DNA of 64,000 nucleotides. It comes from an uncultured Nitrospiraceae bacterium. GTDB lineage: Bacteria; Nitrospirota; Thermodesulfovibrionia; Thermodesulfovibrionales; Dissulfurispiraceae. Shown here piece after piece: positions 1-64,000 of this stretch (position 1 is the first letter of the stretch; each line of letters starts with the position of its first letter). The stretch lies in the NCBI GenBank assembly GCA_963727805.1, contig CAVSHF010000003.1, forward strand, positions 704,001 to 768,000, written 5' to 3'. Below the pieces are notes generated by a model. It was not told the DNA's origin, ran no database searches, and saw nothing but the letters and a program-made list of their open reading frames with translations. The position numbers were made by a program, and so were the translations under genes.

Positions 1-263
1 GTGATCCGGTAAAAACCTCCTGCAGAGAGCATGAGGGCTGAGAGATGAAAACACTAAGATTTTGGTTCCAGCATCATTTTAACGCATTACATTTGTATTG
101 TAGGCTTGTCGATTTTGGTATTTCCGTAAGAGCTGCAAAAGGCTTTTGCCAGCATTATGAACATGTCGCCCACAAAATAATCTATTAGAGACTGAGCGGC
201 AATTATGCTCTCAGGTGAGGGCTTACTCATACTCTTTTTCACAATAGTAATAAGGAGAATAAT

Positions 264-578
264 ATGATTAAGCATATGGTTAAGAATAGAGATTGCACCG
301 AAGTAAACCGCGGGATAAGACTTCGAGAGCTCAAGCGGTGGAAGGTAAATGATAAGGAGCCTATGCCGTTTTACCTCCAAACGGGAGACAGCAGCGGCGT
401 GGTGTTCAACGGCAAGCCGGAAATCGTAAGGCAGTTGATGAGGATGTACAATGAGCAAAAGTTATTCTTTCAAATAGAGTTTGTATCCTTCCTCAACTCC
501 GAAGGGATCGTGGCTTGTAGAGTTTCAACCCCGGTAGACGATATGCTGGGATATCACGCTGAACTCTCGAACAATTAA
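264..578 (+). CDS. Hypothetical protein
   Basis: 104-aa ORF with AAGGAG RBS upstream of the ATG; no recognisable motif. Confidence 0.5.
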   Translation: MIKHMVKNRDCTEVNRGIRLRELKRWKVNDKEPMPFYLQTGDSSGVVFNGKPEIVRQLMRMYNEQKLFFQIEFVSFLNSEGIVACRVSTPVDDMLGYHAELSNN

Positions 579-961
579 TAAGATGAGTTAAACAATATAA
601 CCAGATCGGAGAGGAGATAACTCCGCCCGTTCCGGTGGTCACAGCACTCTAACAGGCTAAGCACACTAGAGGTGCCAGAATTGTAAAACCCCTTAGTCCC
701 TTGCTTGATTCTGCCCAAGTATTTTCGAAAATCCGGCCTAAGGTTGAAGCCCAGCCTTCCAGTGGGCAAACAGCCATGGCTGGCGACATGCTATCTGTCT
801 CAACCAACTTATAGCCCCTCGGATGCTCATTCTGCCAAACACCCCGATCATTAGAGCAACTGCAAAAAGCTCCTCTCCAGATTGGATGCCTGGCAGGCAA
901 TCTACCACCCATGGCAAGGAATAGTCCTTCAGTAGAATGGCCGGCGAATTACCTTTGTTCG

Positions 962-991
962 TTGACAATATGTAACCAGACAGGTTACAAT
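962..991 (+). promoter_or_regulatory. Sigma70-type promoter with palindromic operator for higBA
   Basis: TTGACA (962-967), 18-bp spacer, TACAAT (986-991); inverted repeat TGTAACC-N5-GGTTACA (971-989) overlaps the spacer and -10, as expected for TA autorepression. Confidence 0.7.
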
Positions 992-997
992 TGGAGC

Positions 998-1276
998 ATG
1001 ATCATATCATTCGTGCATAAGGGGCTGGAGAAATTCTACCAGACAGGGGATACCTCTCGGATTCAGACTATTCATGAAAAAAAACTGAGGTTGATTCTAA
1101 CGCTTCTTGATGCAGCAACGAATGTGAAAGCAATGGATGCTCCCGGATTGGAACTGCACAAGCTAAAAGGGGATAAAAAAGACATCTGGTCGGTGACGGT
1201 GCAAGCCAACTGGCGGGTTACATTCAGATTTATTGCGGGTAATGCTGAGGTTGTCAATTATGAAGACTATCATTAA
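998..1276 (+). CDS. higB: HigB-family (RelE/ParE superfamily) toxin
   Basis: [14 protein letters not shown]...[26 protein letters not shown]...YEDYH; start moved to ATG 998. Confidence 0.9.
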
Positions 1277-1292
1277 GAAGGAGAGATCACTT

Positions 1293-1625
1293 ATGGCTAT
1301 GCATAATCCAGCCCATCCGGGCGAGGTTTTAAAGGAGTTTTGGCTTGAACCTATGGGGATAACTATCACCGATGCTGCGGAACGCCTACGTGTAGCGCGT
1401 AAAACCGTTTCTAAAATTGTCAACAGTCATGGGTCTATTACGCCGGAAATGGCACTTAGGATTGAAATTGTATTTGGTTCGACTGCGGAGACATGGTTAA
1501 GTATGCAGGCTGCATACGACATATGGCAAATGAGGAATCTTCGTAAGTCTCTACAAGGAACTTTGCGTCATATTCGGCAAGATGGCAGATTGATCGGAAC
1601 TGGTGGCAGATTAGCAGCAGATTAG
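1293..1625 (+). CDS. higA: HigA-family antitoxin (XRE HTH)
   Basis: [11 protein letters not shown]...ITPEMALRI...[22 protein letters not shown]; lies downstream of the toxin. Confidence 0.9.
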
Positions 1626-2135
1626 TGTCGGCCGCCGTTTCCGAGTAATCGCGTATTTAGCTCTCTATGCTTAAAAAGCTGGTTGGGACATGGCCAGTTG
1701 ATGGTACCGTTCCATTCCAGGGAAAAAGCATCTTTTGAGCCGCTGTAGAAGTTAGCAATACGTTACCCACGGTGCGCCTCGCTTTGAAGATCTACTCCTA
1801 ATGATTTATCATCACACTTTACTGAACAACAGCCGATACATATTCTTGTTGGTTCGTAACCTTCGCATCATCAAGTCTCCAGAAATTCTTAGTGATTTGC
1901 ATATACCGGCCTGCTCTTTTGTCTTCATTTACGATCATTTAAGCTCTATATTAGCCAAATGTATTGACCGACGCGAGCTCCGACCACCATGCGGGGACAC
2001 TCAATCTGCAGGCATTCACCCTAGTTTGTTACAATAGGAAGGTTGGAGACGTTTTTGACAAAAATGACCGTTTTTTAACGATTTTGGCCAAGCGAATGTT
2101 ACACTTTAGTAATAAGAGATAATCTCGGAGAGGTA

Positions 2136-3461
2136 TTGGATAGACTCAATCAATATTGTCGGGAGGCCTGGGTTGCCTTAGGCCTGCGTCCAGATGTGGC
2201 CCTATCAGATCCCGACTGCATCGTAGTGATACTCATCGCAGGGATGTTATGTTTGTGCTTCACAACACTGTTGATTGCAGTAGGCCGACGCGTGCGCAAT
2301 GGAGCGCGTTATAAGGCACTAGATCATTTGCGAGAACATTACAGGGATAAAATCCGTAGTGCGATACTTTCAAAAGCCTCTCCCTCTGTGTCAAAAGAGT
2401 TAATGGTGCGGTGCGAATCCCTGCCTTGGCATGCAATCGAAGACACCCTTTTTGAACTACTTGAAAACACCTCTTTGCGCAAAGGGGTGTGTGACTTATT
2501 CATGGAGCTCGGCTATGTCCATTATTACGAGTCTAAACTGTCAAGCAGAAAGACTACTCGTAAGGCGCTTGCGATCGACAAACTCGGGCGATTGAGGTAC
2601 GAGCCTGCGGCGAAGAAGCTATTAGATAGTTTATCTCCATCAGCGAATGCAAGCGCCGATATCATCGGTGTCACTGTAAGGGCTTTATGCAGCATAGGAG
2701 AGCGAGACTCGATAGATAAGATGTTTGGTGCCATGCCAGATATCTTCGATCGGCACGTAATATCCGAAAAGACACTTACCACAGCACTTTTAAGTCGTGA
2801 CTCTACAGTCACAGAATTATTACTGGAATATCGCGGCCTCGCCAGTCTCGATTCACGGTTGCTTTCTGCTTTCCTGGAAGTCCTTAAGGTGTTCCCTGTT
2901 GACAGAAAATCGTACGATTTCGCCATTGCGCATCTTGGTCATAATGATCCCGAGGTTAGGGTGAAGGCTCTGAAGCTTTTGGCATCGACCCAAGACGGCT
3001 TGGTACTGTATGACAATACGCCGATTCTTTCTCTATTGAAAGACCCTGTCTGGTTTGTCAGGCTGCATGCTGTCAAGGTACTGGGGTTGCGCCGGTGCTG
3101 GCCGGCTGCCTACGATATGGTTCGATTGACTTCGGATGAGAACTGGCAGGTCCGCTCGGCAGCGGCAGCAGCCCTCGCAGGCCTTGGCGAAAGGGCATTA
3201 GTTCTTATTTTGGACATCCTCCAGTCTTCCGATCAGTATGCGAAAGAAGCAGTTTGCAGAGCGGTCAGCACTGAGGTATTTGTAAATCTGCTTAGAGCCA
3301 AAATCGAGGTCGGAAATCCCGCAACAGTGGAGATGGTAAGGGAAATCATTGCTATTATGTCTTCGCTCAACTTCGAAGTGCCTCTCAAGGGGATGACAAA
3401 AAGCAACGACATGCATATAAAACCTGATAGTGGAATAAAATCCCTTTCGGAAGAGGCTTGA
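2136..3461 (+). CDS. Membrane-anchored HEAT-repeat protein
   Basis: N-terminal hydrophobic helix; HEAT-like repeats (DPEVRVKALKLL, DPVWFVRLHAVKVLG, DENWQVRSAAAAALA); GGAG RBS and TTG start. Confidence 0.85.
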   Translation: MDRLNQYCREAWVALGLRPDVALSDPDCIVVILIAGMLCLCFTTLLIAVGRRVRNGARYKALDHLREHYRDKIRSAILSKASPSVSKELMVRCESLPWHAIEDTLFELLENTSLRKGVCDLFMELGYVHYYESKLSSRKTTRKALAIDKLGRLRYEPAAKKLLDSLSPSANASADIIGVTVRALCSIGERDSIDKMFGAMPDIFDRHVISEKTLTTALLSRDSTVTELLLEYRGLASLDSRLLSAFLEVLKVFPVDRKSYDFAIAHLGHNDPEVRVKALKLLASTQDGLVLYDNTPILSLLKDPVWFVRLHAVKVLGLRRCWPAAYDMVRLTSDENWQVRSAAAAALAGLGERALVLILDILQSSDQYAKEAVCRAVSTEVFVNLLRAKIEVGNPATVEMVREIIAIMSSLNFEVPLKGMTKSNDMHIKPDSGIKSLSEEA

Positions 3462-4894
3462 ATACTATGCTACATATACTAGCAGCCTGCATTATCACGT
3501 TCAATTATTTTGTTATTTTTTATTTCGCTGCCGTAAATATCATCTACACAGGCCTGCTCTGTATTGCGCTGTTTGTCGTTCTGAAGCAGATACGGCGGAT
3601 GAAGTACGCACCGCACAAGAATCTGAGGACTTCGGTAGAGGCACCGCCAGTTTCCGTTATAATACCCGCATTCAACGAGCGGTCTGTCGTTATTAGGACC
3701 GTGGAGTTCGCGTTAGCACTCAAGTATCCTAATTTTACAGTAATCGTTGTAAATGACGGCTCGAATGATGAGTCTCTCCAGGCACTTATAAAGGCTTACT
3801 TACTCGAACCTATTGACTCGCCGATTGCTCCCATTTTAAAAACAAAACCGATTCGTGGTATCTACTATAGCCCTCTCATCCCCAACTTGTATGTTATCGA
3901 CAAGGAACGCGGTGGTAAAGCAGATGCCCTTAACTGCGGCATTAATGCCTCACACGATCCTTACTTCTGCTCTATAGATGCCGATACCATCATTGAACCA
4001 GATGCATTGCTCCGTCTTATGTCGGCGGTCATACAAAGCCCAGTGCCCGTGATAGCCTGTGGGGGTGTCGTTCGGGTGGTAAATGGCAGCACACTAAAAG
4101 AGACGCATATTGAAAAGATTGAGTTGCCACGTTCATCGCTTGCCGTATTTCAGATCGTCGAATATCTCAGGAGTTTTCTGTTTGGGAGGGTCGGGCTTGA
4201 TTTTCTTAACGCCACCCTCATTATTTCCGGCGCATTTTCGTTGTTTAGCAAGCGGGCGGTGCTGGACATCCACGGCTTCAGTACGGATAATGTGGCAGAA
4301 GACATGGATCTCGTTGTAAGGTTGCACAAACATTTTGTTCTTGCCAAAAAACCCTATGCTGTCAAGTTTATCACAGATCCTATATGCTGGACGCAGGTGC
4401 CTGAAAGCATAAGAATGCTTGCCCGGCAGCGCAGACGCTGGCATCTGGGGCTCATTCAGACTACTGCACGTAACAAGTCGATGCTGCTGAATCCCAAATA
4501 CGGCAGGCTCGGCCTCCTTGTGATGCCTTACTATGTTTTGCTGGAAATGATCAGTCCGCTTATTGAGATATTGGGATACATAACGATCCCTTTCGCTTAT
4601 TTCTTAGGCTTAATCAACTTTGATTTCTTAATCCTGTTTCTTATCTTTGCCTTGCTATGTGGTTCTTTTTTATCGGTTGCAGGGGTGCTTATGGAAGAAA
4701 TGACTTTTCACCGATATCCGAAATGGCGACACCTATTCACCCTGGTGCTATACGGGGTGATGGAAAACTTCGGGTACCGTCAGTGCAATTCGTTCTGGCG
4801 GGCGCAGGCGTTCTATAAATATTTCATGGGGAAGCATAAATGGGAAGTAGTCAAGAAAAAGAAGCACCACGCAAGTGAGAAAGTCGGCCCATGA
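3458..4894 (+). CDS. Processive GT2 glycosyltransferase (PgaC/IcaA-like synthase)
   Basis: VSVIIPAFNE, VNDGS, GGKADALN, SIDAD, AED and QRRRW motifs; TM helices at both ends. Confidence 0.9.
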   Translation: MNTMLHILAACIITFNYFVIFYFAAVNIIYTGLLCIALFVVLKQIRRMKYAPHKNLRTSVEAPPVSVIIPAFNERSVVIRTVEFALALKYPNFTVIVVNDGSNDESLQALIKAYLLEPIDSPIAPILKTKPIRGIYYSPLIPNLYVIDKERGGKADALNCGINASHDPYFCSIDADTIIEPDALLRLMSAVIQSPVPVIACGGVVRVVNGSTLKETHIEKIELPRSSLAVFQIVEYLRSFLFGRVGLDFLNATLIISGAFSLFSKRAVLDIHGFSTDNVAEDMDLVVRLHKHFVLAKKPYAVKFITDPICWTQVPESIRMLARQRRRWHLGLIQTTARNKSMLLNPKYGRLGLLVMPYYVLLEMISPLIEILGYITIPFAYFLGLINFDFLILFLIFALLCGSFLSVAGVLMEEMTFHRYPKWRHLFTLVLYGVMENFGYRQCNSFWRAQAFYKYFMGKHKWEVVKKKKHHASEKVGP

Positions 4895-7278
4895 GCATTA
4901 AATCACTCGGATACGAAGCCATTGAGCGCGGAAATTTCCAGGAAGCGGTAAACATTTTCCGGAAGGCTCTATCACAAAACAACAGCGCCGATGGTTATTT
5001 GGGTTTGGGCACGGCATTTGAAAGCCTTGGGGAATTCTTAACAGCCCGCTGGGCATACAATAAGGCACTTGAACTGGACCCGAATAATGGCGACGCGAAA
5101 CATGCATTGGCCACTCTACAGGAGACCATGTTGCGAAAGAGTAAGGACTACCCCGTCCAGCACAAGGTTGCCTTTAGGGCGTTAACAAAGGGGATCGAAC
5201 GACTCGACCGAGGGCAGTGGGTTCCGTTTTTTATGAAGGGGATTAATGTTGGGCTTGGCTTGCCAGGCTACTACCCAGGCGAATATCCCATAGGCAAAGG
5301 GCTGTACCTTCAGTGGATGGAGCAGATGGTGGCCTTTGGCTTTAACACTGTCAGGGTTTATGCCATCCATCCCCCGTCGTTCTATGAAGCACTATATGAC
5401 TTAAACCACGGTGGTGGCAAGCTATATTTGTTACAGGGGATATGGTCGGAGCCGCCTGCTGATAATAATCTTTCAAGCGAAACCTACGCCAGGTATATTG
5501 CCGGACAAATATCGGAGGCCGTCGATGTAATCCTTGGATCGGCGTCTCTTTCGGAACGTCCGGGCCTACCCAGCGGCGTTTATAAGTGTGACGTATCGGA
5601 ATATACCATAGGATTTTTGCTTACGCGGGAATGGGAGAGCTGTACAGTTGCTGCCTACAATAACCTCCATCAGCGGAGGATCTCAACCTACGACGGCTCG
5701 TTCCTGCGCGTGGACGGTGCTACTGCCTTTGAAGGATGGGTGGGCAGCGTGGTTGAATCCATACAGAGCTACGAGTACCAGAAATATGGGCTCACCCATC
5801 CGGTGTCGACTGTCTGCTGGCCTACTTTAGACCCTCTGGAGCATCCTTCGGAGTCTCGGTACGCTGAAGGACTGGCGGCACAGGGGCAAATAATAGACAC
5901 AAAGGTGTGTTCGGAGGACGAGGATGTAGAAACTCTCGATTTAGCTAAGTTTGCCGTTAAGAGCGGTGGCGGCTTTTTTGCATCTTATCATGTTTACCCG
6001 TATTACCCCGACTTTATGAATAACGATTACCTATCGGAAGAGGACCCATACGCTACCTATCTTGGCCAGTTGAAGGAGCATCACGGCGACCAGCCGGTCA
6101 TAGTTGCTGAGTTTGGGGTGCCCGACAGCAGAGAAATTTCGCACTGGAATGTTAAGGGATGGCATCACGGAGGGCATACCGATGTCCGCCAGGCAGAGGT
6201 GGATGTCCTGCTGATGAAAGCCATTCACAAGACGGGTATGTCAGGTGGTATTCTCTTTAGCTGGTTCGACGAGTGGTTCAAGAGGAACTGGCTCTTTATG
6301 AAGTATGAGCTGCCCGCAGAGCGGAAGTCTCTGTGGTTCAACCTGCAGGATGCTGAAGAATGTTACGGATTGATTGCCGCCTATCCAGGGTATCCGAAGA
6401 AGATATGTACATTAACGGCTAACGCTCATGAGTGGGAGCGCGCGGCAGTGATCGCGCAGCAGGCGGCGGTACCCGATGGCTCCAAAATATCAGGTGGGGG
6501 TCTTGCGCTCCGTAGTCTTAAGGCACAGCATGATGAAGGGTTTTTATACCTTCTGCTGGAAACCGGAGGTGCTATTGACTTCAAGAAGGGCAATTATATC
6601 ATCGGCCTGGATACTTGTGATTCAAAGACAGGGGAATTCCGCATGCCCTATGGCTTTGACGAAAAGACCCCGATAGGGTTGAAGTTTGCTATTCACATTG
6701 CTGGCCCGCATAAAAGCCGGATACTCGCATGCAAGTCATACGACAAATACCAGAACCAGGAGGGCGGCGACATATACCCGCACAAATCGTCTGAGGGGGC
6801 TTGGGTAGTCATGCAAAACAAGACCAATGACCGGAGATTCAGCAAGGATGGCCGCAGGGTATACCCTGCACGCGTTGCCACCATGAGCAATCTGACGTAT
6901 GGGAGTCTCGACCCAAAGGCCGAGGACTATAACTCGCTCTCCGACATTTATATAAGAGACAACCTGATAGAGTTGCGGATACCCTGGGGTTTGATCAATT
7001 TCACCGACCCCAGTTCGCATATGATACTTTGGAAACAGGGCAAGCAGATGACAAAGCGTACCGATGGTGTGAGGGCAATGGCTGTATCATATGATCCGTC
7101 TGGGCCGAGCAGCAGCACGTCAAAAGGGACAGGCAGGGAAAGGGCTGACGCATTGCCCAGATCCATGGACCCCCGAGACCTGACCACTTACTCGTGGGAT
7201 GGCTGGGAAGTGCCTCTGTACCACTTCCACGTCAAAGCCGGCGCCGATACATACAGTCGCATGCTGAGGAGTATATAA
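4891..7278 (+). CDS. TPR plus glycoside-hydrolase-like (clan GH-A-type TIM barrel) protein
   Basis: N-terminal TPRs; KGINVG, GFNTVRVY, YHVYPYYPDF, IVAEFG, FSWFDEW motifs. Confidence 0.7.
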   Translation: MSIKSLGYEAIERGNFQEAVNIFRKALSQNNSADGYLGLGTAFESLGEFLTARWAYNKALELDPNNGDAKHALATLQETMLRKSKDYPVQHKVAFRALTKGIERLDRGQWVPFFMKGINVGLGLPGYYPGEYPIGKGLYLQWMEQMVAFGFNTVRVYAIHPPSFYEALYDLNHGGGKLYLLQGIWSEPPADNNLSSETYARYIAGQISEAVDVILGSASLSERPGLPSGVYKCDVSEYTIGFLLTREWESCTVAAYNNLHQRRISTYDGSFLRVDGATAFEGWVGSVVESIQSYEYQKYGLTHPVSTVCWPTLDPLEHPSESRYAEGLAAQGQIIDTKVCSEDEDVETLDLAKFAVKSGGGFFASYHVYPYYPDFMNNDYLSEEDPYATYLGQLKEHHGDQPVIVAEFGVPDSREISHWNVKGWHHGGHTDVRQAEVDVLLMKAIHKTGMSGGILFSWFDEWFKRNWLFMKYELPAERKSLWFNLQDAEECYGLIAAYPGYPKKICTLTANAHEWERAAVIAQQAAVPDGSKISGGGLALRSLKAQHDEGFLYLLLETGGAIDFKKGNYIIGLDTCDSKTGEFRMPYGFDEKTPIGLKFAIHIAGPHKSRILACKSYDKYQNQEGGDIYPHKSSEGAWVVMQNKTNDRRFSKDGRRVYPARVATMSNLTYGSLDPKAEDYNSLSDIYIRDNLIELRIPWGLINFTDPSSHMILWKQGKQMTKRTDGVRAMAVSYDPSGPSSSTSKGTGRERADALPRSMDPRDLTTYSWDGWEVPLYHFHVKAGADTYSRMLRSI

Positions 7279-7279
7279 C

Positions 7280-8083
7280 ATGCCCGACTTTGCGATGTCA
7301 CGGAGAGACTTTCTTAAGGGGTTGGGACTCTCCATGGTGATTTCGACTTTTCCTATGCCCAGTGAGTCTGAAGCAGAAGCCGGTTCGGATATGTCGCAGT
7401 CTATTCCGGTCTTAATGTATCACGGCATCTCGACATGTAACGGAAGTGAATACATGTTGACCGCGTCGGTGTTCGCCGCGCAAATGGAATGGCTATATGA
7501 GCAGGGGTATAAAACTATATGGTTCAGTGACATTGACAAGGGGAACATCCCGGCAAATAGCATAATCCTTACATTCGACGATGGCCATGCTTCCTATGTT
7601 GACTTTGCATTGCCGTTGTTGGAGGGGTACGGGTTTAAATCCACTATGAACGTCATCGGGGAGTTCACCGGTACCTTCATACCCGACAATACCGGCAACA
7701 TGCCTATTCTCAGTTGGGATGAATACCGGTACCTTGTGAAAACGGGACTCGTAGAGTTGGGATGCCATTCCGATCGTCTGCACCACTTCGCTACAGAAGG
7801 GGCTTTGGGGGTCAGTCCCGAGACGCTGCTGGCGGACCTGCTGAACTTTCAAAAGACAATCCGGCAAGAGGTTGGAGTGAGGACAAATGTACTTGCCTGG
7901 CCATATGGTTTTTACTCGGGGCAGACCATTGAGGTAGCTCAAAAGGCTGGCTTTAAGTACCTGCTGACATCCAAGTATGGATACATGCCCAAGGGCGGCC
8001 CTTTTAACGAGGTCCCAAGGTTAAATATTGGGTGTGCATTAGAGTTTCCAAGATTTCAATATCGTATCGAGGGGGATGTTTAA
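7280..8083 (+). CDS. Polysaccharide deacetylase (CE4, IcaB/PgaB-like) with Tat signal
   Basis: SRRDFLK twin-arginine motif; PVLMYH, LTFDDG, HSDRLH, AWPYG. Confidence 0.9.
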   Translation: MPDFAMSRRDFLKGLGLSMVISTFPMPSESEAEAGSDMSQSIPVLMYHGISTCNGSEYMLTASVFAAQMEWLYEQGYKTIWFSDIDKGNIPANSIILTFDDGHASYVDFALPLLEGYGFKSTMNVIGEFTGTFIPDNTGNMPILSWDEYRYLVKTGLVELGCHSDRLHHFATEGALGVSPETLLADLLNFQKTIRQEVGVRTNVLAWPYGFYSGQTIEVAQKAGFKYLLTSKYGYMPKGGPFNEVPRLNIGCALEFPRFQYRIEGDV

Positions 8084-8088
8084 CCGTG

Positions 8089-10248
8089 ATGAAGAGATAT
8101 TGGAGTATCGGCATTTCTGTAATCATCGCCCTATGTCTTTATGCGGGCTTCGTCCGGGCGGTCGAGCCACAAAAGGAAACGGTCACCCACAAACAGGCGC
8201 AAAGTTTTAAGCAACAGGGCGATAAGATGGCTGAAGAGACAAACTTTGCGGGAGCCGCTGGCGCTTACGAAAAGGCACTTGGCGACCGCAGCCAGTTTTC
8301 GGAGTCGGAACGACTCACAATGGCAAAAGTGCTCGCATGGGGAGGCAGGTTGGAGGCTTCGGCCAAGGAACTCGGGCTCATTGTTATTGCCAGCCCGGAC
8401 AATGTTGACGCGAAAGTCCTTCTCAGTCAGGTGCAATACTGGCAGGACAAAAGTGATGAGGCGCTGCCTCTGGTAGAGGAAGTGCTTCGCAAGGACCCCT
8501 TGAATCTAAGTGCACTTCGGCTTAAAGCAGATATTCTCCGGGCGACCGACCCATCGGCGGCAATAGCAATCTATCAAGGTTTGCTGACAAAGTCTGAGGA
8601 CTTTGACGCCCGCCTTGGCTTGGCACACGCATACGTTCAGGCTGGACAATTAACTGAAGCCCGCGAAGAAGCCTCGAAGCTTGTACCTGCCTATCCGTAC
8701 CAGAAACAGGAAGTGCAGAAGATCAAGGATGTTATCGATACTGCTGAAATGAAATCCCAAGAAGCTAGTGTAGTCATACCCCCCCAGCCTGCCGAAGATC
8801 CCGCGCTGGCACATAAGGAAACCGGTGACCGACTGGCTGAGCAGGCTAATCGTGCGGCAGCCTTGAAACACACTCTGGAGGCGCTTGACCTTCGCAGGGC
8901 CGCCTCCAGAGAGTACTTACTGGCCTTCGATCACTCACGCTCTTTTTCAGTCGAAGATCGTCTCCATATGGCTACAGTTATGTCATGGGCCGGCATGTTG
9001 AAACAGTCCAGGCATGAACTGGAGGCAATCCTCCAAGAATCCCCAAAAGAGACCGCCGCAAGGATTCAGCTTGCCAGAGTCTTGTCCTGGCAAGGCGAAG
9101 TTGATAACTCACTGAAACAGATAGATATTGTCCTGTCTTACGATCCCGAAAATCGCGATGCCTTGTTTGTGAAGGCCAACGATCTGCGTCGCACAGGGCA
9201 GTACCAGAAGTCCGAGGAGTTGTATGCCAAATTATTACGTCAGAATGAAGACAATGATGGGCGTGATAGTCTGACATACTCATATATCTATTCCGGCAAT
9301 CGTGTTGCAGCCAATCGCAACATTGCGCTGTTGAAGCCGGTCTCTGCTGACCAGGAGGTCTCATATGCCGAGCTGGTAGATTCGCGCAATCAGGCTTTAG
9401 ACCCATCAGTCTACACCGGCTTTACCTATTACAGCGATTCGGATCACACCCACGTTACACGCTCTCTGGCCGGCGGTACCGTTTGGGTTGGCAACTGGAA
9501 GACATCCCTGGACTATCAGCACATTGTGGCTACCGATCCTGCTAGAACTGTTGCCACTAATGAACTGGCGTTGTCGACATACGCACGCATGCCCTTCTAT
9601 GGAGGCGTGGGTGGTGGGGTCGGGCTTGCGGATGACGCACATATTATGACCTGGAATGGCAGGGCCGATATTGATTTACTTCGTGGATCAGCTGGCGTGA
9701 GTATTTCAAAAGAAGTAGTTACCGATACCGCTCAGATTCTGGAAAACAGAGTCAGGGTGCTGAATGTCAATGGTTCTATTGCGCAAAACCTGACGGACAG
9801 AATTTCGGTCTCTGGAAACTACAGCTATCGAGAGTACTCAGATAGCAATAGTGCCAACGATATCCAACTCAGCGCCTCATATAAACTCATTCACACTCCA
9901 GCTATTACCGTAGGGTATCGTTTCAGGTATTTAGATTTCCGTCGGCAGAGTTTTAGTGGTTATTTTGATCCAAACGATTATGTTTCAAACACCTTATTTG
10001 CCAACATTTCATACGAGAATAAGCACGGAATTTATGGCTATGCCGAGCCATACGGTGGCTATCAGGATTACAAGCGCTATGGCGTGTCTAACAGCAGCTT
10101 ATTCGGTGGGGCATCGGCACTTATTGGCTATCATGTTACCAATCACTTTGCGGTTGAGCTGAATGCTGAAGGTGGCAACTATGCTGCTGCCACGGCCAAT
10201 GGGTTCACGTATTACCAGATTGGCGGGAAAATGATCGTTAGATTCTAA
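8089..10248 (+). CDS. TPR plus outer-membrane beta-barrel export protein (PgaA/NfrA-like architecture)
   Basis: Sec signal MKRYWSIGISVIIAL...VRA; multiple TPRs; aromatic-rich beta-strand C-terminal region ending in Phe (GGKMIVRF). Confidence 0.75.
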   Translation: MKRYWSIGISVIIALCLYAGFVRAVEPQKETVTHKQAQSFKQQGDKMAEETNFAGAAGAYEKALGDRSQFSESERLTMAKVLAWGGRLEASAKELGLIVIASPDNVDAKVLLSQVQYWQDKSDEALPLVEEVLRKDPLNLSALRLKADILRATDPSAAIAIYQGLLTKSEDFDARLGLAHAYVQAGQLTEAREEASKLVPAYPYQKQEVQKIKDVIDTAEMKSQEASVVIPPQPAEDPALAHKETGDRLAEQANRAAALKHTLEALDLRRAASREYLLAFDHSRSFSVEDRLHMATVMSWAGMLKQSRHELEAILQESPKETAARIQLARVLSWQGEVDNSLKQIDIVLSYDPENRDALFVKANDLRRTGQYQKSEELYAKLLRQNEDNDGRDSLTYSYIYSGNRVAANRNIALLKPVSADQEVSYAELVDSRNQALDPSVYTGFTYYSDSDHTHVTRSLAGGTVWVGNWKTSLDYQHIVATDPARTVATNELALSTYARMPFYGGVGGGVGLADDAHIMTWNGRADIDLLRGSAGVSISKEVVTDTAQILENRVRVLNVNGSIAQNLTDRISVSGNYSYREYSDSNSANDIQLSASYKLIHTPAITVGYRFRYLDFRRQSFSGYFDPNDYVSNTLFANISYENKHGIYGYAEPYGGYQDYKRYGVSNSSLFGGASALIGYHVTNHFAVELNAEGGNYAAATANGFTYYQIGGKMIVRF

Positions 10249-10306
10249 GGTTTATTATTGATAGCGAACCTTCAGCTCGCCTGAATCCAGATGTGTTTGC
10301 TCAAAG

Positions 10307-12421
10307 CTACATCCCAAACACCACTTCATGCTCCTCCATATCCACTCTCTCGATTCTCACCGACAGCTCCTGACCGATAGTAAAGCGCTTTTTGCGGTTG
10401 AGCCCTACTAGACTCATTTGTTTCTCGTTATACTCATAAAAATCGTCGGTCATGAACGAGACGTGCAGGAAGCCCTCTACATAAACATCCTTGAGTCTAA
10501 CCTTCAGTCCGTAAGATGTGACCGCAACTACCTTTCCGACGAACACTTCCCCGACCTTGTTCTTCATATACCATACCCTCATGGCATTAAGAACATTGCG
10601 CTCCGCCTGATCGGCAAGTCTCTCGGTCCTCGATGAATGGAAAGCGATATCGGGAAGGGTCGATTCGAGTTCCTTGACCCGCTTATCACCAAGATGCTTT
10701 TTTGAAAGGACCTCCCTCAATATCCGATGCACGACGAGGTCTGGATATCTTCTGATAGGAGACGTAAAATGGGAATAGCTTTCGGAGGCAAGGCCGAAAT
10801 GTCCGATATTTACGGTCGAATACTTGGCCTGTTTAAGGCTCCTAAGTATCATGTGATTGATAACATCCTCTGCTTCGCTGCCTTTGACTTTTGTCAGAAG
10901 AGAAGGGAAATCTTTCGGTTTCAGGCCCTTTTTGATATTAACTATGCCAAGACGGGCAACAATCGCAACTATCTCCTCAAGCTTCATCGGATCGGGTTCT
11001 TCGTGTATCCTGTAGATGTTGGGCACTTCAAGACCTTCCAGATGTTCCGCGACCGCCTCGTTAGCCGCGATCATGAATTCCTCAATGATCATATGCGCGA
11101 AGTTCCTCTCGGCCCGTATGATATCTTCTGGATTTCCTTGAATATCAAGTAAAACCTCGGGCTCGGGCAGGTCAAAATCGAGGCTTCCCCTCTTTAGCCT
11201 TTGGCCCTTCATGACCTCACACAATTCGCCCATCAACTCGAACTCGGTTACCAGACCCTTGTATTTGCTTCTTTCTGCAGGGTCTTTGTCTATAAGTATT
11301 TTCTTTACGGCAGTATACGTCATCCTCTCATCACTATGAATAACGCTCGGGTAAAATTTCTTGAAAACCCGCTCTCCTTTTGCGCTAAATGCCATCTCGA
11401 TCGTAAAGGCAAGCCTATCGACCTTAGGCCTGAGGCTGCATAGGTCCTCCGAAAGCTCCTTTGGCAGCATTGGGACGACGCGATCCGTGAAATAGACGCT
11501 GGTGCCCCTCTTGCGCGCCTCTTTATCGATCAGAGTATCCCACTTGACATAGTGCCCGACATCAGCGATGTGCACCCACAGACGGTATCCGGTCTCTGTC
11601 CTTGAAATCGAGACGGCATCGTCAAAATCCTTCGCTCTTTCGCCGTCGATCGTAACGGTAATCAGTTCACGAAGGTCTTTTCTCTTGGGAGTAACCTGTT
11701 CATCAAGTCCCACGGCGTTATATAAGGCCTTCGCTTCTTCCGCAACTGCGTGAGGGAACCGTCTTGTGATTCCTAACTCGTCGATGATCATTTCTATTTC
11801 ATCCAGTGGCGATTTAGGCTTTTGAAGCACCTTGATAATCTTGCCGGCAGGAGGTCTTTTATCCGTAGGATAGCTGATGATCTCCGCTATCACGTTGTCC
11901 CCATCTTGAGCCGTAGCAATATCATCGGGTGAGATATAAAGATCAAAAGGCACCGCCCTGCTTTTAGGTCTCACGAAGTAGGCAGCCCTTCCCCTTTCGA
12001 AGATCCCAGACACTCTCGTGCAGGACCTTTCGAGAATTCGAATAATCCGACCTTCCCTTCGCCCTTTGTTCTCCATTCTCGCTACTACGCGGTCGTTATT
12101 CATAGCTCCAAAAGCCGACCGCGCGGGGATAAAGACATCTCGCTCACCCGGTTTGTCGAGGATTACAAAACCATACCCGTCCCGATGTGCCTCGAAGTAT
12201 CCCGTAACGAGGCTCATCTCCTCCGCTAGACCATAGAGCCCTTTCCTCGTTCTTACAATCTGACCTTCACTGACAAGTTCGCGCAGAATCTTTTTTACAG
12301 CCCGTTTCCCGGGTGAGTCAAGATGAAGCCATGTGCCAAGCTCCCTGAAACTAATGGGGCTTGAGACTTTATCCCTAAAGAATGAATATATACTTTCATT
12401 TGATATCATTATGTTAGACAT
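10307..12421 (-). CDS. rnr: Ribonuclease R
   Basis: CSD (HRDGYGFV), RNB domain (TIDGERAKDFDDA, HFTSPIRRYPDL), C-terminal S1. Confidence 0.95.
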   Translation of the reverse strand: MSNIMISNESIYSFFRDKVSSPISFRELGTWLHLDSPGKRAVKKILRELVSEGQIVRTRKGLYGLAEEMSLVTGYFEAHRDGYGFVILDKPGERDVFIPARSAFGAMNNDRVVARMENKGRREGRIIRILERSCTRVSGIFERGRAAYFVRPKSRAVPFDLYISPDDIATAQDGDNVIAEIISYPTDKRPPAGKIIKVLQKPKSPLDEIEMIIDELGITRRFPHAVAEEAKALYNAVGLDEQVTPKRKDLRELITVTIDGERAKDFDDAVSISRTETGYRLWVHIADVGHYVKWDTLIDKEARKRGTSVYFTDRVVPMLPKELSEDLCSLRPKVDRLAFTIEMAFSAKGERVFKKFYPSVIHSDERMTYTAVKKILIDKDPAERSKYKGLVTEFELMGELCEVMKGQRLKRGSLDFDLPEPEVLLDIQGNPEDIIRAERNFAHMIIEEFMIAANEAVAEHLEGLEVPNIYRIHEEPDPMKLEEIVAIVARLGIVNIKKGLKPKDFPSLLTKVKGSEAEDVINHMILRSLKQAKYSTVNIGHFGLASESYSHFTSPIRRYPDLVVHRILREVLSKKHLGDKRVKELESTLPDIAFHSSRTERLADQAERNVLNAMRVWYMKNKVGEVFVGKVVAVTSYGLKVRLKDVYVEGFLHVSFMTDDFYEYNEKQMSLVGLNRKKRFTIGQELSVRIERVDMEEHEVVFGM

Positions 12422-12433
12422 GTTTACCTCAAG

Positions 12434-14359
12434 TTACTTAATAGCTTTTTTCTCGGTGAATTCGCGCATCATTTCCATAGCTCCATCCTGATTATGAAGT
12501 ACTGAACCTTTAAGTTCCATGTATTTTCTCTTTGACTTCGGGTCGTTATCCTTAAAATATATATCAAGATGTTTGATTTCCCTATCGACCTTTCTTGAAA
12601 GCGACAGGTAATCTTCATACTTCTTTTTTTCGGCCTTTATCGAGAAATCACCCGGCATCTGCCATTTATCCCTGAAATAGACCCATGACGCAAAATCCTC
12701 GAGTTTATATCCATCAGCCACTTTTATCGGCTGATCGCTCTTCATATCGGTGATTTTCAGCCCGTCCTTTCCGGCAATGATCCGATAACCTCCTGTAAAC
12801 GCTTCAACAGCGCCTTGATCATCCATATATTCCCATCTTGATGCAGCCACCTGTTTTTCCTTATGACAGCTTTCGCACGTTCTGCCTTTGCCGAAGGGAT
12901 GAGATGCTTGCTGAATCTCTATCCAGAGCATATGCTTGTTATCTGCATTAGCGTTGAAGGTCCCAACCATGTAATATGGGTCGCGTGTTTCGCCCTTCGG
13001 CCAACGAAACGTCACCTGGCCTGAAGGGTTGACGTCGGATTTGATGTTCCCGACACTATGCGGAAAGACCTTTACCGCCATCCATTTGCCCTTTTGATCT
13101 TTCATCAGAATAGGCGGGTTCTGAATACCGTAATAGAGAGAATACTTGTTAAAGGGATTTTCCTTTTCTTGGACTTTGCCCGGCCCCCATATTACGATCT
13201 GGTAGCCTCTCAACTCGTTGATATGACAGGCGGAGCAATCAAGGTTCTTATGAATGCTCTTTGCATGAGCGTCCTCGATCTCAATGTGACAGTCCTGGCA
13301 GTTAGCCTTGCGCTGCATATCGCCCATGCCTTTTTCACCCGTGGTATGACAGTCAGCGCAATGGATATTCTTCTTATAATGTACATCTGGGGCCATGCCT
13401 TCGGGAAGGGAATACGATCCGCCGATATATGTACCCCCTCTCCGGCTTTGCATCGCTCCTGTATGGCACATGCTCGTGCCTCTGCCGTTGCCTGAGCAAC
13501 TCGCCGAGGTCGGCTTACTCGAGATGTGATGAAGACCCTTTTGGGGACTTGGATCATAGTGACAGTCGAGACAACCTGCATGGCAGACATTACAATATTT
13601 CTGCTTTGCTATCGCCTGCTCTTTTGAAAAGGGAACATTAATCTCCTTAGCGATATCTTCGGTATTCTTGAAGGAGAAACCCGCGCTTTTTAATACCTCC
13701 GCCGGAGGTAGGTCCGCAAAGGACGGTCCTCAATTTTGAGGCCCATATGGTTCAAGCCATGTTCTCATGGTCCGCTGTCTGAAGTTAGTCGCCATTATCG
13801 TCGTCTTGAACTGCTTAAGCTGCTCTGGATGGCAATTCGATTTCCCACAGGTTTTTTTGGCTATTTCGGGATCGAAATTGAATGTAACACGGTCCCTGTC
13901 CTGCCAAACAACATTTCTGACATCGGACAAAGGAGAATAGATGCCGTGCTCTTTGATTTGAGGAAGCAGCTGTCTGATCGCGTCGTCTCCCCTCGGCATG
14001 AGCGCCTCTGGATATATCCTTTTCCTGTTGAGCGCCTCTCCTGTAGTTCCTACCAGGATAGTCCGGAGCATGCCTGAATGCGCTTTGTCCGGCTCGGTCG
14101 CCCTTCCATCTCCCAGATGGCAATCACGGCACGGCACGTTGGGATGCTTGCTTTCGGTTTCAACCATCTTGGAGGTGACATAGAATTGCGGATAACCAGC
14201 ACGAGTCATCTTTTCACTGTCAGAATGGCAACGGATACACTCTGCACTCGAATCGTTCCATGCCCGGTAGCCCAGCAAAGTTACGACGAGGATAAACTGG
14301 AGAAGAAAGATGATGACGGTTTTGCGGTTAATGTAGTCGCTCAGGGAGCCGATCTTCAT
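12434..14359 (-). CDS. Membrane-anchored multiheme c-type cytochrome, probable selenoprotein (Sec at codon 210, TGA 13730-13732)
   Basis: Reading through the TGA gives an open frame (PYGPQN-U-GPSFADLPP...KYCNVCHAGCLDCH...TSMCHTGA) that joins the 12434-13471 ORF in frame; 641 aa, 8 CxxCH plus CX4CH and CX9CH. Confidence 0.85.
13694..13732 (-). promoter_or_regulatory. Candidate bacterial SECIS element
   Basis: TGA, 19 nt, then perfect hairpin TACCTCC-GGC-GGAGGTA; the apical loop starts with G, 26 nt after the UGA. Confidence 0.7.
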
Positions 14360-14497
14360 GCTAACTTATGGATTGAACGGTTCGGCCGGTTTTTCAGGTC
14401 CTGTAGAAGAAGGAACATTGGCATTAGGTTCTTGATCGGAGCCCTCCGGCTGAGCTGAAACCGACGGTTTCGGTTTCCGAATTTTCTTTACGGATTG

Positions 14498-15553
14498 TCA
14501 ACGGGCTTCAGCCTTAGGTGCAAGGGACTTTTGCTCGGGCAAGGTTCGTCTCACAACCTGTCCCTTTTTTCCACCCGGCAGTGCCGTACCGTCGAACTTG
14601 ACCGTACACCCCCCTGCGTTTCCGATGATGATGCTGAAGGCGTTGGTAGCTTTATAGGTGATCCTCTCGCCCGGCCTCAAAAGTGCCTCTTTCGTTTCGT
14701 TGCCATCAATAACTACCTGGACCCAAGTCAAATCAGCCGCAGCTACCTCCAACAGATGCTTCTTTTGCGCAGAAATAGTTTTCTCTTTGGCTCTCGGTTC
14801 ATTTGAGGCAACGATGGGTGCTGCAGCCTTCACAGCCTGTTCTTTCTGCACAGGGCTCTCCGACGATATGAGTGGTGCTTTAGCCTTCACAGCCTGTTCT
14901 TTCTGTGCAGGGCTCTCTGACGATACCAGGGCAAATCTCGGCGTCTTTTCTCCCATCTTCGACGACACAAATTGATAAATAATGGCAACAATGACTAAAA
15001 ATAAAAGAGTGCCTTTCCATATAAGCTTGTTTCTCTTTGCCCTAGCCTCTTCGTTGATCCTTGCTATTCGTAACGCTTCTGCCTGTGTCTTGACATCCTT
15101 GCTAAGAGTGTCGTCGTGGACCTCTTGCCGAGGGACATTCTGCTGCTTTTTTTGCTCCGCGTTCTCATCGACTCTTGCTATTGTCGACGCTTCTGTCGGT
15201 ATCTTAATTCCCTTGGGAAGAGCGTCATCATGGTCTTCTTGCCGAGGCACATTCTGTTGCTTTTTTTGCTCTGCCTTCTCCATTATTTCAGCAAGATACC
15301 CCAACTTATTTCCTTTTGCCCCCCGTTTCATTTCGAGATATTTCTCGTATGGCGCGAGGACAGACTCAACAGGCAGCCCGAGATATTTCGCGTATTCCCT
15401 TATGTATCCACGCGTGTCAACCTCGTTGGGGAGCTTGGCATAATCCTCATCTTCTATTGCAAGCAAACAACTTTCTTTGATGTGAGTGTCAGACGCAATT
15501 TTCTTGATAGGCGTGCCCAGATCTTCTCTTTGTTTTTTGAGCAGTTTAGACAT
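14498..15553 (-). CDS. rodZ: RodZ-like protein (HTH-TM-DUF4115), copy 1, C-terminal tail cut by a stop
   Basis: LLAIEDEDYAKLP...RGYIREYAKYLGL; one TM; TWVQVVIDG, IGNAGG. Confidence 0.8.
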   Translation of the reverse strand: MSKLLKKQREDLGTPIKKIASDTHIKESCLLAIEDEDYAKLPNEVDTRGYIREYAKYLGLPVESVLAPYEKYLEMKRGAKGNKLGYLAEIMEKAEQKKQQNVPRQEDHDDALPKGIKIPTEASTIARVDENAEQKKQQNVPRQEVHDDTLSKDVKTQAEALRIARINEEARAKRNKLIWKGTLLFLVIVAIIYQFVSSKMGEKTPRFALVSSESPAQKEQAVKAKAPLISSESPVQKEQAVKAAAPIVASNEPRAKEKTISAQKKHLLEVAAADLTWVQVVIDGNETKEALLRPGERITYKATNAFSIIIGNAGGCTVKFDGTALPGGKKGQVVRRTLPEQKSLAPKAEAR

Positions 15554-15822
15554 GTGCCTAACTTTAACATACAAGAAACAAGAAATTAAAGGCATGCAAG
15601 ACCGTGAACTAGTTACCACTTAGCCACGGGACCCGGTTGATGTTACTGGGAGTTCAGTTTTCCCACCCTTGAACCCATACATCTGCCGGGACAGCGATGT
15701 TTCGAGGGCTCGCTTGGTGCTTAAATTATCGCGGGAGGCTCTATGGGTTTGCCAGAAGTAGCAAAATATAGAGGAGAGCACCTTTATCCGGCTTATGGCA
15801 GATCGGGTGTGGGTGGTTATGA

Positions 15823-16071
15823 TTATGAAAATCTCAAGAAATATGAGATCCTATCAAAAGGAGCCTGCGTAACATCAATGACGACCGGGTTGTCTCTGTT
15901 ATCAGCATAATAAGCGATTACACTGTTGTCCGGCAGTTTTTCAATGACAATTTGAAGACCGTGACACCGACACTCAAAAGTATAGCGATTATGGCTGTGT
16001 TCAAGGACGAGTCGGAGACGGTCAAGCAGCGGCAATGGCCTATTCCTGTCCTCAACCCTTATGGTTTTCAC
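15823..16071 (-). CDS. Hypothetical protein lying between the duplicated blocks
   Basis: 82-aa ORF, GTG start just after an extended -10-like TGGTAAACT. Confidence 0.45.
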   Translation of the reverse strand: MKTIRVEDRNRPLPLLDRLRLVLEHSHNRYTFECRCHGLQIVIEKLPDNSVIAYYADNRDNPVVIDVTQAPFDRISYFLRFS

Positions 16072-16121
16072 AGAGAGAGTTTACCAGAATTCTTCATACT
16101 TTATTCTATCTTATAGTCCGA

Positions 16122-16239
16122 CTGCGCTCGAATCTTTCCATGCCAGGTAGCGTAGCAAAGTTACAACAAGGACAAACTGGAGAAGTAAGATGAGGAAGGT
16201 TTTGCGGTTAATCTAGTCGCTGAGGGAAGTGTTCTGCAT
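16122..16239 (-). pseudogene. 5' remnant of the multiheme cytochrome gene
   Basis: Clearly similar to 14242-14359: MQNTSLSD*INRKTFLILLLQFVLVVTLLRYLAWKDSSA versus MKIGSLSDYINRKTVIIFLLQFILVVTLLGYRAWNDSSA; TAC>TAG stop. Confidence 0.85.
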
Positions 16240-16241
16240 GC

Positions 16242-17468
16242 TCAATTACTGACGGGCGGTCCGGCCGGCCCAGGCAAAACAGAAGAAGGGACTTTATCTT
16301 TAGATGTTTGATCGGAGCTTTCCGGGCGAGTTGGAACTAGTTTCGGAATTTTTTTTACAGAATTCCCATGGGCCTCAGCCTGAGGAGCGAGGTACTTTTT
16401 TGCGGGTAAGGTTAGTCTCAACACCTCTCCTTTTTTCCCACCAGGCAGCTCCTTCCCATCGAACTTAATCTTAGTCCCCCCGGCGTTTCCGACGAAGACG
16501 CGGAATGTTTCATTGGCTTCATAGGTTGCCGTTTCGCCCTGCTTCATCAGTGCCTCTTTCTTTTTGACGCCATCTACAATAACCTGGACCCATGTGGTAT
16601 CGGTGGCAGAGATTTCAAGTTGATGCTTATTCTGTTGTGGAATTCTCATTTCTCCGGCCAGGAGCTTATTTGCAGGAGCAGCCGGCGCTTCAGGCTTAGC
16701 CTGTTCTTTGCGTGCCTGTTCTTTCTGTGCCTGTTCTTTCTGTGCCTGTTCTTTCTGTGCCTGTTCTTTCTGTGCCTGTTCTTTCTGTGCCTGTTCTTTC
16801 TGTGCCTGTTCTTTCTGTGCCTGTTCTTTCTGTGCTTGCTCTGTCTGTGCTTGCTCTTTCTGAGCTTGCTCTTTATGTGCTAGCTCTGCCTGTGCTTGCT
16901 CCGTCAGCGCCTGCTCTGTCTGCGCTAGTTCTTTCTGTACCGTTTGCTCCGACGACATTGGGGCCACACGAATCTCTTTTTCTTGCACCTTCGACGAAAC
17001 GAATTGATAAATAATGGCAAGAATAACTAAAAATAAAAGAGAGCCTTTCCATATAAGCCTGTTCCTCTTAGCCTTACCCTCTTCCTGGCCTCTTTCTATT
17101 CTCATCGATTCTGGTGTCTTAACTTCCTTGCAAGCAGCGGTTCGATGGTCTTCAGGCCGAGAGACATTCTGCTGTTCTTTTTGCTCCGCTTTGTGAGTGA
17201 CTTCAGCAATAGACTCAGTCTTTTTCCCTTTTGCTTCCCCTTGCATTTCGAGATATTTTTCGTAGGGCTCCAAGATAGTCTCAGTAGGCAGACCTAGATA
17301 TTTCGCGTATTCCTTTATGTATCCGCGCGTATAAACCTCAGGGGGGAGCTTTTCATAATCCTCATCTTCTATCGACTGCAAACAACTTTTCTTAATGCGG
17401 GTGTTGGCCGCGATTTCCTTAATATTCTTGCCGAGATCTTCTCTCTGTTTTTTCAGCAGTTTAGACAT
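16242..17468 (-). CDS. rodZ: RodZ-like protein, copy 2
   Basis: Same HTH-TM-DUF4115 architecture with an EQAQK repeat linker. Confidence 0.85.
   Translation of the reverse strand: MSKLLKKQREDLGKNIKEIAANTRIKKSCLQSIEDEDYEKLPPEVYTRGYIKEYAKYLGLPTETILEPYEKYLEMQGEAKGKKTESIAEVTHKAEQKEQQNVSRPEDHRTAACKEVKTPESMRIERGQEEGKAKRNRLIWKGSLLFLVILAIIYQFVSSKVQEKEIRVAPMSSEQTVQKELAQTEQALTEQAQAELAHKEQAQKEQAQTEQAQKEQAQKEQAQKEQAQKEQAQKEQAQKEQAQKEQAQKEQARKEQAKPEAPAAPANKLLAGEMRIPQQNKHQLEISATDTTWVQVIVDGVKKKEALMKQGETATYEANETFRVFVGNAGGTKIKFDGKELPGGKKGEVLRLTLPAKKYLAPQAEAHGNSVKKIPKLVPTRPESSDQTSKDKVPSSVLPGPAGPPVSN
16699..16935. repeat. 15-bp coding tandem repeat (GCCTGTTCTTTCTGT)n encoding EQAQK
   Basis: 8 perfect units at 16714-16833 plus degenerate flanking units. 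Confidence 0.95.
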
Positions 17469-17572
17469 GATACTAACTTTAACACATAAGAAACATGAAA
17501 TTAAAGACATCCAAGACCTTTACTGGTGCTTCAGCTTTTCATTGTAAACCTCATATGCTAAAATAGTTTACA

Positions 17573-18802
17573 ATGAAAAGGGTTGTTATTACTGGAATAG
17601 GCGCTGTGACCCCGCTGGCGGCTACCTTTGATCAGTCATGGGATTCGGTCAAGCAAGGTCTTTCGGGCATCAGCACGATCAGTCGGCTTAGTCATACACA
17701 CCTGAGATGGAAGGCAGCTGGAGAGGTGCGCAATTTGAAAAGAGAGTCCTATCTATCAGCAAAGGAATCTAATTGCATCGATCACTTCGCTCTCTTTGCA
17801 ATTGTCGCTGCGAGAGAGGCAAGTGAAAGTGCTGGATTGATTTCAAAAAAGACAAATTATCTGTCACAGGCAGGGATTATCATCGGATCCAGCAGGGGCG
17901 GCGTTACTACCCTGGAAAAGGAGTTCATGAAAATATATTCGAGGCCAGATTCGCATGTGCGTCTTTCGCCCTTTCTCATGCCAATGAGCACAATTAGTTC
18001 GGCAGCCGCATTTGCGGCGATGAAATTCGGCATAAAAGGTTATTGTCTCAGCATTTCTAACGCATGTTGTTCCGGGACAAACGCCATCGGTGAAGCTTTT
18101 CATATGATCAGGAGCGGTCTTTCCAAAGTGTTGATTGCTGGCGGTGCAGAAGCGCCTCTCTGCAGGCTTTGTATTGAAGGATACGGCTCCTCAGGCGCCT
18201 TGTCGAAAGCTGATCCTGACAAAGCAAGCTGTCCTTTCGATATAAGACGCGACGGATTTGTCCTGGCAGAAGGTGCGTGTATTCTTGTGCTCGAAGAGCT
18301 GGAGTCCGCGCTGCAGAGGAATGTGCCCATCATTGGCGAAATCATCGGATACGGCAACACATGTGATGCATCTCATCCGACAAAGCCGTCGGTTGAGGGT
18401 GAAACAATGGCTATGAAGGCGGCCCTTCACGATGCAGGAATTTCAGCAGCCGACGTAGATTATGTTAATGCTCACGGTACTTCAACGGTATTGGGTGATA
18501 AAGTAGAGGCTCAAGCGATAAAGAATGTCTTTGGAAAACCCATGGTCCCCGTCAGTTCAGTCAAGTCGATGACTGGCCATATGCTTGCTGCATCAGGTGC
18601 CTTTGAAACAGCCTGCACCGCCATGAGCCTTAAGGAAGGATTCATCCCTGCCACAATAAACATCCGCAACATCGATCCCCAGTGCCCTATCAACCTGATT
18701 ACCGAGCCAACAAAAGCTGCGTTGGACATCGCGGTCACCAATTCCTTCGGGTTTGGAGGTCTCAATGCAGTGCTGGCGCTAAAGCGGTTTCGTCCTAATT
18801 GA
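17573..18802 (+). CDS. fabF: 3-oxoacyl-ACP synthase II
   Basis: KRVVITGIG, SNAC, RDGFVLAEGA, NAHGTST, KSMTGH, NSFGFGG. Confidence 0.9.
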   Translation: MKRVVITGIGAVTPLAATFDQSWDSVKQGLSGISTISRLSHTHLRWKAAGEVRNLKRESYLSAKESNCIDHFALFAIVAAREASESAGLISKKTNYLSQAGIIIGSSRGGVTTLEKEFMKIYSRPDSHVRLSPFLMPMSTISSAAAFAAMKFGIKGYCLSISNACCSGTNAIGEAFHMIRSGLSKVLIAGGAEAPLCRLCIEGYGSSGALSKADPDKASCPFDIRRDGFVLAEGACILVLEELESALQRNVPIIGEIIGYGNTCDASHPTKPSVEGETMAMKAALHDAGISAADVDYVNAHGTSTVLGDKVEAQAIKNVFGKPMVPVSSVKSMTGHMLAASGAFETACTAMSLKEGFIPATINIRNIDPQCPINLITEPTKAALDIAVTNSFGFGGLNAVLALKRFRPN

Positions 18803-18912
18803 AAAGAACAGCCGGAAATCGAATTCCCATCGGCGAACTACTTAATTCTGTTCACCCCCGTGACCGATTTCAGAAAAAAAGACTTAAGATGTCTCCGCCA
18901 CTGCGAAGATGT

Positions 18913-19101
18913 TCATTCATCAGCCTTAGAACTTTCCTCAAATACTTGCGGATTAATATTGCCAGAGGTGGGGCCTCCACACTCAGGGATATAACAAGTA
19001 ACGTCTACATATTCGCACTTTTCCTTACACGACGGACAGCTATCCGGAGGGACATCCTTTTCTATCGTATTCCCACACTTGTTACATTTCCATATCGTCA
19101 T
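18913..19101 (-). CDS. Small rubredoxin-like protein
   Basis: WKCNKCG...PPDSCPSCKEKCEYVDVTCYIPECG; GGAGG RBS. Confidence 0.8.
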   Translation of the reverse strand: MTIWKCNKCGNTIEKDVPPDSCPSCKEKCEYVDVTCYIPECGGPTSGNINPQVFEESSKADE

Positions 19102-19368
19102 GATTGCCTCCATTTCAGAGAAGATTAATTCGACCTAGTCATGGATAATTAATAACTCCAAAACAATCGAATGTCAAATATAGGCTGATGATGTGTCAAT
19201 AATGAAAATGACCGCTTTTCAACAAGTAACTGCTCATGTGGAAGGCATATTAAGAATTTTTCTCGTCTTTGCCTCTTGCGTACTGCACAATGGCGTGCTA
19301 TTCTGTGATTAAGTTTGTGCGGATGCATAGTCATTAATTCTGAACGGTAACCATATAAGGAGTTCATT

Positions 19369-20331
19369 TTGAAAGCGATTCGCGTTCATGAATTCGGCCC
19401 TCCTGAGGTCATGAAGTTAGAAGAGATCGAAGACCCCATCCCCGGCAGTCATGAGGTGGTCGTAAAGATATTCGCAATCGGGGTCAATCCAGTCGATTCG
19501 TATATTCGAGCCGGCCTTTATGCTGTAAAGCCGGCCTTGCCCTATACTCCGGGTATGGATGGAGCCGGTGTAATTGAATCGCTTGGAGCAGGAGTCACAA
19601 AGGTAGCTATCGGAGAACGTGTATACTTCGGGGGAACGGTCACCGGTACTTATGCGGCAAAAGCCATCTGCACGGAATCTCAGGTTCACCCACTGCCCGA
19701 ACGTATATCTTTCGAACAGGGTGCGGGGGTCGGCGTGCCTTACGCTACTGCCTATCACGCCCTCTTCCATCGTGCTAAATCTATCCCGGGAGAATTTATC
19801 CTCGTCCACGGGGCAAGCGGTGGTGTGGGCACGGCGGCCGTACAAATAGCCCGAGCTGCCGGTATGATAGTCATCGCAACCGGAGGGACCGAAGAAGGAC
19901 GCAAACTTGCGCTTGATCAGGGGGCACACCATGCGGTCGACCACCGCGATTCCATACATCTTCAGCAGACTATGAATATAACAGGCGGCCGCGGAGTTGA
20001 TGTCATACTGGAAATGCTGGCCAATGCCAACCTTGGAAACGATCTGACCTTGCTTGCGGAAAACGGCCGTGTGGTCGTTATCGGTAGCCGTGGTAAGGTC
20101 AAGATCGATCCTCGCAATCTTATGGGCAGCAACGGGAACATTCTAGGAATGATCATACTGAAGGCTTCGGATCGGGAAAAGGCGGCCATCTATGCGGCAC
20201 TAGGCGCCGGTCTCGACAATGGGACACTTAAGCCGATAATCGGAAAAACATTGACTTTGGCAGATGCGCCACAGTCCCATCGGGAAATCATGGAATCCAG
20301 CGCTCACGGGAAAATCATACTTCTGCCCTGA
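19369..20331 (+). CDS. qor: NADPH:quinone reductase (zeta-crystallin-like MDR)
   Basis: GVNPVD, PYTPGMD, VHGASGGVG, GKIILLP. Confidence 0.9.
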   Translation: MKAIRVHEFGPPEVMKLEEIEDPIPGSHEVVVKIFAIGVNPVDSYIRAGLYAVKPALPYTPGMDGAGVIESLGAGVTKVAIGERVYFGGTVTGTYAAKAICTESQVHPLPERISFEQGAGVGVPYATAYHALFHRAKSIPGEFILVHGASGGVGTAAVQIARAAGMIVIATGGTEEGRKLALDQGAHHAVDHRDSIHLQQTMNITGGRGVDVILEMLANANLGNDLTLLAENGRVVVIGSRGKVKIDPRNLMGSNGNILGMIILKASDREKAAIYAALGAGLDNGTLKPIIGKTLTLADAPQSHREIMESSAHGKIILLP

Positions 20332-20384
20332 CCGGTCATCCCGGCGGGTGGGTGAATAACATTAGCGAAAGGAAAGGCACGAAA

Positions 20385-20855
20385 ATGAAGAAATTACTCA
20401 TTGCAATTGACGGTTCGGACTACGCATTGAAGGCGGTCGACTATGTCAGTAACCAATTTAGCAGCGAAGACCTGCAGATAACCCTCTTTCATGTACTTCC
20501 ATACATACCGGCCGAGTTTTGGGATGACGGGCACATACTTACCGAAGAAGAAAGAAGATCGAGAAAAGACGTCGTCGACAAATGGGTGTCCAACCAGACA
20601 TCGAAACTAAAACCCATTTTCAGTGCTGCATTAAAAGTACTAACCAGCTCAGGGATCAAGGAAGAAAGGATTAGTACAAAGTGGATAGCTGATTCGACAG
20701 ATATCGTAGGCAGCATTCTTGAAGAAGCGCGCACAGGGGGCTACGATATGCTCGTTGTAGGCAGGTATGGTCATGGCAGCAATGTAGGCCGGGTGGGCGA
20801 TATCACAGAGCAGTTAGTCAGACAAGGCTCCGGGACAACCTTGTGCGTAGTATAG
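20385..20855 (+). CDS. Universal stress protein
   Basis: KKLLIAIDGS...ITLFHV...YDMLVVGRYG. Confidence 0.85.
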   Translation: MKKLLIAIDGSDYALKAVDYVSNQFSSEDLQITLFHVLPYIPAEFWDDGHILTEEERRSRKDVVDKWVSNQTSKLKPIFSAALKVLTSSGIKEERISTKWIADSTDIVGSILEEARTGGYDMLVVGRYGHGSNVGRVGDITEQLVRQGSGTTLCVV

Positions 20856-21106
20856 CGAAACCCATTGGTTGGACAGTTTGACAGCTGATTTAAGGTCGTA
20901 CCCACGGTTCGGCATGCTGAGATTTTTCCGAATGGCTCTACCGTAAGTGGCGCAAAGAACGAACATCAATTAGATGGCTAACACCAACCTGAGAGGGTTT
21001 GGAGAGATCTGAGGATATTGTCCTGTCCGGAGAAGAGGTATTCGGAGATGGAGGAGAGATCCCGTCTCACATCACAGTTCCCCGCTCATGAGGGAAAGCT
21101 CAGTTG

Positions 21107-21934
21107 TTAAGCTGCCGTCAACTCAAGCACTGCTATTTCTGGAGGACAATTCAGTCGTATTGGGACGATACTCCAGCCGGTCCCACGGGATATGAACACA
21201 GGGAACCCCCGTTTTGACAGTTTCAGACCGAAATTATAGTTATGATTCTTAACAGGCAGCCATGGTTGACTAAGAAATGGGATATTAATCTGCCCACCGT
21301 GGGTATGGCCGCAAATCATCAGATCGACACGCCCCTGGAAATCCATGTCAGCCGTGTCCGGATTGTGGGCGAGGACTACCCTGCAGTCCCCATCCGGGAT
21401 ATCCTTCATTATAATATCGAGCGGCTTGTAATCCTCCTGCAAGTCACCAGAGCCGACCAGCCACAGGCTTTCACCGTTTCTCGTTAGCTTATGTACTGAG
21501 TGGTGAAGATTCTGGCCGCTCTTTTCGAGCCACTGCTGCGATCTCTCAGAGTCCGCCCAGTGATCATGGTTCCCCAAAACAGAATACACGCCTTCTTTGG
21601 CACTGAGCCTACACATCTCCGGCCAGACAGCATCAATCTCTTCGGTCGTATGGCGCCTTTGAACATAATCACCAGTACACGCCACAATATCGGTTGCGAC
21701 AGAATTAACTCTGTGCACCACCTGGCGGACGTAGGGTGTCGAGTCAAGAACCCCATAATGCAAATCAGTTAGATGGGCAATTGTAAAACCATCAAAAGAT
21801 TTAGGTAGCCCGGACACAGGGATGCGGTATCGATTAATCGGAGTATCCCCGGCAATGGCCATTTCGGGGGAAAGTATAAAAGAACCACAGAAGCCCGACG
21901 AGAGAAGTATTTTAAGAAACGTCCTTCTATCCAC
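21107..21934 (-). CDS. Metallophosphoesterase (YkuE-like) with Tat signal
   Basis: DRRTFLK; DLH, GD, GNHD, HNPD, GHTHGGQ. Confidence 0.9.
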   Translation of the reverse strand: MDRRTFLKILLSSGFCGSFILSPEMAIAGDTPINRYRIPVSGLPKSFDGFTIAHLTDLHYGVLDSTPYVRQVVHRVNSVATDIVACTGDYVQRRHTTEEIDAVWPEMCRLSAKEGVYSVLGNHDHWADSERSQQWLEKSGQNLHHSVHKLTRNGESLWLVGSGDLQEDYKPLDIIMKDIPDGDCRVVLAHNPDTADMDFQGRVDLMICGHTHGGQINIPFLSQPWLPVKNHNYNFGLKLSKRGFPVFISRGTGWSIVPIRLNCPPEIAVLELTAA

Positions 21935-22306
21935 AGAAAATCTCCTTCCACTTGAAGTGCAAAGATTGAATCTTTGAGCTACCCGTGACTGAGATAAGGA
22001 ATCAGTCGGGGCTTCAAGGCACTGCGGGATTTATGAGCTCTTTTCGAGACGCTCTGCCACCCAGACTTTATTATACACTGTCGGGGCACTCCCAGTCGCT
22101 TCGATCCCCTGGAATTAAGCATCACATTGCGCAATTACCTTGTTATGCTTTATTCCACACATTCCAAGATAGTCTTGTTCTTGCCAGACTGCTTTTAATT
22201 CCATGCACAATGTAACCCTTCTAGAGCAGGAATTGCCAGGTATGCTCCATCCTGGCCGATGATACCGGTAATAAGCGCTTTTTTCATGAGAACGCTCTCC
22301 TTCTTC

Positions 22307-23686
22307 TTATTTGACGGTTTCATCTATCAGGCGGAGCAGCTCTTCTGTCTTCTCCCGCATGAGGGTCTCATCGCCCCTCGCTTCGACATTGAGGCGAACA
22401 ACGGGCTCTGTATTGGAACAGCGAATGTTAAAACGCCACTGCTCAAACTCCATAGAAAGACCGTCGGTGTAGTCAACACCCGGATGCAGCGGAATGTAGT
22501 GCTGACGTATCCGTTCGATGGCTGCTTCGGGATTCGCAAGTACCCGGTTGATCTCGCCGCTGACCGGGAAAAGCCCAAGCCTATCGCCGACAAGCTTCGA
22601 CAAGGCTAACCCTGTCCTGCTCATAATCTGCAACACCAACAGCCAAGGGATCATGCCGCTGTCACAATAGGCGAAATCCCTGAAATAATGGTGAGCGCTC
22701 ATCTCTCCGCCGTACACGGCATCTTCCGCACGCATTCGTTCTTTGATGAACGCATGCCCTGTCTTACTCATTATCGCAACTCCGCCGGCATTGTTCACCA
22801 TGTCCACCGTATTCCAGGTAAGACGCGGGTCGTGAATGATGCGGCCGCCTGGGTACTTTGCCAGAATGGCAGATGACAAGAGCCCAACTACATAGTAACC
22901 CTCGACAAACGTACCCTGTTCATCAAACAAGAAGCAACGGTCAAAATCCCCGTCCCAGGCAATACCGATGTCCGCCCGGCTGTCCCGCACAGCGGCAATC
23001 GTCGCGGCACGATTCTCAGGTAGCAGAGGGTTCGGTATGCCGTTGGGAAAGTTTCCATCCGGCTGGTGATTTATCTTGATAAACGATACCGGAAGACTCT
23101 TTTCAAGTAGGTCAATGACCCTGCCAGCGCATCCGTTTCCAGAATTCACTACAACCTTCAGCGGACGCAGGGAAGAGACGTCCACGTAGCCCAGCAGGTG
23201 GGATATATATGCAGCCTCGATGTTCAACGACACAACAGTTCCGATTCTATCGGCCGGTTCAAAACAGTTGGCTCGCACCAGTTCCTTGATGTCATTCAGA
23301 CCGGTATCTCCGCTGATCGGTCGCGCATCCTCCCGCACCAGTTTCATGCCGTTATAATCCGCTGGGTTATGACTCGCCGTCACCATGATGCCGCCGTCCA
23401 GTCGTTCGTGGAAGGTTGCAAAATAGACCTCTTCTGTTCCGCAAATCCCTATATCAAGAACATCACTGCCGCCATGCGTCAATCCGCGCACGAGGGCATT
23501 GGCCAATGATGCGCTCGAGAGGCGGACATCACGCCCGACAACTATCCTGGAGGGTCTGAGAAACTCGGCATAGGCCCTTCCAATTCGATAGGCGATCTCC
23601 TCATTGAGAGTATCAGGGACCCTTCCTCGAATATCGTAAGCTTTGAAGCAACTAAGGTCTCGGCTATTATTATCTTCCGTAAACAT
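22307..23686 (-). CDS. manB: Phosphomannomutase (start uncertain)
   Basis: [26 protein letters not shown]. Confidence 0.92.
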
Positions 23687-25079
23687 CCTCAAACCTGACA
23701 ATATCGTCCTCGCCAAGATAGCTGCCTGACTGCACCTCGATCAGTTCCAGCGGTATTACCCCCGGATTTTCAAGTCGATGTGTTTCTCCGATCGGTATGT
23801 ATGTGGACTGGTTTTCTGAAAGAAGAACAGTCTCGTCACCCCTCGTAATGCGCGCAGTCCCCTTCACCACTATCCAGTGTTCCGCCCGGTGATGATGCAT
23901 CTGCAAAGAAAGCGCAGCCCCAGGATTAACACTAATACGTTTTACCTGGAAACGTACGTCGCAATCTACACATTGATATGATCCCCAGGGACGATATACT
24001 TTCCTGTGAATAACAGCCTCCTGCCGATTTTGGGACTTTAACTGACTGACAATTGCCTTAACGCCCTGAACACGGTCCTTTCGTGCGACCAACACGGCAT
24101 CTGACGTTTCGACGATGATATGATCCTCAAGCCCCACCGACGCGACAAGGCGGCTTTCAGCAGAAATGAAGCAACCCTTGGACTCATGCACTAATACATC
24201 ACCTTTGAGGACATTACCGGATGCGTCCTGGTCTCCAATTTCCCAGAGGGCTGACCAGGAACCAACATCGCTCCAACCGGCGTCAAGGGGAACAACCATT
24301 GCTTCGGTCGTTTTTTCCATTACAGCGTAGTCGATTGAATCGATGGGGCAAGTCGCAAACGCTTCTCTGGAAAGGCGAGTAAAGTCCATATCTCGCACAG
24401 AACCTTCATGCGCAGCGCGACAGGCGGCCACCATTGCAGGTTGGTATTTTTCTAATTCTGCCAGGTAGCGCTCGGCCGCGAACATGAATATGCCACTGTT
24501 CCAAAAATAGTCGCCAGACTTGACATACTGCTCTGCAGTTGAGCGATCCGGTTTTTCGACAAAGGCGGCCACCATATGGGCGTCTGCTTCAGGATCGTGC
24601 CTGTCAGCTCGGATATACCCGTACCCGGTTTCAGGCCCCTTGGGCAGAACGCCGAAAGTAACCAGTTTGCCAGCCTCGGCATACAATCTGCCCGCTTCAA
24701 CTGCCCTGTGAAATGCAGCTTTATCGGCGATCGCATGGTCGGCAGGGAGAACAAGCAGTACGGGATTTTGACCATCTTTTATAGCTTCCAAAGCGGCCAA
24801 AGCAGCGGCCGGAGCGGTATTTCTGCCAAAGGGCTCCAGAATAATCGCGGCCGGGTTAATACCTGTCTGACGCATCTGCTCTGCCACCATAAAGCGGTGT
24901 TCCTCATTACAAATCACCAGTGGGGCAGCGGTTCTAGACATACCGGTAAGCCTTAATGCAGTATCCTGCAACATCGTATTTTGATTGACCAAAGCGATGA
25001 GCTGCTTCGGATACAATTCACGAGAAAGGGGCCACAGGCGGCTACCAGTGCCGCCGGCAAGTATAACTGGTACGATCAT
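23670..25079 (-). CDS. manC: Mannose-1-phosphate guanylyltransferase/mannose-6-phosphate isomerase
   Basis: [28 protein letters not shown]-terminal cupin RPWG...HHHRAEHW. Confidence 0.95.
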
Positions 25080-25132
25080 TTTGATTGGATCCTCCTCATC
25101 ATCATAATTATGCAACTCGGCAGGGCGTATTT

Positions 25133-25625
25133 CTAGGCACGGTAGATTATCCGGCCATCGCCGCGCACGACATTCTTCGTATCCACAACCGAAATGCGGA
25201 GCGAATCAAAATCAATCTTCCTGTATGCATGGTGGGTTGTGGCAATCAGGATCAGGTCAAGGTCGCAGCTGAACGCCGCCGATCTCCGTCCGGGTTAACG
25301 ACCATATTCCCGTGCAATCGAACAACAAGTATATACGGATCATTGTAGCTGACCTCGGCTTCCAGCTCTTCCAGCTGCAATAGGACGGGAACCCCTATCG
25401 TCGTCCACGTTTGCCTTGTAAGACAGACCAAATATCAGTCTGCGGGCGTCTTTAATCGCCTCGCCGTCGTCGTTCAGGACAAGCATCATCTAATTTTTAT
25501 TATAACGTAATTGGGTATGACGGTGTTGATCTCGCCGGCAAGCTCGATGCAGGGTGTTTGGCACTCGAACTCACGAGTCTTCCAGTTAAGACAGAACATG
25601 TCGAGGGGAAAGATTGACCGAGTCT
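25133..25625 (-). pseudogene. Degraded 3' fragment of a UDP-N-acetylhexosamine/UDP-glucose dehydrogenase
   Basis: Frameshifted pieces WKTREFE...IELAGEINT..PNYVI, GLSYKANVDDDRGSPS, DLILIATTH, VVDTKN. Confidence 0.75.
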
Positions 25626-25682
25626 ATGAGTCGCTGTCAACGCGAACTCACGGACAAAGGTCGCCCCCCCTTACCTTCTCGG

Positions 25683-26930
25683 CTACCGCTTTTTCTTTGG
25701 TTCTGGGAAGCTCAATTTATCGCCGACCACAATCTTATTATCTTTCTTGAGCTGTTTATTTTGCTGCTTTACCTGTTCAATCAGCTCATTATTAGCTGTC
25801 CCGTAAACGTCACGGACAAGAGAATAAAGAGTATCTCCCTTTTTCACAACTCTTTTTACTGGGAAATTACTTTTAACAGATTTTTCCTTCCTTTCCTTGA
25901 GTGGCTGCCCAATCTCTGTTTTTATTGGAGCCGTTTTGACCTTTTCTGGAACGACGACATACTCGTTTTGATTAACGTCCAGAGCAGGCTTTTGCGATGT
26001 GGTCATCTGAGCAAATTTTGATAAAACTTGATCTTTAAAAGGGGATATCAAGACAATGTACCCTGCTAAAAGAATTAAGATGGCTGAGGCGATCAGCAAC
26101 CTAATTAGAATCGGCTTCTTTTTGTTCCCTTCAAAATCAGCGATCACTGCCTTCGCGGTCCGGGCGCTGATCGCCTTTTCCTGTCTCCCAAAGCCGATGA
26201 CAAGGGCATTGCCACAGAGGATATTAATCACTCTTGGGATGCCTCGGGCATACCTTATAATATAGTTCAGTGCTGCTTTTTTGAAGAGAGCGATGTCTAG
26301 TCTGCCTGCTTTTGCCAGTCGATTCTGAATGTATTGCACACTTTCTCGTCTGGAAAACGGAATAATGCGTGCACGTAGCACAATGCGCTGATTAAGTTGC
26401 CTCAATTCCCACTGATTTAGTTTCTCTTCAAATTCCAGCTGGCCGATAAGAACTATCTGGAGTAGCTTGTCCTCGGAAGTCTCCACATTGGAGAGCATGC
26501 GGAGAATTTCCAGGGTTTCTACGGTCATATTCTGGGCCTCGTCTATAATAAGTACTACCATGTGACCCTGTTTGTTTTCATCGATTAGGATCAGATGCAG
26601 CTGATTTACCATTTCAGGAAGATCGTCTGTTTCAGGGGCAACACCAAGCTCCTGGTACACACTCTTAAGGAGCTCCTTGAATGAGACATTGGCATAGAGT
26701 ATATAGATCGTTTTGAATGCAGATTTATCGACCTGCTCCAAATAAGATCGGAGGATCGTCGTTTTGCCAACTCCGACCTCTCCTATTATTGCGACAAAGC
26801 CTTTCCTATGGTTAACCCCGTAAATTATTGAAGCGAGCGCTTCCCTATGGCTGGGACTTAAAAAAAGAAATTCCGGGTTTGGCGTGGTATTAAAAGGCTC
26901 TTTTGTCAGCTGGTAATAATCAAGATACAT
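25683..26930 (-). CDS. ExeA/GspA-type AAA ATPase with TM and C-terminal LysM domain
   Basis: PFNTTPNPEF, GEVGVGKTT, IIDEAQN; VKKGDTL...IVVGDKLSFP. Confidence 0.85.
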   Translation of the reverse strand: MYLDYYQLTKEPFNTTPNPEFLFLSPSHREALASIIYGVNHRKGFVAIIGEVGVGKTTILRSYLEQVDKSAFKTIYILYANVSFKELLKSVYQELGVAPETDDLPEMVNQLHLILIDENKQGHMVVLIIDEAQNMTVETLEILRMLSNVETSEDKLLQIVLIGQLEFEEKLNQWELRQLNQRIVLRARIIPFSRRESVQYIQNRLAKAGRLDIALFKKAALNYIIRYARGIPRVINILCGNALVIGFGRQEKAISARTAKAVIADFEGNKKKPILIRLLIASAILILLAGYIVLISPFKDQVLSKFAQMTTSQKPALDVNQNEYVVVPEKVKTAPIKTEIGQPLKERKEKSVKSNFPVKRVVKKGDTLYSLVRDVYGTANNELIEQVKQQNKQLKKDNKIVVGDKLSFPEPKKKR

Positions 26931-27279
26931 GGTCTTTTACACAAGCTTTTAATGAGAGTTTATATGTTTGATCCTTGCTGCAGTCCGCCTGCTTCCCGCT
27001 GTAGGACAAGAGCCGGTGAACGGTCGGAACATATAGCGCAACAAGCGGGGGATACGTCACGATCGTAAGGACATGCGCTTTTTTAAGGTTCGATGTTAGA
27101 AAGGAGTTCAAGGTTAGAGGCTGTTCCATGTTAATGACATTTCAGCGTTTTAGATTATAAAGTCAGTTGTTGATCGTTAGCACTGCTCCGCCCCCTCGGT
27201 CACAAGCCGTGACAAGAAGTTCAATGTTAGAGACGGTGCTACGTCCACCGTTGGAGCTAGTAACAGACTCAACGTCGGA

Positions 27280-27540
27280 CGTTGACTCTGTTACAGCAGC
27301 ATTCGGCTTGTTTGTCGTCAACCTTTATGTAGCCCGTGATCACGCTGTGAGGTCAGTGTTTTCGATATGTTCGGCGGTCTTCGCACTTTCTTTCGATTTC
27401 CGCGTCCTTGTCAATCCTTTTATCCAATACCTCGGCATAGAGGATCTCGCTGTTGACGAGGCCTTCGAGCACGGCCCTTTTGCCCTGTCCGAAGGTTCAG
27501 AGTGTATGAAGCGGTTCAACCATGGTGGCGAGTTGCCGCT
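27280..27540 (-). pseudogene. Possible remnant of a SurA/PrsA-like chaperone N-terminal domain
   Basis: Interrupted frame KRAVLEGLVNSEILYAEVLDKRIDKDAEIERK resembles the helical N-domain of PPIases. Confidence 0.35.
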
Positions 27541-27963
27541 CAAAAAAAGCTAATTTTCACCACGTTCATTGTACTACTTACAGTAATTATGTCAACCATC
27601 GGACACTTTGTCAATAATTCCAATACTAAATGCATGTGACGGCCATCACTCATTTTGCAAATTCCTCTTGAATTAGGTAAGTTATTGATCTTTTAGGTCT
27701 TTGTCTTTATTGGATAGGTCCAACTTACCCACATTTTGGGTGAGGCAACTAATACAATTCCCTATCAATTTTTATGTGAAGCAACAAGTTCAAAGCAGCG
27801 ACATGCGATAACATTCAATATAAGGGAAACATTACTTATGTGGCATCTGAAGTGGTTCATCTCAAGGGTGCAAAGGCTGAATAATATCCCTGACTGATCC
27901 ACAAGGCATCTGAACCCGACTCAATCAATACACTGATTCTCAATATATGATAAAATATCGCGT

Positions 27964-28929
27964 ATGAAAAGCAGAATTTGCAAGAGAATCCTCATCACCG
28001 GAGGCGCGGGCTTCCTCGGTTCACATCTGTGCGAAAGGCTTTTGATTGACGGGAATGAAGTGCTTTGCGTCGATAATTTCTATACGGGCAGCAAAGAAAA
28101 TATTGCTCATTTAATGACAAACCCATATTTTGAAGTTCTCCGCCATGATATCTGTTTCCCGCTGTATGTTGAAGTTGACGAGATTTATAATTTAGCATGT
28201 CCCGCATCACCGGTCCATTATCAGTTTGACCCGGTACAGACAACTAAGGCTTCAGTTCACGGAGCTATTAATATGCTTGGACTCGCCAAGCGTGTGAAAG
28301 CCAGGATACTGCAGGCGTCAACAAGTGAAGTCTATGGTGATCCAACTGAACATCCGCAGACAGAAAGTTATTGGGGCAATGTTAACCCTATTGGTCTGAG
28401 ATCCTGCTATGATGAGGGCAAACGATGCGCCGAGACACTCTTTTTTGACTATCACAGACAGCACAAGATTAAGATAAAAGTAGCGCGAATTTTTAATACG
28501 TATGGGCCAAGGATGCATCCCGACGACGGCCGTGTTGTGAGTAATTTTATCATGCAAGCTTTAAGAGGGAAAGATATAACAGTCTTCGGAGACGGTTTGC
28601 AGACAAGAAGCTTCTGTTTTGTCGACGATATGGTTGATGGCCTTATGAGGCTCATGATTAGTCCGGAGGATTTTGTGGGGCCGGTAAACTTAGGGAATCC
28701 AATTGAGTTCTCGATACTCGAACTTGCAAATAAAGTTATAGAAATGGCTGGTTCAAAATCTAAAGTCGTTTTTAAACCTTTACCTTCTGATGATCCAAGA
28801 CAAAGGCAACCTTTTATTGAACTGGCTAGAGATAAGCTCCATTGGGAACCACAAGTACAGCTTGAAGAAGGTCTCAAAAAAACGATCACGTACTTCGAGA
28901 ACTTAATCAGAAGGACTAAAACTTCATAA
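27964..28929 (+). CDS. UDP-glucuronate decarboxylase (UDP-xylose synthase family)
   Basis: [38 protein letters not shown]. Confidence 0.92.
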
Positions 28930-29089
28930 TTTACACATTCACACCGAGTGAGCAGTCTATTTCTTAACGTCTTTGTAGGAAGGCATGAGCCTGATCAGCT
29001 TAAGACTATCCACAGTAAGGGCCTAGCATGGATTCAACTTCGAAGATTATGCTCAATCACTTCAAGCACTTTGGAGATGCGTAGTTAAA

Positions 29090-30058
29090 ATGAAAAAAAT
29101 ATTAGTCACTGGCGGTGCAGGCTACATAGGAAGTCATGCGTGTAAGGCACTTGCATTGCAAGGGTATCTACCCATTACCTATGACAATCTTATTTATGGA
29201 CATGAATGGGCTGTCAAATGGGGACCGTTTGAAAAAGGCGATATTAATGATAGAAGTCGGTTAGATGAAGTATTCAATAAATATAAGCCAGATGCTGTGA
29301 TGCACTTTGCGGCCTACGCCTACGTGGGTGAATCAGTTGTGCATCCGGCAAAATATTATAGAAATAATGTTGCAGGTAGTTTGACGCTGCTTGAAGCAAT
29401 GAAGGATCACCGGGTTGATAAATTTATTTTTTCAAGTAGCTGCGCTACCTACGGGACGCCAATTAAGCTGCCTATTCCTGAGGATCATGAACAAAAACCC
29501 ATCAACCCTTATGGAAGGACGAAGTTAACAGTTGAACAAATCATGGCGGATTTCGCCCAGGCTTATGGCTTGCATCACGTATCATTGCGTTATTTTAATG
29601 CAGCTGGCGCAGACCCTGATGCTGAAATAGGAGAAGACCATAATCCCGAGACACATCTTATTCCTTTGGTGCTCAAGGTGGCGGCAGGAGAGATGCCGCA
29701 CATAGTTATCTACGGGGATGATTACGACACTCAAGATGGAACCTGTATTCGTGATTTTATACACGTGTCAGATCTTGCACAGGCGCACATATTGGCGTTA
29801 ATGAAACTGGAAAAGGGTTGTATTAATACCGCTTACAACTTAGGCAATGGACAAGGCTTCTCAGTAAAGCAAGTTATTGAAACAGCGAGAAGAGTTACCA
29901 AAAAAGAAATAACAGTAAAAGTTGGCATGCGTCGTCCTGGTGATCCTCCATGTCTTGTGGGTGCAGCGCAGAAAGCTGTTACAGAACTGCAGTGGTCTCC
30001 AAGGTATCCCTCACTATCCTCTATAATAGAAACCGCTTGGAAATGGGTCCTTCATTAA
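29090..30058 (+). CDS. galE: UDP-glucose 4-epimerase
   Basis: TGGAGYIGSH, YGRTK, LRYFNAAGA, DGTCIRDFIHV. Confidence 0.92.
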   Translation: MKKILVTGGAGYIGSHACKALALQGYLPITYDNLIYGHEWAVKWGPFEKGDINDRSRLDEVFNKYKPDAVMHFAAYAYVGESVVHPAKYYRNNVAGSLTLLEAMKDHRVDKFIFSSSCATYGTPIKLPIPEDHEQKPINPYGRTKLTVEQIMADFAQAYGLHHVSLRYFNAAGADPDAEIGEDHNPETHLIPLVLKVAAGEMPHIVIYGDDYDTQDGTCIRDFIHVSDLAQAHILALMKLEKGCINTAYNLGNGQGFSVKQVIETARRVTKKEITVKVGMRRPGDPPCLVGAAQKAVTELQWSPRYPSLSSIIETAWKWVLH

Positions 30059-30560
30059 AGCGGTAAAGGGATCTATCGATTTTAGTAGCAATGGCGTTCA
30101 ATAAATAAACAACATGAGACAACTCGCGCCGGAGCAGCGCTTCGCTGGTGCCGTTGCTCGACCCCGCATACTGCTTAACTCAAGCGCTTTACGTAGGGAA
30201 TTCAATGAACGCTTCGACGCCCTACCCCGAGGATCTGAAGTGTCCGCGTCTTGAAGCAGGGCATATTATACACAAAAGACAGGCTCGTCTTTAATGTGGA
30301 CGACCTGACAAATGCCGTCTCGGAAATATCCTCATAAATTTAACCCAATCGGATTGCTACTCGCTGATTTTTTTACGTTCATATGCCGATCAAGTCTATT
30401 GGCCATTGTTCCGCATACAAGATGGAAGCCATGATATGCCTTGAAGCTGGCTTATTCCCCTGAGTGATTAAATACGTTATACTTAAACAATTGGGAGGAA
30501 GTGACCAGCACGATGGAGATTTGCACGTGCCAAAGCAAACGCCCCGCAAGGAGAATATGA

Positions 30561-30772
30561 GGCGTCGGTTTTGACATGATTTATGCAGATAAACTCTTTC
30601 GCATATTCCAGCGTCTCCATCATCAGGATGAATTTGATGGCACGGGCATTGGTCTTGCAAATGTCCGCAGAATTGTATCACGCCGTAGGGAAAAACCTGA
30701 ACTAAAGGTCCCGTAGGGCACGGAGCTATCTTTTACGTTAGCCTCGTCAAAACAAAGGAGACAGTATCATGC
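30561..30772 (+). pseudogene. C-terminal remnant of a sensor histidine kinase (HATPase_c)
   Basis: [37 protein letters not shown], then a frameshift and G.GAIFYVSL; no N-terminal part. Confidence 0.8.
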
Positions 30773-31212
30773 CGGAACTGAAGAATATTTTACTGGTCGA
30801 AGATGATCCATTCGATGTGGAACTTATTATTACAAGTCTTGCAGAGAGCGGTATCACCAATCAAGTTGATGTTCTCAGGGATGGCGATGGGGTTCTGGAT
30901 TATCTGCACTGCGGCGGAGAGTTTGCTGACAGGGTTGACTGCGTCCCTGCCATCGTCTTACTTGACCTCAAGCTTCCCAAGGTCGGTGGACTTGAAGTCC
31001 TCAAGCTGATCAGAGCCGACAAAATGTTTAATCGTCTGCCAGTAGTCATCCTTACATCATCGGGCGAAGAGCAGGACATTATCGCTGGGTACGAGCTAGG
31101 CACCAATGCATATGTTGTGAAGCCGGTCAATTATCTCGAATTTGTCGCTGCGATAAAAGAGCTTGGGAGTTTCTGGGCTATACTCAATGAGCCTCCACGC
31201 ATCAGAAGGTAG
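30769..31212 (+). CDS. Single-domain response regulator (Rcp1-like)
   Basis: [26 protein letters not shown]. Confidence 0.9.
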
Positions 31213-31246
31213 GTCAAAACACTATGCGAATCATCATCACGAAAAA

Positions 31247-31708
31247 ATGAATAACGAACAACTGAATAACGACAAGCCTATCGATATCCTACTGGTGGAG
31301 GACAATCCCGGAGATGTACGCCTGACCATAGAGGTACTCAAGGATGCCAAGGTTCGCAACAATATGTGCACGGTCAACGACGGTGCCGCCGCACTGGCCT
31401 ATCTCAGGCGTGAAGGGGATTACGCTGATGCACCCCGACCGGACCTCATACTGCTTGACCTGAACTTGCCGAAGAAAGACGGACGGGAGGTGCTAGCAGA
31501 GATAAAAACAGACGCCAACCTGAGACGTATCCCCGTAGTAGTCCTTACAGTATCCAAGGATGAGGAAGACATACTTAAGGCCTACGATCTTTATGCCAAT
31601 TGTTACATTACAAAGCCGATCGATCTAGGCCAGTTCATCAACGTCATTAGAACTATTAAAGAATTCTGGCTAACCATTGTCAAATTGCCGCCGGATGTCA
31701 AGAAATAA
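31247..31708 (+). CDS. Single-domain response regulator (Rcp1-like)
   Basis: [39 protein letters not shown]. Confidence 0.9.
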
Positions 31709-31776
31709 GTGGCATTATTTTGTCCGCGCGCCTGAAATAAGAATTCCCAGAAAAGTCCCTGCACGGTTTCATACAG

Positions 31777-34491
31777 TTATCCTGTCAATTTAGCCGGTTG
31801 TTCAAGCCCGAGCACGACCTTCACCATGTCGCCGTCATCATAAGCCTGCCTGAACCCGTATTTAAAGCCGAATTTTATCATCCTCCTGTTCTCTTTCAGG
31901 ATCTCCATCCAGAGCGATTTCAATTCAACCTTCCGCGCGATGTCGATGCAGTAATCCATAAGCATATTGCCGATGCCTTTCCCCTGCCACTGATCTGATA
32001 CCAGGATCGAAAGTTCAGCACTTTCGAGATCGGGAAGTTTGCTGAGGCGTACTTCGCCGATCAATTCCTCGACGCCGCTGTCGTCCGTTACAGCAGCCAC
32101 AAAAGCCATTTCTCTGTCATAATCAATCTGGCAAAACCTGACGAGCTTTTCGTGAGGCATGTCTTTAAGCAGGCGAGCGAATCTCGAATAGACAGATTCA
32201 TCCGATAATGATTTCAATAATCGGTACATTATTGGCTCGTCTTCTGCGCGGATGGGACGGATCAGAACAGACCTTCCATCCGAGCTGATCATTTCTCTGC
32301 GATATTGTGCAGGATATGGAGGGATTGATAAATGGGATGGGCAAAGGCCCCCACCCGGGATCTTCACTTCCCTAGATTCTATCTTTGCGATGTGGAGCAT
32401 GCTTGCTTCAAGTGCTGTGACACCACTTTCGGAGAACAGGACTGGGTTAATATCGATCTCATCGATTTCGGGTATATCGATAATCAACTTCGAAAATCGC
32501 ACCAAGACTTCTTCGAGTTTCTTCAGAGAGGCCTCGTATCTTGGCTGGCCCTTAAGAAATTGATATATCCTGGTCTCTTCCATCATGCGTCGCGCCAGGG
32601 TCTGATTCAGGGGCGGGAGACCGACTGAATAGTCTTTCTCCGCTTCGCGAAGATCTCCTCCGATGCCAAATACGATCACCGAGCCGAAATTCAGGCTTCT
32701 CTTAGCGCCCACCGACAGCTCGATGCCGCCTTTTTTGATTACAGGTTGGATTATGATCTTTGTGGCATTGTCTCTCAAGGTTGACGCCTTCTCCTGGAGA
32801 GAATGATAAGCTTCGCAGACCTCATTATCGTCTGTTAGGTTCAGCCCTAATGTGCCATTCCCATGGTGATAGGACAACATCTCAGAGTCGAGCATCAATG
32901 CAACAGGATAACCGAGCCTGTGTGCCACGGCAACGGCATCCGCTTCGCTTTGCACTTTGATTGTCTCGATGGCAGGAATGCCGTATATATTGAGTATTTC
33001 AATCGCCTCATTAAGTTGAAGCAATACGCCCTTTCGGTCTGCAACATTGGCTATTATTGTCTTCACTTTGGCAGAGTCGGCCTCGAAATCGCTGAGGATA
33101 GTCTCGGGTGTTTCACGCAGCAGTTTAAGATTGTAGTCGTATCGATACATATAGATGAAACTCTTCACCGCACGCTCAGGGGCATAATATGTTGGGATGC
33201 CGTGACTGTTGAGAAGATGCATGGCATTGTGAACAGTTTTTTCTCCCAGCCATGCGGTAAAGATCGGAATTTCGGGGTTCGTCTTGGCAGACTTCAATAC
33301 CGCTTCAGCAATACCGACAGGGTTCGCTCCCGGAAACGGCACATATATGACCAGGACGCCATCTACTCCGTCATCGTGCAGGCAAGTTGTTACAGATATC
33401 TCATAATCGGCTGGTGACGCATCTGAGAGAAGACGTACAGGATTTTCGATCTGTAACTTTGGGGCCAGATGGGATTCGATCGTAGCCGAAGTCGCGTTAT
33501 CGAGAAGCGCGAGTTCCCCGCCCATACGGTGCAGGGCATCGACAGCCATTTGTATAGGGACGACCGCATTCGAAATGACAGCCAACTGTTTTCCTCGCGG
33601 CCGCCGCTGCTTCGAAAGGGTCTCTGCCATATCGATAATATCAACCATCTCATTTACTTCTACGGCACCGGTTCTCTTGAACGCCGCTTCATATATCCTA
33701 TCTTCTCCAGCAAGAAATCCCGAGTGGGTCACCGCCATTTCCGAAGAGAGATCGAATCTCCCCGACTTTACCACAACTATGGGCTTCCGATCCGCAAAAC
33801 TCCTCACAGCAGCCATGAATCTTCTGCCGTCCTTTATCTGCTGCACATGCAGGACAATCGCGCGTGTCTGCATATCGACCCCCAGAAAATCTATGAGATC
33901 GGAAAAATTGACGTCCAGCTTGCCCCCAAGCGAGATGAAATAGCTGAATCCGACATTTTTGACGATCGCCCGCTCCAGAAATGCCGAAGAGAATATCCCG
34001 CTTTGAGAGATGAAGGCTATATTTCCTTTTTGCGGCATGGCTGTAAAAAGCCCGGCACTGAGGTTCTTTCCGGGCCTTATAAAACCAAATGTATTGGGAC
34101 CGAGTATCCTGTAACCATAAATCGAAGCAAGTTTCCTGATATCTTTTGATAAACGGTGCGAGTCTCTGATCCGATCTTCAAAATCGGGCGCCAGCATAAT
34201 CACGCCCTTTACATTTTTTTGCCCGCATTCATCAAGTGCGGCATAGATGCCTTCTGGGGCGCAGGCCACTATAGCCAAATCCACGGGATCACAAATGTGA
34301 TTGATGCTCTCGTAAGCCTCGATGCCAAGGATATTTTTATAACTGGAATTAACTGGGTAGATCGCCGCTTTTACACCGTTGTTGATCAGGTTTCTGAGCG
34401 CATAATATCCGATGGAGCTCTCGTCCTCGTCGGCGCCAAGGACGGCTATTGTTTTAGGATCAAAAAGCTCATTCAAATTTTTAAGAGACAT
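31777..34491 (-). CDS. Acyl-CoA synthetase (NDP-forming)/GNAT fusion, protein lysine acetyltransferase Pat-like
   Basis: CoA-binding N-terminus, ISQSG, ATP-grasp-like DINP, C-terminal GNAT (CQIDYDREMA, QGKGIG). Confidence 0.85.
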   Translation of the reverse strand: MSLKNLNELFDPKTIAVLGADEDESSIGYYALRNLINNGVKAAIYPVNSSYKNILGIEAYESINHICDPVDLAIVACAPEGIYAALDECGQKNVKGVIMLAPDFEDRIRDSHRLSKDIRKLASIYGYRILGPNTFGFIRPGKNLSAGLFTAMPQKGNIAFISQSGIFSSAFLERAIVKNVGFSYFISLGGKLDVNFSDLIDFLGVDMQTRAIVLHVQQIKDGRRFMAAVRSFADRKPIVVVKSGRFDLSSEMAVTHSGFLAGEDRIYEAAFKRTGAVEVNEMVDIIDMAETLSKQRRPRGKQLAVISNAVVPIQMAVDALHRMGGELALLDNATSATIESHLAPKLQIENPVRLLSDASPADYEISVTTCLHDDGVDGVLVIYVPFPGANPVGIAEAVLKSAKTNPEIPIFTAWLGEKTVHNAMHLLNSHGIPTYYAPERAVKSFIYMYRYDYNLKLLRETPETILSDFEADSAKVKTIIANVADRKGVLLQLNEAIEILNIYGIPAIETIKVQSEADAVAVAHRLGYPVALMLDSEMLSYHHGNGTLGLNLTDDNEVCEAYHSLQEKASTLRDNATKIIIQPVIKKGGIELSVGAKRSLNFGSVIVFGIGGDLREAEKDYSVGLPPLNQTLARRMMEETRIYQFLKGQPRYEASLKKLEEVLVRFSKLIIDIPEIDEIDINPVLFSESGVTALEASMLHIAKIESREVKIPGGGLCPSHLSIPPYPAQYRREMISSDGRSVLIRPIRAEDEPIMYRLLKSLSDESVYSRFARLLKDMPHEKLVRFCQIDYDREMAFVAAVTDDSGVEELIGEVRLSKLPDLESAELSILVSDQWQGKGIGNMLMDYCIDIARKVELKSLWMEILKENRRMIKFGFKYGFRQAYDDGDMVKVVLGLEQPAKLTG

Positions 34492-34539
34492 GGCTCACCA
34501 CCTCTGTTGTCCGAAAGTACTAGCCGGGATACCTTCCAA

Positions 34540-35217
34540 TCACTGGGGCAAATATTTGCGTAATACTTCGTTAAATAACTTCTCTGGAGACATTAGGTAC
34601 TTTGGGCAATGCTTCACATCAAGACCAGCAAACTTTTCAAGAGGTATGTGAGGAAGCCTGGACAGAATAACTATGGGGACTTTCTTGTCACTCTCTCTGA
34701 TGGCTTTTACCGCCTCCAATGTGTCCTCAGTGTAATCGAATACGATCGCCACTGGGTTGTACTGGCCAAACACGAGTGACATGTCGTTAAAAGTATCCCT
34801 GGTTATGACATCGTAGCCCCCTTCGTGCAGCACCTTTCCGTAAGAGAAGCGGGATGTGGCGTCTTCATCAATCATGAGGACAACTGGAGTTTCATTTGCA
34901 GATTTCATTTTCGTGATCGTCTCGATGAGTACGCGCACGAATTCCTTGTGGTCTGGCGTCAGACTCCCTAGCTCGGCCCCGAATCCATAGATCCTCCCCT
35001 TCTTTCTGGTCGCCTGGCGCACGATGGCGCCGAACAGCATTTTCGTGTCGCCCTCATCAAACTGGATTACAAGAGCCGCACCTCTTTCCATGGGCGCCAA
35101 TGTTTCTATAAAAACACCCGATTCGCTGAGGTCTACCACTCGCGCCTTCATCGATCTGTTGATCGTTACTGGTACATCTACTTGTATACGCTTGTGCCGC
35201 CTCTTTTCTTCAGTCAT
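34540..35217 (-). CDS. PilZ-domain plus receiver-like protein
   Basis: RRHKR and DLSESG PilZ motifs; C-terminal REC-like fold. Confidence 0.75.
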   Translation of the reverse strand: MTEEKRRHKRIQVDVPVTINRSMKARVVDLSESGVFIETLAPMERGAALVIQFDEGDTKMLFGAIVRQATRKKGRIYGFGAELGSLTPDHKEFVRVLIETITKMKSANETPVVLMIDEDATSRFSYGKVLHEGGYDVITRDTFNDMSLVFGQYNPVAIVFDYTEDTLEAVKAIRESDKKVPIVILSRLPHIPLEKFAGLDVKHCPKYLMSPEKLFNEVLRKYLPQ

Positions 35218-35533
35218 ATGCCCTCCAATTTTCCAGAATGCCTCATTCTGTGCGAATTCCGGCGTTCAAATATAGACATTGTTGCATATAAGCGTAAAAT
35301 ATGCATACTTAACAGCGTAATCGCCAAATTATAGCATAATTTAATAGAAACCATTGCCAGAAACAAAAGTTATCCCGTTGCATCAAAAGGTATTGCGTGT
35401 TTCAACTGCGCACAAGTACTCAGCCGGACACACTTAAAAGCATTTAATAGTGGTTAAAGACACAAATATGGCTAGGCATAGCACGGGGCGAAAATTGCAG
35501 TGTCGTGAGATTTATATATCTGCCCGTCGTTTT

Positions 35534-35989
35534 TTACTTTTGGGGTTTTGCAAGAAACCATGTGAATGTGCTTTCAAAGGTGACGTTCTTCCCCTCATCC
35601 ACGATCTTTACCATGACGTCCACAAGGGTCCGTCCCTTTTCCGAGAGGTCTTTCTTCGCCTTCATGGCTCTGTCTGCTTCAATAAAGCCTTTTGAAAATA
35701 GTCTTCCCTTTGCTGGGTTTCTATACTTGACTTCAACCCTCCTCACCACTGGGAAATAAGCTCCGTTCCAGTCACCAAAGTTTCTTTCCAGGATCTCACC
35801 GCTTGAGGCTTCAGCCAGTGCATATTCAGCAGATGCATGCATAGTGCCTAAATGATTCTGATATATTACACGGTCTTCAAGCATAAGAATCGTGTCGGGG
35901 ACATCCGACTTCTTTATCAATAGGATCTTATTAAAAGGCAGGTTTAAAACATTCATTTTCTCATCATCTATTACTAAAATCTTCTTCAT
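35534..35989 (-). CDS. Hotdog-fold thioesterase-like protein (DUF4442/YiiD-like)
   Basis: NHLGTMHASA, PVVRRVEVKYRNPAKG. Confidence 0.75.
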   Translation of the reverse strand: MKKILVIDDEKMNVLNLPFNKILLIKKSDVPDTILMLEDRVIYQNHLGTMHASAEYALAEASSGEILERNFGDWNGAYFPVVRRVEVKYRNPAKGRLFSKGFIEADRAMKAKKDLSEKGRTLVDVMVKIVDEGKNVTFESTFTWFLAKPQK

Positions 35990-36220
35990 AGCTTCCTTCC
36001 CATATGTTTCCCAGAATGCTCATTACTGGGCTAATTAGCTTCATTAAAATCTTGCCAAGAGATAGAAACCAGCGGCAGGCCCCGACACAAGGTTCTGATG
36101 CATCAATTAGTGAGGTTATGCCTTAATGTATCTTTTGTCCTGCTTTATCTCGGGTCATAATCTTTTTCTCGATCTAGCATTAATTCATCTGTACCACTCT
36201 TCATTCTAACTCTCTATCAC

Positions 36221-37180
36221 CTATTTCGCCGGTTTCCATGTCTCGTCAGGGTCATACTTTTTCACAGCTTTTGCAATCTCTTCTGTTTTTGGCCCCAGGT
36301 CTTTCTCATAGACAATACCCTGTTGGTTTACCATAAAGGTCATGACGCCGGACGCCCCATACTCCGCGGGGTATGCCAGCAGGCCAAACCCGGCTGTCAT
36401 CTTGCCGTTTACTATATAATCAACTTCGCCGCCTGGAGCCTTGCTCCCCTGGCTTTTCAATATATTGAAATAATAACCATGGTATGGCTTATGCTTCTCA
36501 CCAGGTTTTCTGGCCGTGTATCCCTCGTCCGTGGCTTGCGCTACTAACGGCCCCAAAGGACTGCTTTCCTCTCCTGCTGAAGCCTTCCAGTATAGACCGT
36601 CTTTCTTGCCTTCATGGCTCCTAAATCTCTGTGCGTATTGCACCGCTCCGCTGCCATCACGGTCCTTACTGGCATATTCACGCTGCGCATCCACATAGGA
36701 CAGCGCAACCTCGATAGTGCTTAATTCATTCTTGCCTATCCTCCGGTTTATGATTTCCTGCTTGCCATCGTCCGTCGAAAAGACCCATTCCTGACCTGAT
36801 CTCACAATAGGAATAGGAAAACTACAAGCGTCCTTCCCGATTACAGCCAATACCGTATTGTCGTCTAACTTTGAAAATTTAACCGTCTCTCCGGCGGCTT
36901 CAACGAACCGTTTACGGGCATTTCTGTCTGCAACAGCATCGCCAGACGATATGATATATTTTCCCTGTGGGCCGAAGATGGCCATTAATCCCACTGTATC
37001 ATTGGTCTTTGCGGCCTCGATGAGCGCTCCAAATGCATCTTCAGGTGATTTGAACTTCTCCTGCTTTGCGTCCTGGGCAGACACTGATAAGCTAAAGGCA
37101 ATTACTGCACTTATTGCGATTATGAACCCCACTATTCGCTGTCCGTACAGGTTTCCAAGCTTTATTATATAGTTAGACAT
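36221..37180 (-). CDS. DUF2950-family exported protein
   Basis: SPEDA, RRIGKNE, DGLYW, PYHGYYF, PAEYGASGVMTF. Confidence 0.85.
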   Translation of the reverse strand: MSNYIIKLGNLYGQRIVGFIIAISAVIAFSLSVSAQDAKQEKFKSPEDAFGALIEAAKTNDTVGLMAIFGPQGKYIISSGDAVADRNARKRFVEAAGETVKFSKLDDNTVLAVIGKDACSFPIPIVRSGQEWVFSTDDGKQEIINRRIGKNELSTIEVALSYVDAQREYASKDRDGSGAVQYAQRFRSHEGKKDGLYWKASAGEESSPLGPLVAQATDEGYTARKPGEKHKPYHGYYFNILKSQGSKAPGGEVDYIVNGKMTAGFGLLAYPAEYGASGVMTFMVNQQGIVYEKDLGPKTEEIAKAVKKYDPDETWKPAK

Positions 37181-37245
37181 TGTCCCTTCCTCCATATATC
37201 GTTGGCATCCTGATGCTCCCTCAATAATGCACCGCAGAGCTGCTC

Positions 37246-38307
37246 TTATCGCCGCCCTCCGCCATGGAATCCTCCACTCTGCGCGCCGCCGCGGGGAGCT
37301 CCAGCACCGCCCCCATGAGGTACTCCTCCGCCCCCGTGGCCTGCAGCAGGGAGCTGGCCGGCACTCGAGCGGCTTTGGAACCCCCGATCGCTAGCAGCGT
37401 GCTCACTCTGTCTGTCCACAGAATGATGAAAGGCGCTTGAACGAGCTCCTTCAGTGCTCGGGGTTAATCCATAGCCCCGAAATTCTTTGACCGGTGCCGG
37501 CCCGGTCAACCCCCGACTTCTCTGGAACACTGCCTCTGCTCCGCCCCGTGCGCTAGGATTGGTCCCTCCCGTGCGCCCTCCAGCCGACAAATTAGCGCCG
37601 CCAAATCTGTTGGCCGGTGAGATGCGGGATATCCCACCCGTCCTGGCATCACGGAAATGATTGGTGACAAATCCTTCGTGGTCATGCCCATCATGATGCC
37701 AATGCACCCTCACATGAAAGTCTGTCAATACAAAAAAGCCGGGAAACCAGAAGTCTGACCACCAAAATGGATACGGAACCCAGTCATAAAGGTATGCATA
37801 GTCCGGAGGTGGAGCATAGTAGGTGACTGCCGGTGGGCCCTCATTATCGTAATAATCGTTTCCCCCTGTGGAATCAGGATAAGTTGGTGCAGACATGTCA
37901 TTGGCAAACCTGCCTGAGGTATCAGCAGTTACTGGTAAACTAAAGCTGCTTATCGCATCCTGAAATACTTGCAGGGCCGCATTTTTTGCGATGCTTACTT
38001 TGCCCGAGTCGGCAGACTCGCCTATTGCCGCCTCTAATTCTCCAACGATGTCGGGCGTAACAGGGTAATCGGCAATCCAGCCATTACGCGGCGCTATGCC
38101 GGCCGTGCTTAGTAAGTCTTCAGCTTCAGCCTCGTTTTCCGTTATCCCCAGCTTGAAATCGCCGGCAAGTTTGACTGCCAGGGTTCCTTCCCGGATCAGA
38201 GGCTGCGATATCGCAGAACTCGTTGTCCCCGCCGGCGGGCCTGTCTGCGCATGCACTATGAAAGGTATCATAACGAAAGCCATTAATATCATCAGCAGGC
38301 TTCTCAT
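37246..38307 (-). CDS. Exported hypothetical protein with Gly/Arg-rich tail
   Basis: Signal peptide, GGAGG RBS, YYAPPPDYAYLYDWVPYP motif, low-complexity C-terminus. Confidence 0.75.
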   Translation of the reverse strand: MRSLLMILMAFVMIPFIVHAQTGPPAGTTSSAISQPLIREGTLAVKLAGDFKLGITENEAEAEDLLSTAGIAPRNGWIADYPVTPDIVGELEAAIGESADSGKVSIAKNAALQVFQDAISSFSLPVTADTSGRFANDMSAPTYPDSTGGNDYYDNEGPPAVTYYAPPPDYAYLYDWVPYPFWWSDFWFPGFFVLTDFHVRVHWHHDGHDHEGFVTNHFRDARTGGISRISPANRFGGANLSAGGRTGGTNPSARGGAEAVFQRSRGLTGPAPVKEFRGYGLTPSTEGARSSAFHHSVDRQSEHAASDRGFQSRSSAGQLPAAGHGGGGVPHGGGAGAPRGGAQSGGFHGGGRR

Positions 38308-38745
38308 TTTTAAACCTCCTTGATCCGTCCATAATGAGGAACTGACCAACTATTTATAGTATGATTAAAAATTTACTAATGCACAACTTCTCAGTCCGTT
38401 CACGGCCTGAAATGTGTGCGCACTGGTACATTCATTCTGTTCATGTTTATCAGATTCCTAAAAAGAGTTGTTCGCGGTTGTTTGTATTCGCTAAAAGGCA
38501 CAACGCAGCATTTTCAACGTGTGCATAGCGCAAAAAGATACTTCTCCTTGTCAATTCTCGATCCAATGAACCTTTAAACTAAAGGTCTCACTTAGAACAT
38601 TATTAAAGCGGGCACAACACTAACGGGGAGGTTGAGAGGGCTTAGGTCCCATCGGGTACTAACACCACTAAACTTCCGAGCGGTCATGTGATAGATCACA
38701 TGAGCCGGACCTTAGATAGGTGCCGGCCCTCCTCTCCATCAGTCC

Positions 38746-39189
38746 TTACGGTTGTTTAAAAATGTCCGTTACGATTAAAACTGCCGGACTTGTCCCTTTG
38801 TTCTCGAGCCAGTGGATCACATTCCCCTCTTCGGACCAGTTTTGCCCCGCCCCATACTCTTTCGCCACGTCGCCACGGTGTTCCATAACTGTTCCCTTAA
38901 GGATATATGCAGCTCCGGGCCGATCTTTGTGACTATGTACTGCGAGGACTCCGCCAGGCTCGATCGTTAGCATCCGGAGCCGGAGCTGCCGACCTTGCAT
39001 CCCAATGATCTCAGGACCGAGGTCCACTACGGAAAGCGGAGTAATGGTTATACCTTTGTTCTCAGTCGGCGCAGCCTGCTGAGCGCTCGCGTTACCAACT
39101 CCGATGGCAAGCCCGAACCCCAGGAGCCATGCGGCGATTATAACAGTGCCAAAGAGAGCCCTAATACTAAAACATTTTTTCGTAGCCAT
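38746..39189 (-). CDS. Exported cupin-domain protein
   Basis: EPGG...HSHKDRPG..YILKG...HWLENKG. Confidence 0.85.
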   Translation of the reverse strand: MATKKCFSIRALFGTVIIAAWLLGFGLAIGVGNASAQQAAPTENKGITITPLSVVDLGPEIIGMQGRQLRLRMLTIEPGGVLAVHSHKDRPGAAYILKGTVMEHRGDVAKEYGAGQNWSEEGNVIHWLENKGTSPAVLIVTDIFKQP

Positions 39190-39309
39190 AATCGTTTCCT
39201 CCGTTCTTGTTTTGTTAAAGTGTTAGCCCCTTACTTCTTATCTAGTTTAGTCTTGACCTCCACGGTAATTGCTACGTTTTTCCATCTCCTGCAGCACTGA
39301 GTGCACCTG

Positions 39310-39947
39310 GTCGAGTAGGCCGGTGGAATCGCACCACCAGCCCCTCACAGATTCCGTACGTGAACCTCTCGATTCATACGGCTCGTGTCAATCATCAAGT
39401 TGAGTCTTTGCAGTCTCAACCATACACATTGAGCGATAGTTCCTCCTGGTCACCCAGTTGACTGGTACTCTTTGTGGATTGACCCATCCCCTTCCCTCCA
39501 CGGCTTATTATCACCGCTTCATCGGTACTATTGGACGGTCCGACCCCTTCACCTGCATCGATACTTTCCCCCTTCGTTTGCACTTATAGGGTTTTCTCTT
39601 AGCATCAGATGAAGAGTTCCCGCGTTCCACACAGGAGCCTAGATCAGCTTCATGCCGCCTCTATGCCGGACGCCGTTCAGGCAGTAAACAGGTATCTCCT
39701 GAACTAATCCTGATGCAAAGTAAGAACATCAGTTTTGACGTCGTCCTTTTCCTTTCGACACCTCATCAGCGGTTCGCTTACGCTCATCTCTCTGATCCAT
39801 CCCTGACACGATCTAGTCGTGCCTTTTCCTTTAACGCTCACCACCGGAGCCTTTCGACTACAGCAGCTTAAGGTGGGTTGAAGCCTGCTCCTGCAAGCCG
39901 GCTTCGAGGGGCCAACCCTCATCTTCCTGTGCAGCCTCGTGGCGCAC
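39310..39947 (-). mobile_element. ORF-less group II intron (638 nt)
   Basis: 5' GTGCG; domain V GAGCCGTATGAATCGAGAGGTTCACGTACGGAATC (39350-39384); domain VI with A at -7 and 3' end ...CTACTCGAC; no RT ORF. Confidence 0.88.
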
Positions 39948-40508
39948 TTACTCGGGAATCCTTCAGAAACTCCCGACGGCTCACTCCACTCTCCATAGTC
40001 CACCTCCTTCGTACCTCACATCAGCTTCCCCGAAAGTAGCTGAACATACAGCAAGTTTCTCCTCCGGTAGCGCCGCTATCTTATGCTATGGCCAACCACC
40101 TTCGTCCCCTCAAGCGTTTGGCTTTGTCGGGACATCCTTAATTAAGTTTATAAATGCACTTTCGGGGTGTCAATCAGATTTATTTATCTGATCTGATTAT
40201 ATTTTGCAAACCATAGAGCTGATCAGTTCCTTGTGCGTGACTACAGACAGTAAGTGAGTCCGCCCCGCCTCCTGTCGCAGTAATCCTGATCGCTTCGTTT
40301 CTGAAATAGGTAAATATTTTCAACTTCTCTTAAAATATGTACTATTCTTTGGGGTTTTCAGGTGGCAGTTTCGTTGGAATGGAGGGCAGAGTTGCAACGG
40401 ACTAAGTGGTAGATTTCGCCGGAACCAGCAACATCTAATATTCTTGCTCAGTTAGAGTACTTAGCGTATTATAACAACAATGGTATTAATAATATTGAGA
40501 GCGCTCTA

Positions 40509-40835
40509 ATGAAAAAGTGTCCCTTCTGCGCTGAAGATATTCAAGACGAAGCGATAAAGTGTAAGCACTGCGGTGAGTTTCTGCATGCCTCCACCCCATC
40601 ACGCTTTGCAGAAGAAAAATTGCCATGGTATTTCCGAAAAGCCTTTATTATCCTCGCATTCCTCTCTATTGGACCTCTGGCGCTGCCCCTGATTTGGTGG
40701 CGTCCACAAACGTCGCGGGCATGGAAGATCGGACTTACCGTAGTAGTACTCGTTCTCAGTTGGATCTTGTTCCAGGCCACGATGGAATCCATTCGAATAA
40801 TCAAAGAGTATTACAAGCTACTTGAAGGAATATGA
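40509..40835 (+). CDS. Zinc-ribbon membrane protein
   Basis: KKCPFCAEDIQDEAIKCKHCGE plus two TM helices. Confidence 0.8.
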   Translation: MKKCPFCAEDIQDEAIKCKHCGEFLHASTPSRFAEEKLPWYFRKAFIILAFLSIGPLALPLIWWRPQTSRAWKIGLTVVVLVLSWILFQATMESIRIIKEYYKLLEGI

Positions 40836-41057
40836 AATTAGCTATAGCGCCGCCCGTTAGGATCTAACTTCATCCTCCATAACTAACGCTGCAGAAATCT
40901 CGCAAAGATGTTGATTTGGAATTCTTCATTTTTGAGAAGACTACCAAACTGAGTGCCAGCAGGTGTGATCGCAAAAAAGTGGATATGAATAGTTCGGGGT
41001 AAAATATGCAGAGTTTGGATAAGGGGACTTTCTGGAACAGTGCCCTGAGGCTGATTC

Positions 41058-42554
41058 TTACTTGCCTGCACTCTTATCGGCATCAGGCATGCTTTTACAT
41101 ACAACTCTGTTCCTTCCCTCTTGCTTGGCAAGATATAAGGCATCATCAACTCTTTGGATGAACCTGTCGATATTCTCTCTTTTACTGTATTCGGTGACAC
41201 CGAAGCTTGCAGTCAATTCCTTGATACCAGCAAAATTGTTTATCTCTAAAATGCACCTCAATTTCTCTGCCGCAAGACGGGCTCCCTCTACTGAAGTTTC
41301 GGGAAGAACTACCATGAACTCCTCGCCACCCCATCGACCAAACGAATCGAGGGTTCTGAGATTGGCTTGTGCTAGTGATGCTACTTCTCTCAGAACACTG
41401 TCACCGACTAAATGCCCATATGTGTCGTTTATCTTTTTAAATTTGTCTATGTCGAACATGATAAGCGATAACGGACGATTATAACGTATCGCACGCTCTC
41501 GCTCTTTTGAAATAATATGGTCCAGTGCTTGACGGTTTATAAGAGCCGTAAGCTTGTCTATTGAGGCAGCTTTTATTAGCTCCTTTTCAAGTGCTTTTCT
41601 ATCGGTTATGTCGATGCCAGTGCTGATAATGCAACAATCGGCTTCTCCTTTATCGAAAAATATGGAATTAATCCATGCGACTGTTCTTTCTGAACCGTCG
41701 ACAGCAACGAAGCTCGTTTCATAACCATTGATAAATGGCATATCTTTGGCATTAGCAATTGCAAGACGGTGTATGCTTATATCTTCAGCAACGGCAAACA
41801 CATCCCAGAGGTATCGGCCCTTCACATGGTCACTGTTAATGCCGGTCAAACGCTCGCATTCGGCATTGTATCGAATTATTGCCCCTTTAGGATCAAGCAC
41901 GACAATCAGGGTTGAGGTCGTATCCAATATTTTGGCAAGAAATTTACGCTCCTTTGCAAGTATCTTTTCAACTTTTTTACGCTCCGTGATATCCCGAATA
42001 GCAGCTACATGGACCATACGTCCCTGATAGTCAAAATAGCTGCTGGCGATCTCGACTGGAAACACTTTACCACTTTTATTGCGGTGCCAGCGGAAGGGAA
42101 TATGTGTCTGGTGTGTGGCTACAGCCTCACGGGTCTCATCCGGTTCCGCGGATATATCATCAACTTTTAAAAGGAGGAATTCTTCGCGTGTGTAAGCGTA
42201 GAGATTCAACGATGCGACGTTAGCGTCAAGAATCCGGTTAGTTTCACAATCCACCAGGAGTATCGCGTCGGACTCAACCTCGAATAGGCGGCGATACCGC
42301 TTCTCAGTTTCACGGGCATGAATAATTAAACAAACAAGAAGATAACATACAACCAGAGAAACAAAAAAAGAGCAAACGAGACCCGTAATACATAAATCAT
42401 GAGTAACTTCCCCGTGAAAATAAATACTCATTGGTATTACTATAATCTGCGTGAAGATTATCGCTAAAGCTATTGATAACCCAATAAGGCGGGCTGGTTT
42501 CATCGATATCAGCTTGTCGATGAGTAGACTTTTACCTGAAGGCAATAGTTGCAT
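41058..42554 (-). CDS. Membrane PAS-PAS diguanylate cyclase
   Basis: 2 TM, 2 PAS, DKLT, GGEEF with RxxD I-site (RTLD). Confidence 0.9.
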   Translation of the reverse strand: MQLLPSGKSLLIDKLISMKPARLIGLSIALAIIFTQIIVIPMSIYFHGEVTHDLCITGLVCSFFVSLVVCYLLVCLIIHARETEKRYRRLFEVESDAILLVDCETNRILDANVASLNLYAYTREEFLLLKVDDISAEPDETREAVATHQTHIPFRWHRNKSGKVFPVEIASSYFDYQGRMVHVAAIRDITERKKVEKILAKERKFLAKILDTTSTLIVVLDPKGAIIRYNAECERLTGINSDHVKGRYLWDVFAVAEDISIHRLAIANAKDMPFINGYETSFVAVDGSERTVAWINSIFFDKGEADCCIISTGIDITDRKALEKELIKAASIDKLTALINRQALDHIISKERERAIRYNRPLSLIMFDIDKFKKINDTYGHLVGDSVLREVASLAQANLRTLDSFGRWGGEEFMVVLPETSVEGARLAAEKLRCILEINNFAGIKELTASFGVTEYSKRENIDRFIQRVDDALYLAKQEGRNRVVCKSMPDADKSAGK

Positions 42555-43009
42555 ACCAGATAGCCCCTTTTATCATAAAAAAGGAAGTTTACTTGATATT
42601 AGCACACAAAGGGTCTTAATGGATTTTTGAATAACCCTTCTTCGTATTAAAGATTCATAACTTTGCCCATCATATTACTTAACCTTACTAACATATTGCC
42701 ACACACATCATTTTCCCATTCATCCCGGGTTAAATTATTCGCAAAACACTTCCGCAAAAAAAGCACAAAGTATTCGATACCGCATGCGGCTGTTGGTTTC
42801 ACAAAATTGGCTAGTAGAGATTAAAAAATTATAACAGACAATAAGGAATGAAGATATGAGGTCTAGTTTGGTGGTCGATTAATTTAAGACACACTAAATT
42901 CTTCTTCGAAAACAATTATGTCGCAGATATTTTACCTTGTCAATTGTGATAATACATTTTCTCCATCAAGGAAAATTCCTTAAAAAAGCTACAAATGAAC
43001 GAATATCGG

Positions 43010-45007
43010 CTAGACGTTAGCGCAATAATGATTATAATTATTACGGCCGAGTCGTTTTGCCTGGTACATTGCCATATCGGCGTTTTTCAGCAAGGTCTCT
43101 CCGTCCTCACCATCATCAGGCGACACAGAAATCCCTATGCTCGCGCTAATCGTCAGTTTATGCCCATTGGCGATGATCGGGATTGCCAACTCCTCGATGA
43201 TTCTTTCTGCGACTGCAGCAGCCTCGCTCTGATGCTCGATATCCTGAAGAACGACTACAAACTCATCGCCGCCGAGCCGGGAGAGGGTATCCTTCTTACG
43301 AAGGCATACAGAAATTCTATTGGCTGTCTCCCTTAATACATCGTCACCCACATCGTGACCGTAGCGGTCATTTATCAATTTGAAATGGTCAAGATCCAGG
43401 AACATGATGCCAGCCTTCTTTCTCTGGTCGTCTGCAGAAACAACAGCGAGTCGAATACGATCCTGTAGCAGGATTCGGTTCGGTAATGCTGTGAGAGCGT
43501 CGTAAAATGCCATTCCCCGAATACGTTCTTCCGATTCGACCCGCTCAGTTACATCGCTGATTACTAAAACCGCTCCAGCAGCAGCTTCAGCATGGACGAC
43601 CGGTGTCATTGTGAATTCGAATGTGCCGCGGGGCTTTTCAAGGCTTTGAGACCATTTGAACTTCCCCTGCTCTGCCAAAGACGCAATATCCGGCCATACC
43701 GGCGGAGGGACGTCAGTGCCGAATATCACACAATATCCATATTGGTCTCGAACCTTCTGCAGCGTGGCCCTAAATAAGTCTTCGGCAGCGCGGTTCATCC
43801 GTACTATCCGACTCTCTCTGTCAAGGGTTATAACCGCCTCATGTACCGAGTTGAATGTGCGCTCCCAGTCTCCGGCGGCCTGTTGCAAAGAGCCGAACGT
43901 CTGTTTGAGTTTTGCAGTCAGACCCAAAAAAGATGACGCGAGCATACCGATTTCATCATGAGAATGGATCTTCTTTAGGATATCAAAAGACGAGTCTGCG
44001 ACAGCGTAAGTCCCCTTCGTCTCTGCATCTTCAAGTTCTCTGCTGATCCTAAGCGCAACACTTTCCAAATGATGAAGCGGTCCTGTTACACGGCGTACTG
44101 CCACAGCGCCGATTATGATAACAAGCAGTATTGCAATGCCCGCCATGAAGATGATATGCTCACGTGCCTCCGAAATGGGAGCGTAGGCCTCCTTCTGCGG
44201 TACTTGGACAGCAACGATCCAATCTGTCTTCGGAACCTGTCTAACCGCAAGCAGCATGGGCACACCCTGCGAGTTCACAGCCTCGCCGCCCCCCTGGAAG
44301 CCTCCGAGCGCGGCGTCCATTATCTTGTTTTTCCCCGCCTCAACATAGGTAAGCAACCGGTCGCCCTCTGGGTGCAAGACCAACTGACGAGCCCTGTCAA
44401 ATATGAACAAGTAACCGGAATCCCCGAACTTCTGTTTGCGGTAACCTCCTAAGGCTTCCTCTGACAGAAGATCTGCAGAGCAGGCTACTACAGCTATGAA
44501 CTGCCCGTGCGTATCATGAACCGGAGCAGTGAATGTAAGCACCGGCAGTCCCGTCCGCGCGGACTTGTAAGGCTTTCCGAGGATACCATTTTTCTCCCGA
44601 ATGGTCCGCTGGTAATATTCCCTGTATGCGAACGTTTGCCCCTTCAATTCTGGATGGGAAGGATAATCCCCTAAAAATCTCCCTTCGCTGTCGAGTATGA
44701 ATATTCCGTTCTTGAATTTGGGGAATGTCTCGAACATTTTTTTTAAATGCGATTCCACCTCGTTCATGTCGCCTCTGAGTAGGGCTTCCTCAGGCAGTGT
44801 AACAGCGACGGCGCGAGCGTCCAAGAGGCCTTCGTCAACAAATGCTTCGATTCCGTGGGCAGCAAGCTTTGCCTGGCCGTCAATGCCCTTGAAAATGGTT
44901 TGCTTGAGAGACACTTCCTGGTAATGCACCAAAAAGCGTCCTGAAATTATAAGCACGGTGCTAACAATTATCGCAAGCAGTAAAATTGTCTTCGTGCCTA
45001 GATTCAT
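43010..45007 (-). CDS. dCache-HAMP-PAS diguanylate cyclase
   Basis: TM-Cache-TM, DEIG, PAS, GGDEF with RxxD (RKKD). Confidence 0.9.
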   Translation of the reverse strand: MNLGTKTILLLAIIVSTVLIISGRFLVHYQEVSLKQTIFKGIDGQAKLAAHGIEAFVDEGLLDARAVAVTLPEEALLRGDMNEVESHLKKMFETFPKFKNGIFILDSEGRFLGDYPSHPELKGQTFAYREYYQRTIREKNGILGKPYKSARTGLPVLTFTAPVHDTHGQFIAVVACSADLLSEEALGGYRKQKFGDSGYLFIFDRARQLVLHPEGDRLLTYVEAGKNKIMDAALGGFQGGGEAVNSQGVPMLLAVRQVPKTDWIVAVQVPQKEAYAPISEAREHIIFMAGIAILLVIIIGAVAVRRVTGPLHHLESVALRISRELEDAETKGTYAVADSSFDILKKIHSHDEIGMLASSFLGLTAKLKQTFGSLQQAAGDWERTFNSVHEAVITLDRESRIVRMNRAAEDLFRATLQKVRDQYGYCVIFGTDVPPPVWPDIASLAEQGKFKWSQSLEKPRGTFEFTMTPVVHAEAAAGAVLVISDVTERVESEERIRGMAFYDALTALPNRILLQDRIRLAVVSADDQRKKAGIMFLDLDHFKLINDRYGHDVGDDVLRETANRISVCLRKKDTLSRLGGDEFVVVLQDIEHQSEAAAVAERIIEELAIPIIANGHKLTISASIGISVSPDDGEDGETLLKNADMAMYQAKRLGRNNYNHYCANV

Positions 45008-45403
45008 GATTTACTCCCCGCTTTATTGCATTCCATCTGACATCTCACTTTTTTTAGGCAAAGATAGCTGTCATTTAAAGATGAGAAATGCTCTGGCAGC
45101 ATCAATGTTGATCGCGCATCTACGATGTCTCAATACACAAATTATAAGTGAATTAGATTTCATAATCATAGTGTAAAGAGCCTAATAAGTCAGTAATCTA
45201 TAGCCTTGGTGATAACGATCACAAAAAGTGCGAGGATAACGTCAAATATCTCGTCAGCAATTTTTCGCGAAAGTCCCGTCATCTTCCTGAAAGATCCATA
45301 CTCAATATATGGTAAAATATTGCAGCTTGTTACAGATAATCCTAGAGCGAGGCAACCGTTTCTCAATATGATATTGAAAAACCTGACTCCGCATTTGTGT
45401 TCG

Positions 45404-45895
45404 ATGCTTGAGTGGGAATTGACCTTTAAAAAGATTTTAATCTTGACCTCCATAGCTTGCATTCTCCTCATGCACGCTTCGGCGGTTCATGCTGCCTGCG
45501 GGAACGATATTCTCGGGCTTTGGAACAATGAAGAAAAAGATGCTCAGATAGAAATCTTCCGGTGCGAAGGCAAGTACTGCGGCAAGATCGTCTGGATCGA
45601 TAAACCGCTCTATTCAGCTGATGAGGGCCAGGCGAGAACGGGCCTGCCGAGAAGAGATGACAACAACCCGAATCCGAACCTCAGGTCTCGTCCCATCATC
45701 GGTCTTCAAATCATGACAGCCTTCGAATTCACAGGGGATTTCATTTGGGGCGGAGGAAAGGTCTATGACCCGAACAGTGGCAAGACTTATAGCGGGAAAA
45801 TGACTCTCGTATCCAGCGACCGCCTGTTACTGAGAGGATACGTGCTCTTTTCGCTGTTCGGAAGGACCTCCACCTGGACCCGCGTTCGCCCCTGA
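45404..45895 (+). CDS. DUF2147-family exported protein (start uncertain)
   Basis: GLW...YCGKIVW...DDNNPNP.LRSRPIIG...YDPNSGKTY...RGY...GRTSTWTR. Confidence 0.85.
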   Translation: MLEWELTFKKILILTSIACILLMHASAVHAACGNDILGLWNNEEKDAQIEIFRCEGKYCGKIVWIDKPLYSADEGQARTGLPRRDDNNPNPNLRSRPIIGLQIMTAFEFTGDFIWGGGKVYDPNSGKTYSGKMTLVSSDRLLLRGYVLFSLFGRTSTWTRVRP

Positions 45896-46042
45896 TTTAT
45901 GCCAACTCGTTTATCTGTATAGGCATTACATTACATACTTCATTTTTCCGGGAAAGTCAACCACAGTGCTAAGCGAAACACAATCGCACGTAAGTGTTTA
46001 TTAGGGTTGTGGGCAGCATGAGAATTGATTCTTCAGTCGTTG

Positions 46043-46441
46043 TTATTTCCATTTTCTTATTTTTATGTTGTCTGCTGATTGCACGCAAACAAGCCGCATG
46101 ACACCAGGCTTGTCATTGGTAAAAGGGCAAACTATAAAATCTGCATACATTACAGTTTCCCAACTGAGCTTATGCACCAACTCATCCGGTATATTTCCGT
46201 AATCATCTAGATAAAACCTGCCTTCAGATATGCCGAGTATGCGTTTTGTGCCAACCGGCCATATTCTTGTGCTCGGAGTGCCGTTAGAAAAAAACATCCT
46301 TCCTCTCACTTTGAAACAAGGGCCAGAAAGCATTGGGTGTTCTTTACATGTTTTTTTCTGTAATATTTCCTCACCGTGACTTATACCAACAGCACCAATC
46401 AGAATGAACAAAACTATGCCAATGCAGTGTATTGTCTTCAT
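46043..46441 (-). CDS. Exported hypothetical protein
   Basis: Signal-like N-terminus, Cys pairs, NGTPSTRIWPVGTKRILG. Confidence 0.7.
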   Translation of the reverse strand: MKTIHCIGIVLFILIGAVGISHGEEILQKKTCKEHPMLSGPCFKVRGRMFFSNGTPSTRIWPVGTKRILGISEGRFYLDDYGNIPDELVHKLSWETVMYADFIVCPFTNDKPGVMRLVCVQSADNIKIRKWK

Positions 46442-46735
46442 TTCATATTTGTTTCATGAGTCCGATGCTAGAACCATAAAGCGAAGTCAAACAGAATTCG
46501 AACGAGTGATTCGTTATGCACGGCTTTTGACCTCATTTCTTAAATACTTTAGTGATTTTTTTAAACTGCCACCAATATGGGGACTAAAAATAAAATGAGC
46601 ATCGGATTTAATGCTGGGGCAACACATTGCATCACCCGGACCGTATTCCAATGCAGGTCCCACAAGAGCAATATTGCCTTTTAATTGTTCAGTTCTCGCA
46701 TTCTTAAACGCAACGCCTTGCTGCGAAACTATATC

Positions 46736-47410
46736 TCAATCCTGATATGGTCTTCTATCGAGCCTTTCACTGCATCCCGATTTTTTCGCCTTCCAAACCC
46801 AGCCGATATTGCCGATCAGAAGATAAACCCACCTCGGTATGATGGGCTTTGCCATGAGCGTAATGGCCCGTTGCGGCAGATGCTCACCCTTGGCCAGGGC
46901 CTCTGCTGCAAGATCGAGAGACTTCTTCACATTTCGCACTAGCCCTCCTGCTTCCTCCAAAGGGCGTCCACCGATGGATTCGCCGCCTCCGAGGGCAAGC
47001 CCACCCGCCCATTCAAACCCACACTCTAGGGCAAATCGCCTGCTTATCGCGAGCGATAGATCATTGTGCGAGGATTCGGGGAAACCAGAATTCGAAATTG
47101 CAACCATCATGTGCTTCTTTATCTGGTGTTTGTCCTTCAGTTCCTCACGTGTCAATTCCATCGCCGCTATTACGCCGGAATGATGGCTATCGGCATAAAG
47201 CGGAGAGGCGAGTATTATGATATCCGCTTCCTCTATGTCTCGGAGCAGGGTATCGATGCCTAGTCCCGAAACCAACGACTGCTGAATGAAAACTTTGTTT
47301 ACGCTCACGCCCTTTTCTTTTAGCCTCTCAAGAAGATATGTTCCAAGGGCATCTGAAGTGCTCTTTGGTCCTCTGGGGCTTCCAATGAGTAAAGTGGCAC
47401 GCACGCTCAT
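46736..47410 (-). CDS. Flavodoxin-like/NAD(P)H-dependent FMN oxidoreductase
   Basis: IGSPRG.KSTS, ASPLYAD, NSGFPE. Confidence 0.8.
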   Translation of the reverse strand: MSVRATLLIGSPRGPKSTSDALGTYLLERLKEKGVSVNKVFIQQSLVSGLGIDTLLRDIEEADIIILASPLYADSHHSGVIAAMELTREELKDKHQIKKHMMVAISNSGFPESSHNDLSLAISRRFALECGFEWAGGLALGGGESIGGRPLEEAGGLVRNVKKSLDLAAEALAKGEHLPQRAITLMAKPIIPRWVYLLIGNIGWVWKAKKSGCSERLDRRPYQD

Positions 47411-47985
47411 TTCTTCATGTTCCTCAAAATAGATCGCAGTCCTTCTCCTATCTGCTCCCGGTTCTCAGAACGGTAATAAACGACAGATTGCGCGGCAGGA
47501 CAGTGAAGATTTATAGCATTCCTTTCCACAAGCTTCCTAAATATTCGCTCGCTCTCCTCTTCAGGACTAGGCAGGATTCCTATGCCTATAAGGCGTGGCA
47601 AAGGCTTATAGCGCGCCTTGTGATGAACCTCGCCCTCTATTTTGGTGAAAAAAGGCAGAAGCATCGGGCAGGAAAACCTGTCCACAGCCTTCTTGAGTTC
47701 AGATGAATATCCACCAAATGTAATGGGTGTGAGGTAAATCATCAAATCGCATTGGATGGCCTTTCTTCCTAACTCTCTCCCGAAATCATCTATTACGCAA
47801 ATACCCGGAGTCTTTGTCCAACAGCCAAAGCATCCTGTGCATCGAGCGATCTTTTTCTCCCGAAGTAAGACAGTCTCAACTGGCCAGCCATCAAGAGACA
47901 GCGCATGAACGATTGTTTCATGCACAAAACCTGTGACATTTTCGCCTTTTCTCTCCCCATTTAAGATGAGAGTTTTCATTGCCAC
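47407..47985 (-). CDS. Iron-sulfur flavoprotein/flavodoxin-family protein
   Basis: CTGCFGCW.KTPG.CVIDD, TPITFGGYS. Confidence 0.8.
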   Translation of the reverse strand: MAMKTLILNGERKGENVTGFVHETIVHALSLDGWPVETVLLREKKIARCTGCFGCWTKTPGICVIDDFGRELGRKAIQCDLMIYLTPITFGGYSSELKKAVDRFSCPMLLPFFTKIEGEVHHKARYKPLPRLIGIGILPSPEEESERIFRKLVERNAINLHCPAAQSVVYYRSENREQIGEGLRSILRNMKK

Positions 47986-48104
47986 TGGACTTCCCCCTCA
48001 ACAAATAGATCAAAAAAATTATTCATTTTACTACACCCTGATGAATATTTATATTAAAACTCAAGATTCTTGACGAAATATTCGGCATATTGGAAGGCAC
48101 TAGT

Positions 48105-48737
48105 CTAATCCCCGGCCATGATGATACAAGACATCAGGGCAGAAGCCCAGATAGTATCCGAACGCGAAAGCTGAAATTCGCACGTCGAATCGAAGAACAG
48201 GTGCACTTTTGCAGGGAACTCCGCATCTTCCATCCATAAAACCATCGTGATTGGGACGCGCGGCAGTGGGTAGATCCTGATACAGGCATCGCCGAAGTCT
48301 GTGACAACCTCAGCTCCCAAGAATTCGGCTTGTGAGAGGAAGCCCTCTTTGTCGCGGGCATAGCGACAGGCGATGGCATCGAGCGGAAGCACATGGGTAC
48401 CAGCCGAGAATCGGTGTCCCCCTTTGACGTCTACCGGCCTAATCAACCTTCCTGTCGTGGGGATGTCCAGTGCGCTCGCCATATAACAGAGCACAGTAAG
48501 TCTGAAGAATGTCTCTAGTTTGTCGAGAAATATCCGTCCCCGTATGTCCGAACACGCGATCTTCATCTCACAGGGTTCGACGTAAAAATCTGTCCCAAAG
48601 CACCGTAGTACATAAGCCCCGATCTTTTCATCATAGGTCGCGACCGTTCTTTTGCATACATCTTCGCGAGAAAGAGCGCATACTTCCTGCCATGCCTTAG
48701 CTTCACCGGATTCGATCTTGATCGGCACTATTTCCAT
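48105..48737 (-). CDS. DUF3786-family protein
   Basis: PLPRVPITMVLW.EDAEFPAK..LFFD. Confidence 0.75.
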   Translation of the reverse strand: MEIVPIKIESGEAKAWQEVCALSREDVCKRTVATYDEKIGAYVLRCFGTDFYVEPCEMKIACSDIRGRIFLDKLETFFRLTVLCYMASALDIPTTGRLIRPVDVKGGHRFSAGTHVLPLDAIACRYARDKEGFLSQAEFLGAEVVTDFGDACIRIYPLPRVPITMVLWMEDAEFPAKVHLFFDSTCEFQLSRSDTIWASALMSCIIMAGD

Positions 48738-48938
48738 AGATGTTTATTTTAGCCATTTTGCAAATTAAATTTCCATTTGACGCAGAGTCGATTTCATAAT
48801 TGTAAAGCACCCTATATTTATCGCTGAGTGTAAATTTCGGCATGAAACCTCTTGACCAAACCTGCAATTTCCCCTAAAATCACACAGAAAGACGCATGTG
48901 ACATAATAAAATAGTATTAGGCAACCATGGAGTTCATC

Positions 48939-49712
48939 ATGCAATATGCGGCAGAAAGTCATAATAAAATGATCATTGCCCAGTTTTCACTGCAGGCTGT
49001 CCCATTTGCTGAACTACCGGGGCATTCGCAGTCTATTCAGATGCTAATCGGAATGTCGGGTGTATCATGTGCAGATAATGTCCTCGACGTTGCCTGTGGT
49101 CCTGGGCTTGTTGCATGTGAGTTTGCCTTACACGCCAAGCATGTCACAGGCATCGACATTACGTCGCAAATGATAAAACTAGCCAAAGAACGACACAAAG
49201 ACAAAGGCCTAACCAATCTCACATGGCAGGTCGGAGATGTTCTACCACTGCCGTTTCCAGATTCGCAATTCTCCATCGTGCTAACGCGTTACACGTTTCA
49301 CCATTTCCTCAACCCGAAGGGCGTCCTGAGTGAAATGATTCGTGTGTGCAAACCCGGCGGTAAGGTTATCATTACCGATGTCGTGCAGACAGCAGAAAAG
49401 GCTGGCGCATATGATCGGTTGGAAAAACTCCGCGATCCCTCTCATGTTCATGTGCTGACATTCCCTGAGATGGCCTCAATGGTTGCCGCTTCTGGCCTCA
49501 TCAATGTCAAGACCGCACAGTACAAGGTCGAGGGGGAACTCGAACAGCAATTGAAGGCATCGTTTCCTAATCCAGGAGGCGCGGAACAAATACGCGAGAT
49601 GTTCAAAGACGATCTTGAGCTTGATCAAATGGGAATTGACGTTCATCTTCATGGCAACGAAATTCATTTTGCCGTGCCGATCCTTGTCGTTGTGGGTGAC
49701 AAGGTCGCCTGA
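48939..49712 (+). CDS. Class I SAM-dependent methyltransferase
   Basis: VLDVACGPG, LPFPD, RVCKPGG, LRDPSH. Confidence 0.9.
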   Translation: MQYAAESHNKMIIAQFSLQAVPFAELPGHSQSIQMLIGMSGVSCADNVLDVACGPGLVACEFALHAKHVTGIDITSQMIKLAKERHKDKGLTNLTWQVGDVLPLPFPDSQFSIVLTRYTFHHFLNPKGVLSEMIRVCKPGGKVIITDVVQTAEKAGAYDRLEKLRDPSHVHVLTFPEMASMVAASGLINVKTAQYKVEGELEQQLKASFPNPGGAEQIREMFKDDLELDQMGIDVHLHGNEIHFAVPILVVVGDKVA

Positions 49713-49857
49713 CATTTCGTTAGAGAGGGGCGCTCGGCAAGTGGTTTGGCTTGCTCGCTCCGCAAGTAATATTTTAAATGATAACGTCGATCGGATAACA
49801 TTCCATTTGTGATGCAATACAGATCTATAATAACTTGTTGGACATCAGGAGATAAGC

Positions 49858-50448
49858 ATGACTGAAACACTGCTGCAACTATTAGCCAAACTCGAACGAT
49901 TTGGCAAAGATAACGACAGTACGATCGCTGAACGTCCTCGACGCATGCTGAACATCACGCGCGAGACTGGTGAGTTCCTTTCAGTTCTAGTCCGCGCTAC
50001 GAACGCTGAGCGCGTGTTGGAAATTGGAACCTCAAACGGTTACTCGACTATCTGGCTCGCTGATGCCGCACATGCCATATCTGGCAATGTATGCACGGTT
50101 GAACTCTCTGAATTGAAGATTGCCTTGGCTACTAAAAACTTCGCATGCTCCGGGCTTTCGTCCGTCATCACGCAGGTTCATGACGACGCAGGTCGCGTAC
50201 TTGCCGGTACAGAAAGTGAGGCATTTGATCTGATCTTTCTCGATTCTGAGCGACTGGAATATGAAGGCTGGTGGCCTGATATCAAGCGAGTGCTTCGGCG
50301 GGGAGCTCTTCTTGTTGTGGATAATGCCATCTCCCACCTCGACGAAATGGAGCCGCTCGTCACGCTTGTCAAAGCGGATCCCGAATTCACGACCTGTCTG
50401 GTGCCGGTTGGGAACGGTGAGTTCCTCGCAACACGGTCCGCTAAGTAG
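49858..50448 (+). CDS. O-methyltransferase (YrrM-like)
   Basis: VLEIGTSNGYST, FDLIFLD, VVDN. Confidence 0.9.
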   Translation: MTETLLQLLAKLERFGKDNDSTIAERPRRMLNITRETGEFLSVLVRATNAERVLEIGTSNGYSTIWLADAAHAISGNVCTVELSELKIALATKNFACSGLSSVITQVHDDAGRVLAGTESEAFDLIFLDSERLEYEGWWPDIKRVLRRGALLVVDNAISHLDEMEPLVTLVKADPEFTTCLVPVGNGEFLATRSAK

Positions 50449-50873
50449 CCATAACGCCCAACTTCTCAATTAATCCTGCCGCCTGCAGGCTACGCTTTTA
50501 GGTTCCCTCCGGTGAATCCGCATTTTTATCTCGTTTCATATGTGTAGGATTAAAGGAGTAAATCTGCTACCTCTTGTAACCAGAATCAACCTGAGGTAGT
50601 TAATATTAATAGCTGCGATATAATTCAGAAATCATATGTACATAAAGATAACGACTAAAGGGCGAAAAGCCGGATACGCTATGCCTCCCATGAAAATCCT
50701 CAACCCGTGTAAGGAAAACGATATTACTACCATGGCATGGTTGGCTCTTCTTAAGTTACGCGGTTTTGCGGAAATCGGCTTCGACTAAAAGACAGACAGC
50801 ACACTGTAAAACCCCGTCATTTATGACGGATCTTTATGCCGCCTTTAGATTATTAAGTCCACTAGCGTCCTTA

Positions 50874-51068
50874 TTAACGAATTACTATTTGTTTGTCCGC
50901 CAGCCCCCCATGAGGATTGCAGATTGGGCAGGCTTTGCGCACCGGAACACGTCCACTTTGACATTTGTAACATCTCAGCGGCCCTATAAAAGTCGTACCA
51001 TCACAGCATGCACACCTCTCAGTACCGTCGTACCATAAGGTATTCTTGCAGATCTTGCATTTAGTCAT
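50874..51068 (-). CDS. Small Cys-rich zinc-finger-like protein
   Basis: Four CxxC motifs in about 64 aa. Confidence 0.55.
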   Translation of the reverse strand: MTKCKICKNTLWYDGTERCACCDGTTFIGPLRCYKCQSGRVPVRKACPICNPHGGLADKQIVIR

Positions 51069-51236
51069 TAACACCACCTATAGATTCCCACTGGATGTTT
51101 ACGTATTTCGAGCATATGACAATTGCCGGAATGAGAGCTGTTTTATCTCTGCAAACGAGCGGATCAGCTCATTTATATGGTCTGACCCGCTCATAAAAAG
51201 CAACTCATTTCACTAACGTACTTGTCATCTCATGAA

Positions 51237-51581
51237 TTATTTGCCTACATTTGCAGTCTTATCATTGTGTTTCTTTTTGTATATGTTTTTACTCGCCCTA
51301 TTCTGTTGTCTCGTGAGCTTTGCCTTGTCTTTTGCTGTGAGGTTGCCATTGTCCCTTGCTGCCATGCGATCTTCCCTCTGCTTGATTCTGGCCTGTTGCG
51401 CTTCGAGTTTGCCTGTTTCCTTCGGTGTCAACTGGCCACTCTGGACACCTTGGTTTATCCTGTTTTGCTGATTAATCTCTCTCTGATCAATACCCGGGTC
51501 GTTATTTGCAGCAAAAGCTGGTGCGATTGCAAACATACATGCGATACTTCCCGTGAGAACCATGCTGATAAGTTTTTTCAT
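51237..51581 (-). CDS. Small exported helical repeat protein
   Basis: AAGGAG RBS, signal peptide, two repeats (GQLTPKE / GNLTAKD). Confidence 0.8.
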   Translation of the reverse strand: MKKLISMVLTGSIACMFAIAPAFAANNDPGIDQREINQQNRINQGVQSGQLTPKETGKLEAQQARIKQREDRMAARDNGNLTAKDKAKLTRQQNRASKNIYKKKHNDKTANVGK

Positions 51582-51853
51582 AACCACTCCTTAATCCTAA
51601 TTAGATTTCTTGAGGTAATACCTCACTGATGATCTGACTCAACGTTATCAAATCATTATGAACTGGTCATGAAGAAAATATGAAAGATTGTGAACAGGAA
51701 GGTTAGGACTGGGAATATTTGCGATTATCTTCTTGATGAAACAACAAACCACTCAGCGGTGATTCGCCCATCCTAAGCAATCAACACCCAACTGGGAATA
51801 CTCCTCTACGTGCTCTATACGATCAGCGAGTTTGCCTCGTGCGCTCATGCCAG

Positions 51854-53143
51854 TCAAATCTTCCAGTTTTCTCTGATTTCAACTGTTTTTTCCAGATAAT
51901 CCCCGATCCATTCCCTTATTGCAGGGGCCAGGTAAAAAGCAGGGTGTAGTAGATCGTCGGCTTTTTCTATCATGCCCTCGTTTCTGGCAATGATTTCTAA
52001 TGGTGTACCAGGATATATTCTGATCCCAGCCTTTAGAGACACTAGGTCGGGAGCAAGCTCTTCTACAAACTTCACGCTCTGCATTACAGTCTCCCGTGTC
52101 TCTCCTGGACCTCCCAGCAGCAAGAAACATCCATACCTGATCCTATTTTTTCTTGCGAGTTTCGCTGCTTTTCTTACATTATCCAGCGTAAAACCTTTCC
52201 TTAGGTTCTTCAGAATAAGTTCGTGACCAGATTCATTTCCGAGACTTATGAACCTGCACCCAGCTTCTGCCATAAGAGCAAATAGTTCCTCGTCGATAAA
52301 TGCAGGATTCAATATAGCCTGCCAGCTTATTTTCAAGTTCTGTGCAATGATCTCCCCGCATAATTTCTTTGCTTGTGAAAGAGGGAAATTGAAAACGTTA
52401 TCAACTATATAAAAGCGTTGGATCTGGTTTTCTTTGTTCAATAGTGCCATTTCATTGACCACTTGGTGTACATGTCGCGAGCGGCATTTTTTACCTTCTA
52501 GTAATGGGGTTGAGCAGTAAATGCATTTCATGTGACAGCCGCGTTTACTCTGTATGGTTACGCAACCAGGCATATCACCCTTGGCTTCGTGATAAGCGCG
52601 CACATCAAAGTCGGTATATCGAGGCGATATCCATTTATCATCAGAAACGTACTGTGGATTGTTCACGATAAATTGGCCATCTTTTTTCCAAACTGCTCCA
52701 GCAACCTCCTCTATCTTGCCACCTATTATTGCTTCAAGAAGTAAAGGTAAGGCTTCTTCTCCCTCTCCATAGATGCCATAGTCCGCATCGAGGAATCGAA
52801 GACAGCCGGAGGGATGTATGTTGAATCCCGAACCGCCCAATATGATTGGCGCATTACTGTTTCTGCGAATAGCTGCGACTATTTCCAGATGATTTTCGAG
52901 GAAAAAGATCGGTCTGTGCATGTCCTGATTGTCAATGTTGCGGATGGATAATCCGATGGCTTCAGGGCGAAAGTCCTTTAAGGTAGTACGAAGCTTATCA
53001 TCCCAATCATCGAGAAACATGAAGTCGAGTATCTGTACTTCATGGCCCTCACGCCTCAATGCGCTCGAAACATAGGCAAGACCAAGTGGAAACGGAGATA
53101 TATGGGTAGTAGTCCTGTTTTCTGATATGAGAAGAACTTTCAT
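51854..53143 (-). CDS. B12-binding radical SAM protein
   Basis: PLGLAY, SIRNIDN, GCHMKCIYC (CX3CX2C), GGPGET. Confidence 0.9.
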   Translation of the reverse strand: MKVLLISENRTTTHISPFPLGLAYVSSALRREGHEVQILDFMFLDDWDDKLRTTLKDFRPEAIGLSIRNIDNQDMHRPIFFLENHLEIVAAIRRNSNAPIILGGSGFNIHPSGCLRFLDADYGIYGEGEEALPLLLEAIIGGKIEEVAGAVWKKDGQFIVNNPQYVSDDKWISPRYTDFDVRAYHEAKGDMPGCVTIQSKRGCHMKCIYCSTPLLEGKKCRSRHVHQVVNEMALLNKENQIQRFYIVDNVFNFPLSQAKKLCGEIIAQNLKISWQAILNPAFIDEELFALMAEAGCRFISLGNESGHELILKNLRKGFTLDNVRKAAKLARKNRIRYGCFLLLGGPGETRETVMQSVKFVEELAPDLVSLKAGIRIYPGTPLEIIARNEGMIEKADDLLHPAFYLAPAIREWIGDYLEKTVEIRENWKI

Positions 53144-53219
53144 GTCATGTTAGACGGCGGTTGAAAATATAACCAACATGCGCCATCCCCATTCTGATAT
53201 TGTGCAATGCATAGACCTT

Positions 53220-53657
53220 TCATTTCTCCATAACTAATGTAACGGGTCCATCGTTGATAAGCTCCACTTGCATCATGGCTCCAAAGACACCTGTTTGCAC
53301 GTTTGGAATATGTTTACGGAGCTGTTTCACAAAACGTTCATATAGCTCTTTTCCTTTTGCCAGAGGGGCTGCGTCCGCATAGCTCGGCCGACGCCCTTTG
53401 CGGCAGTCGCCAAGCAGCGTGAACTGTGAGACTACAAGCGCTTCCCCGTGGACTTCACGAAGTGAGAGGTTCATCTTACCTTGATCATCGGCAAATACAC
53501 GGATTTCAGCGCATTTGGCAGCGAGCAAATCGATAGCTTCGGGTGTGTCGTCTTTGTGAATCCCCACAAGGAGAAGTAATCCCTGCCCCACACAGCCAAC
53601 TTCCTGGTTGTCAATAACGACACGAGCTCGCGTTACTCGTTGCAACATGACCTTCAT
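53220..53657 (-). CDS. dtd: D-aminoacyl-tRNA deacylase
   Basis: QRV, VSQFTL, KGRRPS, NDGPVT. Confidence 0.95.
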   Translation of the reverse strand: MKVMLQRVTRARVVIDNQEVGCVGQGLLLLVGIHKDDTPEAIDLLAAKCAEIRVFADDQGKMNLSLREVHGEALVVSQFTLLGDCRKGRRPSYADAAPLAKGKELYERFVKQLRKHIPNVQTGVFGAMMQVELINDGPVTLVMEK

Positions 53658-54003
53658 AAGTGAAGAGGCCTAAGAACGATCATGATGTAAACATGTGTGA
53701 CCGCTGCAGGTGCATGTTTTGTGCTTAGCTCAACTACCATTCTGATATCTCAGTTCCTCCTCTGCCAACATTATATATGTCTACCAGTAATTGATAGTTT
53801 TAATCAATGCAATAATATACTCTTAAAGGTGACTTCTGTCTGTCAGCATTACACGCGTCATCGAATTACTTTCTAAATTCCGCAGATACTAATCATCTCT
53901 TTCAGTGTATGTAGTCATTACACTCTTGATTCTATCGGCTCATAAGGGGAATACAAATCGAGGCATTCCGTGTGTTACACTAGCCCCGAAGGAGGTATCG
54001 CCC

Positions 54004-54804
54004 ATGTTCCACTGGCTTCGCGATCATCGCCGCGCCGAGGCGCGAAAGCGCCCGTTTCCATCTGAGTGGGAGGCCTTCGTGCGAGCAAACGTGGCCCACT
54101 ACTGCGTGCTTGACGACGCTGAGCGCAGCGAACTGCAGGCGATGATACAAGTCTTCCTGCAGGAGAAGCACTGGGAGGGGTGTGGCGGCCTCGAGCTCAC
54201 CGACGAGATCCGCGTCACCATAGCAGCCCAGGCGTGTCTTCTGCAACTGGGGCTCCCCCATGACTACTATCGCAATGTGATGTCGATCATCATCTACCCT
54301 TCCACGGTCGTGCCTCCTGAGCACCGCCTTGGCGTATTCGAGCCAGTGGGCAACCCGGTTGCAATCTCCTTCCCAATCCTGGGTCAGGCGTTCAACCAGG
54401 GTCCAGTGATCCTGGTGTGGGACGCGGTCCTCCACGGGGCGCGCCACCCCGAGCAGGGTCATAATGTGGTCTACCACGAGTTCGCCCACAAGCTCGACAT
54501 GCTCGACGGAGCTGCTGACGGCACCCCGATCCTAGCCGACCGGTACCAGTTCGCCGAATGGGTAGCAGTGTGCTCCCACGAGTTCCTGCGACTACGTCAC
54601 CTCGCCGAGAAGGGCCACAAAACCTTCCTCGACGCCTACGGCGCGAAGAACGAGGCCGAGTTCTTCGCCGTTGCCACCGAGGAGTTCTTTGACCGTCCCC
54701 TTGCCCTCCAAAAGCACGCCCCTGAACTCTACCGTGTCCTCAGCGCTTATTACCGCCAGGATCCGGCCGGGCGCGTCAACCGCACCTGCCCTGTAACAGA
54801 GTGA
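54004..54804 (+). CDS. MtfA/M90-family zinc peptidase
   Basis: IAAQAC, NVVYHEFAHKLD, EFFAVATEEFF; GGAGG RBS. Confidence 0.88.
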   Translation: MFHWLRDHRRAEARKRPFPSEWEAFVRANVAHYCVLDDAERSELQAMIQVFLQEKHWEGCGGLELTDEIRVTIAAQACLLQLGLPHDYYRNVMSIIIYPSTVVPPEHRLGVFEPVGNPVAISFPILGQAFNQGPVILVWDAVLHGARHPEQGHNVVYHEFAHKLDMLDGAADGTPILADRYQFAEWVAVCSHEFLRLRHLAEKGHKTFLDAYGAKNEAEFFAVATEEFFDRPLALQKHAPELYRVLSAYYRQDPAGRVNRTCPVTE

Positions 54805-54878
54805 GCTAGTACCATGCGGTCCGAGGCTCTGGACAATACTTTGCAGCCTAAGATCATTCCCAACATGTCTTGCGAAAA

Positions 54879-55442
54879 TCATTCTGTTTCCAATGGAAGT
54901 AAGTTCGGGGGGTAGGTTATTTTTGTTCCCCTCACCTTCGCCCATAGCGTAAGAGTGTGGTCCCTGCTTGAGTTGGCACTCATGATATGCCTAACTTGGA
55001 CTCCTCGAATCAATAAAGCATCCCCTACCAAAGATCTGTGGCATCGCCAAGGAACCGCTTCGGCACACATGATAACTGTTGCGACTTTCTCTGATGCCTC
55101 TATGAGTTTCTTTAGACTATCTTCGAATTCCTCGGTCTGCATGTAGTCAGTGAAGCCGCGAAATGACGCGTTTCTCCATGCCATGTTTGGCGAGTCTTTC
55201 CTAGCATGTCGCAGTCCCCGAAGCCCTTTCATATGGACATATCCTATTTTGGCCGCCTTCAGGCTTTCTCTGAGCATAACCTCGTTAAACTGTGGGTTAT
55301 GCCGCGACTTCGGGATTGTGCGAATGTCCACGACTTTCTTTATTCCATAGGCCGAAATGATTTCTATAAATTCTGAGATCGTTCTTGTCGAATGGCCTAT
55401 CGTGCATACTGCAGTCTTCTGCTGACTCGTTCGTTCTTCCAT
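54879..55442 (-). CDS. DUF488-family protein
   Basis: TIGHSTR, DIRTIPKSR.NPQF, MCAEAVPWRCHR. Confidence 0.9.
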   Translation of the reverse strand: MEERTSQQKTAVCTIGHSTRTISEFIEIISAYGIKKVVDIRTIPKSRHNPQFNEVMLRESLKAAKIGYVHMKGLRGLRHARKDSPNMAWRNASFRGFTDYMQTEEFEDSLKKLIEASEKVATVIMCAEAVPWRCHRSLVGDALLIRGVQVRHIMSANSSRDHTLTLWAKVRGTKITYPPNLLPLETE

Positions 55443-56170
55443 GGCAGATACCCCTTAATCTTCAGTTTGTCGAGATGAAATGGAAATAGACAAATCCGGC
55501 ATAAGGCTGTCACCGCCAGGTGATATTTCTTATTTATTCGTAGTCCGTTCTTGCCTCAATCCCCATGATATTTTGAAGGTTTCTATGTCCGTCGACGTCG
55601 TCGCTGGGATATATCTTAAGCCTGTCCAAGATAAATATAGCATTTAAATCTCATTATAACGGCCTTCGCTGAGATCCCCAAGTTGCGTAGTTAAGGCAAT
55701 TCAGCACCATTTGCAGAAGCACTATGTTAAGAAAGAAACGGCTTTTATTGGACGATCACAGGATGAAGTAGAACATATTCGTCCTTTGATTACACTAAGA
55801 AAATCTTTAGTTGCTTGATTATCTCTTGATTTTTTTTCTCAATTACTATTTAACAGAAACTGCAGCGGCTCGGTTCAGACACACGTTCCGATTTTATTCG
55901 GACATACCGTAAAGGCGTGCAAGGTCGAAATAGCTCGGCCTTTTGCTCCACAGCAAAGTTGCCACCTGTCGAAGCTCAAACGTGCTAGTCTAGCCGAGTC
56001 AAACGTTGCTTCGGATTAAGATATACGCTCAGATGTACTTGCTGTACCTGACACCTGTTTTCATCTTGTCAGCGCTCACGGGTTGGAACCGGAGGAAGAT
56101 CGGTCTGTTGGAGGCAGATCGGTCTTGACAAGAGGTCATTTTTTTGATAAAAGAGATATTGAAGGGGTTT

Positions 56171-58045
56171 ATGCATAAAAAGTTTTTAACAATAGTAAGT
56201 ACACAAAGACATTCACTCTGGCCCACGGCTTTAGTGATGGGGATTGGTATTATCATAATGGTGTGCATAACTTATGTGCATGCCAACGCCGCAGACATAA
56301 AGCAGAAGAGCTACGCTTCGCCTGAAGACGTGGCACATCCGGCACCGTTCGTACAAAGCAACCTACGCGGCACACGCACGACTAAATTATCGGCCTCCAC
56401 GACCCATAAAGGTCAGCCTCTAACCTCAGAGGCCGTATGGACTGTCGTTGGCGGGCGCTCCGCCTCCGTGAGGTTCTATCAACGCATCGAGCTCGGTGGC
56501 GTATTGCTCCGCGAACTTACGTATGTGCAAACGCCTGGATCTAAGCGGTCTAGCCAAGGTAACAAAGTAACTACCGCTATGTCGATGGGGCGAATCGAGA
56601 TTTTCAATGGGCCCGCAATTCGGGGACCTCGCCATATCATTTTGAAAAACGAAAATGGCTTGCTCAAGGGTATTGCAGATGGCCGCATCTTGACCAAAGA
56701 GGAACTGCACAACGTCAGTAGTTTCTCGGATCCGGAACTATCAAACTCAATGCGAGCGCTTGTTGCAAATGCTCACCGCAACCTGCAAACCGGCCAAAAA
56801 GGTGTACGTCGGCCGATGGAGAGCAATGCGTGTGACAACTGCGACAACGACTGCGACGACAAGGCCAAAAGCTGCGGCGTGGACTCATTTACAAGCCTTG
56901 ACCCGGTAGAGTTATTTGGGTGTTATAAAACTTGGTACGATTGCAGGAACAATTGCAACAACCCGGGAGGGCCGTGCTGTAATGTTAACTGCGGAAACGG
57001 TACCTGCTGTGCCACGGGGCAATCCTGTTGTGGAGGGAGTGGTGGAACACCTCCGACGTGCTGTGACAATGGCTCCGTTTGTGTGAGCGGCATTTTCCAG
57101 GGAGTTACCCAATATTCATATTGCTGTCCTGGGGGATCCGATGCGGCTGGATGCCAATACACTGACGACGGCTTTAATATCACAATGTATTGCCGTCAGC
57201 CGAATCAAACCTGCTGCGGCTACGAAGGTGTCTGTAACAGCGGTCAATTTTGCGCCAATGCAGAGTGGGGCATCTGTTGCTCGTCGGGTCAGGATTATTG
57301 TGCCAACTCATTGACGTGCTGTAACGGGAAGTGCATCACATACAACCGCGGAACTTCCGCCGAACATCAGGAGTGCTGCACGAACCCGAACGTCATATGG
57401 GGAGACCCTAATTCCGCCGGCAACTCCACCTGCTGCGCGCCGGCAAACCGCCGGACGGCTTCGTCAGGCAAACACGTATGCTGCGATCACCCGCTTTGCG
57501 GCGACGTGTGCTGTGAGTCTCCTGCGATCTGCCAGAACGGCAAGTGCGGGATCGGCACGCCCTGCGGCAACACTTACTGCGGTTTCGGGGAACAGTGCTG
57601 TGGCGGAAAGTGCTGTAACGGGACCTGTCTGAACGGCAAATCGTGCTGCCCCAACACACAGCAGGCGTGTGGCAACGCGTGCTGCCCGCCGGGCCAGCTT
57701 TGCGTAAATGCAAAAAGCTCAACCTGTGCGGCAGCAACACACCCGACGCTGCTAATCTACAGCACCGCTAATGGCGAGTTGCTCGGGCACTCGGGCGGCC
57801 AGCCAATCCGCTACGTCAGCGGAGGGAGCATGCTTGTGAAGGGGCAATCCTTCTCGCCGGGATCGGTTGTCCTTTCGGTCGACACCCCCGGCGGTGCCCG
57901 GATCGCTACGCCTACGGCTGATGCGAAGGGGGCGTTCTCGGTGACCATCAGCACGTCGAAGTTTCCCGGCGGCAGTCATAAACTCGTCGCGTCGCAGGGA
58001 TCTGTGAGCACCAGCATCTCCCTCACAGTCGAGTTTATCCAGTGA
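56171..58045 (+). CDS. Secreted cysteine-rich protein with C-terminal Ig-like beta domain
   Basis: Signal-like N-terminus, about 56 Cys in a ~300-aa central region, C-terminal GQSFSPG...ADAKGAFS...PGGSHKLVA. Confidence 0.75.
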   Translation: MHKKFLTIVSTQRHSLWPTALVMGIGIIIMVCITYVHANAADIKQKSYASPEDVAHPAPFVQSNLRGTRTTKLSASTTHKGQPLTSEAVWTVVGGRSASVRFYQRIELGGVLLRELTYVQTPGSKRSSQGNKVTTAMSMGRIEIFNGPAIRGPRHIILKNENGLLKGIADGRILTKEELHNVSSFSDPELSNSMRALVANAHRNLQTGQKGVRRPMESNACDNCDNDCDDKAKSCGVDSFTSLDPVELFGCYKTWYDCRNNCNNPGGPCCNVNCGNGTCCATGQSCCGGSGGTPPTCCDNGSVCVSGIFQGVTQYSYCCPGGSDAAGCQYTDDGFNITMYCRQPNQTCCGYEGVCNSGQFCANAEWGICCSSGQDYCANSLTCCNGKCITYNRGTSAEHQECCTNPNVIWGDPNSAGNSTCCAPANRRTASSGKHVCCDHPLCGDVCCESPAICQNGKCGIGTPCGNTYCGFGEQCCGGKCCNGTCLNGKSCCPNTQQACGNACCPPGQLCVNAKSSTCAAATHPTLLIYSTANGELLGHSGGQPIRYVSGGSMLVKGQSFSPGSVVLSVDTPGGARIATPTADAKGAFSVTISTSKFPGGSHKLVASQGSVSTSISLTVEFIQ

Positions 58046-58109
58046 CCGCCAAAGTAAGGGCATGTCACGTGATCATCGCCCTAAAGATAACCTGAATTTC
58101 CCAGAATAC

Positions 58110-58769
58110 TCATTCTGAGCTATGTGTATTCAAATCTACGATGTGATTATGGATTGCGTAATATGTCAATTCCGCATTGTGCTTCATTTGCATCTTTTCG
58201 AGGATTCTGGCACGACAGGTGCCAATGGTCTTAACGCTGAGCGACAACTTAGAGGCGATATCTTTGACCGTTCTACAGGAGGAAATCTGACACATTATCT
58301 CATATTCTAGATTGGACAGCAGCTCGTGGGGTGGCTTCACAGCCTCTGCATCGAATTCGAAGGCGAGCTTCTCGGCCAAATAAGGACTAATGTACTTTTT
58401 ACCTGAATAGACTTTCCGTATCCCCGTTATCAGGTCGTTCGAAGTGCTCTCCTTTGTAAGATACCCGTCCGCACCTGCCCTTAGTGTCCGAATCGCATAG
58501 TGATCTTCGGGGTACATACTCAAAACAAGTATCGCGAGCTTAGGCTTATGGCTTTTTATCTCCTTCAGTATATCAAGACCGCTACTGCCCAGCATTGCAA
58601 TTTCAAGGACCAACATGTCAAAATTAGCCTTCCAAATTTTATCGAGCACTTCCCGGCTATTTGCTGCTTCATCGGCCACTACTATATCGTCCGTCGCCAT
58701 CAGCACTTGCTTTAACCCCTTGCGAACCATTGTATGATTATCGGCGATGAGAATTTTAATCATGAGCAT
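58110..58769 (-). CDS. NarL/LuxR-family response regulator with atypical receiver
   Basis: IKILIADNH, GADGYLTK, HTH LSVKTI; Glu at the phosphoacceptor position. Confidence 0.85.
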   Translation of the reverse strand: MLMIKILIADNHTMVRKGLKQVLMATDDIVVADEAANSREVLDKIWKANFDMLVLEIAMLGSSGLDILKEIKSHKPKLAILVLSMYPEDHYAIRTLRAGADGYLTKESTSNDLITGIRKVYSGKKYISPYLAEKLAFEFDAEAVKPPHELLSNLEYEIMCQISSCRTVKDIASKLSLSVKTIGTCRARILEKMQMKHNAELTYYAIHNHIVDLNTHSSE

Positions 58770-59359
58770 CTCCTTCCCAACTTTCGGAATAAGATTCGAA
58801 TGTTTATTGAATATATCTAAGCTATGGTCTGCATACTTTAATCATAAAATCGGTTCATTAAGATTAAATGAAGGATTTATGAAGAATTTATCATGGATAT
58901 CTGAGCTATAGAGGTGTCGTCGGGGAGGTATTTGGGAGCACTTACAGCCCGGAATGATGCCCATGATATTTAGGTGATCCCAAAGCGTCGACTTCCGAAA
59001 ATAGAACGTTCTTTAGCATATGACGTATGAAGTGTCGAAGTCGCTAAATGCGTTTACAGGAATTGCAAACACAATTCTTCACTTCTCTACTAGGATAGGT
59101 CCCTACTGCCCTGACGGCCACTCGATTATCCAGTCTTGTTTTTGTTACGTATAGCTGCCGGAAATAATCAGTCATCAGCTAAAAAATCTCTGGAGTCTAT
59201 CGTAACAAAAGAACAAAATAGTATTTATTCTACGATAATGTAACATTTTGCAAGGAGATCATCTGCCAAAATCCCAGATATGCCGAGTCGTTACTCAATG
59301 GTATTAATCTTGCTAGTAGAAAGCAGACTGGCAGCAAAAAATGGAGGTACGTACTTACG

Positions 59360-59743
59360 ATGATTGAATATTCAAGTGCGGAACATGATTCAAGTCGATG
59401 CATACTGATTGAGGTCGAGTGCGGCGCGGTGTTGGGCTATAACAGGGCTATGCTGCTTAAAGGCCTTATCGAGTATAAATCACTGGAAAGAGCGGTTGAG
59501 GCGATAGGAATATCTCTTCAGCATGCTCGCGAACTTATCGACAATATGAACGACAATTCGACCAACCCGCTTGTCGAGACATCTGAGGAGGCTCTTATGG
59601 GCGAGCGACTCGCCGTAACAGCCGAGGGGGAAAAGGCATTGGAATCCTTTTGGAAGCTATATAGGGAATTCAAGCTTTCACTGTGTAGCCGGGCAAGACA
59701 AAAAATTACGCAGCCATTCTCGGTGCAATGTGTTAGTAAATAA
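59360..59743 (+). CDS. Divergent ModE-like winged-helix protein
   Basis: SLERAVEAIGISLQHARELIDNMN...PLVET; GGAGG RBS. Confidence 0.7.
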   Translation: MIEYSSAEHDSSRCILIEVECGAVLGYNRAMLLKGLIEYKSLERAVEAIGISLQHARELIDNMNDNSTNPLVETSEEALMGERLAVTAEGEKALESFWKLYREFKLSLCSRARQKITQPFSVQCVSK

Positions 59744-59766
59744 TGAATTGTGCTTGCATTTAAGGG

Positions 59767-59790
59767 CGTTATTCCCTAATATATATAGCG
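59767..59790. promoter_or_regulatory. Candidate ModE box
   Basis: CGTTAT-N12-ATAGCG imperfect palindrome upstream of modE-modABC. Confidence 0.55.
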
Positions 59791-59837
59791 TTCCAGTGTG
59801 AAAAAGCTGCTCATACGTATGGGGATCTTTCGCTGAT

Positions 59838-60272
59838 ATGAAGAATGGCAAACTAAAAGTTGACCCGCATTCAGAGTGCAGAACCGCACAAAGGGATAGA
59901 GGCGAGAAAGGCCCTTGTATCCATAGGATATGTGCAGGTGATTATACCGCTCTGGGCCGCATCTGGATTGAAGGCAGGGACAGAGCTTTTCTTGGTCGCG
60001 GCAGGATCGAACTGTTGGAACGGATCAGACAATATGGTTCGATAACTGAAGCTGCCAAGTCGTTGGGCATGTCCTATCGTCATGCTTGGGAGCTTGTGGA
60101 TTCGATGACCCGCCAATCACGAACTCCGCTTGTCGAGACGGCGACCGGTGGAAAGGGAGGTGGAGGCGCAAGGCTTACTGATGCAGGCGAACAGGCCATT
60201 ATTTTTTTTCGGAAATTGGATGAGAAGTTTAGAAAGTTTCTTGAAAAGGAAATGGCAGATTTCCCACTATGA
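59838..60272 (+). CDS. modE: ModE N-terminal-type transcriptional regulator (no Mop domains)
   Basis: GRGRIELLE..GSITEAAK.LGMSYRHAW...GGKGGGGARLT. Confidence 0.88.
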   Translation: MKNGKLKVDPHSECRTAQRDRGEKGPCIHRICAGDYTALGRIWIEGRDRAFLGRGRIELLERIRQYGSITEAAKSLGMSYRHAWELVDSMTRQSRTPLVETATGGKGGGGARLTDAGEQAIIFFRKLDEKFRKFLEKEMADFPL

Positions 60273-60335
60273 TATTTTCCGTAATCGCAATCATCAAACA
60301 TCAAATGTAATTATCTAAAGATAGGAGGAGCTGAA

Positions 60336-61097
60336 ATGAAAAAGGTGCTGATAATATTTTCTATGCTGTGCATTATCCTTTTCTGTACATATCCCTCGGG
60401 AGCAGCAGCCTCTGAAGTCACCGTCTCGGCTGCTATCAGTCTGAAGAACGCCTTTGAAGAGATCGGCAAATTGTATGAAGCCAAATATCCGAAAACGAAG
60501 GTGCTTTTCAACTTCGGTGCTTCTGGGGATCTTGTCCGTCAGATAGCCGGGGGGGCGCCGGTCGATGTTTTTGCCTCTGCCGCGCAAAAAGATATGGATG
60601 ATATGAGTGCAAAGGGCCTGGTTCTGCCCGGAACAAGGGTGGATTTCGCGAAGAACAGTGTTGTTCTTGTCGCGCCCAGAAAAGGCAAGATTAAGTCATT
60701 TGAAGATCTGGCGACTCAAAGAGTCACGCGTATAGCTGCAGGGAATCCGAAGACTGTCCCTGCAGGCCGTTATGCTGCGGAGGTATTTGATTATTACAAA
60801 CTCACACCATCTATCAAGGAAAAGCTGATTTATGCTGAGAATGTGCGACAGGTGCTCGACTATGTCGCCCGTGGTGAGGTAGACGCAGGAGTTGTCTATG
60901 CAACCGACGCAGCAGTCCGGAGCGCAGAAGTCTCTGTTGCTGCAGAAGCATCGGAATCAAGCCATAAGCCGGTTGTATATCCCATCGCGGTGGTGAGGGG
61001 AACGAAAAATGAGGCGACTGCAAAGGCGTTTATTGAAGCTGTTCTCTCCAAAGAAGGCATAGGGATCCTGAAGAAATATGGATTCCGCATTCCATAA
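60336..61097 (+). CDS. modA: Molybdate ABC transporter substrate-binding protein
   Basis: SAAISL, FGASG, PKTVPAGRYA, NVRQVL, VYATDA. Confidence 0.95.
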   Translation: MKKVLIIFSMLCIILFCTYPSGAAASEVTVSAAISLKNAFEEIGKLYEAKYPKTKVLFNFGASGDLVRQIAGGAPVDVFASAAQKDMDDMSAKGLVLPGTRVDFAKNSVVLVAPRKGKIKSFEDLATQRVTRIAAGNPKTVPAGRYAAEVFDYYKLTPSIKEKLIYAENVRQVLDYVARGEVDAGVVYATDAAVRSAEVSVAAEASESSHKPVVYPIAVVRGTKNEATAKAFIEAVLSKEGIGILKKYGFRIP

Positions 61098-61099
61098 TC

Positions 61100-61765
61100 A
61101 TGGATAGTTCGGTTGTTTTCTCCCTGCGGCTGTCGTTACAGGTAGCCTTTGCGGCTACGGTGCTGATTATTATCATCGGCCTGCCGATTGCATATCTCCT
61201 TGCCAGGAAGAATTTTCCCGGCAAGGAGCTGCTCGACATTATTCTAACGCTGCCGCTCGTGTTGCCACCGACGGTGACAGGGTATTATCTGATCCTCGCA
61301 TTTGGCAGAAATGGCTTTATTGGCAGATATCTGTATGAATTGCTGGACTGGAGCATTATGTTCACATGGTATGCTGCTGTCCTTGCATCGTTTGTGGTTG
61401 CCCTACCGCTCATGATCAAGACAGGCCGTGCTGCACTTGAGAGTGTCGATAGAAATCTTATCAATGCCGCCTATACGCTTGGGCATTCGGAATGGGAAAC
61501 TGCGCTGAAAGTTACACTTCCGCTTGCTAAGCGAGGGCTTCTTGCTGGCATAGTTCTTTCATTTGCCCGTGCGTTGGGTGAATTCGGTGCTACGTTGATG
61601 TTAGCGGGAAATATTCCCGGAAAGACCGACACCATGCCGCTGGCAATATATTCGCTTTCGGCCAGCGGAGATCAGGAGCAGGCAGCGGGAATGGTTGTTT
61701 TACTTACATTAGTTGCCGCTCTTTTTTTGTACCTGGCGAACAGATATAGCAGGAGGATTTTCTGA
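61100..61765 (+). CDS. modB: Molybdate ABC transporter permease
   Basis: LPLVLPPTVTG, FARALGEFGAT. Confidence 0.95.
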   Translation: MDSSVVFSLRLSLQVAFAATVLIIIIGLPIAYLLARKNFPGKELLDIILTLPLVLPPTVTGYYLILAFGRNGFIGRYLYELLDWSIMFTWYAAVLASFVVALPLMIKTGRAALESVDRNLINAAYTLGHSEWETALKVTLPLAKRGLLAGIVLSFARALGEFGATLMLAGNIPGKTDTMPLAIYSLSASGDQEQAAGMVVLLTLVAALFLYLANRYSRRIF

Positions 61766-62508
61766 TGGGGCTGTCAGTTTATGTAAACAAAAAATTGAAA
61801 GAGTTTTCTCTTGATGTATCGTGGGCAATCGGCGATGAGTTGGCTGTTCTTTTCGGCTTTTCGGGGTCTGGCAAATCCCTGACATTGCAGCTTATCGCTG
61901 GGCTCATGAAACCGGACAGGGGCGTTATCAAAGCGAATGGGACAATCTATTTCGATAGCGAACACCATATCAATGCGGCTCCGCAGCAGCGGTCACTCGG
62001 GTATGTATTTCAGGACCTTGCCTTGTTCCCGCATATGACAGTCAGGCAAAACATTCTTTTCGGCGCCAAAGGGGTAGCCGAAAATGAAAGAAACGAGCGA
62101 TATCGTGAACTGACAGAAACATTTTACGTGGCAACACTCGAAAACAAGCGTCCCTCTGAAATATCGGGGGGGCAGAAACAACGAGTTGCTTTTGCCAGAG
62201 CCTTGATGAGACGCCCCGATGTTCTCCTACTCGACGAGCCCTTTTCTGCGTTGGATACCCCGCTCAGAATCGAGATGCGTGCTTTTCTGAAGGATTTACG
62301 TAAAACATTTCACGTGCCGGTCGTGTTGGTGACGCACGATGCTGGCGAGGCGGCCTCGTTAGCTGACTCCATCATAGTCTATTCCGAAGGTTCTGTTATT
62401 CAAAGCGGCTCGATAAGTGATGTCTTTAGCAACCCGGCAGATGAGCGCGTGAAGCGCTTGCTGTCGGGGCAGGAAGACGCTCTTCGAACTTTCTGCAAAC
62501 AGCACTAA
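61765..62508 (+). CDS. modC: Molybdate ABC transporter ATPase
   Basis: GFSGSGKS, ISGGQKQR, LLDEP. Confidence 0.9.
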   Translation: MGLSVYVNKKLKEFSLDVSWAIGDELAVLFGFSGSGKSLTLQLIAGLMKPDRGVIKANGTIYFDSEHHINAAPQQRSLGYVFQDLALFPHMTVRQNILFGAKGVAENERNERYRELTETFYVATLENKRPSEISGGQKQRVAFARALMRRPDVLLLDEPFSALDTPLRIEMRAFLKDLRKTFHVPVVLVTHDAGEAASLADSIIVYSEGSVIQSGSISDVFSNPADERVKRLLSGQEDALRTFCKQH

Positions 62509-62546
62509 CAGGAATATAAAGCGGTATAAATCGGGAGACTACGAAG

Positions 62547-63320
62547 ATGATAAGCCAACTCAATATGAAAGATTTGGAACGGTTCAAACGACAGCTGACG
62601 CTAAGCGGATTTACGAAAGAGCATCAGATCAAGCTGAAAAACAGCACGGCACTTATAGCGGGCGTGGGAGGAGTCGGGGGAACTACGGCCCTATATCTGG
62701 CTATAGCAGGCATTGGCAGGCTCAAGCTTGTCCACTCCGGCGTGTTAACATCTTCCAACTTGAATCGACAGATACTGATGACTGAAGACTGGATAGGCAA
62801 TACAAGGGTTGATTGCGCCAAGGTAGCAATTCAGCGCATAGCCTCGGGTGTGCAGGTAGATATCTACAATGAACGGATGATGCCGGAAAATAGTGCCGAT
62901 TTCGTCAGAGATGCAGACGTAGCTGTTTCGGCGCGTCCCAATTTTCCTGAACGGTGTGCATTGAATAATGCATGCATTCAGCACGGAATCCCAATGATAG
63001 AGGGTGCAATGTTTGACATGGATGCCTATCTATTTTCAATCAGCCCCGGCCTTACGCCATGCTTCCACTGTCTGTTTAAGGATGCCGACAGCCATTGGCA
63101 GGAGCTTGGATTCCCAGTGCTCGGCGCACTTTCGGGAACTCTTGGCTGTATGATGGCTGTTGAGGCAATAAAAGTCATCACCGGCTACGGCAAACCACTT
63201 TTCTCAAAAATGCTATTGTTCAATTTGGCAAACATGGACTTTAACACTATCGCTATCAATCGCGATCCCGATTGTCCTGTGTGCGGAACACTACGAACTT
63301 CAGAAGGAGAGAAAACATGA
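62547..63320 (+). CDS. MoeB/ThiF/HesA-family adenylyltransferase
   Basis: GVGGVG, SNLNRQ, PCFHC, CPVC. Confidence 0.88.
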   Translation: MISQLNMKDLERFKRQLTLSGFTKEHQIKLKNSTALIAGVGGVGGTTALYLAIAGIGRLKLVHSGVLTSSNLNRQILMTEDWIGNTRVDCAKVAIQRIASGVQVDIYNERMMPENSADFVRDADVAVSARPNFPERCALNNACIQHGIPMIEGAMFDMDAYLFSISPGLTPCFHCLFKDADSHWQELGFPVLGALSGTLGCMMAVEAIKVITGYGKPLFSKMLLFNLANMDFNTIAINRDPDCPVCGTLRTSEGEKT

Positions 63321-63550
63321 GCACCGCAACGATTACCGCAAAGCTTTTCGGACCACTTAGGGGGAAATATGAGTCTGATCTGACGTTAACTATCTCGGAA
63401 CACGAAACGATACAAACTGTTGTTGAGAGGCTGTCAATCAAGCCACATCCATCATATTTGTATTCAGTAAATGGGCAACATGCCAAAACCGTTACTCAGT
63501 TGCATGATGGGGACGTTTTGATGATTATCCCTCCGATAAGTGGTGGATAA
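63317..63550 (+). CDS. MoaD/ThiS-family sulfur carrier
   Basis: SVNG...LHDGD...PPISGG C-terminal Gly-Gly; ATGA overlap. Confidence 0.9.
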   Translation: MSTATITAKLFGPLRGKYESDLTLTISEHETIQTVVERLSIKPHPSYLYSVNGQHAKTVTQLHDGDVLMIIPPISGG

Positions 63551-63620
63551 AAGATCGGGTGACATGCAAGTTTTGGACAAATGCTCTCCGTAAACATTGA
63601 CCACTTTGAAAGGAGGCAGG

Positions 63621-63677
63621 GTGATCTTTTTTACAGAGGAAGATATAGATAGGCTTATCGAGGAGGATATCCCATAG
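63621..63677 (+). pseudogene. Truncated modD-like 5' remnant
   Basis: AAGGAGG RBS, then MIFFTEEDIDRLIEEDIP*, resembling the ModD/NadC N-terminus, at the end of a mod operon. Confidence 0.55.
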
Positions 63678-63686
63678 CTCCAGTTC

Positions 63687-63896
63687 TCAATGCCCCAAAT
63701 TGGCCGAACAAAATACCCCTTCGGTGACATGTTCGAGGAAAATGCCGCAGATGAACGCTCCCCAGGCTATGAGGACAATAAACGTTGCCATCTGAGTTGG
63801 TTCAATTGTTTTATATTTTCGAACAACAACATAGGAGATTGCGAAGACGAGAATTCCAAAAGACAGAACACCGATTAGCATAAGCTGCATATACAT
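63687..63896 (-). CDS. Small membrane protein
   Basis: Two hydrophobic helices; GGAGG immediately upstream. Confidence 0.45.
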   Translation of the reverse strand: MYMQLMLIGVLSFGILVFAISYVVVRKYKTIEPTQMATFIVLIAWGAFICGIFLEHVTEGVFCSANLGH

Positions 63897-63929
63897 CCTC
63901 CGAAAATAAACGCAGTAGCAAAAACGACA

Positions 63930-63973
63930 ACAAAAAAGAAATTAAACGCGGGAGAGCCAGCCGGTCTCCCCGC
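63930..63973 (-). terminator. Possible intrinsic terminator
   Basis: GC-rich imperfect hairpin GCGGGGAGACC-GGCT-GGCTCTCCCGC followed by a U-rich tract on the minus strand. Confidence 0.45.
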
Positions 63974-64000
63974 ATTCAGCTCCTCCCTTTTGGAAGTTGT

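Follow-up and report, generated by a model that had tools for sequence, protein, structure and literature searches.

Group II introns without an ORF are described in reviews as rare in bacteria and as found beside a closely related RT-encoding intron, and non-mobile derivatives are described there as short-lived (PMC4424553, PMC3245105). The initial annotation of the locus analysed here had called such introns uncommon, which stands in a relative sense only, as one survey gives 888 of 13,041 introns as lacking an IEP (PMC8919778). Trans-mobilisation of ORF-less bacterial introns is already known (PMC2882425). In the case of TeI3 of Thermosynechococcus elongatus, several copies are described at EBS-matched sites together with a related IEP in the genome, and the intron is reported to have originated by deletion from a resident ORF-containing intron, whose IEP has an En domain (PMC2882425). 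In introns of class D (IIB3, RmInt1 type), the IEP is of the RT-X-only kind and there is a lagging-template bias (PMC3552965, PMC4615759, PMC5010178); insertion in the lagging-template orientation is described for En-minus RmInt1 (PMC5010178). C.te.I1 of Clostridium tetani is another ORF-less bacterial group II intron; it is presented as an intron of a host gene that only splices, and its genome is reported to lack a related IEP (PMC4424553). IIC-attC introns and IIB introns of integron arrays are described as favouring a repeated site located between gene modules (PMC7923331), and HYERs are small ORF-less ribozymes of about 0.6 kb (described via PMC11754743).

The intron described here is a complete ORF-less group II intron of IIB type, 638 nt long, on the minus strand (39947-39310) of the window, that is, the whole 64-kb stretch of DNA that was analysed. 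Unlike TeI3, as described, it matches the resident helper candidate in domain I only, and this helper is class-D-like and has no En. It resembles class D introns in its ribozyme (that of the S. meliloti introns is about 71% like it over nt 14-466), but lacks an ORF, and has its own domain II (DII), mini domain IV (DIV) and Ic tip, and a 35-nt domain V (DV); thus, its ribozyme is related to class D, while a class D RT-X protein is not encoded. In contrast to C.te.I1, it is multi-copy, lies outside clear long genes and has candidate helpers in the genome. In contrast to IIC-attC introns and HYERs, it uses EBS1, EBS2 and EBS3 pairing in place of a stem-loop and is not IIC, and the repeat at its targets is not a demonstrated attC.

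Every feature that had been read from the letters of this locus was found again at its given position. The proposed Rfam search gave two matches across the 64-kb window, both within the intron: group-II-D1D4-2 (RF01999) at 39920-39801 (109.8 bits) and Intron_gpII (RF00029) at 39386-39310 (45.4 bits against a cut-off of 40). The 5' end is GUGCG as claimed (39947-39943), in agreement with the group II GUGYG, and the last bases are AC, in agreement with AY. The predicted secondary structure has the six domains of a group II intron, all on the minus strand: domain I (DI; nt 6-329, 39619-39942), DII (39544-39616), domain III (DIII; 39483-39538), DIV (39388-39482), DV (39350-39384) and domain VI (DVI; 39313-39346). 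The annotation would have been undermined by domains I-III being unable to fold; each of domains I-VI folds separately, and the fold of the whole intron beats 20 of 20 shuffles (z -4.4). DV carries the AGC triad and the AC bulge that had been noticed, and has one extra base, an A, on the 3' side of its basal stem, which is also present in the metagenomic relatives L101 and L111. The bulged A of DVI at -7 is 39316. DIV, about 95 nt long, consists of a basal stem, a DIVa-like arm and a second hairpin (39420-39399). It contains the AGGAGG pointed out earlier and, as claimed, no RT: the RVT_1 search was negative, and no sense frame of the intron (all three were read) has a stop-free run of more than 80 codons, the length of the longest one. 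The core of the DIVa-like arm, CAAC-hairpin-GGAGGA (39441-39460), is a putative maturase-binding site, the same element being found just 5' of the helper start codon.

The EBS1-IBS1 match was found as claimed. The EBS1 hairpin (39710-39732, minus strand) has the loop UCUUACUUU, in which UUACUU (39723-39718, possibly extended by 39717) pairs at 6/6 positions, one of them G-U, with the IBS1 GAGTAA of the 5' exon (39953-39948). The earlier reading had omitted EBS2 (GGAAA, 39752-39748) and EBS3 (G, 39661). EBS2 has a TTTCC-like IBS2 at -13 to -9 as its partner at most sites, and in the window a partial one, ATTCC (39959-39955, 4/5 pairs). EBS3 pairs with the C at +1 (IBS3, 39309 in the window), which is present at 10/10 sites, as against an A at this position of the helpers and a T at +1 of their sites. 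The EBS1 hairpin stem is one base shorter than that of the helper. A contig of run X14 over 39310-39906, as well as L101 and L111, are 95% like the 638-nt intron and have the helper-type EBS1 stem, A as EBS3 and T at +1; in these variants, the one-base difference in the EBS1 stem accompanies a one-base shift in the spacing of IBS2. All three pairings of subgroup IIB, EBS1-IBS1, EBS2-IBS2 and EBS3-IBS3, are present, and the intron is assigned to IIB because its sites match EBS2 GGAAA, EBS1 UUACUU(U) and EBS3 G. An identity as a subgroup IIC intron or a HYER was rejected, given the EBS2-IBS2 pairing and the absence of a terminator-like site upstream on the intron strand.

The search for sister copies, suggested with the initial annotation, was productive. 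In the genome of the bacterium (G000; 3.89 Mb in 5 contigs, rated 100% complete), BLAST revealed 10 full copies at unrelated flanks, nine of them identical and one with a single change. Moreover, at C5:35426 a DNA contig of run X4 represents an empty site: it skips exactly 638 nt, with 120 and 280 nt aligned on either side and no duplication, and the same run also contains the intron (0 mismatches over 597 nt). As the 10 copies share exactly 638 nt and the DNA contig skips exactly 638 nt, the intron boundaries are fixed independently. The intron thus varies in its presence among near-identical strains. The site consensus is TTYCCnRAAGTAA followed, across the insertion point, by C; C at +1 and C at -9 occur in 10/10 sites, and five more positions are conserved in 9/10. 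Scored for pairing on a scale of 13 points, the ten sites reach 9.0-12.5, the window site being the lowest. Pairing as the sole explanation of site choice was rejected, since about 680 unfilled genomic sites pair at a score of at least 10.5 of 13. None of the copies is clearly placed inside a long gene; one is found within a frame of 122 codons whose status is doubtful. Eight of the ten copies are on the G-rich strand, which weakly hints at the orientation expected for lagging-template insertion and is confounded by co-oriented repeats. In run X1, which may be the source sample and hence is not independent, intron contigs have a depth of 31-33 and the window flanks of 4-6. Two pieces of the intron (0 and 1 mismatch), with no flanks, were found in RNA run X5, which is not proof of transcription. 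No exon-exon joint was found at window positions 38700-40600 in the contigs of four runs (two DNA, two RNA), in which the flanks are barely covered. Five relatives yielded no empty counterpart of the window site, the only matches there being to the cupin gene and to intron relatives.

The window copy splits a mini-ORF (39272-39996, minus strand) that would have 28 codons if spliced, with AAGGAGG in front, and that, judged from its reading, is probably a gene remnant. Its 5' exon (39996-39948) encodes SRREFLK, which we take to be a twin-arginine-like motif, and with its strong SD the frame is probably what is left of an exported protein that has been lost. A sigma-70-like promoter match (TTGACA-17-TAAACT, 40145-40173) lies on the intron strand, about 200 nt upstream; such matches are not in excess over chance (2 found, 2.5 expected). 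The downstream gene, on the same strand (38746-39189), encodes a 147-aa protein with a Cupin_2 domain. Elsewhere in the window there are GGDEF-type genes (41058-45007) and, on the minus strand, a gene for a 904-aa protein whose sequence resembles a fusion of an acyl-CoA synthetase with a GNAT domain (31777-34491). The claim that the intron homed here holds as far as EBS-guided insertion is concerned, but the window site is not the preferred one: its pairing is the weakest of ten and it is outside the repeat described below. Having the lowest pairing score and no repeat-site score, the window copy is considered a secondary insertion.

A likely candidate for the RT-encoding helper that the initial annotation had proposed to look for was found in two copies. 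G000 contains 15 DV-DVI matches and 6 RVT_1 matches, and its class-D-like RT introns are H1 (C3:1128094-1126260, 1835 nt, with CYADD in the protein) and H2 (C5:46945-45111, 1835 nt, RYADD, intact), which are 99.9% alike and occupy different sites; the H intron has thus itself been copied recently. Their protein is a 412-aa group II RT/maturase (TIGR04416, RVT_1 and GIIM) with no match to endonuclease families. That of H2 is 64% identical to a 419-aa S. meliloti IEP and 44.6% identical to Sh.dy.I1 (the other resident RTs, 29% and 34%), and Table S1 of PMC3552965 assigns Sh.dy.I1 to class D; by this similarity H1 and H2 are class-D-like. The other two RT types of the genome have 490 aa (1 copy) and 436 aa (3 copies), the latter being group II RT/maturases at C3:647802, C3:2327689 and C5:120139 with no RF00029 match nearby. 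Among the three RT types, CAAC-hairpin-GGAGGA precedes the start codon only in H, and it recurs in DIV of the 638-nt intron; in RmInt1, DIVa, which includes the SD, has been proposed as the primary site for the IEP (PMC4615759). Two more ORF-less introns are present in single copies. Intron B (C3:2011708-2012346, plus strand), which starts with TTGTG, belongs to the same ORF-less family as domains II-VI of the 638-nt intron, and its EBS1, EBS2 and EBS3 match its own site. Its flanks resemble what is presumably the zinc-finger end of a TnpB-type gene. Intron C (C3:690343-689720, minus strand), 624 nt long, ends with CUCC instead of AC.

The family to which intron B belongs extends beyond this genome. 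A 28-letter DII pattern matched 9 loci in a species-genome collection, and its stricter form 34 loci in metagenomes; in viral contigs, the original form had 0 matches. Of these 43 pattern loci, some of which are near-duplicates, 31 have DV within 240 nt, 5 have an RT ORF, and 7 are cut, interrupted or fragments; as the pattern was designed from ORF-less members, RT-bearing members of the clade could be missed. When DII-DIV was searched for at the DNA level in 400 genomes from the phylum, two candidates being scored per genome, the family was detected in one genome besides G000. The named hosts of ORF-less members include Nitrospirota, Desulfobacterota, Desulfosporosinus (with an interrupted DV) and Mycoavidus. 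BLAST against plasmids added a copy with the same DIV in a cultured soil strain of Caballeronia (SBC2), in which a class-D-like RT is present as well. It also added two ORF-less introns whose DIVs are of other kinds and which nest inside the family on long branches. L129, on a Methylosinus plasmid, and L130, on a Neochlamydia plasmid, are ORF-less and full-length, and their short DIVs differ; among plasmid-encoded proteins, the nearest relative of that of H2 (70%) is found on this Neochlamydia plasmid. A class-D-like RT (at least 50% identity to H2) is present in both close relatives bearing a family member (G003 and G010) and in 2 of 5 other, more distant draft genomes with family members. 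Members often occur in tandem with, interrupted by or nested in other group II introns, with the other intron after DVI (L120), inside DV (L052, L118, L126) or in the upstream flank (L099, L115).

A single DIV structure fits 30 family sequences, with 94.6% of cells paired and two-sided changes at 21 of 27 pairs; the pairing exceeds that of 500/500 shuffles and of all slid controls, with the structure being derived from the same alignment. Among the 26 ORF-less rows that could be read, EBS3 matches IBS3 in 25 (shuffle mean 7.9), and in the single exception another intron is inserted at the junction. EBS1-IBS1 pairing reaches at least 5/6 in 19 of 24 rows (22 ORF-less, 2 RT), with a total of 130.5 as compared to a shuffle maximum of 105.5; this set is what was left of 28 loci, all usable at their 5' end, once 4 near-duplicates had been removed, two of the 5' ends having been set by hand. 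Because the varied EBS sequences match their own exons, members insert by pairing and are not merely inherited.

The two halves of the 638-nt intron have different relatives. Its nt 1-325 are identical to H2 at 296 of 325 positions (91%) and to B at 224, whereas nt 326-523 match H2 at 110 of 198 positions (56%) and B at 158. The best breakpoint, nt 327-332, coincides with the DI/DII junction, and 0 of 1000 permutations were as extreme. Thus, judged by alignment, the intron is mosaic, combining a helper-type DI with domains II-VI of the ORF-less family. Inside the helper-type DI there is one 19-nt patch of the ORF-less type, the tip of subdomain Ic with its GAAA loop (39844-39862), which is 32% identical to H2 and 68-79% to family members. 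That this patch obligatorily follows the DII type was rejected, as L054 and L118 combine the family DII with a helper-type tip. An assembly error was rejected as well, as the junction is crossed by contigs of runs X2 and X4 and by loci L101 and L111.

Phylogenetic trees, all midpoint-rooted, gave the same picture. In the DI tree, the 638-nt intron grouped with L101, L111, L047 and H2 (support 100/99), and a single clade of the whole family was rejected (p-AU 1.4e-4). In the DII-VI tree, from which 3 near-duplicates were excluded, a branch with support of 100/99 separated 25 ORF-less rows from 3 RT rows and intron C; without DIV, and with 3 broken-end rows also excluded, 22 ORF-less rows were separated with support of 98/99. 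In the DII-III tree with 7 RT rows, support for the family clade was just 86/80. Cross-groupings of the halves were rejected (p-AU 7e-5 and 3.5e-6), the latter value applying to the grouping of the 3' half with H2 in the manner of DI. An origin of the intron as a deletion derivative of the resident helper was rejected by these AU tests of a DII-VI grouping with H2. A single clade of all ORF-less class-D-like introns was also rejected (p-AU 2e-7): intron C, by its grouping with H in DII-VI, is an independent ORF loss from an H-like class D lineage.

A second pair of introns shows the same relation. The ORF-less L120 has a class-D-like RT intron immediately after it, and the EBS1 of the two is the same; their DI are 90.5% identical and form a clade (100/100), while DII-III of the RT intron groups with H2 and not with L120. 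DI sharing is not universal, since in G003 and G010 the resident class-D-like intron and the ORF-less intron do not share DI.

The initial annotation had described the intron as a non-autonomous mobile ribozyme, and this reading is supported by the ten copies, the matched EBS1, EBS2 and EBS3, the empty allele and the RT-encoding relatives in the genome. We consider it likely, from these sequence comparisons, that the intron is spliced and retrohomed in trans by the H1/H2 RT/maturase, with which it shares DI. The 638-nt RNA keeps the six domains and, in its mini DIV, the helper-type CAAC-hairpin-GGAGGA, to which the helper IEP would bind, promoting lariat splicing. Targets, judged by their sequences, are picked by EBS2, EBS1 and EBS3 pairing, mostly at a short repeat site of G000. 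As the helper has no endonuclease domain, insertion would be into the lagging-strand template, with copying by the helper RT. The window copy is a secondary-site insertion into the 28-codon remnant upstream of the cupin gene. An exchange of DI may have taken place at the conserved junction with DII, and no direction is assigned to it; possible routes include a deletion between tandem introns, which arrangements such as that of L120 would allow, and RT template switching.

Against H as the helper, no exon-exon joint was seen in the four runs, H1 has CYADD, and a class-D-like RT was found in only 2 of the 5 more distant draft genomes. Domains II-VI of the intron are only about 60% like those of H, and an RT lineage with a family-type DII could be the true partner. 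As to the former, heterologous IEP/RNA pairs of much closer relatives of RmInt1 are reported to have mostly lost mobility (PMC4615759). As to the latter, the L053 lineage consists of five RT-encoding loci (L053, L098, L102, L103, L114; 5 of the 43 matches) whose protein is about 75% identical to that of H2; its DII-III is 78% identical to that of the 638-nt intron, as compared with 59% for H2, and the lineage is sister to the family. It is a candidate for the closest ancestor that lost its ORF, or is itself recombinant. Accordingly, retrohoming might depend on a protein from another RT, encoded either by an L053-type intron that has since been lost or resides on an unassembled replicon, or by one of the two further resident RT types (490 aa and 436 aa). 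However, none of the six RVT_1 matches in this genome, rated 100% complete, is an L053-type intron, the other resident RT types lack CAAC..GGAGGA, and it is H that has DI in common with the intron and a recent copy event of its own. We regard a different source of the protein as unlikely, though it deserves more weight than any other alternative.

The mosaic itself could be questioned if rates were uneven or sequences convergent, and the element had simply descended long ago from the helper lineage by deletion of the ORF. Some room for this is left by the shortness of the alignments (138-329 columns) and by the many deep nodes without resolution. Nevertheless, the breakpoint is sharp at the DI/DII junction, alternative groupings are rejected by AU tests in both halves, and the same pattern recurs in the independent pair of L120 and its RT intron. 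Moreover, a simple derivative of H does exist in the form of intron C, and it looks different, grouping with H in DII-VI. Such an origin is therefore improbable and already largely refuted.

The copies might also have spread as DNA, by recombination or gene conversion of repeat arrays, with no RNA stage. The sites do have a repeat context: four copies lie 32 nt upstream of GA(T/G)(T/A)ATAAGT, and uninterrupted sites with this 32-nt spacer number 28, as compared with 0-4 at eight other spacers. A repeat site neighbour about 46 nt off is present at 5 of 10 copies and at 14 of 678 unfilled well-pairing sites, and GA at -15/-14 at 7 of 10 and 48 of 678, respectively. A repeat-site score, which overlaps IBS and is partly circular, is positive in 8 of 10 copies. 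Co-oriented arrays of 56-bp double sites were seen between gene modules at C3:779-804 kb, C3:28-31 kb, C5:26-67 kb and C5:557-567 kb. Directly after several of them begins what we assume to be an IS110-like element, and an integrase-like gene, present in 8 copies in G000, occurs near some of the arrays, as would suit a DNA-based process. However, the flanks have no relation to one another outside the site, comparison with the empty allele reveals a clean insertion of 638 nt that left no duplication, two copies (that of the window and C3:2274162) are outside repeats and still keep EBS1 and EBS3 pairing, and EBS and IBS covary across the family, so that spread as DNA is very improbable. Maturase-free splicing and reverse splicing, with the DNA copied by host enzymes, is the least probable of all, since the family keeps a DIVa-like element under structural selection, which fits protein binding, and a cDNA step needs an RT anyway.

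A mobile ORF-less IIB intron that has spread recently, as trans-retrohoming with the H1/H2 protein would explain, is of a known kind; the new part is the family across phyla and the sharing of DI. Full-text literature searches brought up no paper that describes an ORF-less class D lineage spanning phyla or an exchange of DI in nature; members may be listed in the supplements of PMC8919778, the Zimmerly database or Simon et al. 2008. Tentatively, and with slightly less than even confidence, we propose that a single long-lived protein-less intron lineage exists across bacterial phyla as a SINE-like parasite of class D introns, which would keep the compact DII-VI and the maturase-docking mini DIV, repeatedly swap in DI of a co-resident class D intron, and then outnumber its helper. 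If true, a stable ORF-less family that retargets and trades DI with its helpers across phyla would demonstrate a lasting non-autonomous lifestyle. It would also reveal that the ribozyme is naturally modular at the boundary of DI and DII, which would argue against strict RNA-protein co-evolution, and would bear on how intron-encoded maturases turned into general splicing factors.
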